Position numbers and translations under genes: made by a program
The notes under the pieces: generated by a model
What the model was told of the DNA's origin: nothing
The model's database searches: none
Seen by the model: the letters and a program-made list of their open reading frames with translations, nothing else
IMG/VR virus record: IMGVR_UViG_3300027752_001458
Location: 32,001-96,000 of that record
DNA from: a virus
DNA length: 64,000 nt
Direction: 5' to 3' (one strand)
Part shown: piece after piece, positions 1 through 64,000 of the stretch
How positions within the stretch are numbered: position 1 is the stretch's first letter
How the letters are laid out: each line of letters starts with the position of its first letter

Positions 1-2710
1 ATTCGTAAAGATAAATTGTGTTTTCAATTTTCAGAAGATCTAGATAGTTTGTTAATGTGTATTCTCTTTTTAATACATTGTTCATAACTAGTTTTTCTTC
101 GATGTACTTGTCACCAAAGGCTATCATAAACGTATCGTCGAATACATTCTTGCCTTGGTTGTATGCAATAACATTCTCTAAAACTAATTCTAGCATGGCG
201 CTGTACGACATTGCTGTGTAGTCTGAACTGTTTACAAAGTTTTTAATTTCTTTCTTTAATCTGTTCTTATACTTTACATATTCTTCTGCAACAAAATCCA
301 TACTGTCTTTAATATTGAACTTGTCATTACTGAACAAGAATGCCGATAGTCTTAAATCGTCATCAGTTTGCATAATCTTATCTGCGTACTTTATGTCTCG
401 TTTAACATTTTCAGAGTTGTTTGCACCTAATGAGTCACCTGTGTGATCTTCCTGAAACTCTATTAAGTTTTTAAAGTGTTCCAAGTACTCAGGTTGTGAT
501 ATTGAAAGTATATCTGCATTGTCTAAGTTACTGTGCCAACTGCCTGGTACGTGATATCTACCGTTAGTGTTTACACTTTCAAAGTATCCAGTGTCTGTCT
601 CAGTAAATATATCAATGATATCAAATTTGCTAAATGTAAAACTTGCAAAAATAACTGCAACTTGTGAGGCATCGTATGAGAACAACTCTGTTCTCTTACC
701 GTTAACATAAATGCGTATGCTCTTCTCAACTAGCCCTGCAATATCACTCTTGGAGTTAGTTGGTACTGCTGATATGTGGTATAACCTTTTAGCACTTTCG
801 GAATCACTGTCATTAATAATGTATCGGTCTTCCACACGTTGCTTTAATTTTTCTTCTAATGGTCTCCATGCAGTATCGTAAGTTACTTTAGCATTATTCT
901 TTTTATAATAGATATAACCACTAATTTGTTTCTTAGCTGTGCCACCGAAAGGTGTGTAAGATTCAAAGTAGTCATCTATATGGTTAGTAAATGATATTTC
1001 ACTAAAGTTGTTAAAGTTTTTATACTCTAACGGGAAGTTTAAAACAGGGTCAGCTGTTCTGTTTGAACTTGTCGGAGTGTACCCAAAAATGTTGTTGCCA
1101 GTAAATGTGCTTGATGGGTAAGTAGCATCGCTGTCTAGCCTGACTTTGCTACTGTCGTACATAACAAACTCAATTGGCGTATTAATTTTTGTCTTCTGCT
1201 GTCCTGCTTTCCATTCAGTGCCTGTCCAGTAGTATTCTATACCCTGGTATTTAGAACCAAACTTAACTGTAATAACATCACCGACTTGTGCAACATATGG
1301 CACAAACCCTGCTTGCCCGTCTAATAAGCCTGCAGGACTAGTAGCGTCTGCTACTTTAGTTAGTACTACATTCTCTGATCCATCATCGCTAATAATATAT
1401 GCATGTTGTGAAACAGATGCATCATCACTAGCTAGTAGTATTGTGTTACCTGGCTGTAATGTTACAGAGTCAATTGATGCGCCTGTCGGTCTACCAACAA
1501 TCTCACTTTGTACATATCCTTCTGCACTCATATCTACTGCAAATTTACCAGTAAGACCAAAGTTCTGTAATTCAATATTTCTATCAAATTCGATAATAGG
1601 TCTTACTGCACGTTTGTCTTTAGGCGGTAACTGGTCACCGACTTCTAAGAATGTGTTCTTGTGGTGCCAAAAGTTAATTCTGCTCCACACGTTATTATCA
1701 GTTGAGCCACGCTCCATGATAATGTAGTCTGGATTTTCCTGAGTGTTATCACTGTCGTACGGTTCGATGTCAAATGCACCTGCGCCGCCCACTGTGTAAA
1801 CTAGTTGTGATCCGAGTGGTGCAACATAGCCGTTCCATAATGGAAGACCTGACTGTGGATCTGTTTGATCGAATGCGTAATCAGGTGCACCTACTTGAGT
1901 GTACTCGCCACCTGCTACTAGTTGTCCCCAGGATTCATAGTTCGTAATGCCTTGTAATCCGCCACTGTTAAAATATGTGCCTGTTGAGCTAGTTTCTATA
2001 AGAGTGTCTTCGACTCCAATAATTGTTTGGTCAAACTGAATATAATCTTCAGTACTGAAAACAGTTGCAAAGTTTTGATCCTTGTTGTGTAGTATAATGC
2101 TTTCGCCTACACCTTCTACAATATATCTGTTTTCATCTTTAAATTTGTTTGGGATAACATAGTTGCCTGCAAAAGTAACAACCATTCCACTTTTTAATGT
2201 AGTTCCTGCGGGTGTTGTGAATGACCTCTGACCTACAATGTCCTTCTCAATGTTTATAGGAGATGCAGATGTACCTTCAACAATAACTGGTGTCGGGCCG
2301 TTTGGACTCCAAAAGTATTCTTGGTAGTTAACAAACTTGTCAATATTAACTGGTGGTAAAAACGTGTATGCTTCAGAATCAAATATTGAATTTTGATTAA
2401 GTGTATTAACACCATAACTTTTAAGCACGTTGATATAGTCCTCATAGAACATAATGTTTGTGCTTTTACCTGTTGTCTGGTCAATAGTACTTACTGCTGG
2501 CTCTAAACTAAACTTGTCTCTATCAGCAGTTGGTTGCAAAATGTATGTATCTTTTGCACTTAACAGGTCCTCTTCTCGTCTACCAACATAAGCAGACATT
2601 GTCTCAACGTTTGCTTTACTAAAAAGTTGCTCAACTGTTGTATCGAAAAAATTCTTTATAACAGGTGTCTGGTGAATTACGGGAAGTTTTGTATATTTTT
2701 TATCAGCCAT
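1..2710 (-). CDS. Large virion structural protein (probable baseplate wedge component); runs off the left edge of the window
   Basis: Absent from the ORF track. ATG at 2710 on minus gives MADKKYTKLPVIHQTPVIKNFFDTTVEQLFSK...PPVNIDKFVNYQEYFW and starts 5 nt after the stop of the gp6-like gene. I translated the N-terminal part only; continuation to the edge is inferred from the track reporting no complete long ORF here. Confidence 0.7.
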   Translation of the reverse strand, partial: MADKKYTKLPVIHQTPVIKNFFDTTVEQLFSKANVETMSAYVGRREEDLLSAKDTYILQPTADRDKFSLEPAVSTIDQTTGKSTNIMFYEDYINVLKSYGVNTLNQNSIFDSEAYTFLPPVNIDKFVNYQEYFWSPNGPTPVIVEGTSASPINIEKDIVGQRSFTTPAGTTLKSGMVVTFAGNYVIPNKFKDENRYIVEGVGESIILHNKDQNFATVFSTEDYIQFDQTIIGVEDTLIETSSTGTYFNSGGLQGITNYESWGQLVAGGEYTQVGAPDYAFDQTDPQSGLPLWNGYVAPLGSQLVYTVGGAGAFDIEPYDSDNTQENPDYIIMERGSTDNNVWSRINFWHHKNTFLEVGDQLPPKDKRAVRPIIEFDRNIELQNFGLTGKFAVDMSAEGYVQSEIVGRPTGASIDSVTLQPGNTILLASDDASVSQHAYIISDDGSENVVLTKVADATSPAGLLDGQAGFVPYVAQVGDVITVKFGSKYQGIEYYWTGTEWKAGQQKTKINTPIEFVMYDSSKVRLDSDATYPSSTFTGNNIFGYTPTSSNRTADPVLNFPLEYKNFNNFSEISFTNHIDDYFESYTPFGGTAKKQISGYIYYKKNNAKVTYDTAWRPLEEKLKQRVEDRYIINDSDSESAKRLYHISAVPTNSKSDIAGLVEKSIRIYVNGKRTELFSYDASQVAVIFASFTFSKFDIIDIFTETDTGYFESVNTNGRYHVPGSWHSNLDNADILSISQPEYLEHFKNLIEFQEDHTGDSLGANNSENVKRDIKYADKIMQTDDDLRLSAFLFSNDKFNIKDSMDFVAEEYVKYKNRLKKEIKNFVNSSDYTAMSYSAMLELVLENVIAYNQGKNVFDDTFMIAFGDKYIEEKLVMNNVLKREYTLTNYLDLLKIENTIYLYE

Positions 2711-2715
2711 TTTTA

Positions 2716-5700
2716 TTAATATCCACTTGAGTCGCTTGAGTTATTGCCTGAACTAGTTGCACTAGAACCTGTAATCTGATTGTTAATCACGTTATCTTGT
2801 GTAGTAGTTGCTTTGTTCTTACCTTCTTCCGCTACATAGTTACCCATGTATGTTGTTATGCCGTTTGGCATATAAAATGTCTTTCCAAAGAAATCATGTG
2901 TATGCGATGTACCGTTGCCTACAAAGTCTGATGCTTCTTTTGTTGGATACAATGGATAGTAACCATTGATTGCAAAAGGACCAATCTCACTCTCTGGGTT
3001 TTCATATGAAGTAAATGTTGGTGTGCCACTGGTAGGCTTAATGTTCTCTTTAGTGATTTTGTCAACGATGTCAATATCGTCAACTGACGCTGTACTTAAA
3101 AATAACTCGTCACTGTCGCTCTTCACTTGAAATAAGTCTCCGAAAACACCTGTTGCTCGTTTAGGTACGATAACAATACTTCCGATCGAGTTACCTACTT
3201 CTTGATGTATGTAACTACTTAGTTCCGTAAAGTAGAATGTATCGCCAAATTCCCAATTGTCTATACTGAAATATTTAGTAACTGATTTAATAATTTTGGT
3301 TTTAATCTCGTTGTCACTTAGTGACGTGCCTGGTAGTCTGACTACTTTGAATCTTGCTTGTAGTTCTGCCTGTGCATCGTCGCCAAATAATAACTTAAAT
3401 CTGCCGCTCTTGAATAAAATTTGATCACTAGCCGCTTTGTAAGTTTGTAAAATTTGGAACTCTGTTTCAAGTTCTAATGTGCTTGGCTCTTCGGGCCATG
3501 CTGTTCCTGGAACGTTAATATACGAAAGTACTTCATCGTAGTAAGTGTCTGTTAACATGAAAAACTCATGTACATTACTAATACTAGGATCAATTCTCAT
3601 ATCGTTATTTGCAATATGGTTCCACTTAAATACTACACTTTCTTGTGTAGCGTTTTGCGTATCTTGTGTAAAGCTCTTGCCAATTTTAGCTCTATGCTTT
3701 GAACTTTCATAGTTGTTAACAACATTAAGGTTTGTGCTACTGTAGGACATCAAGTAGACTTTACCTGTATCTTTTGCATAAACTTTCTTGTTATGGAACT
3801 TGCCGTCAACATTGTTAAACGTGTCTACAATGGCTTTCGATTTAACTAGGAAAATATCGTAGTCTGCAATATTGTAATATGTGCCTGATAAGTTTAATGC
3901 ACTACCAGTCGAGTTGCCTGCAATCTTATCTTTAGTTGCACTAAAGTTAACACCTGGCTCTCTGCGTAAATCTAATATTCCTGTCTTAACAGGCTTAGTA
4001 TAAGTGTATCCGTCGAAGCTATCGAAGTCTTCAAATATCACAATATCGTTTGGCCCAACAAAATCATCGAACTGTATAGGATTATCCGGACTGTCATCGT
4101 TTGTTGAATTAAACGGAGTTACTTGCACTTTTCTAGCATCAGTATGCCCATCTGCGTAAACAAAGTTCTTAACAGCACTCCAAGTAATAGGAGTATCTAG
4201 TCTGTCTTTTGCTCTAGCATAGTTTACATTAATAAGGTCTTTACTAGCCAAGCCAGTTGAATCGACAGCATAATGTCTGTTGTCATCAAAGTCCACAATT
4301 GTTAATGTGCCTGTCTGTGTGGCAACGTTTGCATTGGATACATAAATGTGTCCACCGCCTCTGTTAGAAATAATGTTGGACTCATATGTAGCCGTGTCAT
4401 GCCTGTATGCTATGTTGCCTTGTGCATTTAGTATCGGGAAGCCAAACGTTGTGCTTGTAAAGTCAATGTTTACTTTACTAGGTAATGAGTGTACAACACC
4501 TGTGTTATTTGCAATAGTAACATTTATGTTACTTGTTAAATCCGATGTATCGAAGTTAGAACCTAACGGTATAGTTAAGTTGTGTACAAATGTGTTACCA
4601 GATGAATTACCATTCTTAAATAAACCAAAGTTTGAGTTAACTGTGAACTCTACTTGGCTATAGTTTACACTTCTTGATTTCAAAGGTATGTCAGTAAAGT
4701 TAACACCATCTTTGGTTGAGTACCACTTATCACCAATGTAATCTGGTGTAGGTGTCGTTGTATCTCTCCACTCAAAGCCTTCTAATGTCTGACCTTGTGT
4801 GTTAAGTGTTGTTAGCTCTAGCGTATCATATTTTGCTCTACCTGTAAAACTATCTACAATTCTATTTTGGTTAATGTTATAAAATCTGCAATCTTCATAA
4901 CTTTCAAAAATATACTTTGTGCCTCTTAGTTCTACATTGTATCTAAACGACAACGTGTCAATTGGCTCATACATAAACTTCATGAGCCAACTTCTATCTC
5001 TGTTGTTTCCGGATGTATCTTCTGAGTTACCGATATCAAACGTGTTAGTCAAGTCCATATCATTATTATTAACAACATAGAACGTGTCTGTTGTTGCATT
5101 ATAGCCAACACCGAATGTTTGCTTTTTAGCAATAGCAGATGAAATTTTGTTGCTTTCGACTTCGTAAAACTTACTTCTTAATGTAGTAATAATTTCTTTA
5201 CCAGCCCAGCCATCTCTTACATTTTCACTTAATGCGAATGGACCGTTTGCTGTAGTACTAGAGCTAACACGTCTGCCCGAGTTTCTAACAGAAACTATTT
5301 TAACCCACTTATACTTTGTAATATCTGCAGGATCTACGAACTTTATCATGTGCCCGGGCTGTATAAGGGACAATTCTGTTTTGGAAATATTTACGTCACT
5401 TACTGTACCTGTTTGAGTAAAGGTCTCAGTCATGTAGCCTGTATCATTTTCCGTTGTCTTAGGAAGCGTCTTCCATACTATGCCGTACTGGTCTAATTTA
5501 AATTTGTTTGGCTGTGTCTCAATCCACTTATTTCTAAAATCGCTATAGATAAAATCTCTTAATTCTAGATTCTTTAAGTATATAGGGAACACTTTTTCAA
5601 TTTGTTCTTTTGCTGTGTTGTTACCGTCAATAATAAACGAGTAACTTTGCGGAGAATCTTCTTTGTATAACGCTCCGTCTTCAGCAATAGTAGTTGTTGT

Positions 5701-7125
5701 CTGGAATGTGCTAGTAGGATCGGTAATATCGATATATCTACTGTGTCCAGCATGTGTTTTATTAGTAACTTTTAGTTTTCGTATGTTATTGCTTTTTGCT
5801 AAAGGCAATACTTGATAATCTTGTGCTGACACCATTCTGTCTTGAGCATAAAATGCCTGTGGTGCTCTTTCCTTAATCCCTGCCAATGTCTCTGATGGCA
5901 ATGAATTGTTAATGCTTGTTTGTAATCTAGCAGTAATAGTGAGTACATACTTCTCACCTGTCTGAGTTTCGTATGTTATGTCTGAAACTACGTTGCCCAT
6001 GTCGTCAGGTTGAATACTGTATCTCTCGTCTGCACTTGCTCTGTAAAACGCTCTGTAGTTGCCTACTGGAACGTTTGCAAAGTTACCATCAGCGAACTGT
6101 AATTTAATACCGCCTGTACCTAAGTTTTGTATTGCATACAAGTTAGGTGACTTTTTCGCTAAAGTATTGTACTGTAGTGTCTGCCCAACGGTGTTAGGAA
6201 TCTGTTTCCACTTGGACAGCACACCACCGATAGTACTTACTTGTTGAAAATATACATCAGTTTCATTAATGCCGTCAACAGCAATAGTCTGTGATCTATT
6301 TTCTTCTGGGGTCTCAAAATCGAAAGTTTGTGACTGCAATACTCCTTGTTTGAACATTAAGAAGAATCCGTTATTTGCACTGGAAAGCCCTAGCCCGTCA
6401 TTTCTATGAATTAATCCAAAGTTGTTTGATGGGTCAGGATGCTTTTCAAAGAAGAAATTGTTATCTTCAAAGTCAGCGTTTACGATTTCAAAGTCTCTAC
6501 TAACACCGTTTATACTCTTTTTAAACTTGTAAACAAATGGCGCATTTATTTGAGTGTTAACTTCATATAAGTCGGTAATAATTGAGTTTATTGAACCAGT
6601 CTTAACTGGCTTACTAAATCTATTCACATTGCCAAAGGCACTGTTCATTACAGTAATAAATTGTTCGTAACTGTCTGGGTTGTTTGCATCATTCCAAGTA
6701 ATAGCTCTATTACCTATGTCTGATCCGCCACTATCCGTTAGTGGCTCTGTGGTGCTTACACTTACAATTTTTAACAATCCACCTGCCGCTACGTTCCTTT
6801 TAGGATTATAGCCTAACTGTCTTGCTAGTTTGTATACTGAGTCTTTTCTTTCTGCTGTTTCAAGAAAGTTTTCTCTAGTGTTTACATCCATTCTAAATGC
6901 AATACTCTGTGCCATGTATGCAAGTAATTCTATGATAGCAATGAATTCAGAACTTTCAATGTAATCGTTGAAGTTTTCAGGGAAGTTAGTTCTAATGTAC
7001 TCAATCATCGCTGTACGAATTGTTTCAAAATCGTATGCTTGGAAGTTTACATTGCTGTAAGCCTTATAGGCTATATCCCAATCTTCTGCCGCGAACAAAT
7101 TGTTCTGTCTGTTACTCGTTGCCAT
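2716..7125 (-). CDS. Baseplate wedge protein, T4 gp6-like (1469 aa)
   Basis: N-terminal YDFETIR...FNDYIESSEFIAIIELLAY...ENFLETAERKDSVYKLARQLGY and the internal QDRMVSAQDY motif are typical of gp6/baseplate J-like wedge proteins; adjacent to a gp25-like gene. Confidence 0.85.
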   Translation of the reverse strand: MATSNRQNNLFAAEDWDIAYKAYSNVNFQAYDFETIRTAMIEYIRTNFPENFNDYIESSEFIAIIELLAYMAQSIAFRMDVNTRENFLETAERKDSVYKLARQLGYNPKRNVAAGGLLKIVSVSTTEPLTDSGGSDIGNRAITWNDANNPDSYEQFITVMNSAFGNVNRFSKPVKTGSINSIITDLYEVNTQINAPFVYKFKKSINGVSRDFEIVNADFEDNNFFFEKHPDPSNNFGLIHRNDGLGLSSANNGFFLMFKQGVLQSQTFDFETPEENRSQTIAVDGINETDVYFQQVSTIGGVLSKWKQIPNTVGQTLQYNTLAKKSPNLYAIQNLGTGGIKLQFADGNFANVPVGNYRAFYRASADERYSIQPDDMGNVVSDITYETQTGEKYVLTITARLQTSINNSLPSETLAGIKERAPQAFYAQDRMVSAQDYQVLPLAKSNNIRKLKVTNKTHAGHSRYIDITDPTSTFQTTTTIAEDGALYKEDSPQSYSFIIDGNNTAKEQIEKVFPIYLKNLELRDFIYSDFRNKWIETQPNKFKLDQYGIVWKTLPKTTENDTGYMTETFTQTGTVSDVNISKTELSLIQPGHMIKFVDPADITKYKWVKIVSVRNSGRRVSSSTTANGPFALSENVRDGWAGKEIITTLRSKFYEVESNKISSAIAKKQTFGVGYNATTDTFYVVNNNDMDLTNTFDIGNSEDTSGNNRDRSWLMKFMYEPIDTLSFRYNVELRGTKYIFESYEDCRFYNINQNRIVDSFTGRAKYDTLELTTLNTQGQTLEGFEWRDTTTPTPDYIGDKWYSTKDGVNFTDIPLKSRSVNYSQVEFTVNSNFGLFKNGNSSGNTFVHNLTIPLGSNFDTSDLTSNINVTIANNTGVVHSLPSKVNIDFTSTTFGFPILNAQGNIAYRHDTATYESNIISNRGGGHIYVSNANVATQTGTLTIVDFDDNRHYAVDSTGLASKDLINVNYARAKDRLDTPITWSAVKNFVYADGHTDARKVQVTPFNSTNDDSPDNPIQFDDFVGPNDIVIFEDFDSFDGYTYTKPVKTGILDLRREPGVNFSATKDKIAGNSTGSALNLSGTYYNIADYDIFLVKSKAIVDTFNNVDGKFHNKKVYAKDTGKVYLMSYSSTNLNVVNNYESSKHRAKIGKSFTQDTQNATQESVVFKWNHIANNDMRIDPSISNVHEFFMLTDTYYDEVLSYINVPGTAWPEEPSTLELETEFQILQTYKAASDQILFKSGRFKLLFGDDAQAELQARFKVVRLPGTSLSDNEIKTKIIKSVTKYFSIDNWEFGDTFYFTELSSYIHQEVGNSIGSIVIVPKRATGVFGDLFQVKSDSDELFLSTASVDDIDIVDKITKENIKPTSGTPTFTSYENPESEIGPFAINGYYPLYPTKEASDFVGNGTSHTHDFFGKTFYMPNGITTYMGNYVAEEGKNKATTTQDNVINNQITGSSATSSGNNSSDSSGY

Positions 7126-7127
7126 AT

Positions 7128-7499
7128 TTAAATCTCTCTGCTATCCTGTGTGTATTCCACAAGCAGGGTTTCTTCATCTAAGAAAGGCTTAAGAGTTAGC
7201 TGAACCTGTATGCTAATTGTATGATCAATCACTTGAGTAAACACCTCTTGGATATTAACTCTGGGATCTTTAGTACATATTCTCACTACTTCGTCTCTTA
7301 CTTCTTGTTCTACATAAGTGTCTAGTGGATTCATGATAATATCATAAATAGTAGTACCAAACGTAGGACGCATGACTCGCTCGCCCCTTCGTGTATACAA
7401 TTCGTTTAATAGGTCAACTTTTACTGCTTCACCATTAGTAACAGTGTAAGGAGGTCTAATTTTACCTATTGTGCTAAAGCCTTTATATATGTTTGCCAT
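7128..7499 (-). CDS. gp25: Baseplate wedge subunit / sheath initiator, gp25-like
   Basis: DLLNELYTRRGERVMRPTFGT...DPRV is the gp25/GpW signature. Start moved to 7499 (MANIYKG) because the late promoter overlaps the longer ORF start. Confidence 0.85.
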   Translation of the reverse strand: MANIYKGFSTIGKIRPPYTVTNGEAVKVDLLNELYTRRGERVMRPTFGTTIYDIIMNPLDTYVEQEVRDEVVRICTKDPRVNIQEVFTQVIDHTISIQVQLTLKPFLDEETLLVEYTQDSREI

Positions 7500-7504
7500 A
7501 TCAA

Positions 7505-7536
7505 TATTTATCATCGTTCGTTAAAACATGTTTTAA
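7505..7536 (-). promoter_or_regulatory. Late promoter GATAAATA plus upstream 16-bp palindrome
   Basis: TATTTATC at 7505-7512 (minus GATAAATA) and the perfect palindrome TTAAAACATGTTTTAA at 7521-7536. Confidence 0.7.
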
Positions 7537-7578
7537 TACAGCCCATTTCGGGCCTTGAAAAGTACGCCAAAATAACGG

Positions 7579-7608
7579 TTGACTTTGGTATGATTTAGAC
7601 TATATAAT
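7579..7608 (+). promoter_or_regulatory. Sigma70-type early promoter
   Basis: TTGACT (7579)-18 nt-TATAAT (7603); shares GGTTGACTTTGGTA with the promoter at 20697. Confidence 0.7.
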
Positions 7609-7660
7609 ACTGGAGCATAATACTTTTTATGCATTTTTTACTTTTAAATTTAGGACAGTT

Positions 7661-7945
7661 ATGAAAAACGTTTTAGACAAATTTAACAGCATCGTTGAGC
7701 TTGCAGACAAGGCTAACAAAGCCATTGCCCGCAACCGTTATGAAGGAACTACAGGCTATGGCCCCAGGTTCAGAAAAATGATGCACTTTAACAACAGGCG
7801 TGTACACTCAGTGGGCATTTACGATTACCATCTTAAGAACTACGTTCTGTTTGAGCTAGTCAATATGGTCGGTCAGTCAAAGCACTCGATTCCAAAAGAA
7901 TTGCGTCAAATGGAGCGACTAATATTAGATGCCAAGATTGCCTAA
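7661..7945 (+). CDS. Hypothetical protein
   Basis: ORF with AGGA RBS downstream of a sigma70 promoter; overlaps the next gene. Confidence 0.65.
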   Translation: MKNVLDKFNSIVELADKANKAIARNRYEGTTGYGPRFRKMMHFNNRRVHSVGIYDYHLKNYVLFELVNMVGQSKHSIPKELRQMERLILDAKIA

Positions 7946-8579
7946 CGTAGTATTTGTTCACGGATCAGGTCAATCAGGGCTTAGTGTTAGTTATTTAGAA
8001 GTATTTTTGCCAGAATGTAATCTAGTTTGTCTAGAATACAAAGTGCAAGAAAACCCAGATGATATACTGAAACGATTCAACTTGCTTACTCGTAATGAGT
8101 TTGGAGACGAATCGTTTCATATAATTGCACATAGTTACGGTTGTTTGATCTCTAGCCTGTTTGCCGCGAAGTCGAAACGAGTATTATCATTCGTTGCATT
8201 AAGTTCCCCATGGGGAGGCAGTCAAACAGCACGTTGGATATCAATGGTATTCCGACAAAGTAAACTGTTTAACAATGTAAAGCCGAACAGTAACTTTATG
8301 CAAGACATACAAAACATCAAGTTAGACTGTCATGTTACGAATGTAGTAACAACAGGATCGACAGGCTCTGCTAATGACTTGGCAGGGCTAGGAACACAGC
8401 ACAACGACGGACTACTCACAGTTGCTACTCAGACCAATGTACCGAAAGGATTTTCTAACGTGGAAACTGTTTACCTTCCGTTGAGTCACAACGAAGTACT
8501 TTTATCATTCGATACTATAAATATAATTAAGAAACATACCTTCGGAGACACTAGTGGCACAGAATACTTCTTTAAATAA
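7929..8579 (+). CDS. Alpha/beta hydrolase (lipase/esterase-like)
   Basis: VVFVHG oxyanion motif, AHSYG nucleophile elbow, SSPWGGS, NDGLL (Asp) and LSHNEVL (His). Confidence 0.85.
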   Translation: MPRLPNVVFVHGSGQSGLSVSYLEVFLPECNLVCLEYKVQENPDDILKRFNLLTRNEFGDESFHIIAHSYGCLISSLFAAKSKRVLSFVALSSPWGGSQTARWISMVFRQSKLFNNVKPNSNFMQDIQNIKLDCHVTNVVTTGSTGSANDLAGLGTQHNDGLLTVATQTNVPKGFSNVETVYLPLSHNEVLLSFDTINIIKKHTFGDTSGTEYFFK

Positions 8580-8751
8580 TACACTCGAAGAAGAGTTAAG
8601 ACTAATGCTGATACAGAAGAATAACGAATGCAATCTCTACAAAGAAGAAATTAAAATATTAAAAAGGTCTGTTGCTGAAGAACAAGAAGGCAAATACAGA
8701 GCTTACATTAAGATTGCAGATTTACAAAAAGCAAACCCTCAGAAATACTGA
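8554..8751 (+). CDS. Small coiled-coil hypothetical protein
   Basis: GTG start with GGAG RBS; charged helical sequence; ends head-to-head with the gp5-like gene. Confidence 0.6.
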   Translation: MAQNTSLNNTLEEELRLMLIQKNNECNLYKEEIKILKRSVAEEQEGKYRAYIKIADLQKANPQKY

Positions 8752-8754
8752 CCG

Positions 8755-11493
8755 TTATAATCCTTTTGCTAACTTCTGCATAAGATACAAATCAGCTTGT
8801 TTGAAATCATACCCGTTACTGTCACTTGCAATTCTCATAATTTCAGGCAACATGCTATCTGATGATTGCCATAAGTAGGACATAACTGCACCCTTACCTT
8901 GGTCAACAGATTTAGACCCTGATACACCCTTTGATCCGCTAAATTTGGATAATGCAAAACTTCTAGCAATGTCGTTGTCACTGCCTGCCATTATGCTTCG
9001 TAGTGCTCTACTACTATCAAATCCATCTTTGCCCAGTGTGTGAGTTAACATAGTTAGTGCGATGCCTTGTTGCGTTGACATAGGACGGTTAGCTTTCTTA
9101 AATGCGTACCTAGACATTTGTTTCAAGTCATTGTTTAATAATTGCTTACTTGCATTTTTACTCATACCAGCGGCAACTTGGTTTATAAATATAGGTTCTT
9201 TATAAGCGCCACCTTTCGGTACGATGGCATACGCAGAATCACCTGCACTAAACTTACTACTAACTTGACTTGCTTTAAGAATGCCTTGTGAGGATAAATC
9301 TTGTCCTGGTCCAGCCGTTTTAATAATGTCTGCAATGTCTGCCGAAGATAGCTTTCCTTTACCTGTATCAATCATTGTAGTAGCTGATGTCGGGTCAAAG
9401 TTCTTGCCATCACCAAACATAACTACGCCAGCCTTTTGTTCTGCCTCGCCCAGTATGTGCTTGTACCCAATTGCCTTTACAGGCTTATCAGGCTTAATAC
9501 CACCCGGGTATTGCATTTCATGTTCTGTTAACATTGGTGCAGAACATGATGTAATCATGTCCTCTGTTGCTTTTAAGCCAGGCCCATTAGCAAATTCACT
9601 TGCCAATGCATCACCTGCCATTGTCTTACTTTTTAGTAACGGGGCATCTTTGTAATTAGGCACCATAGTGTTAAGTGTTTCTACATCTTTAGGATTACCT
9701 GATGTATCATAAAATTGTCCTCTAACGTGTCCTTCTAATGCTGGACCAGTTACTCCGTCAAAGCCAGTGCCTTGTTTAACACTACCATCTGGAGCGACTA
9801 TGGTGTCTGGGCCTATGTAACCAGAGTCCGATGAACCTGGGGCCATGTTGTTAGCCGCAAATTTATCACCTGCTATAGCATCCGAACCGCCTGGGGCAGG
9901 GATAGTAATGTCTTGTGTTAAATGTCCGAACCACGGTTCTCTGGTTGTGATCATTGTTGTCGTAGATGCGACTTTTATTTTCTTGCCTCGAGGGTCTTGG
10001 AAATTGCCTGCATACTTAGAATCAACTGTTGCTGGTAAAGACGGATCAACTTGTCTTAATCCGTTTGTAGGTAAAGGATTGCGAGTGTCTGTTTCTGCAT
10101 GGTCATAGTCCATAACAGGAATGCTCAACGGCTCGTCCTGAAATACTGTTACTGTTAAGGGTGTAATCGGTCCAGGGACGCCAGCTGATCCTGTGCTTCC
10201 ACCATCATTAAGATGTACAGTTGCCCCTTTAACATAACTAGGTCCGCCTGATACAACGTGTGTTGATCCACCTGTACTTATAAATGCATCACTACCGGAT
10301 TCTATCACAGTGGTTGCAGGAGTTTTAACTTCTATGCCTGACTCACCATATAGTTGCACACCGCCTTTTGATGCCGCCGATATTAAACTGCCGTCTTTAA
10401 GTGTTTGCATTTTAATTTGATTGTTTGTTAATTCGTTAATGCTATTACCGGCTTGTATATAAACATCACCACCAGTTGCGCCGCCTAAGTTTATTGTGTC
10501 TACTTCGCCGCCGGCATCTTCTAGCAACCCTGCGTTTATGTTTACCCTAACACCAGCATCTAAGTTTAATGTATGATCTGCTCTAATATTAACATTAGCG
10601 GTTGCTCTCATGTTTAAGTCGCTGTCGCTAAACACTTGTATACTGCCGTCTGCGGATAACTCTACCCAAGCAGTACCAGGACTGTTGATAACATAAACAA
10701 GTTCATTTGTATCGTCTATCAATACCTGTCCGCCACCAGCAGTTCTCATTCTGATATGACGCTGTTCCAAGTTATCGTCCATTACAAAACTGTGTCCGCC
10801 TAATCTATTTGTGCCGTCCTTTTTTCCTGTATCAACATTTACTTGCTCTGGCCCAGGTGTTAAAAACCCAAATACTTGTGAAGGACTTTCTCGTCTTGCA
10901 CCACTAGTTGTTGTACCTCTAACAGGGTCATTAATTAGTCCCTGCATTACTATAGGAAATGCTATGTATGGATTAAGTGGTCGCTGTGGAGTTTTACCGT
11001 GGCTTTTATTTTCGTCTCGTCTATTCTTTTCTGCTGTCGGTAATGGCTGGCTTGTGCCAAATGTTGCGCCAGCTGGGTTACCGGGCACCATGTTTTGCAT
11101 TTGGTCCGGGAACATGCATCCTATAATAATAGGTTGTTTCTTTTTACCGTCGCCGAATATTACTAACACAAAGTTGCCTGGATCAGGTGGAACCATCCAC
11201 ATGCCATATGTCTTCATTGTGTCTTGATATTTCGTTGTATTCTTTCCAACTGATGCACTAGGAGTTGTGCCTGCAAAAGGACTACTCCAGTAACAGTTAA
11301 AATACCCTTTTGGATCGTTTCTGTCTTTTGACAACATTGGGATATAAACAGGTATACGTCCGCTGTGACTTGCATCTTTAGGTCTTACAATTACTTCGCC
11401 TACATAGATACCGTGATCCAGATTTGCCTCTTCACGTGACTTGTCTACTGGATTCTTTCTACTTATTTTATATTCGTCTGCCTTATACGCCAT
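8755..11493 (-). CDS. Baseplate central spike, gp5/VgrG-like, with C-terminal degenerate GH24 lysozyme-like domain
   Basis: N-terminal OB-fold (GRIPVYIP, YGMWMVPPDPGNFVLVIF), GHSFVMDD...RMRTAGG, beta-helix repeats and VHLN; lysozyme-like C-terminal segment. Confidence 0.8.
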   Translation of the reverse strand: MAYKADEYKISRKNPVDKSREEANLDHGIYVGEVIVRPKDASHSGRIPVYIPMLSKDRNDPKGYFNCYWSSPFAGTTPSASVGKNTTKYQDTMKTYGMWMVPPDPGNFVLVIFGDGKKKQPIIIGCMFPDQMQNMVPGNPAGATFGTSQPLPTAEKNRRDENKSHGKTPQRPLNPYIAFPIVMQGLINDPVRGTTTSGARRESPSQVFGFLTPGPEQVNVDTGKKDGTNRLGGHSFVMDDNLEQRHIRMRTAGGGQVLIDDTNELVYVINSPGTAWVELSADGSIQVFSDSDLNMRATANVNIRADHTLNLDAGVRVNINAGLLEDAGGEVDTINLGGATGGDVYIQAGNSINELTNNQIKMQTLKDGSLISAASKGGVQLYGESGIEVKTPATTVIESGSDAFISTGGSTHVVSGGPSYVKGATVHLNDGGSTGSAGVPGPITPLTVTVFQDEPLSIPVMDYDHAETDTRNPLPTNGLRQVDPSLPATVDSKYAGNFQDPRGKKIKVASTTTMITTREPWFGHLTQDITIPAPGGSDAIAGDKFAANNMAPGSSDSGYIGPDTIVAPDGSVKQGTGFDGVTGPALEGHVRGQFYDTSGNPKDVETLNTMVPNYKDAPLLKSKTMAGDALASEFANGPGLKATEDMITSCSAPMLTEHEMQYPGGIKPDKPVKAIGYKHILGEAEQKAGVVMFGDGKNFDPTSATTMIDTGKGKLSSADIADIIKTAGPGQDLSSQGILKASQVSSKFSAGDSAYAIVPKGGAYKEPIFINQVAAGMSKNASKQLLNNDLKQMSRYAFKKANRPMSTQQGIALTMLTHTLGKDGFDSSRALRSIMAGSDNDIARSFALSKFSGSKGVSGSKSVDQGKGAVMSYLWQSSDSMLPEIMRIASDSNGYDFKQADLYLMQKLAKGL

Positions 11494-11494
11494 C

Positions 11495-13900
11495 TTATCG
11501 CCCTGTTAGATCTATTTTAGATAGACTTAGTGATGTTACTTTTGGTGCTCTGGTCATTTCAACTTCAAACAATCCACCTGAGAAACTTGCTGTAAGTCCG
11601 ATAATCGCGTATACTCCACTTATAAAGAATGCTGTTCCTTGCTGTGTCATATAACCTGTGTTCTCATCTTCATCGTCAACGTTTGGGTCTCGGACTCGAG
11701 GTGTTTGCATTGTAAACAAAAAGTAGTTATCACTATTGCCATACACTGCATACTCATCCGTGGACTTTTTATCTTCGCTCGCCGCGTCTGCGTTACCTGG
11801 GTTACGCTGGTCTCTTGCGTTTGCATAAGGCATTGGTCTACCTAGGTACCATGGATCGCCACGTACTTTTAAATTTAAATCTATTAAAATACCTGCATCA
11901 TTTACATTCTGGTACATGTACCCAAACAGTGTTGCACTTGCTGTACCGTCATTTGTTTGGTTCGATGTTGCTATTACACTCTTGCCGTAATTATATTTTG
12001 GCTTAGGCGATGTATCGATATCTTCTGCTGTTTTCTTTGTGCTTTTCTTTAGTTGTTGTAATGCTTGGTATCCTGATAATTCACCGATAACGGTTGTTGT
12101 ACCACCATAATCACTTAGTAAGTCTGCACTATATAAGTATCCGCTTGCTTCTGGCTTGTATGGCTGTGCATTAGGATTAGGTGCCGGAGAGTCAACAGGG
12201 AAGTCTTCTTTTCCTTGTTCTGTTTTTCTGTAACCCAACGGATCTGAGCCTTGGTTATTAACGTACAAAATAGTATCTGCTAAATCGGCTCGTCTTTTAT
12301 CATCATCCATTATATCTGTGTATTCGTCACTTGATAGTCCTAGGGTGTCTTGTACTCGCTGGGCAAACACATCATCATCTAACGCCGCATTAATTCCTGC
12401 ACTGTCTTGTACCTTTGCCGCCACTTCTGCATCACGATCTTTGCCGTCAAGGTCAGTAGTAGCATCTTGATTCATTGTCGGAGAGTTTGCATTTGTGGCC
12501 ATGTCGCCCATTGTGCCTCCGCCTGGAACAGCAAGTAATAATTGACCTGCATTATACGAAATATCTGCACTTAGTATTTGGTCATTCAAGCCTGTGTATA
12601 GATAGTTGTACACCTTTTTAATGTTCATCTCTCTTACACGTTTTGTTGTTTGCTCTTTGTTAAGGTTGTTTTCTGCCGCCGCAACTTCGACGTCAGCTCT
12701 ATCATATATGATAGGTTTATAAATTATCTTCTTTGGATACTTGTTACGTTTGGTATCAAACACAGCGGCACCTGTTTCATCTAGTTCATATGATATCGAT
12801 GATTCAATCTTGTACCACTTAGTAAATGTTTGTGCTAGGTCAAATCCATCTGCGTTCACAGCCGGCTCATCGAATACTTTTTTCCTACTAGTCTTATCTA
12901 AGAAACCAGGACACATTACAAGTAGTGTGGTAAAGAACTGATTCATGTCTGTTCCTTCCTTCATTGCAATATTTTGATTGAACAGCCAGTCTGTGCCTGC
13001 TTCGACTCCGCCATCGAAACTTTCGGGGTCGTCTTCTAATCTCTTCTTGTATTCGTCTAACGTCTTAACACCTTTTTCCTGTGAGTTAATTAATCTATTA
13101 ACTTCTTCAGCCGCGTTGGCTCCTGCCTTGGTAACTTCTAAATCAGATATTTCTGATTTAAGTTGGGTAAGGTCAAACACAATTTCGTCATGTATGCCTT
13201 CTGCTTTTAAATTGTCTTCTCTATATTTTTTTAATTGGTCTTGTAAATCTTGTACAAGAGTTTCGATATCGTTACCGCTAACTTTTAAGTCTTTTGGTAA
13301 CTTAAAGTACTCGTCTGTGTAAGCAACTTGCGATCCTACTGGGCACGAAAAGTCGTATGTGCTACCAGTGGAGTCAATAGCAACACCTACTTCTGCGATA
13401 GTTAGTTTGTAAATAAATGGTCCGCCGATTGGACTGCCCGTTGTGTCTGAACTTTGAACTGGTGCGCCACCTACATCGTTGTCAGCATTCGGATTGTTCT
13501 CATATCCTTTAAATTCAACTGCTAAAAATAGTGGAACATCTGCCCACATATATTTGTGACCTAATGCCAACTTAGCGGCTTGTATCTGATCTAGTAAATC
13601 TGCGGCACTTGGCTGGAACAATTGGAACGTAGTCTTAATTGCCATTGCATTACCTGTTTTAGGCGATCCAACAATTTCAATATTGAGGTTGTCTATTTGC
13701 ACACCAGTAACACCGGTCTGTGCAATAACAACTGTACGTCCTGGCTCTGCGGCATACTGTCCTCTAAGCCACTCCTCTTCACCGATCATGTACAACTTAA
13801 GATTGTAACTGGTGTTTTCGTAGTGGTCTAGTATGTTACCCATCACTGCGTCTAGGTATACATTTTCTATCGCTTCTTTTTTATCTTTCGTTTTTGCCAT
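11495..13900 (-). CDS. Baseplate hub / tail-associated protein (gp27-like position)
   Basis: Long ORF between the gp53-like and gp5-like genes; LKVRGDPWYL and FFISGVYAII motifs resemble hub proteins of large myoviruses. Confidence 0.6.
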   Translation of the reverse strand: MAKTKDKKEAIENVYLDAVMGNILDHYENTSYNLKLYMIGEEEWLRGQYAAEPGRTVVIAQTGVTGVQIDNLNIEIVGSPKTGNAMAIKTTFQLFQPSAADLLDQIQAAKLALGHKYMWADVPLFLAVEFKGYENNPNADNDVGGAPVQSSDTTGSPIGGPFIYKLTIAEVGVAIDSTGSTYDFSCPVGSQVAYTDEYFKLPKDLKVSGNDIETLVQDLQDQLKKYREDNLKAEGIHDEIVFDLTQLKSEISDLEVTKAGANAAEEVNRLINSQEKGVKTLDEYKKRLEDDPESFDGGVEAGTDWLFNQNIAMKEGTDMNQFFTTLLVMCPGFLDKTSRKKVFDEPAVNADGFDLAQTFTKWYKIESSISYELDETGAAVFDTKRNKYPKKIIYKPIIYDRADVEVAAAENNLNKEQTTKRVREMNIKKVYNYLYTGLNDQILSADISYNAGQLLLAVPGGGTMGDMATNANSPTMNQDATTDLDGKDRDAEVAAKVQDSAGINAALDDDVFAQRVQDTLGLSSDEYTDIMDDDKRRADLADTILYVNNQGSDPLGYRKTEQGKEDFPVDSPAPNPNAQPYKPEASGYLYSADLLSDYGGTTTVIGELSGYQALQQLKKSTKKTAEDIDTSPKPKYNYGKSVIATSNQTNDGTASATLFGYMYQNVNDAGILIDLNLKVRGDPWYLGRPMPYANARDQRNPGNADAASEDKKSTDEYAVYGNSDNYFLFTMQTPRVRDPNVDDEDENTGYMTQQGTAFFISGVYAIIGLTASFSGGLFEVEMTRAPKVTSLSLSKIDLTGR

Positions 13901-14196
13901 TATCTGAGTCTGTCTATTGCATTAGTTGAAGGTATATAAATTTCTTTACCTGAAGTAAAATCTTCAAGCGGGTCCACTAACAAATCTGGATTTCTTAATG
14001 CAAACACCCACCACAGTTTCGTAGTGCCGAATAATTTATTAGACAACAGATCTGGTCTCTTGTCAAATTTACTTTCAATAACATAGACCTGGTCAGCAGG
14101 CGATGATCCAATTTTTGGTAGCGTGTTAACATCTAAGTAAAACTTATTAACAGGCGCTCCTCGTAAGAAACTGTTAGTGTCGTGGAAGGAAGCCAT
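13900..14196 (-). CDS. Baseplate wedge protein, gp53/LysM-like
   Basis: RPDLLSNKLFGTTKLWWVFALRNP...GKEIYIP matches the gp53/tail-X LysM-like motif. Confidence 0.8.
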   Translation of the reverse strand: MASFHDTNSFLRGAPVNKFYLDVNTLPKIGSSPADQVYVIESKFDKRPDLLSNKLFGTTKLWWVFALRNPDLLVDPLEDFTSGKEIYIPSTNAIDRLR

Positions 14197-14951
14197 TATA
14201 CAAACCCTTTATTGAATTGTGCACCACTGGAAAAAGCATTTAAGTCAAACTGACTTCTTAGTTTCTTCTGTGTATACTGCGGTACCATTTCGATCATGAT
14301 GTCTGTCTCTGTGGGCATGTACGTTATTGTCTTGCCCTGTGTAGGGTGATTGTATTCAACTGGTACATAGTCCACGCCGTCCGGTAATTGTATGTTAAAA
14401 CTTCTAATAATTACTGGCACTTTGTTGAATCCAAAATGACCCAAGTATTCAAAAATTAGTACAGGAGGTGGAGTACCATAGTACCCTTGCTCAACTGCTG
14501 AATCTCCGTAGTAACCTTTTGTCACACTCCTTAAAAAATGGAATATGGACAACAGGTACTGTGCTTCTTCTAGTGTGTTTGCTGTAAACTGTCCTTGTAC
14601 TGGCAATGTTGCAGGCTTACTATTAAGGTAAGTGTAAAACGGATAGTTAGATCCGTGTTGGCTATGCTCATCATAGTCCACTTGACCTTGTAAAAATATG
14701 TTTGGTGTATAAGGATACACAATTCCGCCACGTTCTTTCAGAGGACTTAATATACTAGGCTGGTCTTCGCCCTTATGGTTCTTGGTACCATAGGCAATGT
14801 CTTCTCCGCCTTTCTTAGGTCGGATCCTAGCTCTCCAATCGAAATTACCTATATCTTTTCTGTTTGATGGTAATTCGTTTATGTTTAGTCCGATTCCCCC
14901 AGCCTTGCCTTGTCCTGCTGGTTCTCCGTCAATTAATATGTCATCTGCCAT
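14196..14951 (-). CDS. Tail tube initiator / baseplate tube protein (gp48/gp54-like)
   Basis: IVYPYTPNI, HFLRSVTKGYYG and GTPPPVLIFEYLGHFGFNKVPVIIRSF are contractile-tail tube-like motifs; start at MADDIL follows an AGGAG RBS. Confidence 0.65.
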   Translation of the reverse strand: MADDILIDGEPAGQGKAGGIGLNINELPSNRKDIGNFDWRARIRPKKGGEDIAYGTKNHKGEDQPSILSPLKERGGIVYPYTPNIFLQGQVDYDEHSQHGSNYPFYTYLNSKPATLPVQGQFTANTLEEAQYLLSIFHFLRSVTKGYYGDSAVEQGYYGTPPPVLIFEYLGHFGFNKVPVIIRSFNIQLPDGVDYVPVEYNHPTQGKTITYMPTETDIMIEMVPQYTQKKLRSQFDLNAFSSGAQFNKGFV

Positions 14952-14968
14952 TATATGCTCCTTGCTAT

Positions 14969-15000
14969 TATTTATCATAATAAATAAAAACGTATTTTAA
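14969..15000 (-). promoter_or_regulatory. Late promoter GATAAATA plus upstream near-palindrome
   Basis: TATTTATC at 14969-14976 and TAAAAACGTATTTTAA at 14985-15000. Confidence 0.65.
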
Positions 15001-15024
15001 TTATCATAACCTTTAGAATAAACA

Positions 15025-15052
15025 TTGACATCGGTACATTTTAGTGTATAAT
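15025..15052 (+). promoter_or_regulatory. Sigma70-type promoter for the sigma/gp47/gp46 operon
   Basis: TTGACA (15025)-16 nt-TATAAT (15047), followed by a GAGGAG RBS. Confidence 0.65.
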
Positions 15053-15087
15053 ACAATATAAACGAATTATAGTTTTGAGGAGACAAA

Positions 15088-15963
15088 ATGACTACAACAG
15101 GCAGAAAAGTTAATTATCTTAATAATAAAGATATTTTAAAAGAAATTCACAAGAGCAAGTTAAGTTACTGTTATGTAACTGATGACGACTACATCCAGCA
15201 AGACATTATCTTAACAGACGTGTCAGAAATTAACGCAGAAACAATTGAACAAGCAAAACTGAACAAAGCACATGTGCAGTCTAGGGCCGCATACGAACAA
15301 GCTATTAAAGAAGGGAAATGGGTTAAGAAGCCTAAGCAGAAAGAATTTGCTGTTGATCCTGAAAGTTTAGCTGTTGATGGGTTAGTGTTTAGAGTTATGG
15401 GATATGATCATATTCCGGATGAGCCAGGCAGGAAGAAGACTACAAAAACTGTTGCTGACACAAAAGCAAAAGTAAACTTCCCTCCGTTCAAGCATTATAT
15501 TTTAGATAGTGCTGGTGCTAATCCTAGAGAAGTTGTGCGTAGCCACTGGATAGGTGGACTACACAATGGACACTTTAGCGTTACCCACGGTAACATCAAT
15601 AACGAGCTAGGCAAGATGTTTATGAAACTTGTTGAGCGTTACAGTCAGCGAGGTAACTGGAGAGGTTACACTTATGTTGATGAGATGCGTGGACAAGCAT
15701 TAGTGCAACTTGCACAAATTGGCTTACAGTTTAACGAAGCAAAATCAGACAACCCGTTTGCATATTATACGGCTACTGTTAATAATAGTTTTACTAGAGT
15801 ACTGAACTTAGAGAAACGAAATCAAACTATCAGAGATGATATTTTAATCGAGCAGGGACATTTACCCAGTTACGGCAGACAGATTGCACATGAAAACTCG
15901 CTAAGAGAAATGCGAGCAAGTGCAGAAGCAGAATTGGAAAACTCCGGCAACGCAACTAAGTAG
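15088..15963 (+). CDS. gp55: Late transcription sigma factor, gp55-like
   Basis: VNYLNNKDIL, NWRGYTYVDEM and FNEAKSDNPFAYYT...NSFTRVLNLEKRNQ motifs; same synteny with gp47/gp46 as in T4-like phages. Confidence 0.8.
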   Translation: MTTTGRKVNYLNNKDILKEIHKSKLSYCYVTDDDYIQQDIILTDVSEINAETIEQAKLNKAHVQSRAAYEQAIKEGKWVKKPKQKEFAVDPESLAVDGLVFRVMGYDHIPDEPGRKKTTKTVADTKAKVNFPPFKHYILDSAGANPREVVRSHWIGGLHNGHFSVTHGNINNELGKMFMKLVERYSQRGNWRGYTYVDEMRGQALVQLAQIGLQFNEAKSDNPFAYYTATVNNSFTRVLNLEKRNQTIRDDILIEQGHLPSYGRQIAHENSLREMRASAEAELENSGNATK

Positions 15964-15971
15964 GGACTCAT

Positions 15972-16991
15972 ATGGCAAACCTTTTTGAAAGGGCCGCATG
16001 TTTTACAGATATACATTACGGCTTAAAACAAAACAGTAGACAGCATCTTAAAGACTGTCACAATTTTATAGATTGGTTTATAGCAGAAGCAAAGGCTCGA
16101 GATTGTGAGACTTGCTTCTTCTTAGGCGACTGGCATCATCACAGAGCAAGTATTAATATTGCTACGATGAATGCTACTATTAAAGATCTTAAAAAGCTGA
16201 ACGACAACTTTAGCAAAGTTTACTTTATAACTGGTAATCACGATTTGTACTATAGAGAGAAACGTGATCTTAACAGTGTAGAATTTGCTAGGGATTTAGA
16301 AAACTTTGTTATGGTAGACGAACACTTCTTGCAAGACGGTGTTGCTATTATTCCATGGCTAGTCGGTGACGAACATAAACTGTTAAACAAAGTAGATTGC
16401 AAGTACATGTTTGGGCATTTTGAGTTACCATACTTTAAAATGAATGCAATGGTAGAGATGCCAGACCATGGTGGTATCACAGCAAAAGACTTGTCTAATC
16501 CAGAATATGTATTCAGTGGTCACTTCCACAAGCGACAATACAAAGGCAATATCCATTATATGGGTAATGCGTTCCCGCACAACTATGCTGATGCACAAGA
16601 TAACGAGCGTGGTGCTATGTTCCTCGAATGGGACCAAGAGCCACAATATGTTAATTGGGCAGAATGTCCTAAGTATGTTACTATGGGACTTAGAGAATTA
16701 CTAGAAGCACCTGAGAAATTCTTAGACGAGAATACACATGCTAGGATTAAATTAGACGTTGCTATTAGTTACGAAGAGGCAAACTTTATAAGAGAAACAT
16801 TTGCTGAAAAGTTTAGTGTTAGAGAACTACAACTTATTGTCGTAAAAGAAGAAGACGAAGTTTTCGATGGAGAAGAAATTAATTTTGAGAGTGTTGACCA
16901 AATTGTAATTAGTCAATTGGAAACAATCGAAAGTCAATTGGTAGAAACACATCGACTAATTGAAATTTATAGGAATATTGAAATTGCTTAA
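15972..16991 (+). CDS. gp47: Recombination endonuclease subunit (Mre11/SbcD-like)
   Basis: Metallophosphoesterase motifs TDIHYG, FLGDWHH, GNHD, FGHFE and SGHFH. Confidence 0.93.
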   Translation: MANLFERAACFTDIHYGLKQNSRQHLKDCHNFIDWFIAEAKARDCETCFFLGDWHHHRASINIATMNATIKDLKKLNDNFSKVYFITGNHDLYYREKRDLNSVEFARDLENFVMVDEHFLQDGVAIIPWLVGDEHKLLNKVDCKYMFGHFELPYFKMNAMVEMPDHGGITAKDLSNPEYVFSGHFHKRQYKGNIHYMGNAFPHNYADAQDNERGAMFLEWDQEPQYVNWAECPKYVTMGLRELLEAPEKFLDENTHARIKLDVAISYEEANFIRETFAEKFSVRELQLIVVKEEDEVFDGEEINFESVDQIVISQLETIESQLVETHRLIEIYRNIEIA

Positions 16992-18759
16992 AATTAAAAA
17001 TGTAACAGCCAAGAACTTTATGAGTGTAGGTAACAACTTGCAAGCCGTAACGTTCGATACTGATTCATTGACATTAGTGTTAGGTCATAACTTAGACCTA
17101 GGTGGCGATGGTAGTAGGAACGGTACAGGTAAGACTACTATTATTAACGCACTCAGCTATGCACTTTACGGCGAGGCACTGACTAACATCAGAAAAGATA
17201 ATCTTATTAATAAGACAAATGGTAAAGGAATGATTACCACTGTTGACTTTGAGATTAAAGGAACTGAGTATAGAATTGAACGTGGTCGAAGACCTAACGT
17301 GTTAAAGTTCTATATCGATGGTAACGAATCGGCTGACAACGAACAGCAAGGTGATATGCGTGAAACTCAAAAAGACATCGAGCGTGTCATTGGGTTCCCA
17401 CATAATATGTTTAAGCATTTAATTGCATTAAACACATACACTGAACCGTTCCTCAGTATGAAAACAAATGACCAACGAGACATGATTGAACAGTTGTTGG
17501 GCATTACTGAAATTAGTTCTAAGGCAGAAGTGCTAAAGGAATTACTCAAGTCTACTAAAGACAGTATTAAAGACGAAGAGTCTAGGATACATGCAGTACA
17601 GAATGCTAACAAACGTATCGAGTCCAGTATTAAAGACATCGAAAGTCGGAGTAAGGCTTGGGGCAGACTCAAAGGAGATAAAGTTCATGGATTGCAAACT
17701 AGTTTAGATACATTAGAACACACTGACATTAAAGCAGAGCTAGACTGTCACAGAAAGATTGTGGATATTAATGAAAAACAAGCAAAGCTAACGGCACTTA
17801 AAACAGACTTGACCACAAGAACAACGTCAATGAATCGAAGTGACAATAAACTTACTACCTTAGAAGCTAACTTAACAAAAGCACTCGAAGGTGTATGTCC
17901 TACATGCGAGCAAGGTACTGCACATTTAAGCACACATGAAAAGTATACTGATGATTTGAGTGAAGAGATTAAAGAAGAGCAACGGTACAATGTTGAGCTA
18001 GTTGATAAAATTAGAGAGATTACTTCTACTATTAAAACACTTGGCAATATTCCTGAGACGCCTATTACGTTTTATAACAAAATGGAAGATGCGTTACAGC
18101 ACAAACATAATGTTGAAACGTTACAGGCACAAATTGAAGAAAAGATTAAAGAAGAAAATCCGTATGTCGAGCAAGTAGATCAACTTAGAACATCGGGTAT
18201 CGAAGAAGTAAGTTATGAATCAATAAACGATTTCACTAGTTTAAAAGAACACCAAGAGTTCTTGCATAAACTATTAACCAGTAAAGACAGTTTTATTCGT
18301 AAAAAGATTATTGACCAAAACTTACAATACTTAAACTACCGACTGAACTACTATTTAGAAAAGTTGGGCTTACCACACGATGTTAAATTTAACAGTGACT
18401 TAACTGTTGATATTACAGAGTACGGTAGAGACTTAGACTTTGATAATTTAAGTAGGGGCGAACGTAACAGACTTATACTAGGTATGAGTTGGGCGTTTAG
18501 AGACATTTACGAAAGTCTTAACCAGCCTATGAACTTGATGTGTATCGACGAACTAGTAGATAGTGGCATGGACACAACAGGTGTCGAGAATGCACTAGCA
18601 GTTCTTAAGAAGATGGGCCGAGAGTCAAACAAGAATGTATTCCTTATTTCGCACAAAGAAGAATTACAAGGGCGTGTTAACAATGTCTTGTATGTTGTTA
18701 AAGAAGGAGGATTCACTAGTTACAGTAATGACATAGAAATCCTTGATGAGAATACGTGA
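16984..18759 (+). CDS. gp46: Recombination ATPase subunit (Rad50/SbcC-like)
   Basis: Walker A NGTGKTT, zinc hook CPTC, signature LSRGE, Walker B CIDE and ISH; probable TTG start at 16984 (MLKIKNV). Confidence 0.93.
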   Translation: MLKIKNVTAKNFMSVGNNLQAVTFDTDSLTLVLGHNLDLGGDGSRNGTGKTTIINALSYALYGEALTNIRKDNLINKTNGKGMITTVDFEIKGTEYRIERGRRPNVLKFYIDGNESADNEQQGDMRETQKDIERVIGFPHNMFKHLIALNTYTEPFLSMKTNDQRDMIEQLLGITEISSKAEVLKELLKSTKDSIKDEESRIHAVQNANKRIESSIKDIESRSKAWGRLKGDKVHGLQTSLDTLEHTDIKAELDCHRKIVDINEKQAKLTALKTDLTTRTTSMNRSDNKLTTLEANLTKALEGVCPTCEQGTAHLSTHEKYTDDLSEEIKEEQRYNVELVDKIREITSTIKTLGNIPETPITFYNKMEDALQHKHNVETLQAQIEEKIKEENPYVEQVDQLRTSGIEEVSYESINDFTSLKEHQEFLHKLLTSKDSFIRKKIIDQNLQYLNYRLNYYLEKLGLPHDVKFNSDLTVDITEYGRDLDFDNLSRGERNRLILGMSWAFRDIYESLNQPMNLMCIDELVDSGMDTTGVENALAVLKKMGRESNKNVFLISHKEELQGRVNNVLYVVKEGGFTSYSNDIEILDENT

Positions 18760-19181
18760 GCCAGTGGACATATAAAGGTAAACAAGTAGACGAGCTACCG
18801 ACAGACTGCGAAGCATTTGTTTACCTAATCACAAACTTAACTAGCGATAAGAAGTACGTTGGTAAAAAGTTAGCAAAGTTCAAAACAACCAAGCCTCCCT
18901 TAAAGGGAAAGAAGAATAAACGCCGTGGCACTAAAGAAAGTGACTGGCGTACATATTGGGGCAGTTCGGATCACTTAAATGCTGATGTGTTAGAGCTAGG
19001 CGAAGATAAGTTTACAAGAGAAATATTGCATTATTGCCCAACTAGAGGCATAGCAAGTTACATCGAAGCAGAAGAACAATTTAATCGAAATGTTCTCTTG
19101 ACAGATGAGTATTATAATGGTATAATAAACGTCAGAGTAGGCGGTTCAAAAATACTAAAGGAACATTTTGGAAAGACATAA
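18756..19181 (+). CDS. Minimal GIY-YIG-like nuclease
   Basis: FVYLITN...KKYVGKK (GIY/YIG), conserved Glu (YIEAEEQ) and Asn (YYNG); no obvious C-terminal DNA-binding domain. Confidence 0.7.
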   Translation: MSQWTYKGKQVDELPTDCEAFVYLITNLTSDKKYVGKKLAKFKTTKPPLKGKKNKRRGTKESDWRTYWGSSDHLNADVLELGEDKFTREILHYCPTRGIASYIEAEEQFNRNVLLTDEYYNGIINVRVGGSKILKEHFGKT

Positions 19182-19269
19182 CTATATATTGAACATGGCA
19201 CACACCGACACCCAGTCTCGCTAATAAAAACGATCCCAGACACAAAGTCAAACTAATAAAGTACAACAC

Positions 19270-19704
19270 ATAGGACTATGCACCAGCCCCAACCGAGGCC
19301 AATATCGGACTCTTCGACAAACCTGAACAAGGTGCGAGAATTAGAGATGCATAGCGGTAAAGATACGACACATACGAAAAACTGTATTAGAAGGATGTAG
19401 GCACTGAGAAAAAGCAACCTACAAGTTTGTATAACTAAACTCTACAAGGTTATACAAATTTCCGTGAGATGAGACGGTAGTGTATGGGGACAGAAAGCTC
19501 ACTGGTTCCTTTAAGCACCCGAGTTAGAGATGATGATGGCTCATATGATGACAATATGACCGAACAGCTTCTCCTTGCAATAGGAGAAGTATGACTCCAA
19601 CTATATGATAACTTTAAATTACTTCTTTAATTTAAAAAAGTTACTTCAAGAACTGAAATGAATGAAATGATTGAAGTTAGTAGAAGTAAAGATACGAAGT
19701 ATCT
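19270..19704 (+). ncRNA. Putative large structured non-coding element
   Basis: About 520 nt with no ORF and at least nine inverted-repeat stems, several using G-U pairs (listed in findings). Strand is assumed from the upstream operon. Confidence 0.5.
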
Positions 19705-20221
19705 ATAAAGTATTAAACAATTCAACAGTATCTCTGTAAGACAAACGTAAATTAACTGTATACAAATAAAAGTCTTTGTTTAATGAATGTAATGAAGCTC
19801 CATGGAATTTAGTTACGTCTAGTATACACACTTCACCTGGATGTAACATTTTATTGTGTTCTGAGTCTTTATGTATTATTTCAATTGGAACATCTTCTAA
19901 GTTAAACATTATATTAGTTTTTCTTGTTAGAGGGTTCTTCCATCCCATTAACCAATCCTGATGTAGTTTCACCATTGTACCTTGCTTAACAGTTTCTATT
20001 GCTACACTATGCTCCGCAATGTCTAACGGCAACGGAGTAGCGTCTATTATTTGTTGTTGTAGGCTTTGAGGCATGTCGCGGAGTAAAAAAATGTGCTGAT
20101 CCATTTCAGCACGGTCTTCTACTAAATGAAACTCACTAGCCTCTTTGAACTGCGTTATAGGTTCAACAAGTTGTCGCATTGCGTCAACATCATAGTCCCA
20201 CTTTAAAATTGTGCTATACAT
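19703..20221 (-). CDS. Cupin / 2OG-Fe(II) oxygenase-like protein
   Basis: HQD...LDVTKFHG, an HxD...H facial triad. Confidence 0.6.
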   Translation of the reverse strand: MYSTILKWDYDVDAMRQLVEPITQFKEASEFHLVEDRAEMDQHIFLLRDMPQSLQQQIIDATPLPLDIAEHSVAIETVKQGTMVKLHQDWLMGWKNPLTRKTNIMFNLEDVPIEIIHKDSEHNKMLHPGEVCILDVTKFHGASLHSLNKDFYLYTVNLRLSYRDTVELFNTL

Positions 20222-20652
20222 TCGCTGTAGAACATCCTATTATTGACTGTTACAAACTCAGCTTTGAAGGGATTTTCGCGGTTATCACACCCATGTTCTT
20301 TAGTAGTATCTATTATAAAGAACTCGCCTACTTGTATAGTGTGGTCTTCTATTACACCATTATTAGTGTGCTGTACTGTAGCAGGCCCCTCTCCCACGTT
20401 AATCAGTATATTACTGTTTCTCCCACCGATATCTATGTGCAAGTGCAGTTGATCATGTTCCATAATATACTCTAATCCCACGTGGTGTAACGGCTCAATA
20501 TGGTACTTTTCGATGAAGTCAGCAGGCATCCTGCTCCATAACTGCTGGGCAGAATACAGCTTTTGGCGAATCTTCCTAAGCTGTACTACGCTACTCAGCA
20601 TCTTGTCTGTACGCAAAAACTCGAGGAATTGCTTAAATTCTATACTTTCCAT
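20203..20652 (-). CDS. Cupin / 2OG-Fe(II) oxygenase-like protein (paralogue of the neighbour)
   Basis: HID...IDTTKEHG triad; late promoter GGTAAATA at 20658-20665 lies immediately upstream. Confidence 0.6.
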   Translation of the reverse strand: MESIEFKQFLEFLRTDKMLSSVVQLRKIRQKLYSAQQLWSRMPADFIEKYHIEPLHHVGLEYIMEHDQLHLHIDIGGRNSNILINVGEGPATVQHTNNGVIEDHTIQVGEFFIIDTTKEHGCDNRENPFKAEFVTVNNRMFYSECIAQF

Positions 20653-20696
20653 ACCAGTATTTACCTAATTAGGAGCCAGAAAGAATGGTAAAAAGG

Positions 20697-20725
20697 TTGA
20701 CTTTGGTACTAGATACCAGTATAAT
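20697..20725 (+). promoter_or_regulatory. Sigma70-type early promoter
   Basis: TTGACT-17 nt-TATAAT, followed by an AGGA RBS. Confidence 0.8.
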
Positions 20726-20758
20726 ACATGTATATTAAGCAAATAAGGAAAGAGAACT

Positions 20759-21226
20759 ATGTACAATATATACCAAATCAAACTAAGCGAAGCAGTATAC
20801 AACTTTGTTAACGGTCCAGAAGGCGGACACACAAAGACTGCTGAAAAGTACCCAGAGTACAACACTCATATGGAAGTAATGCACAAGGGTTCAAAAGGAT
20901 ATACTCCTGAGATGTTTGCACATTACACTAAGGTTTGTGAGGTTGCTAACTTTGAACCTTCAGATCAAATTCTAGAAGAAGTGTTTAAAATCTTAAACGG
21001 TTACTACTTCGATGAAGAGACTGAGACAGACGAGACATTTGATGCTTTCGTTAGTGGTTTTAAAATGAAGACAGTCACTCGCAAGAACGGTGAAGTTGTA
21101 ACTTTCAGAGACATGCATTCACTATCACTTGGTGACATTGTTGAAGACACTTCAACTGGTGAGTTCCACATGGTAGACGGCATGGGCTTTAAGCAAATTC
21201 AAACTAAAATAGCGGAGTTAGTGTAA
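20759..21226 (+). CDS. Hypothetical protein with YodL-like C-terminal motif
   Basis: HSLSLGDIVE...FHMVDGMGFKQI resembles the YodL-like pattern HSLSVSDVV...YYCDSIGF. Confidence 0.55.
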   Translation: MYNIYQIKLSEAVYNFVNGPEGGHTKTAEKYPEYNTHMEVMHKGSKGYTPEMFAHYTKVCEVANFEPSDQILEEVFKILNGYYFDEETETDETFDAFVSGFKMKTVTRKNGEVVTFRDMHSLSLGDIVEDTSTGEFHMVDGMGFKQIQTKIAELV

Positions 21227-21457
21227 ATGGCTGTTAAGACTAAAAAGTATGTGCGTATTGATTCATACAACGACTTGTTAATGCCACTTGAGGTGTTTGA
21301 GCGTGTTGCTGATCAAATTATGTTTGTGCGAACTGTATACGAAGACGGTGCAACACACCTTTCTGAGATAACTGAAATTGATAAGTTTCACTTGCACACT
21401 CCTGCAGAAGTTGAAAATTTACTGATGCACGACAAGTTGAGTAAATCGAATGATTGA
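21227..21457 (+). CDS. Hypothetical protein
   Basis: GGAG RBS; abuts the upstream gene and overlaps the downstream one. Confidence 0.65.
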   Translation: MAVKTKKYVRIDSYNDLLMPLEVFERVADQIMFVRTVYEDGATHLSEITEIDKFHLHTPAEVENLLMHDKLSKSND

Positions 21458-21764
21458 TATATTACAAGAAGTAACAGACTGGGGCAAGTACTCAGTTAAC
21501 AACGGCATTTATCATGTGAACGGTGCAGGACAGTTAGTTGCATATAAGCCATCAGATGATGCTGAACTTAAAACGTTTATTAACCCATTAAAGCAGTTTA
21601 GCAAAAGTAGACGTAAGTTTGTTAAGCTCGGGCAAGTAGAAGAGCAGTTAGCAGATGACGTTATTGTTGTACAAGGCAGTAACGGAAAAACTTACACAAT
21701 CCAAGATGGCAAATGTAGTTGCCCTGGTTACACTTACAGAGGAGATTGTAAACATGTTAAATAA
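21450..21764 (+). CDS. SWIM zinc-finger protein
   Basis: C-terminal CSCPGYTYRGDCKH (CxC-xn-CxH). Confidence 0.75.
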   Translation: MIDILQEVTDWGKYSVNNGIYHVNGAGQLVAYKPSDDAELKTFINPLKQFSKSRRKFVKLGQVEEQLADDVIVVQGSNGKTYTIQDGKCSCPGYTYRGDCKHVK

Positions 21765-24105
21765 AATTATTAGTGTATCAGCAGTATTATTGTTAGGAGC
21801 ATGTGCAAGCGGCGGTGGGTCATCCCCTGCTCCAGTGACACCTGTAGTATCTACTTCACAAGCAACTACTACACCCACAGACCAACGGCATGCGTTTGAC
21901 ACATGGTCTAAAGTGTTCACTACTAATTTGTCAGGCTACAGTGCTAGTGTAACACAAAAGTATGACATGACGGATTATACCACAACAGGTTTGCCTGCTC
22001 CAACTGAAAAATATAAAATAGCAGACTATGGTTTTTTCCGTTCTACTATTACAGGCAGTCATCCTGGGTTTGACTACGAAGACACAACACCTATTTTAAG
22101 TTTCATGCAACATGGTCAGATTATCAGAGCTGACTTAAATGGCGATGGATGGCAAGACTTTTACTTGGCGAATTGGGTCGGCAATGACAGGTCTGAATTT
22201 GAACCTGACAGTATGTTGTTTGCATTTTTAAATGATGGTGACGGTAACTTTATATTAAGCAACGATTTGTTTCCAGAAGGCAACCCTTGTTTTAGGGGCT
22301 CCGGTTGTGACAACAATACTGAACACCAAAAAGGTTTAGTGGTTGCAGACTTTAATGGAGACGGCATTGACGACATCTATCAAGGCACTACACTTGTGCT
22401 CAGCGACAACGGAAAGTTATACGATAAAGGCGACACCCATTTGCCTATGGCAGAGTTGTTTGAGAAGTGTATGCCTGGTCAATATAACAGTATGTGTTTC
22501 CAGCACGATGCTGATGTAGGCGATGCAGACGGTGACGGTGACATAGACATTTTTATTCCTATCTCGTCAGCACATGTTGATAACTATCCTATGCCTTGGG
22601 CAATGTTAATAAATGACGGCACTGGTAAGTTTACTGCTAATCAAAACTTCCCAACACAGGCGGCAAATGTGTTTGCTACAGCGGCTACTATAGGCGACTT
22701 CGATGGTGACGGACACGGTGATGTTGCTGTTGGGTGGTTTATGACAGCCGAAGCAAAAGCAAATGGCTTTAGCGAAAACTATGACAATAGTGCAGGCACG
22801 GTATTTTGGAATGATGGAAATAATGATTGGAGAAACAGAGCATGGACAGAGCTTCCTGACAACTACTACGGTGCAAACGGAAATGCAAACGACATAAAAG
22901 CATTTGATTTTAACGGAGACGGCTTACTTGATATTATACTTGCGTCTACTAAGCACGAACCATATTACGATGGCAGGGTTGTACAGTTTTTCTTAAACAA
23001 CGGTGATGAGACATTTAGTGATGTTACAAGCACAGTTAATCCAGACACAAAATATGTTAACGGTTTGTGCCCAGACTCAACTGGTCCTTGCTATTGGAAC
23101 GGAGACGGCAACTTAGAAATATTAGACTTTGATGCAGACGGTGATTTAGATATCGTCGACACAGTGTTTGGTACTTATGCGTTAATAAACGAAGACGGCA
23201 CGTTTACAATATACGATGACTTTCCTACTTTTGACGACAGCACATCTTACTACCCAGTAGAAATAGACAACAAGTATTTCTATGACTTTATTGCTTCAAC
23301 TACGGAATACAGCGACACAGAAAGTATCCAAACATTTTATCAAGTGTTAGATCCGCCTTTTGTAAAAATGATGGAAGAGATTACTAACAAGCCTAAAGCA
23401 TACGTTGAAGGTATATTTGAAAGTAAGATGTTGTTTAGCGACTTACGACAGAACCAACGCTCAACCTCATTGTTTGCTACTGATATGGAAACATACGGTA
23501 TGGCAGGAGTGACACACAGAACAGACACGTTCGGATTTAATGCAGGTAAACTTACTGGTGATAACAATGGTAGTTTTGTTGGACTTGACTATGTAAGCAA
23601 TAACATACACGTTGGCATTAACTATGTTAACAACACTATGTCAATGTATAATCCTACAGAATATTACGGCACAGGTTCAGCTGATGTTGACTACGACACT
23701 GTTAGTGTGTTTGCAGAACAAGTGACTTATTTGACAGACACATGGTATACATCATACGGTGTTGAACTTTACCACACTGAAGTAGATAGCTTTACTGAAC
23801 AGAACAGTACACACAATGTTACAGTGGATGCATTTAATATGTCTGACGCAAAACTGTTTGCTGATATTACAGGCAAGTTTAATTCTAAATTAGGCTCAAC
23901 GTTTGTAAGTTTAGGGTATGAAGTTTATCGTGGACTAGGTAGCAGTACTGTTAACTTTGCTGATGTACTAGAGTATGATTCATCGCGTGAACTGGACTTA
24001 GGTAAGATTTCGGTATTACACATGTATAACTCTTTTTATGCAAGAGCTTCTATGAATACAGAAGAGTATAACACTTTTGAAGTTGGTTTTTTAATTAACT
24101 GGTAG
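21754..24105 (+). CDS. Lipoprotein with FG-GAP/VCBS repeats and putative C-terminal autotransporter-like beta-barrel
   Basis: AGGAG RBS then ATG at 21754; lipobox LLGA-C and an S/T/P linker; repeated DxNGDGxxD motifs; alternating aromatic strands ending in FEVGFLINW. Confidence 0.75.
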   Translation: MLNKIISVSAVLLLGACASGGGSSPAPVTPVVSTSQATTTPTDQRHAFDTWSKVFTTNLSGYSASVTQKYDMTDYTTTGLPAPTEKYKIADYGFFRSTITGSHPGFDYEDTTPILSFMQHGQIIRADLNGDGWQDFYLANWVGNDRSEFEPDSMLFAFLNDGDGNFILSNDLFPEGNPCFRGSGCDNNTEHQKGLVVADFNGDGIDDIYQGTTLVLSDNGKLYDKGDTHLPMAELFEKCMPGQYNSMCFQHDADVGDADGDGDIDIFIPISSAHVDNYPMPWAMLINDGTGKFTANQNFPTQAANVFATAATIGDFDGDGHGDVAVGWFMTAEAKANGFSENYDNSAGTVFWNDGNNDWRNRAWTELPDNYYGANGNANDIKAFDFNGDGLLDIILASTKHEPYYDGRVVQFFLNNGDETFSDVTSTVNPDTKYVNGLCPDSTGPCYWNGDGNLEILDFDADGDLDIVDTVFGTYALINEDGTFTIYDDFPTFDDSTSYYPVEIDNKYFYDFIASTTEYSDTESIQTFYQVLDPPFVKMMEEITNKPKAYVEGIFESKMLFSDLRQNQRSTSLFATDMETYGMAGVTHRTDTFGFNAGKLTGDNNGSFVGLDYVSNNIHVGINYVNNTMSMYNPTEYYGTGSADVDYDTVSVFAEQVTYLTDTWYTSYGVELYHTEVDSFTEQNSTHNVTVDAFNMSDAKLFADITGKFNSKLGSTFVSLGYEVYRGLGSSTVNFADVLEYDSSRELDLGKISVLHMYNSFYARASMNTEEYNTFEVGFLINW

Positions 24106-24115
24106 GTATTACACT

Positions 24116-24421
24116 TTACTCGGGCGGCATTGATGGAGCATCACCGCCCCAATTAGCTTCACCACCCTCGTTAGACCCCCAATCATCTCCATCGTAACTA
24201 GCACCTTTGTCGCCACCCTTAATTTTATTATATCTATTAAGTGTTTTGATTAGTGTTTCCCGCTCAGCAGGACTAAGATGCCATCCCTCAGTATATGAGA
24301 CAGCCCCTTCGCTAAAAATTGCCAGCTCTGCAACTTGACGAGTGATTAGTTTTTGTTCTTTATCGAGTCTGCCTAGGTAGCCCGTAATTTCTTCAGGCTC
24401 AGCCGATCCTAGGAACCCGTG
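24116..24421 (-). CDS. gp51-like chaperone segment, probably reached by -1 frameshift from the gp26-like gene
   Basis: Open frame of 102 codons with no usable start codon; contains SYTEGWHLSPAERETLIKTL; begins at the slippery A AAT TTT TTC. Confidence 0.65.
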   Translation of the reverse strand, partial: HGFLGSAEPEEITGYLGRLDKEQKLITRQVAELAIFSEGAVSYTEGWHLSPAERETLIKTLNRYNKIKGGDKGASYDGDDWGSNEGGEANWGGDAPSMPPE

Positions 24422-25278
24422 AAAAAATTTACAGGATCAAAGTTAATAGGTGCATCGAATTGGTTATCGCACTTTTCATTTTGACAATCTATATATACTG
24501 ATTGCTTAACACCTTTAGCATTAATCTCATTAACAAACTCTTCAATTTGTTTACCAGTTACACTGTCTGTATTTTCCAGAAACTGCCTAATTTGTTTAAC
24601 GTCACTAACAATGCCGATCTCACCATCTTCATCTGTGTATCGAATTTCTTTCACACTGTCAATTATCATTTCAAAATTTAAGTCTGCTAATTTAACAAAA
24701 CTTGTATTGAATGCTTTTAGACGTTCCATATCATCTGTTAGCTCTGAAATAGCCTGCATACTTCTAGTACTTTGGAAACTGGCTAAACCAGCTTTAATTG
24801 TACTACCATATGTAAACGGCAATGTTACTAACGTAAGACCATTTGAAAGTTCTTTAACATATTCATTTTCAAGTGATTCCATAGTTGCTAATGAACTATC
24901 AATGCTAACCATAACAGTACTTAACTCTTTACAAGTCGGGCACTCTGCGTTAACTGTGACTTCGTCACCGCCACTTGCACCTCGAATAGCAATTAAGATT
25001 GCATCAACGTCTGCACTAAAAAGTAACTTAGGCTTCTTGATTTCAGGAACACATGACTTAATTAAATTAGAAACAGCTTCACCATTTAATAATGCATCTG
25101 GGTTCTTAAGCATCAGTTCGTCTTTAGTAGTCATTGGATAAATTGCAAACTCACCAGATTCTGGTGTTGCACATATATCATCAGTATAAAATTTAGCACT
25201 ACTAGGAATATCTAAATACATCTTAGGTGCTCTAAAGTAAGCACTTAACGGATTACTTTGATTTTTTTGTTCGCTCAT
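24409..25278 (-). CDS. Baseplate hub assembly chaperone, gp26-like
   Basis: YPMTTKDELMLKNPDALLNG, ILIAIRGAS, CPTC and CxxxxC zinc ligands, C-terminal DPVNFF; lies next to the tape measure gene. Confidence 0.75.
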   Translation of the reverse strand: MSEQKNQSNPLSAYFRAPKMYLDIPSSAKFYTDDICATPESGEFAIYPMTTKDELMLKNPDALLNGEAVSNLIKSCVPEIKKPKLLFSADVDAILIAIRGASGGDEVTVNAECPTCKELSTVMVSIDSSLATMESLENEYVKELSNGLTLVTLPFTYGSTIKAGLASFQSTRSMQAISELTDDMERLKAFNTSFVKLADLNFEMIIDSVKEIRYTDEDGEIGIVSDVKQIRQFLENTDSVTGKQIEEFVNEINAKGVKQSVYIDCQNEKCDNQFDAPINFDPVNFFTGS

Positions 25279-25317
25279 TTTTGCTCCATATAATCCTTTG
25301 TGGATTAACTATGTACT

Positions 25318-25399
25318 TATTTATCTATATTAACAATAGTTTTAATGAATTTATTGAAAACTCCTCATTAAAAGCAGTTTTAATAATAGTTGATAAATA
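25318..25399. promoter_or_regulatory. Divergent late promoters, each with a TTAAAA-N4-TTTTAA-like box
   Basis: Minus GATAAATA at 25318-25325 and plus GATAAATA at 25392-25399; boxes at 25330-25345 and 25368-25383. Confidence 0.65.
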
Positions 25400-25424
25400 T
25401 GATTAGTAACAGAGGATACCCAAA

Positions 25425-28400
25425 TTGGCAGTTTCATTTAACTTAGACGGACAAGCCTTAACATTCCCAGACTGGGCGAGTGAGGCAACAGCGGAGCAGA
25501 TGCTAGATATACTGAAAGGTATAGCTAAGTCATCAGGTGCTTCAGAGAAAGATCAAAAGAAAGTTACAGATTCTGCTAAGAAGACGTTAGATGAACTGAA
25601 GAAAGGTAACGCAAATGATGACGTTACAGCAGAAGATCAAAAGAAGCGAGACGAGAAACTACTTAAAGAAAATAAAAAACTAGGAGACGGCTTTAAGGAA
25701 CTGGGCAATCAATTAGAGCAATATAAAGTAGACAAAGCATTTGATGCCTCGTTCTTAGGTACATTAAAAGCATCGTTTGAAAGCGAAGGTGAGAATGTCG
25801 GCAGGGCTATAATGACCACCGGCGAACACTTGTATAAAGGTGCGGCATACGTTGGCGGTGCAGTTCAGCAATATGGTGCAATGCTGGGCAACAGCATATT
25901 AGGTGCAGGCGAAAGTTTAAATGACTTAGCTAAGGTAGGTGTTGGCTTTAACGATACCTATTCCGGTATGGCAGAAACAGCTGGCTTGGGCGTGGCCCAA
26001 CTAGCAGGACTAACAGGAAGTTTCGGCGGAGCGGCGGCACTAATTTCAGCATCAGCAAAAGTTGTAGCAACACAAGGCTTTGGCAACTTCACTAAATCAA
26101 TGAGATTTGCTTCAGATATATCTGAAGAATTAGGCATGAGTTTAGAAGACAGCATGGGTGTGTTCTCAGAATCATTAAAGTCACGTCAGATGTTGATGAA
26201 CGTAGGTAATGCTGACCAAGGCAGAATGAACAAACAAATTCAGAAGTCGACAAAAATGCAGATGGCGTATGCTACTGCTATAGGTGTCTCAACAGAAGAG
26301 ATGTCAGCGTTTGTCGAAAGTTTAACCCGCAACAACGGTCTATTAACATCATCGCTATTGAGATTCGACGATACACTACGAGGCGATGTAATTGCTGGTA
26401 TCGAAGTATTTGCTAGTGGACTAGCAGGTATGGGCGGACAAGCAGGACAAGACATTGCATCAGCATTCCTAGAAGCAGGTACGGCAGGTGCAATTGGTAT
26501 GAGCCAAGCGGCAACAGGCTTTGTTACAGCATTGCCAAGTTTAGCAGGCCCAATGAACGAGTTTGCAAATGCAATGAAAGACGGCACACTTACCCAAGAA
26601 CAATCAAAAGATATGGTTAACAGTTTAACCGGTCAACTAGGAAATTTAAGTGCAGGTGAAAAAGATCGTATCTACCAAATGGCTAGAATCGGTGATGAGT
26701 CTGCAAAAACAATGGCTAATGCTATTGCACAGTTTGAACAAAGCGAAGACAAGTTAAAAGAAGTAAACGAAAAGTTCGGCACAGCATTCAATATGGACGC
26801 AGTGCAAAAAGGTACTAACCAGTTTAATAAGATGATGACAAACATATCAGGTGGCGCCTCGAATGCGTTCTACAGTTTGTTTGCAGATCCCGAAATAATG
26901 AAAGTTATTGAAGACGGGATGGCGGAAATATTTGCCATGTTTGGCATGGGTGTAGATGATCTAGCAGGCTCGGCAATGGATGCAGGCGGCATGGTTAAGA
27001 GCATGGTCCCTGCTGTTAAGAGCTTTGTTGGATTTATAGTAGACATTGGTAAATCAGTAGCAGGCTTTTTTGCAAAATTTAAAACAGATGAAGGCTTTGA
27101 CTTTGGTGCAATGTTTAGCGGCATCATAGGTAAGGCTAAATCGGCATTGTTCACAGCAATATTGACTTTTGTGGGTATATGGCTAGGTGCAACAGTTGCC
27201 ACACATTATGCAAAAACTGTATTAGGTCCAGCAATCGGAAAATTTGGCAAAGAACTATTTGCTAAACACAAAGGCCCAGCAATGGCTATGGCCAAAAATG
27301 CCCTTGAATATACCAAAGGCATGTTTGCAAAACATGGACCAGCCGCAATGAACATGGCTAAAAATGCACTTAACTACTCCAAAGGTCTGTTTGCAGGTGG
27401 AGCCACAACAGGCAAAAATATTCTCAATAATTCTATAGCTTATGCAAAAGACGTATTTAACACTTCTGGTGCAAAAGGTGTAGCAAGTAAAATGAGCGGT
27501 TACGCATCAGCATTTGGTAAAAAAATATTCAGTGGCGGCGACAAAATAGCAAAAACAGTTGCCAGTGCCGCCTCATCCTTTATGGGCAAACTTACAAAAG
27601 GTGGCGCACCTGATGTTGTAGGCAAAGGCGTGGCAAAAGCTGGTGGCCTAGTGTCTAGTTTAGGTGCAAAAGCAAAAGCACTTGTGCCAAAAGGATTGAG
27701 TGACAAAGTAAGTGGCATGGGCGGTAAAGTATCAGGCATGTTAAAAGGTGCGTCAGACAATGCAGACAAGGCCACAATGCCAATGGGCAAAGGCGGCGGC
27801 TTCTTACAAACAATAGCAGATGCAGTTAAAAAATTCGGCGATAGCAAAGTTCTTAAAGGAGCGGCGGCTATTGCATTGTTGGGAGCTTCAGTTGGTATAG
27901 CAGGTGTAGGACTTAAACAATTTAACGATGTTGACTTTGCATCAATAGTTAAAGGCACATTGGCGTTAGGCGGCTTAGCCGCATTGGCGCAAGTATTAGG
28001 TAAAGGTTCTATGGGAATGATACAGGGCGCCGCGGCAATAGTATTGTTAGGAGCCGCAGTTATACCATTAGCATTCGGTCTTAGTTTAATGAAAGACGTC
28101 GGATTTAAAACAATTGGCGTATTGGCGGCAGGACTTCTTACACTAGGTGGTGCGGCGGCAATACTTAGTTTTGCATCACCATTTATAATAGCAGGGTCTT
28201 TTGCAATCGCGGCATTGGGCGTAGCACTTGGCGTGTTCGGCGTAGGAATGTCACTGGTAACTGGTCCACTAAATGAGTTTATAACCGGTATGAGTAACCT
28301 TGCAGAAGTTAACGGAAAAGGACTAGCATCTGCGGCTGGCGGAGTATTAGCAGTAGGTGCCGCAATGGCGTTATTAGCCCCAATGCTTCCGTTCATGCTG

Positions 28401-29657
28401 ATAGGCGCATTAGCGGGCCCGGCTATTGAAAAGATAGCACTAGCCACAATGATGTTTAACTTTACTGATATGAAAAACTTAGCGTTGGCAGGTCCGGCAT
28501 TAAAATCATTAGGTGAGGGCATGAGTTCATTGAGTGGCGGCTCATTAATGAGCAGTATCAAAGATGGCATTGGCTCATTGTTCGGTGCAGATAGTCCTAT
28601 AGAAAAAATAAAAAACTTTATTGAAGGCTTCAAAGGCATTGACTATTCAGGTTTATTCTTTGCATCTGAAGGCTTACTACTATTACAGTCATCTATATTA
28701 GGCTTGCCTAAAGCATTAGACTTAGCAATGTCATACATGAATGTGCTGGGCGAGCATTTCCTTACTCTTGCAGACAGCTCAAGGTCAATAGGCATATTTG
28801 GATCTAGGATTGGTCCTTTTGCACAACACATGGAAACACTTGCGATTTCGTTCATGTTATTAGGCGATAGACCGTTTAGTGCATTTGATGGTGTAGAAGA
28901 ACAAGCTAAAGGCATGGATATGTTCGCAACATCAACTGAAAGACTTTCCTCGGCACTAGGTAGTATAGAATTCGACTATATAGCGGATGGGTTTCAGGAA
29001 ATCGCTTACAGTATAGAGGACATGGCGGCTGCCATGTCAGATATTAGCATGGGAGACATGCTAAAAATGGGTGCAATGAGACTGCTCGGTCCTAGCAAAG
29101 AAGAGATTCAAGAGGACGATAAACAAACAGCAGTTAAACATGTTGCAGGAGAGAAACTCCGCGGCACCTTCGGTTCAGATGAAGGCCTTCAAGGGCTAAT
29201 GGACAACATATCCATGTCATCCGGTAAGAACACTTACGCCCCAGGAGAAAGTGCTAAAGAACAAATGTTACTCCGCCTGCCTGAGATAGGTGCGGCAGGT
29301 ATTGATCTTGATGTTAAAAAAATGCAAAGTAAGGAACTAGGTGTTGCGGCAACGGAAATGCAACGGGTTACAGGACTCTTACAATCACAAATTGACATGT
29401 ACAGGATGCAAGAAAGCTCAGGTGTTATTGTTGCAAAAGACGTTCCTACTACAGCACAACCAGTCAAAGAAGAATTGGTAGCTACACCAGGTAAAATATC
29501 GCCTAACTCTCCCACAGCAGATAAGAAAAAATTGGAAGAAGCTATTGGCGGCGACATGACACAATCAGAATTACTTACAGAGTTAGTTAGGTTAACGCAA
29601 CTTAATAACAACTTGCTCAAGAAAGGCAACAAAATCACTGCTGAAATAGAAGTTTAA
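25425..29657 (+). CDS. Tape measure protein
   Basis: 1410 aa, Ala/Gly/Met-rich and helical, with 11/22-residue repeats (FAKHKGPAMAMAKNALEYTKGM) and a hydrophobic central region; TTG start with GAGG RBS; adjacent to the chaperone gene. Confidence 0.75.
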   Translation: MAVSFNLDGQALTFPDWASEATAEQMLDILKGIAKSSGASEKDQKKVTDSAKKTLDELKKGNANDDVTAEDQKKRDEKLLKENKKLGDGFKELGNQLEQYKVDKAFDASFLGTLKASFESEGENVGRAIMTTGEHLYKGAAYVGGAVQQYGAMLGNSILGAGESLNDLAKVGVGFNDTYSGMAETAGLGVAQLAGLTGSFGGAAALISASAKVVATQGFGNFTKSMRFASDISEELGMSLEDSMGVFSESLKSRQMLMNVGNADQGRMNKQIQKSTKMQMAYATAIGVSTEEMSAFVESLTRNNGLLTSSLLRFDDTLRGDVIAGIEVFASGLAGMGGQAGQDIASAFLEAGTAGAIGMSQAATGFVTALPSLAGPMNEFANAMKDGTLTQEQSKDMVNSLTGQLGNLSAGEKDRIYQMARIGDESAKTMANAIAQFEQSEDKLKEVNEKFGTAFNMDAVQKGTNQFNKMMTNISGGASNAFYSLFADPEIMKVIEDGMAEIFAMFGMGVDDLAGSAMDAGGMVKSMVPAVKSFVGFIVDIGKSVAGFFAKFKTDEGFDFGAMFSGIIGKAKSALFTAILTFVGIWLGATVATHYAKTVLGPAIGKFGKELFAKHKGPAMAMAKNALEYTKGMFAKHGPAAMNMAKNALNYSKGLFAGGATTGKNILNNSIAYAKDVFNTSGAKGVASKMSGYASAFGKKIFSGGDKIAKTVASAASSFMGKLTKGGAPDVVGKGVAKAGGLVSSLGAKAKALVPKGLSDKVSGMGGKVSGMLKGASDNADKATMPMGKGGGFLQTIADAVKKFGDSKVLKGAAAIALLGASVGIAGVGLKQFNDVDFASIVKGTLALGGLAALAQVLGKGSMGMIQGAAAIVLLGAAVIPLAFGLSLMKDVGFKTIGVLAAGLLTLGGAAAILSFASPFIIAGSFAIAALGVALGVFGVGMSLVTGPLNEFITGMSNLAEVNGKGLASAAGGVLAVGAAMALLAPMLPFMLIGALAGPAIEKIALATMMFNFTDMKNLALAGPALKSLGEGMSSLSGGSLMSSIKDGIGSLFGADSPIEKIKNFIEGFKGIDYSGLFFASEGLLLLQSSILGLPKALDLAMSYMNVLGEHFLTLADSSRSIGIFGSRIGPFAQHMETLAISFMLLGDRPFSAFDGVEEQAKGMDMFATSTERLSSALGSIEFDYIADGFQEIAYSIEDMAAAMSDISMGDMLKMGAMRLLGPSKEEIQEDDKQTAVKHVAGEKLRGTFGSDEGLQGLMDNISMSSGKNTYAPGESAKEQMLLRLPEIGAAGIDLDVKKMQSKELGVAATEMQRVTGLLQSQIDMYRMQESSGVIVAKDVPTTAQPVKEELVATPGKISPNSPTADKKKLEEAIGGDMTQSELLTELVRLTQLNNNLLKKGNKITAEIEV

Positions 29658-29727
29658 TAAAAACTTTTCCGTTTTGCTTGACATTATTCCTATGAAGTGA
29701 TAAATATACACATATAAAGAGGATTTT

Positions 29728-31413
29728 ATGGCTACTTGGCGAAAATATTTTAACAGTGCAAACGGCGGATTACCTGTAAACGTTACAGGCAACAACACCG
29801 ACGGATACAGTGCAACACATTCTAGATACAGCAGTTGGCTCCCAGAAGTCTATGCTGGCAGTCCTAACAGGTTAATGAGATACATGCAGTATGACCAAAT
29901 GGACAATGACTTAGAGATTAATGCGGCGCTAGATATTCTAGCAGAATTTTCTACTCAAGAAGATGACACAACTAAAACTCCGTTTAGATTTAGATTTACT
30001 GAAGACCCTAGTGAAACTGAAATGAAAATTTTAAGTAAAACACTAGACCAGTGGAACAACTTAAATGATTTTAGTCGTAGAGCTTTTAAAATGGTAAGAA
30101 GTACATTAAAGTACGGAGACCAATTTTTAATTAGAGATCCTGAAACATACAAGTTATACTGGACTGATCCAGCAAACATTGAAAAAGTTATTGTTAACGA
30201 AAGTAAAGGCAAGAAAATTGAAACTTACTTTGTTAAAAACTTAGAAGCAAACTTTGAGCAACTAGCGGCAACATCTGCGGCGGCACTACACTCCAGACCA
30301 TATGGCGCTGGCGGCGGAATGTTAGCAGGCGGAAACATTGGCACTAGTGCAGGCGCACGAAACGATACAAGTCAAGGCGCAAGCCAAGGCATGCCTGTTG
30401 ATGCAACACATGTTGTACAACTAAGTTTAACAGAAGGCATGGACCACAACTGGCCCTTTGGTATTAGTATTCTAGAACCTGTATTTAAAGTATTCAAGCA
30501 AAAAGAATTGCTGGAAGACAGCATTATTATTTACAGAGTGCATAGAGCACCTGAAAGAAGAGTGTTCTTTATTGACGTAGGTAATATGCCTCCGCATAAA
30601 GCACAACAGTACTTAGAAAAAGTTAAGTACGAAGTACAGCAAAAGCGTGTGCCCAACAAGAATAAAGATGGACAGAATGTTGCAGATGCGGCATACAATC
30701 CAATGAGCATGTTAGAAGATTATTTCTTTGCTCAAACGGCAGACGGCAGAGGTTCGAAAGTTGACACATTACCAGGTGGTACAAACTTAGGTGAGATTGA
30801 CGACTTAAAATACTTCAACAATAAACTGTTAAGAGGACTTAGAGTACCAAGCAGTTATTTGCCTACTGGTCCAGATGACGGAACAGCACAGCATAACGAT
30901 GGTAAAGTGGGTGTAGCATACATTCAAGAACACCAGTTTGCAAAGTACTGTCAGCGTCTACAAAGACAAATTATTAGAAATTTAGATAGAGAATTTAAGA
31001 TGTATCTAAATTATAAAGGCATCGAAATTGATAACAGTACGTTCAGTGTAGAATTTACTGACCCTCAGAACTTTAGTAGTTACAGAGAGTTAGACTTAGA
31101 TACACAAAGAGCTCAACTGTTTACAGGTTTAGAAGCAGTACCATATTTAAGTCAGCAGTTCAAGTTGAAGAAGTACTTAGGTCTTTCTGAAGAAGAAATG
31201 AGAGACAACGAGCATTACTGGAAACAAGAGAACAAGTATAACACGTCAGGCGCTGGCACTGAAGATGTTGGTTTAAGAAACGTAGGTGTTAGACCCGGTC
31301 CAAGCATGGACTTGGACATTGATGCACCAATAGATGATATTCCTGATCCAGCATTAGATGCAGAAACACCGGATGTTGATGTTATGCCACCGGTGACTCC
31401 AGGGGAACTATAA
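29728..31413 (+). CDS. gp20: Portal protein
   Basis: LLEDSIIIYRVHRAPERRVFFIDVGNMP, MLEDYFF, TLPGGTNLGEIDDLKYF and LRVPSS motifs; late promoter at 29699-29706. Confidence 0.95.
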   Translation: MATWRKYFNSANGGLPVNVTGNNTDGYSATHSRYSSWLPEVYAGSPNRLMRYMQYDQMDNDLEINAALDILAEFSTQEDDTTKTPFRFRFTEDPSETEMKILSKTLDQWNNLNDFSRRAFKMVRSTLKYGDQFLIRDPETYKLYWTDPANIEKVIVNESKGKKIETYFVKNLEANFEQLAATSAAALHSRPYGAGGGMLAGGNIGTSAGARNDTSQGASQGMPVDATHVVQLSLTEGMDHNWPFGISILEPVFKVFKQKELLEDSIIIYRVHRAPERRVFFIDVGNMPPHKAQQYLEKVKYEVQQKRVPNKNKDGQNVADAAYNPMSMLEDYFFAQTADGRGSKVDTLPGGTNLGEIDDLKYFNNKLLRGLRVPSSYLPTGPDDGTAQHNDGKVGVAYIQEHQFAKYCQRLQRQIIRNLDREFKMYLNYKGIEIDNSTFSVEFTDPQNFSSYRELDLDTQRAQLFTGLEAVPYLSQQFKLKKYLGLSEEEMRDNEHYWKQENKYNTSGAGTEDVGLRNVGVRPGPSMDLDIDAPIDDIPDPALDAETPDVDVMPPVTPGEL

Positions 31414-31616
31414 TGAAATTAACAGAATTTTATAATCCGGAAGCAGATAGATCAGCAACAAGAGACTTTGACGATACTCGTAAAACTAAACTTACTTTAC
31501 TATCTCTTAATAAATTAAGAAAGTACAGAGAGTTAAAGAAGAAAGAGAATATCGAACAGGCAGAGTTTGCATCTATTATGTATTCCAAAGCACAAGAATC
31601 AGACGCGGCCCTATAA
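31413..31616 (+). CDS. Small basic protein following the portal gene
   Basis: Translationally coupled (TAATG); DTRKTKLTL...LNKLRK. Confidence 0.7.
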   Translation: MKLTEFYNPEADRSATRDFDDTRKTKLTLLSLNKLRKYRELKKKENIEQAEFASIMYSKAQESDAAL

Positions 31617-32480
31617 ATGAAATTAGCTGTTGTAGGCTGTAGCTGGTCTAGCCGAGATGTAGATTATCCTGATGTGGAATTTGGCAAGTTAGTAGCAGAC
31701 TATTACGATGCTGAATACATTAACATGGGAAAGCCTGCATGTAGTAACCCAGGTATAGCACTCCAAATAGATTACATCCTCGATGGTCACATGGGCCCAC
31801 TACCTGACTTAGTATTGATCAATGCTACCACAGTAACCAGAACAGAACTTAAACTAAACAGTAAACGCAGATTTGATCCTAAAGCAAGTTGGGATAATGT
31901 GCAGTTCAACATGATGTTTGGAGAGAAGCTTAGAGACATACATGCACCTGGGTACGGCAAAGGATACGATCCTAGTATTGTAATAGACAGTTTCTCTACT
32001 ATATTTGGTGAGGACATGCAGAAGTCGTTCGGCGAAGCATACTTCCATCCTAGATACGAAGATGCATTTACACCAAAGTCATATGAAGCAATGAAAAAAT
32101 GGTTTTTATACTTCTTTGACGCTGACTTAGAAAGATATAAACAGCAAATGATACTGCTTGGTTCCTGCTTAAAACTAAAAAAGAAAGGTGTTAAATTTAT
32201 CTTTTGTCCTAATACATTTGACTGGGCCGAAGACTTATACTTACAAAAAGACAAGCCTAGTACTGAAAATCCAGAGAAATCAGTGACATGGGAAGTGCTA
32301 GAAAATAGCGAACTACTATGGTCAGGCATTGCAGAATCTTTATGGTTAGAAAATGAAATTTACGGCAGTTATGAAAAGAGTCCAGGCAGTTATATGGACA
32401 ATCACTTGCCAGTAGAATGCCATATGGACTTTGCTTACAAAGTTATATCACATGTAAATCAGCATGGATTGGCTAAATAA
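31617..32480 (+). CDS. SGNH/GDSL-hydrolase-like hypothetical protein
   Basis: N-terminal VVGCSWS, NMGKPACSN, and C-terminal DNHL...H. Confidence 0.55.
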   Translation: MKLAVVGCSWSSRDVDYPDVEFGKLVADYYDAEYINMGKPACSNPGIALQIDYILDGHMGPLPDLVLINATTVTRTELKLNSKRRFDPKASWDNVQFNMMFGEKLRDIHAPGYGKGYDPSIVIDSFSTIFGEDMQKSFGEAYFHPRYEDAFTPKSYEAMKKWFLYFFDADLERYKQQMILLGSCLKLKKKGVKFIFCPNTFDWAEDLYLQKDKPSTENPEKSVTWEVLENSELLWSGIAESLWLENEIYGSYEKSPGSYMDNHLPVECHMDFAYKVISHVNQHGLAK

Positions 32481-32657
32481 ACGTATATACAAAAACATCA
32501 GATACTCACATCAAACGCAAAAATGGTTCAAAAAAGCCTGCTTTGCAAACAAAAACACATCTTTTAATAAGTAAACATACATTATATTGTGTATAGTCGT
32601 TTGACTGTCTATGCATAATCATTTAAATGAAAACTTTTTTATTATTAGGAGCTCATA

Positions 32658-33431
32658 ATGTCAGAACGCAGTAAATTAGAACAGGTCTTAGAATTCCTAC
32701 TTGCGGAAGATAACGAGCGTGCCGAAGAGCTACTTCACGAATATGTCGTTGAAACTGCTCGTCAAGAGTACGAACGTATATTGGACGAAGATGAAGTAGA
32801 AGCTAAAGACGAAGACGAAGCTGATTTAGACGAATCAGAAGAAACTGAAGAAGAAGCAGTCGAAGAAACTATTGATCAAGCTGATCCTGAAAACGATTTT
32901 ATTACAGATGTTGAAGAAACAGATGACGAAATTGAATCAGACGAAGTTGGTGAAATGGAATTAGACGGAGAAGGTGAAGAGGGCGAAGGAGAAGAGGAAG
33001 AGTTAGAAGACAAAGTCGACGAACTTGAATCAGAACTAGAAGACCTAAGAGCTGAATTTGAAAAATTACTTTCAGGTGACGACTCAGGTGACGAAGAAAT
33101 TGAAGGCGACATGGAACCAGAAATGGGAATGGAACCAGAAATGGAAGAAGAATCCGTTGAATACGATTTAGACGAAGAAGTAGCAGAAGACGATGACGAA
33201 GTTGTCGAAGAAGCAACTAAACTTCAAGACGCAGTAGCGGCACCAAAAGGTGGCGATGCAGGCGAAGGTGAATCACCATTCAGCAAACAGCCAAAAAGCA
33301 CAACAGTAAGCGGACCAAACGGTGGCGGAAGCCCAGTTAAGTCTACAGACGGTGGCGAAGGTAACAAAGGCGAAGGCGCTAAAGTTAACCCAACTACTGA
33401 CAACATTAAAGTTGAGCCTAAAACGGCGTAA
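32658..33431 (+). CDS. Highly acidic prohead core / scaffold-like protein
   Basis: E/D-rich, AGGAG RBS, immediately upstream of the prohead protease. Confidence 0.65.
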   Translation: MSERSKLEQVLEFLLAEDNERAEELLHEYVVETARQEYERILDEDEVEAKDEDEADLDESEETEEEAVEETIDQADPENDFITDVEETDDEIESDEVGEMELDGEGEEGEGEEEELEDKVDELESELEDLRAEFEKLLSGDDSGDEEIEGDMEPEMGMEPEMEEESVEYDLDEEVAEDDDEVVEEATKLQDAVAAPKGGDAGEGESPFSKQPKSTTVSGPNGGGSPVKSTDGGEGNKGEGAKVNPTTDNIKVEPKTA

Positions 33432-33459
33432 TGTTTATTAATATTAGGAGTTTTTAACA

Positions 33460-34089
33460 GTGCGTAAACTATACGAATATATGAGTTCAGAACAAAGTAA
33501 GATTCAATTACTTGAATCAAACGATGGTAAGGACTTATTCATGCAAGGACTATTCATCCAGGGTGACGTAAAAAATCAAAATGGAAGAGTATATCCGAAG
33601 GATGAGATTCAACGTGCTGTTGAGAACGTAACTAGTAGATTAAGTACAGGCGAAACTGTAATGGGCGAGTTAGATCACCCAGAAGAGTTACAAATAAACC
33701 TAGACCGAGTAAGTCATATCATTACAGAAATGCAATGTGATGGCTCTAATGGTTTAGGTAAACTTAAAATAATAGATACACCAATGGGGAATATTGCAAG
33801 AGCGTTATTAAAAGCAGGAGCAAAGTTAGGTGTGTCAAGCAGAGGGAGTGGTAATGTTAATGAAAGCGGTAAAGTTTCCGATTTTGATATCATTACTGTA
33901 GATATAGTTGCCCAACCAAGTGCCCCAGATGCGTATCCAAAGACCATTTATGAGTCTTTGTTTAACATGAAAGGTGGTAGTATGATACATACTATTGCAG
34001 AAGACTATACACATAACAAAAACCAAGATGTTGAAATGCATCTAAGTAAACAAATCGTTAATTTTATTAACGAATTAAAATTGAGGTAG
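33460..34089 (+). CDS. gp21: Prohead protease
   Basis: KNQNGRVYP, GELDHP, GVSSRGSG and DIVAQPSAPDA motifs. Confidence 0.95.
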   Translation: MRKLYEYMSSEQSKIQLLESNDGKDLFMQGLFIQGDVKNQNGRVYPKDEIQRAVENVTSRLSTGETVMGELDHPEELQINLDRVSHIITEMQCDGSNGLGKLKIIDTPMGNIARALLKAGAKLGVSSRGSGNVNESGKVSDFDIITVDIVAQPSAPDAYPKTIYESLFNMKGGSMIHTIAEDYTHNKNQDVEMHLSKQIVNFINELKLR

Positions 34090-34098
34090 GAGACTACT

Positions 34099-35208
34099 AT
34101 GGCAGTAAACTTTAAAGACCTTATCGAGTCTAGCGATATGAACGAAGAAGTTCGTACAAGTATCGTTGAGGCCTGGGAAAGTCGTCTTGCCGAAGCCCGT
34201 GAGGAACTAACAGCAGAATTAAGAGAAGAGTTTGCTCAAAGATATGAGCATGACAAAGGCTTAATTGTTGAAGCAGTTGATGGATTTATCAAAGAAAGAG
34301 TTGAAGCAGAAATGCTTGAGCTTGCTGAAGATAAGCAAACAGTTGCTAAAGAAATAGTTACTTACAAAAAGGCTGTTAGCGAACATGCTGTTAAATTAGA
34401 GAAGTTTATCGCTGAGCAACTTGCAAAAGAAGTTAAAGAGTTAAGAACAGATAGAACTAACGTTCAATCACATGTTACTAAACTTGATGATTTTGTAGTT
34501 GAGCAGTTAAGCAGTGAACTCAAAGAGTTCCATGCGGATAAGCAGGCTTTAGTTGAACAGAAAGTGAAAATGGTTAGAGAAGGCAAAAAACAACTTGCTG
34601 AATCCAAAGCAGATTTCATTAAACGTGCCGCTGACAAGGTGGAAACTGTTGTCAACAAGATTGTAAAAGAGAATGTTGGAACGTTTAGAGATGATATCAC
34701 AGCCGCAAGAGAGAACGATTTCGGTCGTAGAATATTCGAATCATTTGCAAATGAGTATAGATCAAGTTACTTGAACGAAAACTCAGCAGTAAAAGATTTG
34801 CAGAAGGAAATCGCTGAAGTGAAAAACCAGTTAGCAGAAAGTAAAACAGAAGTTAAAGCGAAAGCTAAGACATCTGCTATTACAGAAAGCAAACTAAGAG
34901 TATCAGAAGACAGATATGCTCGTAAGGAGCAACTGGATGAGTTACTCAGACCTTTAGCTAAAGGAAAGAAAGAGATAATGGTGGACCTTCTTGAAAGTGT
35001 AAAAACTGAGAATTTAGAGAAGCAGTTTAATAAGTATCTTCCTAGTGTTTTAGACGGCGAAAGCACACTTAAAGAAGATCGTAAACCATTAACAGAATCA
35101 GTGAGACAAGAACACACTGGTAATAAAAGCGTACAGCCTTCAACTGAAGATGTACAGGGCGTAGTCGAAATTGACGAAATCCGTAAATTAGCCGGACTTT
35201 CAAATTAG
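34099..35208 (+). CDS. gp22: Prohead scaffolding / core protein
   Basis: Long coiled coil between protease and capsid genes; FGRRIFESF motif. Confidence 0.8.
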   Translation: MAVNFKDLIESSDMNEEVRTSIVEAWESRLAEAREELTAELREEFAQRYEHDKGLIVEAVDGFIKERVEAEMLELAEDKQTVAKEIVTYKKAVSEHAVKLEKFIAEQLAKEVKELRTDRTNVQSHVTKLDDFVVEQLSSELKEFHADKQALVEQKVKMVREGKKQLAESKADFIKRAADKVETVVNKIVKENVGTFRDDITAARENDFGRRIFESFANEYRSSYLNENSAVKDLQKEIAEVKNQLAESKTEVKAKAKTSAITESKLRVSEDRYARKEQLDELLRPLAKGKKEIMVDLLESVKTENLEKQFNKYLPSVLDGESTLKEDRKPLTESVRQEHTGNKSVQPSTEDVQGVVEIDEIRKLAGLSN

Positions 35209-35218
35209 GAGATAAGAA

Positions 35219-36364
35219 ATGGCAGAATTATTTGAGAGCAATTGGTCAGCAACTAAGGATGCACTACTTGAGGGTTTAAGTGGTTCACGAAAAAGTTCAT
35301 TGGATGTGGTCCTTGAAAACACTAAGAGACATCTTCAGGAATCAGCTTCAGGTGGAGCGACACAGGCTGGCAATATTGCTACATTAAACAAGGTTATGTT
35401 ACCTTTAATCAGAAGGGTTATGCCTTCCGTGATTGCAAACGAACTAGTAGGCGTACAGCCTATGACTGGCCCAGTAGGGCAGATTCACACATTAAGAGTG
35501 AGATATGCAGACAACACTTCGGGTACTAACCCAGGTGATGAAGCATTAAGCCCATTCAAGATTGCAAATCAATATTCAGGCAACCCAGACGCTACTGCAA
35601 GTAGTGAAGGAACTGCTGGTAATAAGATGAGCATCCAAATCTTGAAGCAAACTGTTGAAGCTAAAACTAGACGTTTAAGTGCAAGATGGACTTTTGAGTC
35701 AGCTCAAGATGCCGAAGCTATGCACGGTTTAGATGTTGAAGCAGAAATCATGCAGGCACTAGCACAAGAAATCGTAGTTGAAATCGACCAAGAAATTATC
35801 GGTTCACTAAGAACTCTAGCTGGAACAGGTACTGCGTTAAACTTTAACGGTATTAGCACTGACTACAAACCAACTTACGTTGGTGACAGACATGCTCTAT
35901 TAGCTGTTGAAATTAACAGAGCGGCAAACAGAATTGCGGCAAGAACAAGACGTGGCGCTGGTAACTACATCGTAGTTAGTCCAGAAGCGTTGACTATTTT
36001 ACAGTCAGCATCTACTTCTACTTTTGCTAGAACAACAGAAGGTTCATTCGATGCACCTACTAACACTAAACTTGCTGGTACTTTAAACGGTTCCATCAAA
36101 GTGTTTGTTGATTCTTATGCGGCAGACGGTACTAAGGTACTAGTAGGATATAAAGGTTCATCAGAAACTGATGCTCCTGCGTTCTATTGTCCTTACATCC
36201 CATTAATGAGCACAGGTCCAGTTATGGATCCGAGCACATTTGAACCAGTAGTTTCGTTCATGACTAGATATGGTTATATTGAACTTACTAACACTGCTTC
36301 ATCTTTGGGTAACGCGGCAGATTACGTTGACGCAATTACATTGTCAAACGTAGCATTCCAGTAA
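35219..36364 (+). CDS. gp23: Major capsid protein
   Basis: GVQPMTGPVGQI, VEAKTRRLSARWTFE, IAARTRRGAGN, AFYCPYIPL and FMTRYG motifs. Confidence 0.96.
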   Translation: MAELFESNWSATKDALLEGLSGSRKSSLDVVLENTKRHLQESASGGATQAGNIATLNKVMLPLIRRVMPSVIANELVGVQPMTGPVGQIHTLRVRYADNTSGTNPGDEALSPFKIANQYSGNPDATASSEGTAGNKMSIQILKQTVEAKTRRLSARWTFESAQDAEAMHGLDVEAEIMQALAQEIVVEIDQEIIGSLRTLAGTGTALNFNGISTDYKPTYVGDRHALLAVEINRAANRIAARTRRGAGNYIVVSPEALTILQSASTSTFARTTEGSFDAPTNTKLAGTLNGSIKVFVDSYAADGTKVLVGYKGSSETDAPAFYCPYIPLMSTGPVMDPSTFEPVVSFMTRYGYIELTNTASSLGNAADYVDAITLSNVAFQ

Positions 36365-36387
36365 GTCTTACTTAACGGAATAAAATT

Positions 36388-36419
36388 AAAAGCACTTCCT
36401 TCGGGAGGTGCTTTTTTTT
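36388..36419 (+). terminator. Rho-independent terminator after the capsid gene
   Basis: AAAAGCACTTCC-TTCG-GGAGGTGC followed by T8. Confidence 0.9.
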
Positions 36420-36476
36420 GAGTTTTTGTTCAAAAAGATAAATACAACATATAAAGTTGAACTTTAGGCGAGCTAT

Positions 36477-39400
36477 ATGACAAACAAAACTAATTTTAAT
36501 CCAGACGGCAATCTATTTGTAAAAGGCGGTATAACTGCCGAAGGAACAGTAGTTGCTTCCGGAACTGGAATATCCAGTATTGCAGGAGAACTTGTAGTTC
36601 TCGGCACAGGTAACACTACAATCGCAGGCGACCTTGTTGTTGCAGGCAAGATGGAAGTTACCGGAGACATAGTATTTAAAAGCGATACACAAACTGTTAA
36701 CGAAGCAGACGGTTACGTTATTAACAGTGACAGTGATGTTGCCACAGCATACTTACAAATCAATTCAGATGTAAGCAACATAAGATTATCATACAGCACA
36801 AATAGTGCTACAATTGGTTATGCAGGCATAACAGAACATGTAAACGTCAACGCCACTTCGTTCCATGTGTCAAACAACATATCAGCTGGTGGTAACTTAT
36901 CAGCTGATGGACAATTAGCAGTTACTGGTAACACTACTTTAAGTAACTTAACAGTTAACAGTGGATTAACAGTAACAGGCGAAACAGGCTTTGCTGAATC
37001 CATTACTCTGCCAAATGACAAGTCAGTAATTTTTACAGGCGGCTCGACCCTTACTTCAACTAGATGGTCAGGTACAGCCAATATAGCAGATAAGTTAACT
37101 ACCCCAAGAACAATTACAACCCAATTGACAGGTGATGTTGTTGGTACAGGTTCAATAGCATTTGACGGACAAACTGATGTTACAATAGCCATTGCTACTA
37201 CTGGGTACAGAGACGATTCAGTGATACTTGGCACAGATACAACGGGTAACTATGTTGCCACAATAGCAGATTCAGGTAACGGTAGATTAGTAGTAACAAA
37301 CAGTGGTAGCGAAGATGCCGCAGTTATTTTAGAATTAGGCGACACAGCCGTTACTCCTAAAACATACGGACAAGCAGATTCTATACCACAAGTAACAGTC
37401 GACCAGCAAGGTAGATTAACTAACGCATCTAATGTGTCAATACAGATAGCAACAAGTCAGGTTACAGACTTAGACTTAGCTATCCAGAGCAATGTTAGTG
37501 CAGGTACAGGACTCACGTACACGTCAGCTACAGGTGTTTTCAACATCACTGATACTATTACAGGTGCAAGTTTTGGTAGTGCTACAGCAGTACCTACGTT
37601 CACTGTAAATGACCAAGGACAACTAACAGCGGCGGCAGATCAAAACATAGCAATACCTCATACGCAAGTTACAGACTTTGACACAGAAGTTAGAGCATTA
37701 GTAAGCCATGTAGATGCAGGTGGCGATGGTAGTTTAGCATATGATAGTTCAACTGGTGTAATTACTTATACAGGTCCAAGTGCCGCAGAAGCAAGAGCAC
37801 ATATTAGTGTTACAGATGCTGGTGGAGACGGAAGTGCGGCTTATAATAGTTCAACTGGTGTAATTACTTACACAGGTCCAAGTGCTACAGAAGTTAGAGC
37901 CCACTCGTCAGGTGGTGACGGTATTGATTATGCTTCAGGTGTAATTGATGTAGATGCTACAGTTGTAAGAACAAACACCGCAGGTGTACAAACAATTTCT
38001 AAAGATACAACATTTACTGGCACAGTTGACTTAACAGGTTCAACAGTAACAGCATTAACTCAAGCAAACAGCGATACAACAACTAAAGTTGCAACAACAC
38101 AATATGTTGAAAACAGAATTGCAACAGTGTTAGGTGATGCTCCAGCGGCATTAGATACTTTAGGCGAAATTGCAAACGCATTAATAGATGATAACAACAT
38201 TGGTAACGTACTAACAGCAAGTATATCTAACACAGATTCAAATGCTATAGTTAAGCAAGGTACAATGGCAATGATAGGTGACCTAGACTTAGGCACAAAT
38301 AAAATTGTAAGTGTTGGAGATCCTACAGCGGCACAAGACGGAGCCACAAAGAATTATGTCGACACAGCAAACTCTGAAATGCTTAGTTATGTTAACACAG
38401 CAAACTCTGAAATGCTTAGTTATGTTGACACAGCAAATACTAATATGCAAAGTTATGTTGACACAGCAAATACTAATTTGCAAAGTTATGCAGATGATGG
38501 AAAAGTAGCCAAGACGTTTAATATTGGCGCTTCATACTCATTTAACTTGTCTACTAAACTTGCTAACGGACTAATTGTTTCTGCGGAATCGGCATCATTG
38601 GCAAGTCCAGCAACAGCGAACAACACAGTAGCATTTAGTAATCTAGATGATACACAAAATCTATTCATTAACACTGTAAAGTTTGACCATTCATATGCAG
38701 TACTGCATGAAGGCGAACAAACTGTTAGCGGAAAAGTAAGCACACTAGTAGGCGATGGAACAACAACTACTATTGTAACACCTACAGCTCACAGAGCTAC
38801 AACAGGCGAAGCATACGCCATTTATAATACTAGTGATGTGGCAACGCACGGCATATTTATTGCAACAGTTATTAACGCAACAACGTTCACAGTACCTAGC
38901 AGTTTTAATGGTTCAGCAACTGGTTCAGCAAGTTTACCTGGGTTTGTAGATTCAAACGCAACAGCAGATAATCAGACCAGAAATGGTAACTTGTTTATAC
39001 ACGGTGACGTAGTATTTTCTAGAGGAATCGATGCAGGTGAAACGGAAGGCAGAAAACAAGGTACAGGTAAGATAACTTCGGCTGGCGATATAGTGCATGC
39101 CAAATCCGCAAACGCAACATATGCCGCGGCACAGAGTTTTATATCAAATGTGCCACAGTATCATTACAAAAGCACAATCGGTGCATTAACAGGTGCCACG
39201 TCGGTGTCAGCAATGGCATTCACAGGGTCGAATATATTTGTAGTAACAGGTGCCGCTGACACCACCGATACTTACTTGGGTGCAGAAGCAACAGGTAACA
39301 TTAATGCAGTAGCAGGATATGCCAGCACAGAAATTGGTGTAGCAAGAGCTCACTATCAGAACTGGGGCAAAACAACAGCATTCGTCGGCGACTTTGCTAA

Positions 39401-42275
39401 TGTAACAAACTTTACAAATGTTTACGACAAGTCCACAGAATCAGACCAAGCAAATAATTCAGGTGACGGTAGTACATTTACTACTGGTTCGAGACCATTA
39501 GAAAGATTAACAGTAGACGGTGCTATACAACTAGGTCCAAGGCATACGCCAACAGACTTACTAGTTAACGGTACAATGTTCTACGATGACAATGATAACA
39601 AATTAAAAGGTGTACAAAACAATAGAATTATTGAACTTTCAGCTGAAACTGTTAGTACAATACACCCAGGTGACGGTACAGGTGACCACGCTATAACTAA
39701 TCCATTAAGTGGATCAACTTATTACTTGAAACAGCTATCAGCTGGAACAGGTATTAGCATGGCAAATGCCGGCTCTAACAGTGCAGACATAATCACTGTA
39801 TCAACAAACGATGCTCACATTAGAACATTGTTAACTGGTACAAGTAATATAACTTATAATAACACAACCGGTGTAATAAGTCAAGCATTGACAACAACAG
39901 ACGTTACAGAAGGCGACAACTTATACTTTACAAACGAGAGAGTTGACGACAGAGTAGGCGCATTAATTGTAGGCGGTGCAAACATCAGTGTAACATATGA
40001 TGATGCCGCTGGTACGTTAACAGTTGCCGCAGACTTAGATGGCGATGTTACAAGTGTTGTAGCAGGCGCAGGTCTTATTACAGGCGGCACATCGGGTGAC
40101 GTAACTTTAGACATTGGAGCAGGAACTGGTATAACAGTTAATGCAAACGATATAGCAATAACAAATTCAGGTGTTACAGCAGGTACATATGGTACTGCTT
40201 CACAAACACCAACACTCACTGTTAACGCACAAGGACAATTAACAGCCGCAAGCCACCAAGCGATTAGTATTACAGCATCGCAAGTTAGTGACTTCGACGA
40301 AGCACTTGACGACAGAGTAAATGGGCTAGTAGTTGGTGGTAGTAACATCACTGTAACATATAATGATGTTGCAAACACATTTACAATTGATGCAGATGAC
40401 ACAGGCGACATTACAGCCGTAACAGCAGGCACAGGATTAACAGGCGGTGGCTCCGACGGAGACGTTTCACTTAACGTTATAGGCGGAAAAGGTATTACTG
40501 CTAGTGCAGATGAAATTGCATTAGACTTTACAGATTTCAATACAAGCAATATTACAGAAGATACAAATTTATATTATACTGAGGCAAGAGCAGATGCTAG
40601 AGTAGACGCAGGATTTACTGCTAAGTCAACAAGTGATTTAAGTGAAGGAACTAACTTATACTATACAGATGTAAGAGCAGATGCAAGAATTACAGCGTCT
40701 GACACTGATGCATTAAGCGAAGGTTCAACTAACTTATACTTTACAAACGCAAGAGCAGACGCTAGAGCAGATAGTAGGTTTGCAACTCAATTAGCGGCAT
40801 CTGATACAGACGATTTAAGTGAAGGTTCAACTAACTTATACTTTACAAACGCAAGAGCAGATGCAAGATTTGATGTTAAAATTGCGGCGGCTGACACTGC
40901 CGATTTAAGTGAAGGCACTAACTTATACTATACAAATGCAAGAGCAGACGCTAGAATAACTAACGCATTAATTGACGAAGATAGCATGGTAACTAACAGT
41001 GCTACTAGAATTCCTTCACAGCAATCTGTTAAAGCATACGTTGATGCACAGGTAGATACAAAAGATGCACTTAGCGAATTAAGTGGCGATACAGATGATG
41101 TATCAGAAGGCTCAACAAACTTATACTATACAAATGCAAGAGCAGATGCAAGAATTTCAAATGCAATACTAGATTCAGATGCATTTACTGGTGCAACTGC
41201 AACTAACATACCATCAGCAGAATCAACAAAAGCATACGTTGATACAGCGGTTCTTGGCGTAGTTGGTGGATCGCTAGATTTAAGCAGTAAAACTACAGAC
41301 GACTTATCTGAAGGTACAAGCAACTTATACTATACAAATGCAAGAGCAGATGCAAGAATTTCAGCGGCTAGTACAAGTGATTTAAGTGAAGGAACTAACT
41401 TATATTATACCCAAGGTAGATTTAATACTGCCTTTACAGCAAAAGATACGGATGCGTTAAGTGAAGGATCAACTAACTTATACTTTACAAATACCCGAGC
41501 AGATGCAAGAGTAAGTGCAACATTACCTAACACAGATAGTTTAACTGAAGGTACGAGCAACTTATACTTTACAAATGCCAGAGCAGATGCAAGAATTACA
41601 GCGGCTAGTACAAGTGATTTAAGTGAAGGAACAAACGAGTACCACACAGCGGCAAGAGTTAATACACTAGTAGACAATAGAGTTACCACTGCATTCGTCG
41701 ATGCACTAAATGTTGATGCTGATACATTGGATAGTATTTCAAGTGCAAGTTTCATGAGAAGCGATGCGGCAGACACGCATACTCATACTATTACACCAGC
41801 AGTAGACAACAGTATTGACTTAGGATCAGGTTCTTTACGATACAATGAAGTACACGCAGTAACTTTCCAAGGAACAGCAAGTTCGGCGAATTTTGCGGAT
41901 TTGGCAGAGCGATATGTTGCAGACGAATCTTATACTCCAGGAACAGTTGTTGAATTTGGTGGAGCCAATGAAGTAACAGCAGTTACTAGAGAAGGGACAC
42001 CAGCAGTAGCAGGCGTTGTTTCAACAGATCCAGCATACTTAATGAATGCTCAACTAGAAGGCACGAATGTTATAGCAGTTGCACTTAGAGGAAGAGTTCC
42101 GTGTAAAGTGCTTGGGCCTATTAGAAAAGGTGATGTACTCATAGCAAGTAGTACAAAAGGCTTTGCAAAAGCGGCACCGTTTAGAGGATATCAAACTCCT
42201 GCGGCAAGTATTGTAGGCAAAGCAGTCGGCGAGTTCCTACAAATAGGCGAAGGCGTAATTGAAATCGTAGTATAA
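36477..42275 (+). CDS. Long repeat-rich fibre / virion structural protein (1932 aa)
   Basis: G/T/A-rich; AATKxYVD-type, TVDQQGRLT and TDDLSEGSTNLYFTNARADAR repeats; C-terminal ADLAERY...GTVVEFGG...GRVPCKV module; late promoter at 36437. Confidence 0.8.
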   Translation: MTNKTNFNPDGNLFVKGGITAEGTVVASGTGISSIAGELVVLGTGNTTIAGDLVVAGKMEVTGDIVFKSDTQTVNEADGYVINSDSDVATAYLQINSDVSNIRLSYSTNSATIGYAGITEHVNVNATSFHVSNNISAGGNLSADGQLAVTGNTTLSNLTVNSGLTVTGETGFAESITLPNDKSVIFTGGSTLTSTRWSGTANIADKLTTPRTITTQLTGDVVGTGSIAFDGQTDVTIAIATTGYRDDSVILGTDTTGNYVATIADSGNGRLVVTNSGSEDAAVILELGDTAVTPKTYGQADSIPQVTVDQQGRLTNASNVSIQIATSQVTDLDLAIQSNVSAGTGLTYTSATGVFNITDTITGASFGSATAVPTFTVNDQGQLTAAADQNIAIPHTQVTDFDTEVRALVSHVDAGGDGSLAYDSSTGVITYTGPSAAEARAHISVTDAGGDGSAAYNSSTGVITYTGPSATEVRAHSSGGDGIDYASGVIDVDATVVRTNTAGVQTISKDTTFTGTVDLTGSTVTALTQANSDTTTKVATTQYVENRIATVLGDAPAALDTLGEIANALIDDNNIGNVLTASISNTDSNAIVKQGTMAMIGDLDLGTNKIVSVGDPTAAQDGATKNYVDTANSEMLSYVNTANSEMLSYVDTANTNMQSYVDTANTNLQSYADDGKVAKTFNIGASYSFNLSTKLANGLIVSAESASLASPATANNTVAFSNLDDTQNLFINTVKFDHSYAVLHEGEQTVSGKVSTLVGDGTTTTIVTPTAHRATTGEAYAIYNTSDVATHGIFIATVINATTFTVPSSFNGSATGSASLPGFVDSNATADNQTRNGNLFIHGDVVFSRGIDAGETEGRKQGTGKITSAGDIVHAKSANATYAAAQSFISNVPQYHYKSTIGALTGATSVSAMAFTGSNIFVVTGAADTTDTYLGAEATGNINAVAGYASTEIGVARAHYQNWGKTTAFVGDFANVTNFTNVYDKSTESDQANNSGDGSTFTTGSRPLERLTVDGAIQLGPRHTPTDLLVNGTMFYDDNDNKLKGVQNNRIIELSAETVSTIHPGDGTGDHAITNPLSGSTYYLKQLSAGTGISMANAGSNSADIITVSTNDAHIRTLLTGTSNITYNNTTGVISQALTTTDVTEGDNLYFTNERVDDRVGALIVGGANISVTYDDAAGTLTVAADLDGDVTSVVAGAGLITGGTSGDVTLDIGAGTGITVNANDIAITNSGVTAGTYGTASQTPTLTVNAQGQLTAASHQAISITASQVSDFDEALDDRVNGLVVGGSNITVTYNDVANTFTIDADDTGDITAVTAGTGLTGGGSDGDVSLNVIGGKGITASADEIALDFTDFNTSNITEDTNLYYTEARADARVDAGFTAKSTSDLSEGTNLYYTDVRADARITASDTDALSEGSTNLYFTNARADARADSRFATQLAASDTDDLSEGSTNLYFTNARADARFDVKIAAADTADLSEGTNLYYTNARADARITNALIDEDSMVTNSATRIPSQQSVKAYVDAQVDTKDALSELSGDTDDVSEGSTNLYYTNARADARISNAILDSDAFTGATATNIPSAESTKAYVDTAVLGVVGGSLDLSSKTTDDLSEGTSNLYYTNARADARISAASTSDLSEGTNLYYTQGRFNTAFTAKDTDALSEGSTNLYFTNTRADARVSATLPNTDSLTEGTSNLYFTNARADARITAASTSDLSEGTNEYHTAARVNTLVDNRVTTAFVDALNVDADTLDSISSASFMRSDAADTHTHTITPAVDNSIDLGSGSLRYNEVHAVTFQGTASSANFADLAERYVADESYTPGTVVEFGGANEVTAVTREGTPAVAGVVSTDPAYLMNAQLEGTNVIAVALRGRVPCKVLGPIRKGDVLIASSTKGFAKAAPFRGYQTPAASIVGKAVGEFLQIGEGVIEIVV
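38355..38489 (+). repeat. 33-bp tandem repeat, four copies (11-aa coiled coil)
   Basis: YVDTANSEMLS / YVNTANSEMLS / YVDTANTNMQS / YVDTANTNLQS. Confidence 0.85.
40540..41660 (+). repeat. Array of about ten TxDLSEG(S)TNLY(F/Y)TNARADAR repeats
   Basis: Recurrent DNA of the form aacttatact(t/a)tacaaa...gcaagagcaga within the fibre gene. Confidence 0.85.
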
Positions 42276-42293
42276 AAATCGGATAACAAGTTA

Positions 42294-42746
42294 ATGAGAT
42301 TTATTATAATCGGTGTATTATTATCTATGTTCTCAGCAAGCGTTTTAGCAATGCCTGTACTAGAAGAACCGGAATTAATATTTACTAATAGGTTAAACCC
42401 ACTAAGTATATTCAATCCACCAAAAGAACCAGAATTGGTATTTACTAAACCTTTCGACACCACTCTTCGTCTCAAACATTATGAAGATGGTCGTAAGGCT
42501 AAGATGTATTGGTATGCTATCAATGCTCTAGATGTGTACACTACTTATAGTGGATTGAGACAAAATGGAAATTTGTATGAAGTCAATCCATTGCTACCAG
42601 ACAGACCTAGTTTATCACAGTTGATTTTACACAAGGCAGTGCTATTAACTGTATATGATCGCCATCTTGCATTTACGAAACAGGATTATCGCTATTTGAA
42701 TTTCATCCTTACTACTGTTGTCATTAATAATAAATCACTTTACTAG
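42294..42746 (+). CDS. Signal-peptide-bearing membrane/secreted hypothetical protein
   Basis: Signal peptide ending VLA; duplicated EPEL(I/V)FT; NALDVYTT...YEVNPLL motif. Confidence 0.6.
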   Translation: MRFIIIGVLLSMFSASVLAMPVLEEPELIFTNRLNPLSIFNPPKEPELVFTKPFDTTLRLKHYEDGRKAKMYWYAINALDVYTTYSGLRQNGNLYEVNPLLPDRPSLSQLILHKAVLLTVYDRHLAFTKQDYRYLNFILTTVVINNKSLY

Positions 42747-42899
42747 AAGAAATAGTAGTTTAGTGTTTTAAAACACACCCCTTTCTAACTTTCTCGATAA
42801 ATACTGTTTATAAATAATGCGTTAGCATTAATTATGACTAGGCACTCGACGGAATGTCTAGACTACATAAACGTAGAACATAAAAATAGGAAGAATACG

Positions 42900-45800
42900 A
42901 TGGCCACAGCAATTCAATGGAGACGAGGTAACACTTCTCAAACCGCTAGTTTTACAGGTTTGGTCGGTGAGATTACAGTCGATACAGACTTATCTACCGT
43001 TATTGTCCACGACGGCTCAACAAGCGGCGGACATAGGTTAGCGAAATTCTCAGAGCTTTCAGCATTTGGTGATGGAGATATTACAAGCGTAGTAGCAGGT
43101 ACAGGTTTATCTGGTGGTACTACTAGCGGTGACGCTACAATTAATATCGACAACTCAGTTGTTGCAACTTTGACAGACTCGCAAACTTTAACAAATAAAA
43201 CATTAACTAGTCCAGTTTTAAACACTGGGATAAGCGGTAGTGCATTAATCGATGATGATTCGATGGGTACAGCTACAGCAACAACAATTTCAAGTTCGGA
43301 ATCAATTAAAGCATACGTTGACGCAGTCGAAACAGATGACGTAGCAGAAGGTTCAACAAACGTATATTTCAGCACAGCAAGAGCAAGAGCTTCTGTTAGT
43401 GGTGGAACAGGTATTACATATACGCAAGGCACAGGTGTTATTGCATTAACAGATGAAGATTTCATCTCAGGTGTAACAGCAGGATCAGGTATAACAGGCG
43501 GCGGAGCCACTGGTAACATTACTGTTGCTTTAGACTATGAAAACATGGCAGGCAACTTAATACCAACAGCAAACGTAACATACGATTTGGGTTCTACAAC
43601 AATGATGTGGAAAGACATTTATGTTGGTCCAGGTTCTTTATATGTTAACGGACAGAAAGTATTAGAAGATGACGCAGGTACAATTACAATTAGTGCAGAT
43701 GCAGATCAGAACGTTGCAGTTAAGACATCCGGTTCAGGTGATGTTGAATTAAACGCATCAGGTACTGGCGTAATTAACGCACAATCGAGCATGTTGTTTG
43801 ATGCTTCTAAAACACTAGGCGGCACAGGCGGATTACAGTTATCAAGTAACATCAATGCAAGTAGTAACTACATTAATAACGTAGGTGCTCCAGCAGTTGC
43901 CGGCGATGCTACAAACAAAACGTATGTAGACGGCACATCTTATCTTACTGGCGGTGACGGTATTGATAACGATTCAAGCACACTTAACCTTGATGCTACT
44001 GTTGTAAGAACAGCAGGCGCTCAAACTATTGGTGGTGCAAAGACATTTAGTAGCGATGTTATATTTAACGGTGACTTTACTGTTAACGGTACAACATCAA
44101 CAGTTAATACTGAAACAATTTACTTAGAAGATAACATTATTACTTTGAACTACGGTACTTCCGGCGCTCCAACAGAGAACGCAGGTCTTACAGTTGACAG
44201 AGGTAGTAGTGCAGATGTAAACATTCAGTGGAACGAAACAAGTGATCAGTGGGAAATTACTACAGACGGTAGTGCGTACACTAAGATTGCACAATCAACT
44301 ACAGACTTAACTGAAGGAACTAACTTATACTATACAACAGGACGTTGGGATACCAAATTAGCTTCTGCAGATACAGACGATTTAAGCGAAGGTTCAACTA
44401 ACCTTTATCACACAACGGCAAGAGCAAGAGCGGCAATTAGTGTTTCTGGTGACTTAGGTTACAACAGCACAACTGGTGTTATTAGCTTCACAAATGACGC
44501 AGGTGATATTGAAAGTGTTGTAGCTGGAGCTGGTATGATTGGTGGCGGAACGTCAGGTGATGTTACACTTAACGTTGCAGGCGGATTTGGTATTACTGCA
44601 AATGCAGACGATATCCAAATTGCTAACTCAGATGTTAGAGCATTGTTTACAGCATCAGGCGATATCAGCTATAATAACAGCACAGGTGTTTTTAGCTTCA
44701 CAAATGACGCAGGTGACATTGAAAGTGTTACAGCAGGAAATGGTTTAACAGGCGGCGGTGCAACCGGCGCTATCACTATAGCATTAGACGACTCTCATGT
44801 AAAAGGACTTGTTAGTGCTGGCGGAGACTTATCATACAATAGCTCAACAGGTGCTTTCAGTTTTAGTCATCCTACTATGTACAATGATGCAGACGCAACT
44901 GACGCGGCAAGAGCGGCAGTATCAGCAGGTGGCGATATAGCATACAATAGTTCAACTGGTGTAATTAGTTACACAACACCAACAGAGCGAACTGATGCAG
45001 AAGTCAGAGGCTTAATTAGTGCAGGTGGTGACTTGGCATACAACAGCACAACTGGTGTTATTAGCTTCACAAATGACGCAGGTGATATTGAAAGTGTTGT
45101 AGCAGGTACATTGTTAGACGGTGGCGGCACAAGTGGTGCAGTTACACTAAACGTTGACCTTTCAGAACTAACAGATATGACAGATGCAGTTGTTGGTACA
45201 GCAGATGAGATGGTACTACTAGACAGTGGTGTACAGAAGCGTAAACTTATTAGCGAAATCACACTAAGTGACTTCAGTAATGACTTAGGCAACTACGGTG
45301 GTTATACAAGTAACGTAGGTGACATCACAGGTGTTACAGCAGGAACTGGTTTAACAGGCGGCGGCGCAAGCGGCAGTGTTACAGTATCATTAAGCCACTT
45401 AGGTTTAGAGAACTTAACAGATCCAAACGATGATAGAATTGTGTTCTGGGACGACAGTGCAAGTGCTTTATCCTACCTAGATGCTGGTACAGGTATTAGT
45501 ATTAGTGGTGCTACAATGTCAGTGAACATGGGTGCATTTGATACAGCCGATCTAACTGAAGGCACTAACCAGTACCACACTAGTGCAAGAGTTAACTCAC
45601 TGATTGATACTAGAGTTACTAATGCTTTTGTAGACGCATTGAATGTAGATGCAGATACATTAGACGGAATTAGTAGTGCAAGTTTCATGAGAAGCGATGC
45701 AACTGATTCACATAGTGGAACATTTACTCCAAGTACAGATAACTCAATTGACTTAGGTTCAAGTTCTTTACGATATAATGAAGTATACGCAGTAACTTTC

Positions 45801-46190
45801 CAAGGAACAGCAAGTTCGGCGCAGTTTGCGGATTTGGCTGAGAAATACGAAAGTGATGCAGAACTAGATGCTGGTACAGTTGTTATGTTTGGCGGTGAAA
45901 AAGAAATTACTGCATGTGATAGTGAAAACTGTCATGCAGTTGCAGGTGTTATTAGTACAGATCCAGCATACATGATGAATGCAGGCGGCGAAGGTCAATA
46001 TGTAGCATTAACAGGAAGAGTACCTACTAAGGTTACTGGACCAGTTGCTAAAGGTGACTTGATGGTTTCCGCAGGAAACGGTATGGCTAAATCAAATAAC
46101 GAAGCACAAGCAGGAAGAATAATTGGTAAAGCAGTTGAATCTTCTGAAGGTGGCGAAGCAGTTATTGAAGTATTAGTTAACATGATGTAA
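42900..46190 (+). CDS. Fibre protein with Mtd-N-like N-terminus
   Basis: AGGA RBS then ATG at 42900; QWRRG...FTGLVGEITVDTD...VHDG head; YNSTTGVISF repeats; same C-terminal module as the preceding fibre gene. Confidence 0.8.
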   Translation: MATAIQWRRGNTSQTASFTGLVGEITVDTDLSTVIVHDGSTSGGHRLAKFSELSAFGDGDITSVVAGTGLSGGTTSGDATINIDNSVVATLTDSQTLTNKTLTSPVLNTGISGSALIDDDSMGTATATTISSSESIKAYVDAVETDDVAEGSTNVYFSTARARASVSGGTGITYTQGTGVIALTDEDFISGVTAGSGITGGGATGNITVALDYENMAGNLIPTANVTYDLGSTTMMWKDIYVGPGSLYVNGQKVLEDDAGTITISADADQNVAVKTSGSGDVELNASGTGVINAQSSMLFDASKTLGGTGGLQLSSNINASSNYINNVGAPAVAGDATNKTYVDGTSYLTGGDGIDNDSSTLNLDATVVRTAGAQTIGGAKTFSSDVIFNGDFTVNGTTSTVNTETIYLEDNIITLNYGTSGAPTENAGLTVDRGSSADVNIQWNETSDQWEITTDGSAYTKIAQSTTDLTEGTNLYYTTGRWDTKLASADTDDLSEGSTNLYHTTARARAAISVSGDLGYNSTTGVISFTNDAGDIESVVAGAGMIGGGTSGDVTLNVAGGFGITANADDIQIANSDVRALFTASGDISYNNSTGVFSFTNDAGDIESVTAGNGLTGGGATGAITIALDDSHVKGLVSAGGDLSYNSSTGAFSFSHPTMYNDADATDAARAAVSAGGDIAYNSSTGVISYTTPTERTDAEVRGLISAGGDLAYNSTTGVISFTNDAGDIESVVAGTLLDGGGTSGAVTLNVDLSELTDMTDAVVGTADEMVLLDSGVQKRKLISEITLSDFSNDLGNYGGYTSNVGDITGVTAGTGLTGGGASGSVTVSLSHLGLENLTDPNDDRIVFWDDSASALSYLDAGTGISISGATMSVNMGAFDTADLTEGTNQYHTSARVNSLIDTRVTNAFVDALNVDADTLDGISSASFMRSDATDSHSGTFTPSTDNSIDLGSSSLRYNEVYAVTFQGTASSAQFADLAEKYESDAELDAGTVVMFGGEKEITACDSENCHAVAGVISTDPAYMMNAGGEGQYVALTGRVPTKVTGPVAKGDLMVSAGNGMAKSNNEAQAGRIIGKAVESSEGGEAVIEVLVNMM

Positions 46191-46236
46191 AGAATCCTAA
46201 CTACCTTAGGCTCGTGATGTTGCAAGGCGTCACACT

Positions 46237-46266
46237 AAAGGGAGGTGTTAAAACCTTCCTTTTTTT
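46237..46266 (+). terminator. Rho-independent terminator
   Basis: AAAGGGAGGT-loop-ACCTTCC followed by a T run. Confidence 0.75.
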
Positions 46267-46294
46267 ACGGCTATTAAATGCTAAAGTTTGGATT

Positions 46295-46325
46295 AAAAAG
46301 GGGAGTAGTTAACTCCCTTTTTTTT
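46295..46325. terminator. Bidirectional terminator
   Basis: AAAAAGGGGAGT-AGTTA-ACTCCC-T8; lies just beyond the stop of the minus-strand small ORF. Confidence 0.75.
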
Positions 46326-46327
46326 GA

Positions 46328-46453
46328 TTAAAGAAATACCCGTTGACTTATATTAACCAAGTTACCGGTTTTCATCATGTTATCAAATTTGCGGAAGTAA
46401 AGCGATGCATAACTGTGAGTTAGCATGGCTACTGTCCCTATTGGGTTCACCAT
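46328..46453 (-). CDS. Unannotated 41-aa protein
   Basis: AGGAG RBS; MVNPIGTVAMLTHSYASLYFRKFDNMMKTGNLVNISQRVFL; upstream CATAAATA at 46569-46576 and downstream terminator. Confidence 0.65.
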   Translation of the reverse strand: MVNPIGTVAMLTHSYASLYFRKFDNMMKTGNLVNISQRVFL

Positions 46454-46705
46454 ATTATTCTCCTAAAATGTGATGTTACACACATGCACACATGTTTGGG
46501 GTAACCTCACCTCGAATGAGGAATGTTACAACTAATCAAACGCTATGTTACAGTTGTGTTACAACAGGTATTTATGCAACTGGTAATTTTTTGTGCTTAA
46601 ACACGGCAGAGTTTAAATAATTAGACTAGCTAAACGATAAATACATTTACATAACACATATCACACACTTAGATAATAATAAAATAATAAAATCAGGTGA
46701 AGTGA

Positions 46706-47002
46706 ATGGAAGACATTTTTAAACTTATAGGCGAAGTTGGGTTGCCCATAGCAGGCTCCCTAACGATGGGCTTTTTTATATTCCTCATAATTAAACAAAT
46801 GCTTGCCGGCATTGTCGGTCAAATTGAAACACTCACTATGTTCTGCAAAAGCCTAGAAGGCCGAGCAAGAACAATGAGCAATGAGATGATAAAAATCGAC
46901 TTGCTTGTTAGTAGTGCATTGAATTTAAGACCAGACATTGAACGTATAGCAAGAGCCGAAAACTTTGTTGAAGACGGCAAATTAGATGTGAGGCGAGACT
47001 AA
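46706..47002 (+). CDS. Small single-pass membrane protein with coiled coil
   Basis: GLPIAGSLTMGFFIFLII hydrophobic segment; first gene after the late promoter at 46636-46643. Confidence 0.7.
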   Translation: MEDIFKLIGEVGLPIAGSLTMGFFIFLIIKQMLAGIVGQIETLTMFCKSLEGRARTMSNEMIKIDLLVSSALNLRPDIERIARAENFVEDGKLDVRRD

Positions 47003-47301
47003 TGGATATGGCTCAACTGATATCCGACCACGGCTACCCAGTAGTAGCAACAGTGGGATTGGGATATTTTATTTTTTATGTATGGCGCTTTATAGGTTCA
47101 GAAATTAAACCTGCATTAGGCAACATGCATATGGCGTTAATAAGAGTTATTGATCAGACGAGGATGCTTGATCAAGACATGATTCGATTACAACAAAAAG
47201 TAAACGTTGTAATAGAGTACAGACAGAGACAAGAAGTTCTAGAAGATGCAGAAGAAAAGACTGCACTTAGAGAACAAAAACAACAGGAAGTTAAAAAATG
47301 A
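47002..47301 (+). CDS. Small single-pass membrane protein (paralogue of the previous gene)
   Basis: GYPVVATVGLGYFIFYVW followed by a helical tail (RMLDQDMIRL versus RTMSNEMIKI). Confidence 0.7.
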   Translation: MDMAQLISDHGYPVVATVGLGYFIFYVWRFIGSEIKPALGNMHMALIRVIDQTRMLDQDMIRLQQKVNVVIEYRQRQEVLEDAEEKTALREQKQQEVKK

Positions 47302-47795
47302 GTAAGTTTTTATTAATAGCGGTTGGCTATTTTGTAATTGCTCTTGCACCAAGTGTACAAGCAGACCAACTAACACATAAATTTAAGTCTCCGAGTTTCA
47401 GCGGCATTGGAACTGGAGCACATTACCTTACGATTGAGAATCAAGAGAAAAGTCGTAGGGACAAAATTGCAGACAACATTGAATCGGCACTTAAAGCGGC
47501 AGAGCGAGCAGACTCAAACAGCACAATTAACAAATTCATTAGAAATTTAGAGAGTAGAATATACGCTCAAATCTCTAAAGGATTAGTTGACAGCATGTTT
47601 TGTGATCCGGCTACTGTAGTAGAGTGTACAGGTTCAGACTCAGGTGATTTTACAATTGAAGGTAATAATGTAAGTTACCAAATAGTTATAAGTGACGATG
47701 GATTAGAAGTAATGAGACTTACTATTGTTTCTCCAGATGGCACAATAACACAGATAGAAATACCGATTGGCATCGGCAGTATCGGCGGCGGATAG
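47298..47795 (+). CDS. csgF: Curli assembly protein CsgF-like
   Basis: Signal peptide, then QLTHKFKSPSFSG, NLESRIYAQIS and C-terminal TQIEIP; directly upstream of csgG. Confidence 0.8.
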   Translation: MSKFLLIAVGYFVIALAPSVQADQLTHKFKSPSFSGIGTGAHYLTIENQEKSRRDKIADNIESALKAAERADSNSTINKFIRNLESRIYAQISKGLVDSMFCDPATVVECTGSDSGDFTIEGNNVSYQIVISDDGLEVMRLTIVSPDGTITQIEIPIGIGSIGGG

Positions 47796-48796
47796 TGAAA
47801 GATTTTTATAAACTTTTTGCCGTAGTGGCATTATTGCTAACTACTGGGTGTGCCAGTATTGCTATACCAGGTGACAAGCAGTGCCAGGCTGATTTTTTAG
47901 AATGCATTGAAGAACCACAACAAGTAGAACTCCCAACTTATAGAAAGTTACGTTACCTACCTCCTGCGGAAACAATGCCAGTAGTAGCAGTTTACCAATT
48001 CGCAGACTTAACAGGACAACGTTTAAGTTCGGACGGAGCGGCAAGTTTTAGCACAGCCGTAACACAAGGTGCAAAGGATTTACTAATTGACGCTCTTAAG
48101 GCGGCAGGCGCTGGAAAAGACCCTAAGGGTACTTGGTTCCGTGTCGTTGAAAGAGGATTAGGATTAGATAATTTAGTGCGGGAAAGGCAGATTATTCGAA
48201 GTACAAGAGAATCATATGCCAAAGATAGCGACCCCGCACAGCAAGTACAGCCATTATTATTTGCTGGGATGATATTAGAAGGAGGAGTTGTAGGTTATGA
48301 CTCGAATATCGAAACAGGTGGCTCAGGTGCAAGATATCTTGGTATAGGGACAACAAACCAATACCGAAGAGATAGTGTAGTGGTATCATTGAGAGCAGTA
48401 AGTACACTTACAGGCGAAGTGATATTGAACGTACAGACATACAAGACCATTCTAAGTGTAGGGCAAGCCGGCGATGTGTTCAAGTTCCTTGACATGGACA
48501 CTAAATTGCTTGAAATAGAAAGTGGTTTGACAGAAAATGAGAGTGTAACATGGGGTGTTCGTTCAGCGATTGAAGCCTCTGTTTTAGCTCTTGTTGAACA
48601 AGGTGACGAGAGAGGATTTTGGAAAATAGTTTACCCAGAAAATTGGGACCAACTAGTGGCTGAGCAAGAACAGGCATATTGGACGAGGGAGTCTATTAAG
48701 TTACTTAAAGACCCTATTAGTAACGAAACGAAATCTAAACTCAACAAGAACGATGATTCTATTGTAAAGAAAATTTTTTACAAAAAGGAATCTTAA
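47795..48796 (+). CDS. csgG: Curli secretion channel lipoprotein CsgG
   Basis: Lipobox TTG-C; VAVYQFADLTGQR, FSTAVTQG, WFRVVER, LDNLVRERQIIR, EGGVVGYDSNIETGGSGARYLGIG and LRAVSTLTGEV motifs. Confidence 0.93.
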   Translation: MKDFYKLFAVVALLLTTGCASIAIPGDKQCQADFLECIEEPQQVELPTYRKLRYLPPAETMPVVAVYQFADLTGQRLSSDGAASFSTAVTQGAKDLLIDALKAAGAGKDPKGTWFRVVERGLGLDNLVRERQIIRSTRESYAKDSDPAQQVQPLLFAGMILEGGVVGYDSNIETGGSGARYLGIGTTNQYRRDSVVVSLRAVSTLTGEVILNVQTYKTILSVGQAGDVFKFLDMDTKLLEIESGLTENESVTWGVRSAIEASVLALVEQGDERGFWKIVYPENWDQLVAEQEQAYWTRESIKLLKDPISNETKSKLNKNDDSIVKKIFYKKES

Positions 48797-48818
48797 TTAA
48801 CCATATATGGAGTAAGTT

Positions 48819-49619
48819 ATGAAGACAAATAAATTTTTTAAGAATACATTATTAACCGTCTTCGCTATAACAGGGATATTATCAATTGACCTTGCGTCAG
48901 CGGATAATGAAGTTTTAATAGATCAAGTTGGTGACAACTTAACCTTAACAGTTTTACAAGCAGGCTACGGTAACAGTTTATCTGGAGATACAAGTCAGGG
49001 TACTGATTTAACTCTCACAGGCGGTAGTTTAATTGTAGATCTAATCCAAGACGGTAATTTAAACGAGATCTTCGGATCTTGGGTACTCGATGGATCAGGG
49101 TCAAGTGTATTAGATTTTTACTTTCAGGGTAACAGCAATATCTGGGATATGAATATTGGTGCTACAGGCAGTAGTGATTATACTGATATTTTATCAAACA
49201 TTACTGGCGACAGTAACCTTTTTGATATTGATATTGGTGGTAACAACACAGCTGAAAGTTCAAATATGGATCTAGTAGTACTCGGATCAAGAAACGATTT
49301 CTCAACTAGTTTTACTAATAGTAAAGTTTGGGCCGCAGGCTCTGGCAACAATTCTACTGGTACACAGACTATGTCAGGAATTTTAATTGATTCAAGTTAC
49401 AACACTTGGAACTTTGATATCACAGGATCAGACAATGCGTTTGCCACAAAGCAACAAGGCAATGACGCACATCTATTAACTGTGGAATTAGACGGTAGCG
49501 ATGGTGATTTCCAATTTATACAAGATATGACAACCACATGCTCACCTGCTTGTAACGGTGTCATTAATTTAAATATAAATAGTGAAAATGCGTCAGTTAG
49601 TGTTAAGCAGACAGACTAG
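48819..49619 (+). CDS. Curlin-like secreted repeat protein 1
   Basis: Signal peptide, then N/G/D/S-rich repeats of type IxQxGxxN (IDQVGDN, IQDGNLN, FQGNSN, KQQGND). Confidence 0.7.
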   Translation: MKTNKFFKNTLLTVFAITGILSIDLASADNEVLIDQVGDNLTLTVLQAGYGNSLSGDTSQGTDLTLTGGSLIVDLIQDGNLNEIFGSWVLDGSGSSVLDFYFQGNSNIWDMNIGATGSSDYTDILSNITGDSNLFDIDIGGNNTAESSNMDLVVLGSRNDFSTSFTNSKVWAAGSGNNSTGTQTMSGILIDSSYNTWNFDITGSDNAFATKQQGNDAHLLTVELDGSDGDFQFIQDMTTTCSPACNGVINLNINSENASVSVKQTD

Positions 49620-50763
49620 TACATTAGCATTTATGCTTTTGTTTGCGTTTAATGTGCAAGCCTCCGTCGGCTCAATCGGCGGAGTGCTTGAACAATCTGG
49701 AAGTGTAGCACAAATACAACGAAATAAAGAAAACATACGAGCAGTTTTAAACGAAGAGATTGCTAGTATGGATGAAGTAGAAACAAAGAACGGACGATTG
49801 AAAATTAAATTTGTCGATGATACACTAGTGAGTTTAACAGAACACACTTACATGGTCATCGACGAATATGTGTACGACCCGAACCCAAGTAAAAGCAAAA
49901 TGGCATTAAATTTTGTGTCAGGTACAGCAAGATTTGCCACAGGCGGCTTAGGTTTAGTACCCAGAGAGAACATTACAATACAAACTCCTACAGCAAGTAT
50001 AGGCATAAGGGGAACAGATTTTACTACCACAGTCGATGAACTGGGTAGAAGCCTAGTAATACTATTACCAGACGATAATTGTACTGATAAGGTATCACTA
50101 GAAGAAGGTTGTGCACCTAGTGGGAGTATAACAGTCACTAATGCAGGCGGAACTCAAGTGCTCACAGAAGCATACCAGGCAGTAATGGTAAGCACTTTTG
50201 AGACTATACCGACCACTCCGGTTACACTTGTTAATTTAGATTTAAATATGATTGACAATATGTTCATTGTAAGCGAACCTGTAGAAATTAAAGAGGCAGT
50301 TGAGGAACAACAAAGCGAGTTAAAAGGTAGCGCCGGACTTCTAACTTTTAACGGGCTAGACCAGGACTTGCTAGATATAGAAGGACTGGAATCTAATACG
50401 GCAGATAATTATGAATTTACAGAATTAGATATAGATTTTTTAGATGTTGAATTCTTAAATGATTTATTAGACATCCTAGAGGATAATATAGATTCGCTAG
50501 GCGAAGAACTTAACAATCAAGGTGACGGCACCGACAAACTAATAGGCACACGCTTTGGTAACGATCCAGGTACGCAGTTTAATACGTTTGCAGATTACGA
50601 TGGTAAAGTATTCTTTTTAAGACAAGTATCAAACAAAATTGGAATTAAATTAGAAAAAGGTAGTCAAGCAAGAATTGAATTGTTTGACTCAGATGTAGGA
50701 GAAAACTTAATATGCCTAAACAGTTGTGACGGCATATACATTAGTATTACACAAAATGATTAA
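49582..50763 (+). CDS. Secreted FecR-domain protein
   Basis: Signal peptide; ETKNGRLKIKFVDDTLVSLTEHT...IQTPTASIGIRGTDF (FecR domain); acidic linker. Confidence 0.8.
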   Translation: MKMRQLVLSRQTSTLAFMLLFAFNVQASVGSIGGVLEQSGSVAQIQRNKENIRAVLNEEIASMDEVETKNGRLKIKFVDDTLVSLTEHTYMVIDEYVYDPNPSKSKMALNFVSGTARFATGGLGLVPRENITIQTPTASIGIRGTDFTTTVDELGRSLVILLPDDNCTDKVSLEEGCAPSGSITVTNAGGTQVLTEAYQAVMVSTFETIPTTPVTLVNLDLNMIDNMFIVSEPVEIKEAVEEQQSELKGSAGLLTFNGLDQDLLDIEGLESNTADNYEFTELDIDFLDVEFLNDLLDILEDNIDSLGEELNNQGDGTDKLIGTRFGNDPGTQFNTFADYDGKVFFLRQVSNKIGIKLEKGSQARIELFDSDVGENLICLNSCDGIYISITQND

Positions 50764-51628
50764 AATATTACAGACAATTATATTAGTAGCAGGACTTGTA
50801 TTTGCAGAACAAGTAGCAAGTGCTGACAACGAAGTGCTTATAGACCAGACTGGCGACAACGTTGTTATTGGTATCTTACAGGAAGGATACAATAACAGTA
50901 TTGATGTAGATTTAGGATTAGCTACTTTTGATACTTCCAACACATTTGAAGTAAAACAGGAAGGCCATAATAACGAAGTTTTCCTTAGTGTAGGTGGAAC
51001 TGACAATACGTTGGTGCTGATACAAGAAGGCAACAACAATGATATCAGTTGGACAGATTCTTGGGGCAGTGGTAAAGCATGGGGCGGAGACTTAGACGGC
51101 AATTATAATAACATACACATTCAGCAAAAATGTAGTTTTACAACATGTAATCCAAACGAGGCTCAATTTCATATATGGGGCAACAGTAACACCGTTCTAT
51201 TTGGGCAAGGCTATTATCTAACAGGCCCTAGCGATACAACATTTGATTATGATAACTGGGAACCAGGTGGCAACTTTCTCCGGTTAGACATTCACGGCAG
51301 TAGTAATAGTTTTAAAGGTGGTCAAAAAATGGATAGCACTAGTACTAATCATAATATGACTGTAGACATACATGGTAACAGCAACAATGTATTTGCACAG
51401 CAATGGGCCAATGGTAACAAGACACTTACTTTAAACGTTGACAGCAACAGCAATTCTGTTGCCATTGAACAAAACAATAGCGGTAATCACACCGCAACAG
51501 TAACACTTGATGGTTCGTACCCTACAAGTTTGAACTTGCTACAAACAGGATCAGGTAATCAGTCATACACACTATTCCAAAACTGCCAAACAGTTGGCGG
51601 ATGTAGTGTGTCTATAACACAGGACTAA
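50756..51628 (+). CDS. Curlin-like secreted repeat protein 2
   Basis: ATG at 50756; signal peptide; QEGYNN, QEGHNN, QEGNNN, HGNSNN and QTGSGN repeats. Confidence 0.72.
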   Translation: MIKILQTIILVAGLVFAEQVASADNEVLIDQTGDNVVIGILQEGYNNSIDVDLGLATFDTSNTFEVKQEGHNNEVFLSVGGTDNTLVLIQEGNNNDISWTDSWGSGKAWGGDLDGNYNNIHIQQKCSFTTCNPNEAQFHIWGNSNTVLFGQGYYLTGPSDTTFDYDNWEPGGNFLRLDIHGSSNSFKGGQKMDSTSTNHNMTVDIHGNSNNVFAQQWANGNKTLTLNVDSNSNSVAIEQNNSGNHTATVTLDGSYPTSLNLLQTGSGNQSYTLFQNCQTVGGCSVSITQD

Positions 51629-51728
51629 AACGCAAGTGAATCACGTATTTCATTGATCTGCGCCAACAAATTTGCATAAATAAACTTTGTAAAAGGGTTA
51701 ACCTTTTCGACAACCTAAGGAGAACGCT

Positions 51729-52016
51729 ATGAATAGATTACTATCTATTACAGCAGTCCTCGGTTTTGTTGTTTTTCTTCCGTCATGTGCGTCAGTTGGC
51801 GCAGTAATTGAAGGTGGGAAAGAGTTTACTACAGGCGTAGTAGATGGATCCGTTAATGCAGTTTCTACAATAGCAGGAGCAGTATTAACAGATGTATCTA
51901 GTATCACAAGCACAGCGGCACAAGCCGCTACAGGTGTAATTGACACCGTTGCGACTGAAGTAGATAAACAAACCGATGCATTGCAAGAACCAAAAGCAAA
52001 GCCAGAGGGAAAGTAG
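51729..52016 (+). CDS. Small lipoprotein; candidate -1 frameshift extension to 52126
   Basis: AGGAG RBS, lipobox LPS-C and an amphipathic A/V/T-rich helix; ends G GGA AAG TAG. Confidence 0.75.
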   Translation: MNRLLSITAVLGFVVFLPSCASVGAVIEGGKEFTTGVVDGSVNAVSTIAGAVLTDVSSITSTAAQAATGVIDTVATEVDKQTDALQEPKAKPEGK

Positions 52017-52127
52017 TAACTTCATCAGCCAGGAAGGTAGATGAAGAAATTGCTGAACAAGACATTAAAGTTATAGTACGCAGTATTATGATGTATTGTT
52101 CTAAAAATCCCAAGGAATGCGAATAAC

Positions 52128-52155
52128 AAAAGCACACTACGGTGTGCTTTTTTTT
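52128..52155 (+). terminator. Rho-independent terminator
   Basis: AAAAGCACAC-TACG-GTGTGC followed by T8. Confidence 0.88.
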
Positions 52156-52168
52156 GATAAATATATTA

Positions 52169-54226
52169 ATGAAATGGTTACTAAGCGGCTGGACCGTAGC
52201 AATATCTATATTACTATTAACGACTTTACGAGTTGCCGACCCTACACCATTACAGAGTTTGCGTAGTCAAACATTCGATGCATTACAGCAATTAGATGTT
52301 AAAAAAGAAAGCAACGAAGTTGTTATAATTAACATTGGCGAAAAAAGTTTACAACAATGGGGGCAATGGGCATGGCCAAGACAGAACATAGCACAGTTGA
52401 TATCAGATTTGCGGAGCAAGAACGCTGGAATAATTGGTTTAACGATTATGTTTCCGGAAACAGACCGATTTGGCGGGGACGCAGTTTTGTCAAGTTGGAT
52501 GTCGGAGAACGGGGTAGTTTTATCCCAGACCCCATCTGGCAGAGGAATAAAGAGTACAGGTCCTCATATTGGTACAGCAACGATAGGCCCAGTATCCGCT
52601 ACGGACTACTTGCTGACATGGCCGAATCTCGTAACGAATATTGATATATTAGAGAAGTCAGCCGCAGGCATTGGCGTAGTAGCAAGCGAGCCACAAGCAG
52701 ACAATCAGACGAGAACATATCCACTAGCAGTCGCTGTTGAAGGAAACATATATCCTAGTTTTGCTATTGAAATGCTTAGGGTGTATACAGGCAAACCTAG
52801 TTATATTCTAAAGACATCCGAGATCGGCATTAAAGAATTTGCAGTACCTCCGTTTGATCCTATTGTGACATCCGGAAGAGGTTCTGCATACATAAGATTT
52901 AATAACATATTTGAAGAACACGAGTATGTTCAAGCGAGTGAACTGCCTGACTTAGGCGGAAAGTTCGTAATAGTGGGAGTAAGTGCTGAGGGTGTTGCTA
53001 ATCCGGTTCCCACTCCGGTAGGCAACATATATCCACAGTACATACAAGCTCATATGCTACAGAACTTTATTGATGGTAGTAACATTACCAGGAGTGAACT
53101 AAGTGCTGTGTACGAGCTTCTGTGTGCGTTGTTGAGCATGATCCTAGTGGCTCTTGCGATATATAAGTTACCCATATGGGCAGGACTGTTTACTACAGTA
53201 AGTATTGTAGGAGCAATTGCCTATTCTACTGTACACTTTTATACTGCAAACTTATATTTGTTCGATGCAACCTTCCCTGCAATAGCAACATTCTTAATTT
53301 TTACACAGGCAAGTTTTAATAACTTCTGGGTACAGTTTAAATTGAGACAAGAAATACAGAAACAATTTGCTGGATATGCCTCACCTACCGTTGTTAGAAT
53401 GTTACAAGATAACCCGGACTTAATTAAACAAGGCATGAAGAAAGAAGTTAGTATATGCTTTTCAGACTTACGTGGCTTTACTCCACTAGGTGAGAGCTTT
53501 GGCGATGATGTACAGGGCTTAACAAAAATGATGAACGAGTATATGGATGCTATTACACAACCTATACTTGATGCAGACGGCATGGTGATTAAATATATCG
53601 GCGATGCAAGTATGCACATACACAATGCTCCTATGGACGACCCAGATCATCCTAAGAGTGCGGTGCAAACAGGATTACAAATGCTTAGGGCAGTGGAGAA
53701 GTTTAATGATAAAATTGTTAAAGAGGGCAGACCACCCATTGGTATGGGTGCTGGTATTAATACTGGGCTCGGTTATATTGGGGAAATGGGCTCCACTGCA
53801 AGACACTCATATGACATACTCGGAGACGCAGTTAGTACTGCCGCGAGAATAGAAAGCAAGTGTAAAGAGTATGGGTGCTTATTACTTGTAGGTGGAGACA
53901 CATACAAGCATACTAAGAGTGATTTCTTTTATCTAAAAGTAGATGACTTGCAAGTAAAAGGTAAAAGTGTTGGAATAGAAATATACACTGTACTGGATAT
54001 TAAGCGAACTAAGTATGTTAAAGGTAAGCAACTACACGCACAGATGCATAAACATTATCGTAACCAAGACTTTAATAAAGCAATTAAATTGTGTAATCAA
54101 CTGTCTAAAACCTTTGATGGTAAGATGAAAGATTATTATGCTATGTGGATTGAACGTTGTGAATTTCAACTAACACAAGACTTACCTAAAGATTGGAACG
54201 GGATATTTATTGCCACAGGCAAGTAG
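52169..54226 (+). CDS. CHASE2-domain class III adenylate/guanylate cyclase
   Basis: N-terminal TM, WGQWAWPR...FPETDR (CHASE2), three TMs, then FSDLRGFT, KYIGDA, GAGINTG, YDILGDAVSTAARIE and VKGK; ATG at 52169 after GATAAATA. Confidence 0.92.
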   Translation: MKWLLSGWTVAISILLLTTLRVADPTPLQSLRSQTFDALQQLDVKKESNEVVIINIGEKSLQQWGQWAWPRQNIAQLISDLRSKNAGIIGLTIMFPETDRFGGDAVLSSWMSENGVVLSQTPSGRGIKSTGPHIGTATIGPVSATDYLLTWPNLVTNIDILEKSAAGIGVVASEPQADNQTRTYPLAVAVEGNIYPSFAIEMLRVYTGKPSYILKTSEIGIKEFAVPPFDPIVTSGRGSAYIRFNNIFEEHEYVQASELPDLGGKFVIVGVSAEGVANPVPTPVGNIYPQYIQAHMLQNFIDGSNITRSELSAVYELLCALLSMILVALAIYKLPIWAGLFTTVSIVGAIAYSTVHFYTANLYLFDATFPAIATFLIFTQASFNNFWVQFKLRQEIQKQFAGYASPTVVRMLQDNPDLIKQGMKKEVSICFSDLRGFTPLGESFGDDVQGLTKMMNEYMDAITQPILDADGMVIKYIGDASMHIHNAPMDDPDHPKSAVQTGLQMLRAVEKFNDKIVKEGRPPIGMGAGINTGLGYIGEMGSTARHSYDILGDAVSTAARIESKCKEYGCLLLVGGDTYKHTKSDFFYLKVDDLQVKGKSVGIEIYTVLDIKRTKYVKGKQLHAQMHKHYRNQDFNKAIKLCNQLSKTFDGKMKDYYAMWIERCEFQLTQDLPKDWNGIFIATGK

Positions 54227-54868
54227 TTAGTCGTCCGGAGTCCATTGCCTAACAGCAGTAAATAGATTTGCATAGTCAAGCAAATCAGACCTCAATGTTT
54301 TTAAATGTGTTAACTCAATAGGAATACGTAGACCCGAAGCTTCGTATAGCGGAAGATAGAAGTTTATAATTTTATCAACACGTTGTCGGTCAGTTAAAAT
54401 TGCTTTCATTACTCGTTGATGCCATTCGTTGCTAGACACTATATCAAATAGCCACCCATGATGTGGACTATGACTGTTAAACTTCTTAACCATTTCTTTT
54501 GTTTCGTAGTACACTGCTCGCACAGGATTTATATTTACTCTGTATTTTTTCATCACGGCAGGGTATACCCACCAGTGTTCTCTACAACGTTGGTTTTTTA
54601 AGAATCCTCTATACTCGTTCTCCATGCTCTTTGCTAAACCATCTGCACTTTCCCTAATTTCCACTTCATAGACTTTTATTAACCTGTCTGCTATCCTCTT
54701 ATGTTTAGCAGAAAAGTCTTCGTAGTTCTCCTTAAGGTCAAGTATAGAGAACGTACCGTCTAAAAATGTGTTGGGAATTGTTTTGTGTAGTTTGAATTTA
54801 TTAAGCTCAGTAGTCAAACGTATAGAGTCAAAATTTATAATATCCTTTGACATGCTATTACTTATCAC
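54227..54868 (-). CDS. Hypothetical protein
   Basis: 213-aa ORF overlapping the stop of the Nudix gene. Confidence 0.7.
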   Translation of the reverse strand: MISNSMSKDIINFDSIRLTTELNKFKLHKTIPNTFLDGTFSILDLKENYEDFSAKHKRIADRLIKVYEVEIRESADGLAKSMENEYRGFLKNQRCREHWWVYPAVMKKYRVNINPVRAVYYETKEMVKKFNSHSPHHGWLFDIVSSNEWHQRVMKAILTDRQRVDKIINFYLPLYEASGLRIPIELTHLKTLRSDLLDYANLFTAVRQWTPDD

Positions 54869-55311
54869 ATATTGATCTTTAGGATAGTGCGTAGTTTATT
54901 AACGCCCTTGTTTCTTCCTAAAGTGCTCTTAGCACCAAAGTGTAGTGGCATAGGCCAATTACCTATATCGACCCAAGCATACCCGGCACTCTCTTTATTA
55001 AGATTGGGGATAAATTCATCGTCGACTAGGTATACAAAACTGTAGTACATAAAGTTTTTATCTTTACTTTGGTATACATCAATGGGATTTAATTTTTTTA
55101 GTTCTGGGACGAGACCTATTTCTTCCATAAGTTCACGTTGAATAGTATCGTAAGTAGTCTCACCGTCATCCATCATACCTCCCCAAAAACCCCAGGTGTG
55201 TTTTCCTTTCTTGTCGGAGTTGCGGAGTTGGAATAAGCATCTGCCTGTAGACTTGGATAAGAACAAAACACCAGCGGCACTTATGCCGTTGTGTCTAGAT
55301 AAGTTAGTCAT
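54865..55311 (-). CDS. Nudix hydrolase
   Basis: Nudix box GGMMDDGETTYDTIQRELMEEIG; start uncertain, ATG at 55311 chosen to avoid a long overlap. Confidence 0.85.
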   Translation of the reverse strand: MTNLSRHNGISAAGVLFLSKSTGRCLFQLRNSDKKGKHTWGFWGGMMDDGETTYDTIQRELMEEIGLVPELKKLNPIDVYQSKDKNFMYYSFVYLVDDEFIPNLNKESAGYAWVDIGNWPMPLHFGAKSTLGRNKGVNKLRTILKINM

Positions 55312-55343
55312 CGGGTTAAGTGTTTGTAGAACGCTCTCTTTGA

Positions 55344-56744
55344 TTATACGTTCAGGCGCCAGAACCCTGGGTTGTACTTCCCTTCGTATGTGCTTGTCCA
55401 TTGAACGTTTTCCCATTTGTATTGTTTGTTTGTGTATAAGTTTTTAACATAATGAACACTTTCTTGGTTTGCTGATGTAGAAGCATCAAATGATATAATC
55501 CATGCAGTGCCGTTGTATTCAATAATGTCATTAGCGTCTGCGGATATACCCCAACTAGCGCCATGTAACTCTGTAGTAAGTAAGTAACGTTGTCCTGTTG
55601 TTGCTACGGCTAAAGTGCCATCACCTGGATAGTTTGCTGTAGCATCGACTATTCTTGTTACGTTTGTTTGTGTTGTTGAAGGCAAAGTGTCAGTATCCAA
55701 TGTAAATATAAGTTTAGATGCATCCGCTGGATTTCTTGCCACTAAGCCAGTTATCAATGTAGACGAGTCTACATCGTTCGATATATTAAGTTGTAATGTA
55801 CTTGCTGTAGTTAACGGAATGTCTGAAATACTTATGTTAGCATTCGCTGTACCGGTTCCCTGTGGGGAGAGTACTTCTAGTAAATCATTCCAGTTAGCTT
55901 CTGTGGCACCGTTTTTATATAACTTGGCCACTGTACCAGTAAGTTCAACTTCATAATTGTTAGGTGATATTGTGTGCAACTCAAAGTCTTGATCCAAGTC
56001 TCTAAAGAAGTCGTACATATCTTCGTCATAACCTAAATCTCCGACACTGCCTGTGTCGTAAATATTTGTTATAATAGTATTAATAATTTTTTGTCTTTTA
56101 ACTTTAGCGGGAGGACTTACCCATATAGGTAACACAAATGTTAGTGTAGCAACATCAATTGTTTCATCAACTCCTGCAGGAACACTTCTGTTGCTCCATT
56201 GTATATCAGTTAATTCGACTTCGTATAAACTAGTCCAGTCTAATGGATTGTTTCCTTGCTGTAGTTGTATACTAGGATTAAATAGGATTAAAATTTGTTC
56301 TAGTAATTGTAATTTTTGATCTGTGTTCCCACTCCAAATATCAATGTTCATTGTTAAGTTGTAAGGAACAGGCATATATCTATCTGTTGTATATAAATTT
56401 CCAGGAAACTCTGCCGAACTGTAAGTAGCATTGCCAGAGTCATATTGTCTTTCAGCAACTTGTACTTTACTAACAAGCATTGGATCTTGTGCTCTGTCTC
56501 TAGCAATAAGCAAACTTGAAATGTTACATGATATAAACGGTGTACTATTAACCATGTTCTCCGAACCTTTGGTCAATATATGTGCAACCATACGTTGCAT
56601 GTCTGCATATCTTACTGGAACTTTTTGGTAGTTCGTAACACCATCACGTTTACCTTCTGCAACTGTAAAGCCACTGAATATTCTCATGAACTGAAGCAAG
56701 TATCTTCTTAACTGTGCGTCATAAAAGTAATCCATATTTGCCAT
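55344..56744 (-). CDS. Tail terminator / sheath stabiliser, gp15-like, with C-terminal extension
   Basis: YFYDAQLRRYLLQF, KVPVRY, MPVPYNL and QLLEQILILFNP motifs. Confidence 0.8.
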   Translation of the reverse strand: MANMDYFYDAQLRRYLLQFMRIFSGFTVAEGKRDGVTNYQKVPVRYADMQRMVAHILTKGSENMVNSTPFISCNISSLLIARDRAQDPMLVSKVQVAERQYDSGNATYSSAEFPGNLYTTDRYMPVPYNLTMNIDIWSGNTDQKLQLLEQILILFNPSIQLQQGNNPLDWTSLYEVELTDIQWSNRSVPAGVDETIDVATLTFVLPIWVSPPAKVKRQKIINTIITNIYDTGSVGDLGYDEDMYDFFRDLDQDFELHTISPNNYEVELTGTVAKLYKNGATEANWNDLLEVLSPQGTGTANANISISDIPLTTASTLQLNISNDVDSSTLITGLVARNPADASKLIFTLDTDTLPSTTQTNVTRIVDATANYPGDGTLAVATTGQRYLLTTELHGASWGISADANDIIEYNGTAWIISFDASTSANQESVHYVKNLYTNKQYKWENVQWTSTYEGKYNPGFWRLNV

Positions 56745-56745
56745 A

Positions 56746-57774
56746 TTAATCTGCCTTAGGTTTCACAGCCTTACTCATATTAGTCTTTTCTGACTGAGTA
56801 GTACCGTCTGTGTTAGTAGTTATTTTATCATTGTTAACGAATGATGTGAGTAGTTTATTGGCGGCACTCCAGACATTCTTGTTGTCATCGCTCACCTTAA
56901 TCCATCTAGTACCTTGCTTCTTAAACAGTCTGTGTGGACTGAAGTCAGTTCTCAAGTAGTACTCTCCGTCATTTGCATCTAGTGGCATTGCATCGCCACT
57001 GCCTACTATTGATATACCGTTAGGAGCTTCACCGTCACCGGGGAAGTATACACCAGGCTTGTCTTGCGAATTAGGATCAACATATAAGTGTCCACCTTCA
57101 TAATAACCAGCGTCATATTGAACTTCTGAATTTGCTAGTTCTATAACCTTATCCGATATTGCAATCTCAGTGCTGTATGTACTTAAAATATTTCTAAGGT
57201 CGTCAGCTTGTTCACCTGTACCGAGTATGTCTCTGTACTCAGGACTATCTGTAATATTTTTAAGTTTGACTTTCCATAAGTGAGGCCACCATCTAGCATC
57301 GTAACCTTCTGCTGGTCTGCCAGCATCACTTACAACGAAGAATCTATTAACTGCGGCTCCACCGCCTAAGAGTAAATCATCTCTTAAATGCGGAAGCTCA
57401 AGCACATCGCCTGCCATCAATCGCCTACCCAACATGTTAGCACAGGTATTCATATGGAAAGTCATAGATAACGAATCGTTATTTACAAATAGTCCAAACT
57501 GTGTTAAATCGAAGTCGGGGTCTGCAATTTGATATGCACCACGTAGCTCGTAAATGTCAGCGTCATACTTTCTATCCCTGTTCTCTAAAAAGACAACGTC
57601 TTGGATATACAGTTCCTCGCTTCCAATACTTGCAGATGTGTCATCTTTATAAGTGCCTACATACTTATGTACATAAACTCCTGTGCCACCTGCGTTGACA
57701 GACTCGGCTACAACTCTATCAATAAAGTCATAATCGTTTCCTTTGTTCTTGTTCCATAAACTTAATCTAGGCAT
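56746..57774 (-). CDS. Neck / head-closure protein, gp14-like
   Basis: ATG at 57774 (MPRLSLW); FLENRDRKYD, FDLTQFGLF and GDVLELPHL motifs; adjacent to the gp15-like gene; late promoter at 57782-57789. Confidence 0.7.
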   Translation of the reverse strand: MPRLSLWNKNKGNDYDFIDRVVAESVNAGGTGVYVHKYVGTYKDDTSASIGSEELYIQDVVFLENRDRKYDADIYELRGAYQIADPDFDLTQFGLFVNNDSLSMTFHMNTCANMLGRRLMAGDVLELPHLRDDLLLGGGAAVNRFFVVSDAGRPAEGYDARWWPHLWKVKLKNITDSPEYRDILGTGEQADDLRNILSTYSTEIAISDKVIELANSEVQYDAGYYEGGHLYVDPNSQDKPGVYFPGDGEAPNGISIVGSGDAMPLDANDGEYYLRTDFSPHRLFKKQGTRWIKVSDDNKNVWSAANKLLTSFVNNDKITTNTDGTTQSEKTNMSKAVKPKAD

Positions 57775-57803
57775 AATGTAGTATTTATCACTTCCTGAAG
57801 TTC

Positions 57804-57832
57804 TTGACAAATACTTTGATAACTATTATACT
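57804..57832 (+). promoter_or_regulatory. Sigma70-type promoter for the tRNA cluster
   Basis: TTGACA-17 nt-TATACT ending 14 nt before tRNA-Ser. Confidence 0.7.
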
Positions 57833-57846
57833 GTATAAGTAATTTC

Positions 57847-57936
57847 GGAGAGTTGGCTGAGTGGTCGAAAGTACCTCCCTGCTAAGGAGGCGTCTGGGTA
57901 ACTGGACCGAGGGTTCGAATCCCTCACTCTCCGCCA
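57847..57936 (+). tRNA. tRNA-Ser(GCT)
   Basis: GGAGAG/CTCTCC acceptor, CCTCC-CTGCTAA-GGAGG anticodon arm, long variable arm, GGTTCGAATCC, encoded CCA. Confidence 0.95.
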
Positions 57937-57981
57937 CTATTTTAGAGCATTGGCAATGCTGGTGGTAAATATACGCAGTAA

Positions 57982-58056
57982 GCGAGTATAGTATAACGGT
58001 TATTACAAGACGTTGCCAACGTTTGGATATCGGTTCGATTCCGATTACCCGCTCCA
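57982..58056 (+). tRNA. tRNA-Gly(GCC)
   Basis: AGACG-TTGCCAA-CGTTT anticodon arm, GGTTCGATTCC, TCCA end; one A-C mismatch in the acceptor stem. Confidence 0.9.
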
Positions 58057-58106
58057 ACTACGAATAGTTCGTAGGCATTGTTACAAGTGTAACAGGAAGG
58101 TATAAC

Positions 58107-58349
58107 ATGGTTAATGCAATAACAACCAAAAAAGTAAGTAAGGCAACAACACCAGCAGTGTTAAAAAGAAAAGAAATCGTAGATATTGATTTTGACTTTT
58201 CTAAGATTGGTGAGAATGTCCAGAAGAACGCAGAACAGATTAGCAAGAACCTTATGAGGAATGCTGAAATGATCGGTGAAAATGTTAAAAGAAACTCAGC
58301 GAGAGTTGGCGATAACATGAAGAAATACTTAAATAGAAATATTAAGTAA
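58107..58349 (+). CDS. Small basic protein with 11-residue amphipathic repeats
   Basis: AGGAAGG RBS; FSKIGENVQKN / AEQISKNLMRN / AEMIGENVKRN / SARVGDNMKKY. Confidence 0.7.
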   Translation: MVNAITTKKVSKATTPAVLKRKEIVDIDFDFSKIGENVQKNAEQISKNLMRNAEMIGENVKRNSARVGDNMKKYLNRNIK

Positions 58350-58363
58350 GCAAGAAAATATCT

Positions 58364-58439
58364 GGGGCTGTAGCTCAGTTGGGAGAGCGGTTCCCTTGCA
58401 CGGAACAGGTCGTAGGTTCGATCCCTATCAGCTCCACCA
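58364..58439 (+). tRNA. tRNA-Ala(TGC)
   Basis: 76 nt, GGGGCTG...CAGCTCCACCA with G3:U70, GTTCC-CTTGCAC-GGAAC anticodon arm. Confidence 0.95.
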
Positions 58440-58465
58440 GGTATTTTACATCACAAGGATTAAGA

Positions 58466-59191
58466 ATGTATACAGAAAAAGTTACATGGGTACATCATTG
58501 GACAGACAAGACCTTCAGCTTTAAAACAACACGCAACCAGAGTTTTCGATTCATAAACGGCGAGTTTGCTATGATTGGATTAAAAGGCGAAGAGGAAGGA
58601 TCTCGACCATTGCTTAGAGCATATAGCATTGCTAGTGCTAACTATGAAGACGAAATCGAGTTCCTAAGTATTAAGGTACCGGATGGACCTCTAACAAGCC
58701 GTCTACAGCATTTAAAAGTCGGAGACGAAATAGTAGTAATGCCTAAGACAACGGGCACTCTAACGATTGATAACGTAACCTCAGCGAAGAATCTGTATTT
58801 GCTTTCAACAGGAACAGGTCTTGCTCCGTTTTTAAGTATTATTAGAGATCCCGGCACTTACGAAAAGTTTGAAAACGTTATTGTAGTACACACCACTCGA
58901 ACACATGCTGAACATACATACACTGACTTGATGGTAGAGTTAGCAGAAACATTTTCATTTACATATTACGATACTTGCACCCAAGAAGATTATGTGCGTA
59001 AAGGACGTTTTTGGGAACATGTAGAACACTTTACTGACAACGGATTCAATAAAGACACTGACAGGGTTATGGTTTGTGGCGGCCCAGAGATGAATTATCA
59101 ATGTAGAGACTACTTTGAAGGTAACGGATTTATAGAAGGAAACTTGGGCGAACCAAATGACTTTGTATTAGAACGTGCATTCGTAGACTAG
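58466..59191 (+). CDS. fpr: Ferredoxin/flavodoxin-NADP+ reductase
   Basis: RAYSIAS, VPDGPLTSRL, TGTGLAPF, MVCGGPEM and terminal ERAFVD; true start at 58466 because the track start lies inside tRNA-Ala. Confidence 0.92.
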   Translation: MYTEKVTWVHHWTDKTFSFKTTRNQSFRFINGEFAMIGLKGEEEGSRPLLRAYSIASANYEDEIEFLSIKVPDGPLTSRLQHLKVGDEIVVMPKTTGTLTIDNVTSAKNLYLLSTGTGLAPFLSIIRDPGTYEKFENVIVVHTTRTHAEHTYTDLMVELAETFSFTYYDTCTQEDYVRKGRFWEHVEHFTDNGFNKDTDRVMVCGGPEMNYQCRDYFEGNGFIEGNLGEPNDFVLERAFVD

Positions 59192-59238
59192 CCGCCGTAA
59201 CAACATTCAAGCCTTTGTAAAAAACAATAAATACATGT

Positions 59239-61089
59239 ATGTCAAAAATAAATCCGTTTAAAGACTTTGAAGTCACTAACCACACACCAGTAGATTTTAT
59301 TATACTTACAGACCCATACGGACTGTATAATGCACAGAACTGGGGCACACACATGCAGGCAGTGTTCAAGATGACTGGGCAGGAGCTTGATCCTGATGTT
59401 GCTAGAGCACTACAGACTCGCAAAACAGACGACTCGTATAGTCCTAATGCTATATCTCATTCCCGTGGCCCGTCAAATTCTTACCATTTACGAACATTGG
59501 GTGCATATAAAGTTGCACATGAATGTAGGTTACGTGGATACACTGTACAAGTTGTAGATTACCAAAGTTTTTATGATTTAGAAACGTTAAAACGAATTAT
59601 GGACAAGTATGTAGGCAAAAACACATTGGCAATCGGCATATCGGTATCATTCTACATGCGATATCCTTGGATGTTGAATATGGTGACAAAAGAAATGCCT
59701 GTATTGCCACTTGAAGGCGTAAAAGATGAAGGCAAAATATTTGACGACTGGACTCTTAACTATTCCGGCTTCTTAACACACGGTGAAGAGATTGATGATG
59801 CCTTTGTTAACTATGTAAAAGACATTAACCCTAATGTAAAGTTTATTAAAGGCGGAACTAGAGCAAGAGAAGATATAGTTCACCGGAATGTCGACTACAT
59901 AAATGTGGGCTGGGGCGATGTGACTATGCCGGAGATGCTTGATGAAATAAAAGCAGGCACGTCTGACGATATGCCAGTTCACACTAAGCACCCTTACAAG
60001 TTAGACCTGCTCAGTAAGTTAGCAATGGAGCACAGTACCATGAAATTTACAAAGTCAGATTTGTTATTCCCTGGCGAACTGATGCCACTTGAGTCCGGAC
60101 GAGGTTGTATTTTTAAATGTACATTTTGTAGTCTTGAATTAGTTGGTAAAGAGAAAGGCACATACATTAAGTCAGAAGAAAGCATCAGACAAGAATTTAT
60201 ACACAATTACGAAGAACATGGCATAAAAGATTACTGGTTTGTCGAAGATACTTTCAACGATGACCATGACAAAATGATACACTTGCATGAGATTATTACT
60301 AGTTTACCATTTAAAATTACGTTCTCATGTTATTTAAGATTAGATTTACTTTTCATTGGCAACAAACATAACCCTCCACAGCATCAGCTACTACTAGAGA
60401 TGGGATTGAAGCGAGTGGAGTTCGGTATTGAGACGACTAACCATGACAGTGGAAAGGATATCGGCAAAGGATTGAATCCACAAATACAATTACAATTTTT
60501 AAGAGACTTAAAAGCGGATCACGGTTGGAAAGATATTTTAATCGGGTCAGGTTTTATTATGGGTCTACCTAGCGACACAAAGGAAAGTATCCAAGAAATG
60601 TTTAAGATAATGAGTCGAGATGATTTCCCAGTAGACAGACCTACAATTAGGTCATTGCACATTAGACCTGAAGAAACAGGTAACAATGCTATTGAGGAAC
60701 GTGGGCTTAGTGAATTTTCCAAGAATTGGGAAGAGCATGGGTACACTATGTCGTACGACAACCAGCATGGCATATTTAAAACTTGGACAAATAGAAATGG
60801 TGTGTCTTTAGAGATGTGTGAAAAAATGCTATTGAATTATTTTAGACGCCACGACTTCAAACCGTTTAAGTCCGCCAAAGCTCAACAAATGAACATGGCA
60901 ATATTAGCCACAATAGGCGTTGCAGAATTAGTGGCCCAAGGATTGCATTGGCCCACAGTTAGTGAAGACATCAAATTCGATCTATTAGAATTCGAGCAAA
61001 CAAATCCTAAACACACAAAACAGTTATCAGAAATACAAGCACTGAAGTTCTTAAAGTATACTGAATTACTACTGACACAGGATCTATAG
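59239..61089 (+). CDS. Radical SAM protein with N-terminal B12-binding-like domain (copy 1)
   Basis: ESGRGCIFKCTFC, EDTFND, YLRLDL, FGIET and GFIMGLP motifs; N-terminal GAYKVAHECR...VQVVD. Confidence 0.88.
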   Translation: MSKINPFKDFEVTNHTPVDFIILTDPYGLYNAQNWGTHMQAVFKMTGQELDPDVARALQTRKTDDSYSPNAISHSRGPSNSYHLRTLGAYKVAHECRLRGYTVQVVDYQSFYDLETLKRIMDKYVGKNTLAIGISVSFYMRYPWMLNMVTKEMPVLPLEGVKDEGKIFDDWTLNYSGFLTHGEEIDDAFVNYVKDINPNVKFIKGGTRAREDIVHRNVDYINVGWGDVTMPEMLDEIKAGTSDDMPVHTKHPYKLDLLSKLAMEHSTMKFTKSDLLFPGELMPLESGRGCIFKCTFCSLELVGKEKGTYIKSEESIRQEFIHNYEEHGIKDYWFVEDTFNDDHDKMIHLHEIITSLPFKITFSCYLRLDLLFIGNKHNPPQHQLLLEMGLKRVEFGIETTNHDSGKDIGKGLNPQIQLQFLRDLKADHGWKDILIGSGFIMGLPSDTKESIQEMFKIMSRDDFPVDRPTIRSLHIRPEETGNNAIEERGLSEFSKNWEEHGYTMSYDNQHGIFKTWTNRNGVSLEMCEKMLLNYFRRHDFKPFKSAKAQQMNMAILATIGVAELVAQGLHWPTVSEDIKFDLLEFEQTNPKHTKQLSEIQALKFLKYTELLLTQDL

Positions 61090-62879
61090 TGGCATTATCT
61101 AGGCTAAATCCGTTTAAAGACTTCAAAGTTACCAATCACACACCAATGAATTTTATTATATTCACTGATCCTATTGGCGCAAACAGTCTAGCACAAACGT
61201 ACACAGATGTTAACGTGTTGCTGTTACACAACGGCAAACACCCATGGGAAGTATCTAGAGACATACTATCTAACCCAACTGCTACACGCCCACACGCATT
61301 TAATGCTCGTTACCAACATAAGGCGTTAGGTGCCTATAAACTTGCACACGAATGTAGGCTTGCCGGCTTCACGGTACAAGTAGTTGACAATACATCAGCG
61401 ATGGATGTTGAAACATTAAAACGTGTTGTAGACAAGTATGTCGGAGAAGAGACATTGGCAATGGGCAAGTCAAATACATTTAGTGTAAAAATGCCCTGGA
61501 CTCTAAATGCATTACCCATCGAATACCCATTTGTGCCTTTAGATGGAGCAACTGATTTAGATAAACTGTTCAATCCATTTCCCGGAGCAAAGGATCACGG
61601 GTTCTTACCTCACGGAAAGGAATTGGATGATGAATTTGTAAACTATGTAAAAGGTATTAACCCTAATGTAAAATTTATAACGGGCGGGGCGTTTACAAGA
61701 GAGGATGCCGAGTATAGTAATACTGATTTTATAAATGTAGGCTGGGGAGATGTAACATTGCCCGGGTTACTAACAAGATTGCGAGATGGCACAGCAAATG
61801 AACTGCCGGTACACACGAAACATCCTTATACATTGGATACTATAAGTAAAATTGAGATGGAACACTCGTCAATGGAGTTTATTCAATCGGATGTAGTAAT
61901 ACAAGGCGAACCTTTACCGCTTGAGACTGCTAGAGGGTGTATATTTAAGTGTAAGTTTTGCAACTTTGGACTATTAGGAAAAGAAAAAGGCTCGTACTTT
62001 AAGAGTTGTGAAAATATTAAAGCAGAAATTGAGCATAATTATTATGAACTTGGCGTTACTGATTACTGGATAGTCGAAGACACGTTCAACGATGACCACG
62101 AGAAGATAATTAGGCTACATGAGATTATTACGAACTTGCCTTTCAAAATTCAGTTTACTTGCTACTTGAGATTAGATTTACTGTATGCTAACAGGAATCA
62201 ACCAGTACCACAGCACCAGTTATTATTAGAGATGGGGCTGAAACATGTAGAGTTTGGCATTGAAACAACAAATCCGGAGAGTGCAAAGGACATTGGCAAA
62301 GGACTGCACCCAGAAATACAATTTTCCTTTCTTAGAGAACTACGAGACAAGCATGGCTGGGAGGATATGGTTCTGTCATCGGGCTTTATTGTAGGACTAC
62401 CCAGCGACACAATAGAGTCACTCGCTAAAATGAGTAAGTTTCTTCTTAGCACAAACACTGTGTTAGATAGGATAGCAATACGACCACTTCGACTTGATCC
62501 AGTAACATTGAACCCGGCTCTTGACAGTCGCGACAGTAGTGAGTTTTCTCGTAACTGGCAGGACTACGGATACACGTTAATTGGAACTAATACCGGCGGC
62601 TCACCTAATTATATAAACAAGAACGGATTAACATTAGCAGACTGCGAGAAGTTTTGCAAAAATATTAATATTCGTTCAGAAGGTCGCCTACAATCACTGT
62701 TTGAAGTAGAGTTAAAAGCAAAAGGACTCGCTTTCCCTACGATAACTGCCTTACAATTTTCACCAGGTGAATGGGATGGATCAAAAAAGCATCAGCAACG
62801 ACTTACTGAAATGCAACGTAGTAAGATACTGCATTACATCAAAACTTTGCTGACACAGGATATTAATTATGAAACTTAA
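61089..62879 (+). CDS. Radical SAM protein (copy 2)
   Basis: ETARGCIFKCKFC and the same downstream motifs as copy 1. Confidence 0.88.
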   Translation: MALSRLNPFKDFKVTNHTPMNFIIFTDPIGANSLAQTYTDVNVLLLHNGKHPWEVSRDILSNPTATRPHAFNARYQHKALGAYKLAHECRLAGFTVQVVDNTSAMDVETLKRVVDKYVGEETLAMGKSNTFSVKMPWTLNALPIEYPFVPLDGATDLDKLFNPFPGAKDHGFLPHGKELDDEFVNYVKGINPNVKFITGGAFTREDAEYSNTDFINVGWGDVTLPGLLTRLRDGTANELPVHTKHPYTLDTISKIEMEHSSMEFIQSDVVIQGEPLPLETARGCIFKCKFCNFGLLGKEKGSYFKSCENIKAEIEHNYYELGVTDYWIVEDTFNDDHEKIIRLHEIITNLPFKIQFTCYLRLDLLYANRNQPVPQHQLLLEMGLKHVEFGIETTNPESAKDIGKGLHPEIQFSFLRELRDKHGWEDMVLSSGFIVGLPSDTIESLAKMSKFLLSTNTVLDRIAIRPLRLDPVTLNPALDSRDSSEFSRNWQDYGYTLIGTNTGGSPNYINKNGLTLADCEKFCKNINIRSEGRLQSLFEVELKAKGLAFPTITALQFSPGEWDGSKKHQQRLTEMQRSKILHYIKTLLTQDINYET

Positions 62880-64000
62880 TCCGTTTAAAGACTTTGAAGT
62901 CACTAACCACACACCCGTAGACTTTATTATACTCACAGATCCAGCTGGACTATACAATGCACAGAACTATAATGTGCTTATGCACAAGATGGCATCAACA
63001 CAAGGGCAAGAACCAGACCCGGACATATCTAAATCATTAATGACACGAAAATTGGACCCAGACTACGACCCACTTGCCGTACATCACTCACAAAGTAAGT
63101 GTAATTCACTTTATCTTAAAACAATGGGTGCATATAAAGTTGCACATGAATGTAGATTGCGTGGGTATACAGTACAAGTGGTAGATTATCAGAGCTTCTA
63201 CGATATAGAAACATTGAAACGTATTGCAGACAAGTATGTCGGAGAGAACACACTCGCTATAGGTATTTCAATATCATTTTATATGCGGTATCCTTGGATG
63301 TTAAACATGTTGCCCAAGGAAATGCCAGCCTTGCCACTTGAAGGCATAAAGGATTTAGGTAAAATATACGATGACCCATTGTATGCGTACCAAGGTTTCC
63401 TAACACATGGTGAAGAAATAGATGATGCTTTCACAAGTTATGTAAAAAGTATTAATCCTGACGTAAAGTTTGTAAAAGGCGGAACTAGGGCTAGAGAAGA
63501 TGTTGAATTAAAGAATGTCGACTACATAAATGTGGGTTGGGGCGATGTGACTATGCCTGACATGTTAGATGAGATGAAAAACCACACAGCAGACGATATG
63601 CCAGTTCATACTACACACCCTTATAAGTTAGATTTACTTAGCCAGTTAGAAATGAAGCACAGTACCATGAAATTTATAAAGTCTGATATATTGATACCCG
63701 GAGAGATAGTACCGTTAGAGTCGGCAAGGGGTTGTATATTTAAATGTTCGTTCTGTAGTTTTGAATTAACCGGTAAAGAAAAAGGCACATACTATAAGTC
63801 TGCAGAGAACATTAAACAAGAGTTCATTGATAACTATGAACAGCATGGCATATCGGATTATTGGTTTGTAGAGGATACATTCAATGATGACCACGCAAAA
63901 ATGATACACTTGCATGAAATTATTACTAACTTGCCCTTCAAGATTACATTCTCATGTTATTTAAGATTAGATATGCTGTGGGTTAACCGTAATCAGGACG
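62869..64000 (+). CDS. Radical SAM protein (copy 3), truncated by the window edge
   Basis: ATG at 62869, MKLNPFKDFEVTNHTP; ESARGCIFKCSFC near 63720; closely similar to copy 1. Confidence 0.88.
   Translation, partial: MKLNPFKDFEVTNHTPVDFIILTDPAGLYNAQNYNVLMHKMASTQGQEPDPDISKSLMTRKLDPDYDPLAVHHSQSKCNSLYLKTMGAYKVAHECRLRGYTVQVVDYQSFYDIETLKRIADKYVGENTLAIGISISFYMRYPWMLNMLPKEMPALPLEGIKDLGKIYDDPLYAYQGFLTHGEEIDDAFTSYVKSINPDVKFVKGGTRAREDVELKNVDYINVGWGDVTMPDMLDEMKNHTADDMPVHTTHPYKLDLLSQLEMKHSTMKFIKSDILIPGEIVPLESARGCIFKCSFCSFELTGKEKGTYYKSAENIKQEFIDNYEQHGISDYWFVEDTFNDDHAKMIHLHEIITNLPFKITFSCYLRLDMLWVNRNQD

What the first reader, a model, noticed from the sequence alone, without database searches (positions are those of the whole stretch)
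18756..19610. Minimal GIY-YIG nuclease followed by a long, densely structured non-coding element
Seen: about 520 nt without an ORF in an otherwise tightly packed genome. Stems include CTATGCA 19276 / TGCATAG 19348; CATAC 19371 / GTATG 19482, which encloses TGTAGG 19396 / CCTACA 19418 and TTTGTATAAC 19426 / GTTATACAAA 19449; GGGGACAG/CTGGTTCCT near 19486-19510; GAGTTA/TGGCTC 19521-19542; TCATAT/ATATGA 19541-19559; and CTTCTCCT 19568 / AGGAGAAG 19582. GGTGC 19331 can pair with either GCACC 19280 or GCACC 19515, suggesting a switch or long-range pair. Several G-U pairs favour an RNA-level fold on the plus strand. The upstream nuclease appears to be a catalytic domain with a basic insert and no DNA-binding tail. 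Inference: a nuclease-associated ncRNA (ribonucleoprotein) or an origin-associated RNA at the end of the gp55-gp47-gp46 operon. I do not recognise it as tmRNA, RNase P or an intron.
Basis: partly seen in the sequence, partly recalled or inferred. Interest (0 to 1): 0.75.

Follow-up and report, generated by a model that had tools for sequence, protein, structure and literature searches.

The report
New twin-box knotted phage RNA
The gene-free stretch behind a small nuclease gene of this uncultured marine giant phage encodes a real, roughly 0.4-0.5 kb, doubly knotted RNA of an uncatalogued family. It carries two short boxes that always mutate together, and its job is still unknown.

Summary
19182-19702 has no ORF, not even with one stop codon recoded, and shows no codon periodicity. 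It is conserved at 70-88% nucleotide identity behind the same 141-aa GIY-YIG gene in many IMG/VR contigs.

It folds as an RNA on the + strand. In my model, 46 of 67 pairs show compensatory changes and 95% of cells are paired (0/500 shuffles reach this). Both pseudoknots are supported, and several G-U pairs never vary.

No Rfam 15 family matches. A perfect sigma-70 promoter lies inside the end of the nuclease ORF. Contigs from four marine metatranscriptome studies cover the RNA.

The strangest feature is two direct 10-nt boxes (19543-19552 and 19603-19612). They are identical at 9 positions in 56-57 of 57 sequences while varying between lineages. The tenth position is always G in the first box and A in the second.

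The nuclease link is strong but not obligatory. All 51 RNA copies found by an RNA-only pattern have the GIY gene upstream. Yet other copies sit behind a PDDEXK nuclease or no nuclease, and close GIY orthologues lack the RNA.

I read it as an autonomous RNA gene, not the nuclease's guide; its function is unknown. Earlier reports of this scan found the same family on other DNA.

The parts
18756..19181 (+). 141-aa stand-alone GIY-YIG nuclease (I-TevI/SegE-type catalytic domain with a basic beta-hairpin insert and no DNA-binding tail). Its GTG start overlaps the gp46 stop.
   Evidence: Pfam PF19835 at E 1.2e-33; PHROG 447; AF2 pLDDT 92.7; Foldseek best match I-TevI catalytic domain; catalytic Y/Y/R/E/N columns invariant in 25 homologues.
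19098..19126 (+). Perfect sigma-70 promoter (TTGACA, 17 nt, TATAAT, with TG) inside the 3' end of the nuclease ORF. The predicted start of the RNA is near 19133.
   Evidence: 12/12 match. The same 12/12 promoter sits at the same codon positions in 13 non-redundant RNA-bearing relatives despite synonymous changes in the spacer, and is absent in other clades. Metatranscriptome contigs begin at 19112 and 19140.
19133..19275 (+). Weakly conserved 5' leader with GGCACA-type short repeats and a small AGAC...GUC hairpin.
   Evidence: Alignment A1 columns 1-115. An unrelated-core RNA in L105 has the same leader.
19276..19354 (+). 5' domain: P1 (19276-19282/19348-19354) enclosing hairpins P2 (19293-19296/19305-19308) and P3 (19321-19324/19330-19333).
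   Evidence: 4 of 7 P1 pairs, 4 of 4 P2 pairs and 4 of 4 P3 pairs have compensatory changes. Coordinates.
19362..19423 (+). P4 (19362-19366/19384-19388) and P5 (19396-19401/19418-19423). The P5 loop carries the family's invariant UGAGAAAAAGCAAC (19405-19418).
   Evidence: The loop is invariant in 45 and in 47 sequences. P5 has 4 of 6 compensatory pairs.
19426..19529 (+). Knotted core. P6 is 19426-19435/19449-19458. Pseudoknot A joins the P6 loop 19440-19444 to 19525-19529. Pseudoknot B joins 19464-19468 to 19498-19502, which lies in the loop of hairpin Pb (19486-19491/19505-19510). Stem Pa is 19475-19483/19515-19521.
   Evidence: P6 has 10/10, PK-A 5/5 and PK-B 4/5 pairs with changes on both sides. 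PK-B also covaries in distant clades (GUUGA/UCAAC, GCGUA/UACGC).
19536..19552 (+). Twin unit 1: AUGGC followed by box R1 (19543-19552, ATATGATGAC).
   Evidence: Identity covariation with unit 2.
19568..19589 (+). Inter-box hairpin. Its 3' arm is purine-rich and Shine-Dalgarno-like (AGGAG here; GGUGA or GGGCGA elsewhere).
   Evidence: Compensatory arm changes (CUCCUUG/AAGGAG, CACCCGG/CGGGUG, CUCACCU/AGGUGAG).
19591..19612 (+). Twin unit 2: AUGAC followed by box R2 (19603-19612, ATATGATAAC). It reads as a 5-codon mini-ORF ending in UGA UAA.
   Evidence: The mini-ORF is not conserved everywhere: it has 2 codons in L030, a CUG start in L092, and is absent in PA5oct.
19619..19704 (+). AT-rich 3' tail: a long hairpin whose loop carries UGAAAUGA-type repeats, then a small C-GAA-G hairpin (19690-19704). 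On the minus strand that small hairpin, followed by a U-rich run, looks like the terminator of the convergent gene. Whether the tail belongs to the RNA is open.
   Evidence: Both hairpins are conserved with visible compensatory changes across clades in the alignment; this was not formally counted. The same two parts follow the PA5oct copies. No RNA contig goes beyond 19641.

Best explanation
Shown: 19133-19641 (approximate ends) is a gene for a large, doubly pseudoknotted non-coding RNA of a family absent from Rfam. Host-type RNA polymerase can transcribe it from a consensus promoter buried in the last codons of the upstream GIY-YIG gene, and it is present in marine metatranscriptomes. Inferred: it is a gene in its own right. 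The nuclease gene is linked to it because promoter and ORF overlap, and by operon, synteny or homing logic, not because the RNA guides the enzyme. Inferred mechanism, about 30% likely: the conserved knotted core is a scaffold that binds a protein or ligand, or multimerises. The two co-varying 10-nt boxes at the 3' end are the working part. Both engage the same lineage-specific partner, most simply a nucleic acid bound by base pairing. The reason is that the two boxes differ from each other only by transitions (G in R1, A in R2; C/U swaps in the flanks), and one partner strand could accept those through G-U wobble. The hairpin between the boxes holds them apart. What the pairing achieves (sponging, targeting, priming or processing) is unknown.
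For: Conservation: 70-88% nucleotide identity directly behind the GIY gene in all gp46 relatives that have room. Structure: 95.1% of cells paired, 46/67 compensatory pairs, covariation score 0.336 against 0.143 shuffled (0/500) and 0.04-0.08 for slid controls. Non-coding. No Rfam family at gathering score or at E<=10; no tRNA or tmRNA. Promoter. Transcripts: contigs from 4 metatranscriptome studies cover 19112-19641. Three of the runs cover the RNA but not the GIY ORF. In X15, contig word depth is 116-325 on the RNA against about 30 and about 20 on the flanking genes. Twin boxes: the top mutual-information pairs are identities (323/376: A-A 33, G-G 13, T-T 11). Nine of ten box positions are identical in 56-57 of 57 sequences and the tenth is always G versus A. 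At seven variable column pairs, 386/413 cells are identical against 233 +/- 10 when shuffled (0/2000). Distant clades carry quite different box sequences, again twinned. Autonomy: copies recognised by the covariance model sit behind a PDDEXK_15 nuclease (L211) or no nuclease (L233, L274), with the same CAUGAUGA/CAUGAUAA boxes in L233 and L274. Probable homologues in cultured phage PA5oct have no GIY beside them. Melnitz (GIY 79% identical) and S-SRM01 have no such RNA.
Against: No partner for the boxes was found. No column of the RNA covaries with them in Watson-Crick fashion. No conserved complementary site lies within -800/+450 nt. The 110-kb contig has no excess of complementary sites (15 observed, 6-15 in shuffles). 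All 51 unbiased RNA copies do have a GIY gene upstream on the same strand, and the pair stays together through inversions and at least 12 different upstream neighbours. That is stronger linkage than simple synteny predicts. The expression evidence is from assembled contigs only: no ends, no strand, no true levels. The transition-only difference was partly selected for by my box-finding score; the unbiased count covers the main clade only.
Confidence: 0.45

Rival explanations
1. Ribonucleoprotein: the RNA is the cofactor (guide, activator or inhibitor) of the adjacent minimal GIY-YIG nuclease, which lacks a DNA-binding domain of its own. The twin boxes specify or mimic its target.
For: 51/51 pattern-found RNA copies have the GIY gene upstream on the same strand, 49 of them directly upstream. 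The pair is inverted and relocated as a unit. The RNA promoter overlaps the nuclease's 3' end, as in omega-RNA genes. The nuclease is a bare catalytic domain with a K/R-rich insert.
Against: The RNA exists with an unrelated PDDEXK nuclease or with none, and L233/L274 carry the same box sequences. PA5oct copies have no GIY. GIY orthologues at 48-79% identity in cultured phages have no RNA. No hypervariable guide-like segment lies next to the scaffold. The boxes are only 10 nt and duplicated.
Confidence: 0.12
2. The nuclease is a free-standing homing-type endonuclease that sits beside, and perhaps cuts in, a conserved RNA gene, as SegB does in the T4 tRNA cluster. The RNA is only its landing place or hitch-hiker, and its function has nothing to do with the nuclease.
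For: Two unrelated nuclease folds (GIY-YIG; PDDEXK_15) occupy the same slot between gp46 and the RNA in related phages. The Pfam and fold matches are to Seg/I-TevI homing enzymes. The module has many different neighbours.
Against: The GIY gene is not sporadic: 51/51. It has constant length and 52-88% identity with all catalytic residues kept, and no decayed copies were seen. It lacks the DNA-binding domain that Seg enzymes use. It is also a conserved gene in phages without the RNA.
Confidence: 0.18
3. Cis-acting replication element: a strongly transcribed, folded primer RNA that forms an R-loop in the AT-rich, repeat-bearing tail next to the recombination genes gp47/gp46, in the way of T4 oriF/oriG or ColE1 RNA II.
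For: A consensus early-type promoter. GC falls to 23.5% at 19600-19799. The tail has short direct repeats and stable small hairpins conserved across clades and in PA5oct. The position next to gp46/47 is shared with PA5oct.
Against: An R-loop primer does not need two conserved pseudoknots or an invariant 14-nt loop. The GC skew shows no switch here. The module is found in many other contexts. RNA contigs stop before the tail.
Confidence: 0.07
4. Decoy or antitoxin-like RNA: the repeated boxes are recognition or cleavage sites for a sequence-specific host or phage ribonuclease or defence protein. Phage pseudo-ToxI repeats that neutralise ToxN would be the precedent.
For: Direct repeats are kept identical within each RNA but differ between lineages. 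The core is swapped for unrelated cores between the same leader and tail (L105 against the window), a pattern seen in arms-race loci. The RNA looks abundant.
Against: Only two short boxes, not tandem whole-unit repeats. No toxin gene in the type III order. PADLOC was not searched. The transition-only differences fit pairing better than protein recognition.
Confidence: 0.1
5. Translated element: the two AUG-RC units are tiny ORFs (leader peptides) whose translation is gated by the hairpin that hides a Shine-Dalgarno-like arm.
For: Unit 2 reads start codon, 4-6 codons, then UGA/UAA in most clades. The hairpin's 3' arm keeps AGGAG or GGUGA through compensatory changes.
Against: The mini-ORF has 2 codons in L030/L031, starts with CUG in L092, and is absent in PA5oct. 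Unit 1 is out of frame with its box by +1 and its ORF length is not conserved. The conservation is at nucleotide level, not peptide level. No gene follows on the same strand in most loci.
Confidence: 0.05

Closest known systems
GOLLD (RF01998) and ROOL (RF03087), large ornate RNAs of phages and prophages
   Same: Several hundred nucleotides, many helices and pseudoknots, phage-borne, highly expressed, function unknown.
   Different: No sequence or structure match (cmscan). Not next to tRNA genes here (the tRNAs are 38 kb away). Has twin boxes with identity covariation, which I do not know to be described for those RNAs. Multimerisation was not tested.
SegB / tRNA-cluster arrangement of phage T4 (free-standing GIY-YIG homing endonuclease beside conserved RNA genes; from general knowledge)
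   Same: A Seg/I-TevI-type GIY-YIG gene directly beside a conserved structured-RNA gene. In relatives a nuclease of another fold takes the same slot.
   Different: The nuclease lacks a DNA-binding domain, is near-universal beside this RNA, and is strongly conserved. Cleavage was not tested.
Omega-RNAs of TnpB/IscB (OMEGA systems)
   Same: A structured RNA gene starting inside or at the 3' end of a small nuclease gene and running downstream.
   Different: The nuclease fold is GIY-YIG, not RuvC/HNH. No variable guide was found and no transposon ends were looked at. The RNA also occurs without the nuclease.
ToxI-type RNA antitoxins and phage pseudo-ToxI
   Same: Direct repeats kept identical within one RNA, and pseudoknots.
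   Different: Two 10-nt boxes in a 400-nt unique scaffold rather than tandem 36-nt units. The gene order is reversed and no endoribonuclease toxin is present.
Methylobacterium-1 motif (RF01712), named as closest by an earlier report of this scan
   Same: Nothing that I could show.
   Different: No match at E<=10 anywhere in the 110-kb record or in the region scan.

Membership tests
Any Rfam 15 family (including tmRNA, RNase P, group I/II introns, GOLLD, ROOL, HEARO, OLE) | Covariance-model score at or above the family's gathering score | tested here: not met
   Whole window at gathering score: only 3 tRNAs, far away. Region 19000-19900 at E<=10: only chance-level hits of 23 bits or less, all far below their cut-offs.
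tmRNA / tRNA | tRNA-like domain and tag reading frame recognised by ARAGORN | tested here: not met
   No gene in 18500-20300.
Methylobacterium-1 RNA (RF01712) | Match to the family model | tested here: not met
   0 matches at E<=10 in the window's own record.
GIY-YIG nuclease superfamily (protein 18756-19181) | GIY...YIG motifs plus conserved Arg, Glu and Asn; alpha/beta catalytic fold | tested here: met
   PF19835 at E 1.2e-33. Y23, Y34, R57, E104 and N121 are invariant in 25 homologues. Best fold match is the I-TevI catalytic domain, TM 0.67 on the target.
Seg-type free-standing homing endonucleases | C-terminal DNA-binding domain behind the catalytic domain | tested here: not met
   The protein ends about 17 residues after the Pfam domain. 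All homologues are 133-151 aa.
Seg-type free-standing homing endonucleases | Sporadic presence among otherwise collinear relatives | tested here: not met
   Present in every gp46 relative with room and upstream of 51/51 pattern-found RNA copies. It is replaced by PDDEXK_15 in L211 and in PA5oct.
Seg-type free-standing homing endonucleases | Cleaves the nuclease-less allele near its own insertion site | not testable with these tools
   Needs an enzyme assay or mixed infections.
T4 endonuclease II (DenA) | Detectable similarity to the solved EndoII | tested here: not met
   phmmer against all PDB sequences found no nuclease hit at E<=1. Foldseek ranks I-TevI first and no EndoII entry appears among the 49 listed hits.
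OMEGA-type RNA-guided nucleases | A lineage-variable guide segment adjoining a conserved RNA scaffold, matching a DNA target | tested here: inconclusive
   The only lineage-variable, constrained segments are the twin boxes. No target was found in cis or in the contig. The host genome is unknown.
Type III toxin-antitoxin (ToxIN-like) | Tandem whole-unit RNA repeats upstream of an endoribonuclease gene | tested here: not met
   The RNA lies downstream of the nuclease. Only two partial repeats about 53-60 nt apart were seen, and no tandem array.

The most novel reading that the evidence does not exclude
The twin boxes are a duplicated seed by which this scaffold RNA addresses a nucleic-acid target. 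The neighbouring minimal nuclease (GIY-YIG, or PDDEXK in other lineages), which has no DNA-binding domain, is recruited to that target. This would be an RNA-directed nuclease system built on nuclease folds never seen with guides.
Probability: 0.06. Interest if true: 0.95.

Novelty: categorically new. Interest (0 to 1): 0.72.

Why it matters
Large, intricately folded RNAs are rare, and nearly every class whose function was solved turned out to be a ribozyme, a riboswitch or the core of an RNP. This one is widespread in uncultured marine T4-like and jumbo phages and appears well represented in ocean metatranscriptomes. It shows a constraint I know from no described RNA: two boxes that must stay the same as each other while being free to change. 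That points to a programmable recognition step.

Probable homologues in the cultured Pseudomonas phage PA5oct would make the question testable at the bench. The tight but non-obligatory pairing with small nucleases of two different folds also bears on how mobile nuclease genes and RNA genes travel together.

Tried and rejected
- Protein-coding readings: no ORF, no open frame with one stop recoded, no codon periodicity.
- Decayed C-terminal half of a Seg gene: rejected. All homologues end at 133-151 aa and the downstream DNA is conserved as an RNA fold.
- T4 EndoII (DenA) identity for the nuclease, suggested by its place after nrdAB in Melnitz: no sequence or fold support.
- Group I intron, RNase P and tmRNA likenesses recalled from memory (an ACAGAA...GGCUCAC stretch, tandem stops): the helix order does not fit and no model matches.
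- Cultured-phage DNA search with the element: no match.
- Methylobacterium-1: no match.
- Bacterial genomes: a strict 27-base pattern over 185,579 species found one hit, a 23-kb contig of a marine Legionellales MAG that also carries a GIY-like region and looks like phage DNA.
- A partner strand for the boxes: not found in the RNA, the locus or the contig.
- Helical phasing of the boxes as DNA sites: spacing varies from 36 to 82 nt across the family, mostly 50-58.
- Boxes as stop codons or RF2 sites, or as C/D-type k-turns: they fit some clades but not PA5oct or the L108 type.
- Homology between the window's two convergent downstream genes and PA5oct's PDDEXK gene: none.
- RNA contigs: cover beyond 19641 and over the GIY ORF is missing in three runs. 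Contigs cannot prove absence.
- Paper search: no description found. The 2023 survey of about 10,000 viral RNA candidates does not mention a GIY-linked RNA in its text, and its tables are not held.
Full report
**Where we are.** The window is bases 32001-96000 of a 109,675-nt IMG/VR virus contig that CheckV rates 28% complete. Upstream of the finding lie a late sigma factor (PHROG 12791), a gp47-like phosphoesterase and a gp46-like SMC/Rad50 ATPase. The closest cultured relative by gp46 is the Pseudomonas jumbo phage PA5oct at 53% identity. The GIY-YIG ORF (18756-19181) starts on the stop of gp46. A convergent ORF ends at 19703, which leaves 521 nt without an ORF.

**The nuclease.** It matches Pfam SegE_GIY-YIG over residues 4-124 (E 1.2e-33) and PHROG 447, which is misnamed 'NAD synthetase'.
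- It has hundreds of IMG/VR homologues at 76-88% identity, all 133-151 aa long.
- The catalytic Tyr, Tyr, Arg, Glu and Asn are invariant, and a K/R-rich insert follows the YIG strand.
- The AF2 model is confident (pLDDT 92.7). Its best solved match is the I-TevI catalytic domain, not T4 EndoII.

**The gap is a conserved RNA.**
- blastn and nhmmer find the gap sequence at 70-88% identity directly downstream of the GIY gene, on the same strand, in every gp46 relative with enough DNA. This includes loci where the GIY-plus-gap unit is inverted relative to gp46.
- RNAalifold on 45 sequences below 95% identity gives 30 of 48 pairs with compensatory changes.
- From mutual information on 59 non-redundant sequences I built a model of eleven helices, two of them pseudoknots (coordinates).
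- On alignment A1, 95.1% of cells pair and 46 of 67 pairs show changes on both sides. The covariation score is 0.336 against 0.143 in shuffles (0/500) and 0.04-0.08 when partners are slid by 1-3 columns.
- Pseudoknot A (P6 loop with UAGAG at 19525-19529) has 5/5 compensatory pairs; pseudoknot B has 4/5.
- G-U pairs that never vary put the fold on the + strand.
- The region is not coding. It matches no Rfam family, no tRNA or tmRNA and not RF01712.

**Transcription.**
- A 12/12 sigma-70 promoter with an extended -10 lies at 19098-19126, inside the nuclease's last codons.
- Thirteen non-redundant relatives keep it perfectly at the same place while the spacer varies synonymously. Other clades lack it there, and some GIY loci carry a near-perfect promoter right at the stop codon.
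- Logan contigs of four marine metatranscriptome runs from four studies cover 19112-19641.
- Three of these runs hold the RNA but not the GIY ORF. In the fourth, contig word depth is 116-325 on the RNA against about 30 and about 20 on the neighbours.
- Contigs cannot give ends, strand or true levels, so this is only a hint of an abundant transcript.

**Twin boxes.**
- The strongest mutual-information signals are not base pairs but identities between two direct repeats: unit 1 (AUGGC...box R1) and unit 2 (AUGRC...box R2).
- Over a 10-nt box, nine positions are identical in 56-57 of 57 sequences, although three of them take two or three states. The remaining position is always G in R1 and A in R2.
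- At seven variable column pairs, 386 of 413 cells are identical against 233 +/- 10 after shuffling (0/2000).
- More distant clades have quite different boxes, again twinned: GAAUAAUGC/GAAUAAUAC, AGAUGAUGC/AGAUGAUAC, ACAUGAUGGC/ACAUGAUAGC. Their flanks differ by runs of C/U transitions.
- Between the boxes lies a hairpin with compensatory changes whose 3' arm stays purine-rich.
- Unit 2 often reads as a tiny ORF, but not always. The two units differ in frame by one base, so I do not think translation explains the constraint.
- I found no Watson-Crick partner in the RNA, the locus or the contig.
- Transition-only differences would be tolerated by one common pairing partner through wobble. This is my reason to favour a nucleic-acid partner, but it remains an inference.

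**How tight is the nuclease link?**
- A search with an RNA-only pattern, blind to the protein, gave 51 non-redundant copies with enough upstream DNA. Of these, 49 have the GIY gene directly upstream and two have it 1.1-1.7 kb upstream.
- The pair has at least 12 kinds of upstream and about 20 kinds of downstream neighbour.
- Against an obligatory partnership: a covariance model of the core (R1) finds copies behind a PDDEXK_15 nuclease next to gp46 (L211). It also finds copies behind a small basic ORF near a terminase, with no nuclease at all (L233, L274), carrying the usual boxes.
- Phage Melnitz (GIY 79% identical) has only 150 nt and then ordinary genes behind it, and the cyanophage S-SRM01 has 88 nt. 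The model finds nothing convincing in either genome.

**A wider family.**
- Thirty-five GIY loci that lack this core still have conserved ORF-free stretches behind the gene, with the same 3' plan of twin boxes and a hairpin.
- L105 even shares the window's 5' leader and 3' tail around an unrelated core. L108 shares a 5' domain with another clade but has a different P5 loop.
- PA5oct gives two weak model hits: 22.6 bits in a 911-nt CDS-free gap, and 13 bits about 1.9 kb after gp46.
- Read by eye, the first PA5oct copy shows the same order of parts: consensus promoter, P5-like hairpin with an expanded loop, UUCCG, GAGG/CCUC hairpin, a boxed hairpin, an AT-rich hairpin with a UGAAUAUGAA loop, and a small terminal hairpin. 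The second copy shows the P5-like hairpin, UUCCG and the two tail hairpins.
- Neither PA5oct copy has a GIY gene beside it. A PDDEXK_15 gene lies between gp46 and the second copy.
- The PA5oct paper lists four RNA-seq-defined ncRNAs at other coordinates (PMC7318152). I regard the PA5oct homology as probable, not shown.

**Reading.** This is a real, new RNA family, and I take it to be a gene in its own right. It most likely acts through its twin boxes on a lineage-specific partner. An RNP with the nuclease, a homing arrangement, an origin primer, a decoy and a translated element are kept as rivals with the odds given.

**Earlier work of this scan.** Earlier reports described the same family on other genomes (e1-5335699, e1-5338567, e1-5973060). 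I found the twin boxes before reading them. The lead to look for a promoter came from the title of e1-6047254.

Noticed in passing
L358:1224-2000 (PA5oct MK797984 about 12.8-13.75 kb) and L360:1250-2250 (about 76.1-77.1 kb): The cultured jumbo phage PA5oct seems to carry two distant copies of the whole element in unannotated or mis-annotated gaps. The first copy has promoter, core, boxed hairpin and the two tail hairpins; the second shows the core motifs and tail hairpins. Neither place is among the four ncRNAs reported for this phage.
   Followed up: partly
L105:3852-4500, L092:4417-5050, L108:4411-5000: Other GIY-YIG loci carry different conserved ORF-free elements with the same twin-box 3' plan. 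L105 has the window's leader and tail around an unrelated core, as if cores were exchanged as cassettes.
   Followed up: partly
L211:3298-3867 and L163:6505-7002: A PDDEXK_15 phage endonuclease takes the place of the GIY-YIG gene between gp46 and the RNA in one marine contig, and lies between gp46 and the RNA-like region in PA5oct. So an unrelated nuclease fold is found next to the same RNA.
   Followed up: partly
window 19619-19704: An AT-rich hairpin with UGAAAUGA-type loop repeats and a C-GAA-G mini-hairpin are conserved with compensatory changes across clades. On the minus strand the mini-hairpin followed by a U-rich run looks like the terminator of the convergent gene.
   Followed up: partly
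L276 (PBLX01000043.1, 'Legionellales bacterium' MAG, 23-kb contig): This is the only hit to the RNA pattern among 185,579 species' genomes. The contig looks like phage DNA binned into a MAG.
   Followed up: no
one search hit table; PHROG 447: RefSeq and PHROGs name the orthologues of this GIY-YIG nuclease 'NAD synthetase' in many cyanophage and rhizobiophage records. This looks like a propagated misannotation.
   Followed up: no
window 21655-24105: An 816-aa protein with FG-GAP/FG-GAP_3 repeats (integrin-alpha-like beta-propeller), unusual for a phage.
   Followed up: no
window 57847-58436: Three tRNA genes, 38 kb from the RNA. So this large RNA is not beside the tRNA cluster, unlike many GOLLD/ROOL genes.
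   Followed up: no
L137:1389-2002, L147:4408-5014, L044, L221, L291: In a few contigs 0.6-1.7 kb of extra DNA is inserted between the GIY gene and the RNA.
   Followed up: no

Follow-up and report, generated by a model that had tools for sequence, protein, structure and literature searches.

Gene content and gene products

Nine genes on the plus strand, at positions 46706–54226 of the window (the whole stretch of 64,000 nucleotides that was analysed), constitute a curli-type locus in a marine T4-like phage, which is present in marine metagenome runs from about a dozen studies. The genes code, in this order, for two small membrane proteins, CsgF, CsgG, a first curlin-like protein, a FecR-domain protein, a second curlin-like protein, a lipoprotein, and a CHASE2 cyclase. 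From 46706 to 51628 they are tightly packed with overlaps of 1, 4, 1, 32, and 5 nucleotides between successive genes, the last two being those of the FecR gene with the first and the second curlin-like gene, respectively. Alignment of homologs corrected three start codons, that of the FecR gene to ATG 49588 (open reading frame listed as 49582–50763), that of the second curlin-like gene to ATG 50759 (listed as 50726–51628), and that of the cyclase gene to ATG 52169 (listed as 52142–54226). The same gene content had been proposed in an earlier, sequence-only reading of this DNA and was borne out by Pfam matches above the cut-offs, profile comparisons, paralogy, and signal sequence data.

The locus starts with small membrane protein A (46706–47002, 98 amino acids), which has one N-terminal transmembrane helix and a helical tail, and its paralog B (47002–47301, 99 amino acids). 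Both match phrog_18771, a PHROG without assigned function, and BLASTP aligned them at 23% identity (E = 2e-8). A hydropathy scan located the hydrophobic segment of protein A at residues 11–37, the matching stretch of protein B lying under the threshold of the scan. Except for one chance hit, neither protein matched Pfam at an E-value of 1, and their Atlas neighbours are viral hypothetical proteins. The label histidine kinase given to these proteins (PMC9599517) found no support, the products having 98–99 amino acids and no HisKA or HATPase match.

The CsgF homolog (47298–47795) has a signal peptide, its N-terminus being hydrophobic in the hydropathy scan, and scored 38.5 bits against Pfam PF10614, which has a cut-off of 25.8; no PDB sequence match was obtained at an E-value of 0.1, and its N-terminal constriction motif was assessed by visual inspection alone. 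The CsgG outer-membrane channel lipoprotein (47795–48796) matches Pfam PF03783 (E = 2.4e-43) and aligns over its full length with E. coli CsgG (E = 1e-44), including the cysteine of the lipobox. Of the three constriction residues of the E. coli protein, which we take to be tyrosine 51, asparagine 55, and phenylalanine 56, two differ in the aligned phage protein. Curlin-like protein 1 (48819–49619), a secreted repeat protein with a signal peptide in the hydropathy scan, gave a weak Pfam Curlin match below the cut-off (E = 0.027), its family profile having CsgA 8enq as best PDB match (E = 5.6e-4), and is homologous to curlin-like protein 2 with a profile-profile probability of 99.4%. The latter (50759–51628) passed the Pfam cut-off for Curlin_rpt narrowly (21.3 versus 20.7 bits, E = 2.6e-4), and its family profile matched CsgA 8enq best among PDB entries (E = 3.8e-5) and also 8c50 (E = 2.2e-4). 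Its structural model (pTM 0.78) is a beta-solenoid, for which CsgA of Pontibacter (8c50) was the best structural match with a Z-score of 19.6 and 23% identity. Both curlin-type proteins carry signal peptides and are conserved. CsgG, CsgF, and secreted subunits with curlin repeats, as expected of type VIII secretion, are therefore all present; CsgE, CsgC (or CsgH), and CsgD were not found among the nine open reading frames by Pfam search, as had been claimed before for CsgE and CsgD. Alphaproteobacterial curli operons likewise do without these accessory genes (PMC9599517).

The secreted FecR-domain protein (49588–50763, 391 amino acids) consists of a signal peptide with a signal-type helix at residues 3–21, a FecR-type beta domain directly after it (28–228), an acidic linker, and a C-terminal beta domain (320–391) ending in I-x-I-x-Q. 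It matches Pfam FecR with an E-value of 6e-10, its relatives make up more than 4500 clusters, and its model resembles the periplasmic, C-terminal domain of PupR (Z 15.9 over 136 residues) and 4m0h (Z 14.3). Compared with the FecI-FecR-FecA system, the periplasmic FecR-type domain is present, whereas sequence, model, and hydropathy scan gave no cytoplasmic anti-sigma domain and no membrane anchor, and Pfam and PHROG searches of the nine locus genes yielded neither an ECF sigma factor nor a TonB-dependent transducer.

A small lipoprotein of 95 amino acids (51729–52016) with a signal sequence and a cysteine in a lipobox-like LPSC context precedes the last gene, which codes for a CHASE2 class III adenylate cyclase (52169–54226, 685 amino acids). 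The cyclase is laid out as a transmembrane segment, a periplasmic CHASE2 domain, a transmembrane bundle, a cytoplasmic cyclase domain, and a helical C-terminal tail, with hydrophobic segments at 4–22, 313–331, and 334–352 in the hydropathy scan and Pfam matches to CHASE2 (E = 6.8e-39) and Guanylate_cyc (E = 1e-17). Its catalytic motifs FSDLRGFT, KYIGD, YD..GD, and AAR align to CyaB 3r5g, and the two metal-binding aspartates, the substrate lysine and aspartate, and the transition-state arginine of class III cyclases are all in place. The transition-state asparagine is replaced by serine in this protein, in that of Melnitz, and in three related loci (L051, L056, and L057), asparagine being kept in the remaining 28 homologs from phages and bacteria; the exchange may lower the cyclase activity. 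Neither a cNMP-binding nor a GAF domain was detected in the phage fragment or in the complete genomes of Melnitz and HTVC008M, and cNMP_binding occurred in only two of 61 sampled genomes of the Pelagibacter family. A literature search turned up no ligand or mechanism for CHASE2.

Transcription signals and conservation of the locus

The sequence-only reading had placed late-type promoters at three sites, all of which lie on the plus strand and contain ATAAATA. In the 64,000-nucleotide window this heptamer occurs 21 times versus 21.8 expected by chance, so that its count alone is uninformative. Its placement is not random, however, as nine of the 21 lie between genes and no more than 100 nucleotides upstream of a start codon of the same strand, for which 1.6% of all positions would qualify (binomial P about 2e-11), among them those preceding the genes of the portal, the tail fibre, and large structural proteins. 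The motif GATAAATA at the head of the operon (46636–46643) is found as an identical octamer before portal, tail-fibre, and other structural genes, and 53 of 77 related loci have ATAAATA at most 90 nucleotides upstream of the first operon gene. The motif CATAAATA of the lipoprotein gene (51675–51682), which is followed by a strong AAGGAG ribosome site, is kept at −52 to −61 in all four loci carrying that gene. The third site, again GATAAATA (52156–52163), lies directly 3' of a terminator-like hairpin with a 10-bp stem and a T-run (52128–52151) which follows the lipoprotein gene, and 5 nucleotides before the ATG of the cyclase gene. Six close relatives (L051, L053–L057) retain its −12 spacing although the flanks differ. 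The site is probably a real promoter, but it would yield a leaderless RNA; no Shine-Dalgarno sequence is present. Late expression of the locus, as claimed before, is plausible because the motif is common to the locus and the structural genes. In three studies metatranscriptome contigs were found that cover the locus with at least 99% identity; they give neither strand nor transcript starts and may stem from DNA carry-over.

For the gene neighbourhood 80 related viral loci with CsgG were collected from IMG/VR, with CsgG identities of 53 to 88%. Where enough flank was available, csgG was followed by the FecR gene in 57/57 loci and by the cyclase gene in 35/36, the exception (L052) showing no cyclase within 4 kb. 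The co-occurrence of both genes with csgG in related genomes, on which the sequence-only reading had made its proposal depend, was thus found, and this supports the view that the genes form one conserved unit. The pair of small transmembrane proteins is present in 77/77 viral loci with enough upstream flank. The lipoprotein gene, in contrast, is confined to the closest relatives L051, L052, L053, and L056 and absent from Melnitz and HTVC008M, and is by this distribution a lineage-specific insertion. Outside viruses, csgF, csgG, curlin-like, FecR, and CHASE2 cyclase genes lie among ordinary chromosomal genes on two contigs from metagenome-assembled genomes (MAGs), one of Henriciella (396 kb) and one of Caulobacteraceae (82 kb).

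Possible mode of action

The best explanation of these data, to which we assign a probability of about 0.6, is that the locus is another copy of the published pelagiphage curli module, a complete curli operon of the alphaproteobacterial style into which a periplasmic sensor pair is built, and that it works as follows. From the late promoter the CsgG outer-membrane channel would be made together with CsgF and with two secreted curlin-type beta-solenoids serving as cargo or fibre. The phage would also make the secreted FecR-type protein and the inner-membrane CHASE2 adenylate cyclase. The FecR-type domain may contact the periplasmic CHASE2 domain, in analogy to what is thought for NsrA in Sinorhizobium (S.) meliloti, and the C-terminal domain of that protein, which is specific to curli-linked versions, may tie it to the curli machinery or subunits. 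Synthesis of cAMP would thereby respond to the status of secretion or to that of the cell surface. Gene identities, the folds of the FecR domain and of curlin 2, the linkage in phages with its recurrence in a few bacteria, and the presence in metatranscriptomes are observations; the FecR-CHASE2 contact and the direction of signalling, like fibre formation itself and a role in aggregation or timing, are inferred. Aggregation, superinfection sensing, and lysis timing, as named in the sequence-only reading, are candidate roles.

A more specific version, which we hold to be decidedly unlikely, makes the FecR protein a periplasmic adaptor of a CsgE-less curli system. It would bind CHASE2 through its FecR domain and CsgG, CsgF, or unfolded curlin through its C-terminal domain, the cAMP level being set by the load of secretion or by the assembly of fibres. 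An unrecognised reader of cAMP, for example one of the small membrane proteins, would then determine when a late event like lysis takes place; such a reader has to be postulated because the phage and most SAR11-type hosts lack a canonical cNMP receptor.

The curli unit and the FecR/CHASE2 sensor might instead be two independent modules which merely travel together, the sensor reading another cue. Pairs of FecR protein and CHASE2 cyclase without curli genes do occur, on a Ruegeria plasmid, in several alphaproteobacterial MAGs, and on pSymB of S. meliloti (see also PMC9239204), and neither gene lies near csgG in seven of eight alphaproteobacterial loci sampled, from which it follows that the two halves can function apart. 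Profile comparison furthermore gave no homology of the FecR C-terminal domain to the curlins (probability 2.5% and 0.6%), the resemblance of their endings being limited to a short motif. Mere adjacency nevertheless fits poorly with the interleaving of curlin 1, FecR, curlin 2, and cyclase genes with overlapping reading frames, and with a linkage which is kept in the related viral loci despite much sequence divergence and recurs in the bacterial versions. Moreover, the C-terminal domain with its I-x-I-x-Q end is common to all curli-linked FecR proteins of phages and Caulobacteraceae, with I-x-V-x-Q as a variant in two bacterial clusters (L005 and L006), and both domain and end motif are missing from FecR proteins paired with a cyclase alone. 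Independence of the two modules is held to be unlikely.

That no fibre is formed at all and the CsgG/CsgF pore acts as a lysis-timing or permeability channel resembling pinholins or secretins, with the other genes as accessories, was proposed for Melnitz, where infected cells showed no clumping (PMC9004378). The deviating constriction-loop residues, the absence of CsgE, and the two holin-sized single-pass membrane proteins which head the operon in phages only would agree with such a pore. The proposal took CsgA/B as missing, however, whereas two conserved curlin-type proteins with signal peptides are present; the core gene set is also found in bacterial chromosomes, where lysis timing would make no sense, and the small proteins have no holin family match in Pfam, PHROG, or among their Atlas neighbours, which leaves a pure pore function very unlikely. 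Wittmers et al. (PMC9599517) suggested, in line with the Pfam name, that the FecR protein is a regulator of the iron-citrate type and the module serves uptake of iron or a cofactor, and CsgG could indeed pass small solutes. With its cleavable-type signal sequence, without the cytoplasmic domain, anchor, sigma factor, and transducer of that system, and with FecR domains of this kind pairing with CHASE2 sensors rather than FecI/FecA in bacteria, the protein makes an uptake function highly improbable.

Phages of this kind are abundant in the surface ocean and bring a surface-fibre secretion system and a cAMP-making sensor into cells which have neither. If the module works, it would, late in infection, alter the surface of bacteria which rank among the most numerous on Earth and perhaps also their aggregation. 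Its FecR-CHASE2 pair, compact and self-contained, is of use for signalling research.

Relation to known systems

As in the Csg system of E. coli, CsgG can be aligned over its full length, CsgF is above the Pfam cut-off, and the subunits are curlin-type repeat solenoids. In contrast to E. coli, the phage locus has no CsgE, CsgC, and CsgD, and its subunits are 266–289 amino acids long with cysteine pairs near the C-terminus, curlin 2 in addition having conserved histidine and tryptophan positions. Closer are four bacterial clusters from Henriciella and Caulobacteraceae MAGs (L011, L010, L005, and L006), which have the five core genes in the order of the phage, with identities of 49–52% for CsgG, 35–37% for FecR, and 34–35% for the entire cyclase, C-terminal tail included. 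They are chromosomal, among housekeeping genes. Their curlin-like genes, either a single long one or two shorter ones, all precede FecR, and the stretch from FecR to the cyclase contains none. They contain neither the small membrane protein pair, protein A not being found there by tblastn, nor the lipoprotein; these three proteins are phage-side additions.

The signalling link, which the sequence-only reading could not place in a described system, can be placed, since FecR-CHASE2 pairs recur in bacteria, namely in S. meliloti, on the Ruegeria plasmid, in Campylobacterota, and in Burkholderia. On pSymB of S. meliloti an open reading frame of 1219 amino acids with FecR domain, TPR repeats, and barrel, which by size and position is NsrA, adjoins a CHASE2 cyclase. 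NsrA is reported to feed the CHASE2 cyclases of this organism, CyaK, CyaD1, and CyaD2, in a trans-envelope signalling to cAMP (PMC13001267, PMC7529298). In the phage as on pSymB, the gene of a secreted FecR protein stands directly before that of a CHASE2 class III cyclase. NsrA, with about 1200 amino acids, has TPR repeats and an outer-membrane barrel, whereas the phage protein of 391 amino acids has neither, and cAMP is read in S. meliloti by the CRP-type regulator Clr, a canonical reader not being found in the phage fragment, Melnitz, or HTVC008M. Burkholderia has an operon of a FecR/LysM protein and a CHASE2 histidine kinase (PMC5192318), and Campylobacterota a cluster of FecR-OMP, TPR protein, CHASE2 cyclase, and phosphodiesterase (PMC9239204). 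In both, a periplasmic or outer-membrane partner with FecR domain adjoins the CHASE2 sensor as in the phage; output domain or accessory genes differ, and curli genes are absent. The phage proteins thus have the structural features of a recurring bacterial pair, and a signal may pass from the FecR protein to the cyclase.

The locus as such is already known, as it was published for phages of SAR11 and OM43. The curli module occurs in HTVC008M, Melnitz, and uncultured myo- and podo-pelagiphages (PMC9599517; Zaragoza-Solas 2020, PMC7029224; Buchholz 2022, PMC9004378), and the entire locus, FecR and adenylate cyclase included, corresponds to the pelagiphage T8SS module of Wittmers et al. 2022 (PMC9599517), in which CsgE, CsgC, and CsgD are missing as here. 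Pelagibacter phage HTVC008M and Methylophilales phage Melnitz are annotated with the same gene order apart from the lipoprotein gene, which here sits between curlin 2 and the cyclase as an additional cassette furnished with a promoter and a terminator of its own. The C-terminus of CsgG is longer here than in the pelagiphage module, and the locus is located beside tail-fibre and tail-sheath genes, whereas it follows the ssb gene in HTVC008M and Melnitz. Since the locus has been published, the value of the present analysis lies in sharper hypotheses and not in discovery. To the published description it adds the domain assignment of the cyclase sensor as CHASE2, which the pelagiphage papers do not name, the recurring FecR-CHASE2 pair, the result of the search for cNMP receptors, and the counterparts in Henriciella and Caulobacteraceae.

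Gene content and conserved linkage of the locus

The 64-kb window comes from an IMG/VR virus record of 109.7 kb and carries T4-like genes for the portal, the major head protein, the tail sheath, and tail fibres. Three tRNA genes (Ser-GCT, Gly-GCC, and Ala-TGC) are located at 57847–58439, just 3' of the structural genes. The only isolated phages related at the DNA level are the Methylophilales phage Melnitz and the Pelagibacter phage HTVC008M, both Kyanoviridae, and near-identical DNA is present in marine metagenome runs from about a dozen studies.

Positions 46706–54226 are filled by nine co-oriented ORFs, among which CsgF, CsgG, FecR, Curlin_rpt (weakly), and CHASE2 together with Guanylate_cyc were recognised by Pfam above cut-offs. 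The gene content proposed by the sequence-only reading was thereby confirmed, with three start codons on the plus strand moved by alignment with homologs, to 49588 for the FecR protein, 50759 for curlin-like 2, and 52169 for the CHASE2 cyclase. The two small proteins heading the locus, smA and smB, both match phrog_18771 and are 23% identical to each other; a hydropathy scan found an N-terminal hydrophobic helix in smA, the equivalent stretch of smB being under the scan threshold. An identity as histidine kinases was unsupported by Pfam and PHROG searches, and a holin-like reading of the pair, which had no family match, was dropped. A hydrophobic N-terminal segment of the signal type is found in CsgF, CsgG, both curlin-like proteins, the FecR protein, and the 95-aa ORF (51729–52016), with a lipobox-type cysteine in CsgG and the 95-aa ORF. 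From 46706 to 51628 neighbouring genes either share 1 to 32 nt or are separated by a 22-nt gap, so that this stretch reads as one operon. The lipoprotein gene (region 51729–52126), 40–82% identical across four relatives, is followed by a strong hairpin, and this cassette is restricted to the closest relatives of the phage.

The locus as such is already known and does not constitute a new finding. The GenBank annotations of Melnitz and HTVC008M list two hypothetical proteins, CsgF, CsgG, a curlin-associated protein, FecR, a second curlin-associated protein, and an adenylate/guanylate cyclase, and the arrangement has been described as the pelagiphage T8SS module of podo- and myoviruses, with FecR and cyclase as conserved partners and with closest relatives in Alphaproteobacteria (Wittmers et al. 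2022, PMC9599517). Our own neighbourhood counts, taken over the 80 viral contigs closest to this CsgG, give the same picture: the small pair is present in 77/77 loci, FecR in all 57 loci with enough downstream DNA, and the cyclase in 35 of 36. The co-occurrence of FecR and cyclase genes with csgG, on which the sequence-only reading had staked its proposal, is thus borne out in related genomes. What is added here is the CHASE2 and NsrA-CyaK framing and the bacterial counterparts of the full cluster, further a curli-specific end of the FecR protein, an Asn-to-Ser sub-clade of the cyclase, the missing cAMP reader, and a likely leaderless cyclase promoter.

Two groups of loci deserve a separate remark. 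Short contigs with the module occur in metagenome-assembled genomes (MAGs) labelled Parvibaculum, Candidatus Pelagibacter, and Flavobacteriaceae (L004, L008, and L009). Two of them also contain the small membrane genes specific to the phages, and the contigs most likely represent phage DNA that entered the bins. The locus is also present in the IMG/VR records L058 and L059 (217 and 340 kb), where curlin 2 and the cyclase are separated by an additional 3.8 kb; the sizes of these records are far above that of a T4-like pelagimyophage genome, as could be the case for a concatemer, a chimera, or a larger phage.

Curlin-like proteins and the FecR-domain protein

In an hhalign comparison the two curlin-like families proved homologous (probability 99.4%, E 3e-21), and the best PDB match of each family profile is the major curlin subunit CsgA (8enq), with E-values of 5.6e-4 and 3.8e-5; the second profile also matches the curlin-repeat protein 8c50. 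An AlphaFold model of curlin-like 2 (50759–51628) is an all-beta solenoid with a pTM of 0.78. Unlike a Foldseek search with this model, which returned no significant match, the wider VIA search of 48,161 chains placed Pontibacter CsgA 8c50 on top (Z 19.6, 221 residues, 23% identity), generic beta-helices reaching Z 12–17; the rmsd to 8c50 is large, which a bent solenoid would lead one to expect. CsgA/B had been stated to be absent from such phages (PMC7029224, PMC9004378), which was corrected by Wittmers et al. (PMC9599517), and the profile and model results agree with that correction. Within the solenoid repeats of the curlin-like 2 family W102, H138, H179, H198, and H244 (numbering of the window protein) are conserved and could form a metal- or ligand-binding face.

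In the model of the FecR protein (mean pLDDT 74) a signal helix is followed by a beta domain predicted with confidence (residues 28–228), an acidic linker of low confidence, and a six-strand domain, again confident (320–391). Structural comparison of the beta domain gave Z 15.9 for the periplasmic domain of PupR, an anti-sigma regulator, and Z 14.3 for an anti-sigma factor from Parabacteroides. As the phage protein has no cytoplasmic anti-sigma domain, it does not qualify as a FecR of the FecI/FecA kind. The first subdomain, residues 27–99, matches 5ix9 (Z 9.1, 72/76 residues, 24% identity), the domain by which the ice-binding adhesin of Marinomonas is anchored at the cell surface and which was used as template for the LapA retention module, and some kinship may exist between FecR-type domains and adhesin retention modules. 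Assignment of the 5ix9 match listed by Foldseek to the C-terminal domain was ruled out, as the alignment falls on this N-terminal subdomain.

For the C-terminal domain no informative PDB match was obtained by profile search or by a fold search with the whole model (Z < 4). Every curli-linked FecR homolog, from phage or Caulobacteraceae, ends in I-x-I-x-Q plus one or two residues, an ending which is missing in FecR proteins paired with a cyclase only and which resembles the C-terminal endings of both curlin-like families. With hhalign probabilities of 2.5% and 0.6%, the domain as a whole was rejected as a homolog of the curlins, so that what is shared is a short motif and no more.

The cyclase, its promoter, and its product

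The CHASE2 domain of the cyclase (Pfam E 6.8e-39) is flanked by membrane helices. In an alignment with Pseudomonas aeruginosa CyaB both metal-binding aspartates, the substrate lysine and aspartate, and the arginine are retained, and the position of the transition-state asparagine is occupied by serine. Aspartate at the substrate position combined with serine for the catalytic asparagine is confined to a sub-clade made up of this phage, Melnitz, and the related viral loci L051, L056, and L057, while 28 other cyclase homologs from phages and bacteria have serine or threonine at the substrate position together with asparagine. This coupled change was placed at 53360–54226 of the window, and also in L001, L051, L056, and L057. 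In the sub-clade the catalytic domain shows much higher conservation than the CHASE2 half, its 73% nucleotide identity to Melnitz being the sole long DNA match of the locus, and the distribution of the Asp/Ser cyclase among relatives does not track CsgG identity. Taken together, this pattern of sequence conservation and distribution suggests that the cyclase has been exchanged between phages.

ATAAATA occurs 21 times in the window, compared with 21.8 expected by chance. Nine of the 21 copies are intergenic and no more than 100 nt upstream of a start on the same strand, a placement for which 1.6% of positions qualify (P about 2e-11, a statistic somewhat pushed up by AT-rich spacers). The sequence GATAAATA is common to the regions upstream of the portal, tail-fibre, and other structural genes; the motif is found 5' of the first small gene in 53/77 related loci and 5' of the lipoprotein gene in 4/4. 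The third site of the locus, at 52156 on the plus strand, lies directly 3' of the terminator-like hairpin and ends 5 nt upstream of the ATG of the cyclase, with no ribosome-binding site, and the spacing between motif and ATG is conserved in six relatives with otherwise different flanks. The distance of exactly 5 nt is seen at the cyclase (52156–52171) and at the gene at 59239 (59227–59241), and ATAAATA ends 6 nt upstream of the ATG of FecR (49575–49590). In the T4 late promoter the motif occupies positions −13 to −6. Under this geometry the cyclase RNA would begin at the A of its ATG, and leaderless late mRNAs are predicted for the cyclase, the gene at 59239, and FecR, the promoter of the cyclase being likely of this type.

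Metatranscriptome contigs from three studies cover the locus, several with at least 99% identity; these are library contigs which give no strand, starts, or levels, and DNA carry-over is possible. Their presence in RNA libraries is consistent with the expression of the pelagiphage T8SS module published for Pacific metatranscriptomes (Wittmers et al. 2022, PMC9599517).

No cNMP_binding domain was found in the 109-kb fragment of this phage genome, in the complete genomes of Melnitz and HTVC008M, or in three large relatives, and no GAF domain in the fragment, Melnitz, or HTVC008M. Among 61 sampled genomes from the family of a Pelagibacter MAG, cNMP_binding domains occur in two and class III cyclases in three. 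If the host is SAR11-like, the cyclase product would be without a recognisable receptor.

Bacterial counterparts and precedent for signalling

A pattern scan of species-genome contigs with the FecR alignment yielded two MAG contigs, one of 396 kb from Henriciella and one of 82 kb from Caulobacteraceae, whereas a single-sequence scan with the cyclase gave no match. Both contigs carry adjacent csgF, csgG, one or two curlin-like genes, FecR, and CHASE2 cyclase, in this order, with neighbours that include genes for alanine racemase, FAA hydrolase, a TonB-dependent receptor, and amidohydrolase. The smA/smB pair and the lipoprotein were not found in these bacterial clusters, and are thus phage-side additions. 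Among 401 sampled alphaproteobacterial genomes eight close CsgG homologs were present, with FecR and cyclase nearby only in Henriciella; at the seven other csgG loci neither was detected by tblastn with the phage proteins, a search which distant versions could escape. The full curli-FecR-cyclase arrangement is rare.

The CHASE2 sensor domain is not named in the published papers on the phage module. A FecR-domain protein next to a CHASE2 sensor without any curli gene is found on a Ruegeria plasmid and in several alphaproteobacterial MAGs. On pSymB of Sinorhizobium meliloti, an ORF of 1219 aa has its stop at the start of a CHASE2 cyclase and combines a FecR domain at the N-terminus (E 1.9e-15) with TPR repeats and, at the C-terminus, a barrel signature; from its size, its position, and later papers this ORF is NsrA. 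A plant signal acts through NsrA, a protein of the outer membrane, to activate the CHASE2 cyclases CyaK, CyaD1, and CyaD2 (PMC13001267, PMC7529298). FecR and CHASE2 are reported to cluster also in Campylobacterota (PMC9239204), and in Burkholderia (PMC5192318) the CHASE2 partner of FecR is a histidine kinase. The sequence-only reading had considered the link to a signalling output as not placeable in any described system; since the FecR/CHASE2 pair recurs in bacteria, this link does have a precedent that has been described. The interpretation given by that reading finds support in part: the unit and its conserved linkage are real, and for the suggested relay across the envelope there is a precedent in bacteria.

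Follow-up and report, generated by a model that had tools for sequence, protein, structure and literature searches.

A probable programmed -1 ribosomal frameshift adds a two-cysteine tail to a lipoprotein family of marine T4-like phages

Genomic setting of the lipoprotein gene

The window analysed here, a stretch of 64,000 nucleotides, forms part of a 109,675-base IMG/VR virus record and contains a small gene, predicted to encode a lipoprotein, that sits between a curlin-like gene and the gene for a CHASE2 cyclase. The features recognised at this gene are as follows.

51675..51682, plus strand: T4-late-promoter-like box CATAAATA, an inferred promoter upstream of the lipoprotein gene
51717..51722, plus strand: Shine-Dalgarno sequence AAGGAG, read from the sequence, 6 nt 5′ of the ATG
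51729..52016, plus strand: lipoprotein gene in the 0 frame, 95 codons plus TAG, with no Pfam or PHROG family
52007..52013, plus strand: slippery heptamer G_GGA_AAG, in the X_XXY_YYZ register of the lipoprotein frame
52014..52019, plus strand: 6-nt spacer made up of the tandem 0-frame stops TAG TAA, read from the sequence
52020..52046, plus strand: predicted stimulatory hairpin with a 7-bp stem (CTTCATC/GATGAAG) and a 3-bp inner stem; fold z = -4.1
52007..52126, plus strand: -1-frame tail open reading frame (ORF), 39 codons from 52007, with stop TAA at 52124-52126
52128..52155, plus strand: intrinsic terminator with a 10-bp stem and a T-run at 52148-52155, the first four T of which are used by the 3′ arm

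Pfam identifies among the neighbours CsgF (47298-47795), CsgG (47795-48796), a FecR-domain protein (49582-50763), a curlin-repeat protein (50726-51628) and a CHASE2 nucleotide cyclase (52142-54226), and a tail sheath gene lies at 55344-56744. The CsgG of the window shares 45% identity with that of Pelagibacter phage HTVC008M and 42% with that of Methylophilales phage Melnitz, and the phage is a relative of the T4-like pelagimyophages. The source record, at 109.7 kb, is 28% complete according to CheckV. The cultured relatives HTVC008M and Melnitz have genomes of 141-147 kb, and homologues of the lipoprotein occur on contigs of up to 344 kb, so that its carriers may include much larger phages.

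A curli-like operon has been described in pelagimyophages and in Melnitz (PMC7029224, PMC9004378), and the window resembles it in having two small membrane proteins, CsgF, CsgG, a curlin-like protein, a FecR-domain protein, a second curlin-like protein and a cyclase; neither the lipoprotein gene nor a frameshift is mentioned in these papers. In the HTVC008M operon, unlike in the window, the second curlin-like gene and the cyclase gene are direct neighbours. In the L081-L087 clade the lipoprotein gene is found upstream of csgF, and at many homologous loci, where no curli gene occurs within 3 kb, it lies amid genes for replication or structure. The description of the product as a curli-locus lipoprotein, put forward in the earlier note, is thus apt for the window and some of its close relatives, but it does not carry over to the many homologues located elsewhere or to the HTVC008M curli operon, which does without the gene. 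An obligatory role as a component of curli, or type VIII, secretion was considered and rejected because co-occurrence with csgG and csgF is inconsistent. Having its own promoter-like box and terminator, the lipoprotein gene therefore behaves as a mobile single-gene unit.

The 0-frame product is a protein of 95 amino acids with a hydrophobic N-terminus, a cysteine at position 20 (51786-51788), an amphipathic helical body and a C-terminus reading KPEGK. Cys20 is invariant among the 19 diverse homologues compared, and it is preceded by lipobox-like residues (L-P-S-C in the window; A-A-S-C, V-G-C, T-N-C and T-G-C in homologues), the proline at -2 being atypical. From this N-terminus and the invariant cysteine we infer a bacterial-type lipoprotein that would be lipidated at Cys20. 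The family comprises 122 protein homologues of 72-113 amino acids. Searches of the lipoprotein body against Pfam and PHROGs gave no match, and neither the window DNA nor the lipoprotein matched the GenBank phage collection, in which isolates were matched only by CsgG. No homologue was found when 185,579 cell genomes were scanned with two peptide patterns, a result that suggests a phage-restricted family. Along the mature body (within 51729-52013) hydrophobicity is autocorrelated at lags of 4, 7, 11 and 15, a periodicity of the 11/3 amphipathic type that resembles membrane-surface-binding helices. AlphaFold2 models the body as one long helix at low confidence (pLDDT 54).

A candidate frameshift signal in the window

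The lipoprotein ORF ends CCA GAG GGA AAG TAG, with a second in-frame stop, TAA, at 52017-52019. The earlier note had read this 3′ end as a -1 frameshift site, and its components hold up on inspection: GGGAAAG is present at 52007-52013 in the X_XXY_YYZ register, and the arms it had proposed for a hairpin (CTTCATC at 52020-52026 and GATGAAG at 52040-52046) do pair in the predicted fold, the stem beginning 6 nt 3′ of the heptamer. The 55 nt behind the heptamer have a predicted folding energy of -14.5 kcal/mol (z = -4.1), and none of 200 shuffled sequences folds as well. G_GGA_AAG is known to be highly shift-prone in Escherichia coli (PMC5009743).

As that note had also stated, the -1 frame stays open for 39 residues to the TAA at 52124-52126, which ends 1 nt before the terminator stem begins at 52128. 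The first new residue of the tail is encoded by GTA at 52013-52015, and the tail consists of a linker, then an amphipathic helix and finally Y-C-x6-C, with the tyrosine at 52094-52096 and the cysteines at 52097-52099 and 52118-52120. The frame offers no plausible start, since it holds no ATG, GTG or TTG upstream of the paired ATG ATG at 52088-52093. Within 52031-52076, the hairpin loop contains a Shine-Dalgarno-like AGGAAGG that is followed by an ATG at 52041 in the frame of the lipoprotein. This ATG was considered as a start and set aside, because it opens a mere 11 codons in the wrong frame for the tail and is probably incidental.

Among the 88 ORFs of at least 80 amino acids in the six frames of the window, the -1 frame remains open for at least 39 codons past the stop in 19, such open frames being common mostly because neighbouring genes occupy that frame. 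An in-frame XXXYYYZ within the last 7-10 nt is found in the lipoprotein ORF only, which makes the combination of heptamer and open -1 frame unique among the 88. Taken alone, the evidence from the window is suggestive; the decisive evidence is comparative.

Contigs from RNA libraries (three metatranscriptome runs in two studies) cover positions 51719-52122, 51695-51915 together with 51922-52119, and 51703-52001. They are identical to the genomic sequence, with no difference and no indel, at the resolution of Logan contigs, which drop rare variants and leave minority extra-base transcripts invisible; RNA libraries can also hold DNA. A DNA contig continues past both ends of this interval. The limits of the RNA contigs agree with the CATAAATA box at 51675 and with the terminator at 52128, which suggests a monocistronic mRNA that spans the tail; exact copies of the TATAAATA consensus show no enrichment in the window. 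In most clades the terminator is placed after the stop of the tail and not after the 0-frame stop, and in 18 of 26 clade representatives it lies 20-57 nt past the tail stop.

Directly behind the T-run of the terminator in the window, and before the CHASE2 cyclase gene, GATAAATA occurs at 52156-52163, and X15 RNA-library contigs resume only at 52309. This element would fit a separate late promoter of the cyclase.

The frameshift region across viral loci

Five scans of viral contigs, run with the window protein and with four distant relatives, yielded about 250 homologous loci. For every locus the stop of the lipoprotein was located and the -1 frame read, and removal of duplicates left 97 distinct 300-nt regions, which fall into three groups.

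74 of 97 regions: an in-register X_XXY_YYZ ending 0 or 3 nt before the stop, and a 33-72-codon tail ending [Y/H/F]-C-x5-6-C
22 of 97 regions: heptamer absent and tail absent
1 of 97 regions (L195): heptamer present, and a tail that ends before the Cys loop

An in-frame XXXYYYZ thus accompanies the tail in 74 of 74 distinct tail-bearing regions and occurs in 0 of 22 tail-less ones. The exceptional locus (L195:1157-1250) retains G_GGA_AAC and the first part of the tail helix (…DQDIKIMIKQ), directly followed by a terminator-like hairpin, and constitutes a natural short-tail variant. When 76 lipoprotein bodies were placed on a maximum-likelihood tree, the sequences without a tail formed a single nested clade, a placement consistent with joint loss of heptamer and tail in one event.

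Four heptamers are used in the family, namely G_GGA_AAG, A_AAA_AAG (either abutting the stop or one codon earlier), G_GGA_AAC and C_CCA_AAA, all of them of established shift-prone kinds (PMC5009743). On the tree, G_GGA_AAG requires at least 5 changes and A_AAA_AAG at least 3-6, and X_XXY_YYZ is kept in the tail-bearing forms throughout. G_GGA_AAC and C_CCA_AAA shift less efficiently in E. coli than do heptamers of the type X_XXA_AAG.

Structure is predicted 3′ of the heptamer in 20 of 20 clade representatives, with the hairpin starting 4-9 nt downstream in most. Their fold z-scores are all negative, 14 of the 20 being -2 or lower, and their stem sequences are unrelated; the hairpins are weak in L009, L168, L223 and L155 (z of about -0.8 to -1.4). 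The evidence for the hairpins, all of them predicted, consists of these per-clade folds and of one alignment, that of an 11-sequence sub-clade in which 92.7% of stem cells are paired, versus at most 57% in slid controls, and 3 pairs have compensatory double changes. RNAalifold found no consensus structure in a mixed-clade alignment, because the hairpins are not positionally homologous. Even homologues with only about 35-45% identity in the body have retained the heptamer, together with a hairpin that begins 4-9 nt further on and a -1 tail frame that stays open, the reverse of the heptamer loss or -1-frame stops that the earlier note had named as contrary evidence.

Slippage during transcription would produce the same protein by another route, the polymerase adding a base in the A/G run so that a subset of mRNAs encodes the fusion in a single frame. 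In many clades the site does contain 6-7 consecutive A (GAAAAAAAG, CAAAAAAGG), where one inserted A would give the same product, and minority variants are invisible in contig-level RNA data. The window and at least five other clades, however, have GGGAAAG or GGGAAAC, whose three G and three A are too short for efficient polymerase slippage, and the RNA contigs are free of indels. The X_XXY_YYZ register, which matters for the re-pairing of tRNAs and is irrelevant to a polymerase, is always kept, and the distance of 4-9 nt at which the hairpin is maintained is the geometry of a ribosomal stimulator. We consider this explanation quite unlikely; in the A-run clades transcriptional slippage could make a small contribution.

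The tail itself bears the marks of a coding sequence. Comparison of close pairs gives a pN/pS of 0.13 for the tail frame and of 1.0 and 2.2 for the other two frames, as computed over 33 distinct sequences for a 22-codon core anchored on the first cysteine. The column entropy of this core peaks at third positions, a substitution pattern that argues against tail conservation as an artefact of RNA structure. All of 22 tails that were aligned share Y, C, P and C without exception, and further clades keep the cysteine pair and vary in the tyrosine and the proline. These patterns point clearly to purifying selection on the tail frame and hence to its translation. No match to the tail was obtained in Pfam, in PHROGs or among PDB sequences. 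AlphaFold2, run on the 22-tail alignment, models a helix over tail residues 6-33 followed by a turn (mean pLDDT 82) that is predicted to bring the two cysteines near each other. The two-Cys loop would probably be closed by a disulfide after export.

Translation of the tail frame would be equally expected if the tail were a separate small protein, made from a non-canonical start of its own or by re-initiation after the lipoprotein stop. An ATG does occur 10-22 codons into the tail in some clades, and in the tail-less clade an independent small membrane-protein ORF with its own ATG occupies the same place. Against this, several clades, those of the window, L081, L129 and L009 among them, have no ATG, GTG or TTG anywhere 5′ of the conserved tail helix; the internal ATGs are not conserved in position and fall within or after conserved residues; and no conserved Shine-Dalgarno sequence is present. 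In 41 of the 74 tail-bearing regions, moreover, a -1-frame stop (TGA) stands immediately 5′ of the heptamer, and the overlap between the frames amounts to exactly the 7 slippery nucleotides; in these regions the heptamer is therefore the sole passage from the lipoprotein frame into the tail frame. A separate protein leaves both this exact overlap and the co-occurrence of heptamer and tail unexplained, and we judge it very unlikely.

The small ORF of the tail-less clade (L228, L232, L240, L242, L249 and L250) begins with its own ATG about 0-10 nt past the lipoprotein stop and encodes a single-pass membrane peptide of about 40 amino acids at the position of the frameshift tail.

No protein that fuses lipoprotein and tail within a single frame turned up among the 122 near-length homologues or when 1.84 billion representatives were searched with HMMER. 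A tail profile whose first row had 52 amino acids also found no match in longer proteins, a result that is weak evidence. The reading in which there is no recoding at all, the tail being a chance frame in the 3′ UTR, the remnant of a decayed gene or a homopolymer error of assembly or sequencing, can appeal to the 19 of 88 window ORFs with a long open -1 frame, but it is effectively refuted on comparative grounds by the recurrence of the arrangement, with different heptamers, in 74 distinct sequences that come from many independent metagenomes, by purifying selection confined to the tail frame, by the agreement of DNA and RNA contigs of many studies on the sequence, and by the failure to find an in-frame version in the protein databases searched.

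Proposed mechanism, related systems and possible role

Programmed -1 ribosomal frameshifting at the heptamer is very likely to be the means by which this gene family yields both a short and a tailed lipoprotein. The extension of the lipoprotein by a Cys-pair tail, which was the central proposal of the earlier note, is borne out by the co-occurrence of heptamer and tail, by the predicted hairpin and by the selection acting on the tail frame. The lipoprotein gene and the 39-codon -1 ORF would make up one late transcription unit that encodes two proteins. Most ribosomes would terminate at the TAG at 52014 and release the short lipoprotein, of 95 amino acids before processing and lipidated at Cys20, while a fraction of them would be held up by the hairpin 6 nt downstream. 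These stalled ribosomes would slip by -1 on G_GGA_AAG, the tRNA-Gly moving from GGA to GGG and the tRNA-Lys from AAG to AAA, and would then read on through GTA GTA ACT, adding 37 residues that comprise a variable linker, the amphipathic helix and the terminal Y-C-x6-C loop. Under such a mechanism the two isoforms would be made at a fixed ratio, as the earlier note had inferred.

The closest parallel is the frameshift of the lambda G/GT tail assembly chaperone, which was reportedly described by Levin, Hendrix and Casjens in 1993 and by Xu, Hendrix and Duda in 2004. Both systems place an identical G_GGA_AAG close to the 3′ end of a small phage gene. In both, a -1 slip, which is proposed in the case of the lipoprotein, appends a second domain to give two products with a common N-terminal part, and the shift is conserved across many phages with a variable heptamer sequence; the lambda case is summarised in PMC5009743. 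The lipoprotein gene differs in encoding a putatively secreted product outside the interval between the tail tube and tape measure genes, in having no sequence match to the gpG/gpT families, and in combining a short extension (33-72 codons) with a conserved downstream hairpin. A tail assembly chaperone was rejected as an identity for the gene by its position, by the lack of chaperone homology in Pfam and PHROGs, and by the putative signal peptide and invariant cysteine.

Three further systems share elements of the signal. As in the largest clades of the family, E. coli dnaX (tau/gamma) couples A_AAA_AAG to a stem-loop a few nucleotides downstream, but the dnaX shift leads to early termination and a shorter product, whereas that of the lipoprotein would bypass a stop and lengthen the protein; dnaX also uses an upstream Shine-Dalgarno-like stimulator, and none was seen in the lipoprotein family. 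The orfA-orfB arrangement of IS3-family elements (IS911, IS150) likewise ends a short upstream ORF in A_AAA_AAG beside a 0-frame stop, with downstream structure and a fusion product, but the product there is a transposase, whereas the lipoprotein has no transposase domains and its second frame provides merely a short tail. The C_CCA_AAx site of clade L223 recalls the g-t sites of haloarchaeal tailed viruses and the C_CCA_AAG of E. coli copA, which belong to other gene families and other hosts; frameshifting in copA truncates the protein rather than extending it.

To our knowledge, conserved programmed frameshifts in phages come almost exclusively from tail chaperones, capsid genes and a few enzymes. 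That the mechanism is a known type of recoding and the gene family a new and abundant one, an uncharacterised and apparently phage-restricted lipoprotein, is well supported. The family is widespread in marine T4-like phages, relatives of the Pelagibacter and OM43 myophages, and its comparative support is unusually clean, with heptamer and tail gained or lost together and with heptamers and hairpins replaced while the geometry is kept. Given this clean co-occurrence, the turnover of the signal and the 7-nt overlap, the family offers a good natural test set for programs that predict frameshifts, the training of which relies mostly on tail chaperones. The results also correct the annotation of the gene, of which gene callers report the short form only, no database protein containing the tail, and they add a testable component beside the unexplained phage curli-like operon.

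As to function, our guess, held with low confidence, is an envelope-anchored phage protein that would need a set stoichiometry of tailed and untailed subunits for its activity and would have the envelope of the infected cell as its target; superinfection exclusion, or an accessory function to the phage CsgG/CsgF pore, would be possible examples. By analogy with lambda G:GT, we tentatively propose a phage-only, mobile two-isoform module whose slip rate might set the composition of a mixed envelope complex of many untailed and few tailed subunits, the disulfide-closed helix-loop tail docking on a partner, for instance a receptor in the outer membrane of the host or the CsgG/CsgF pore of the phage. 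Were this doubtful reading true, no earlier envelope or superinfection factor under the control of recoding would have been described in phages of abundant marine bacteria.

A spanin role was rejected because some carrier phages have separate Rz/Rz1-like pairs nearby. Overlapping gene pairs resembling Rz/Rz1-type spanins, each consisting of a membrane-anchored coiled-coil protein and an embedded lipoprotein, are found at L191:4963-5713 and L223:1820-2684.
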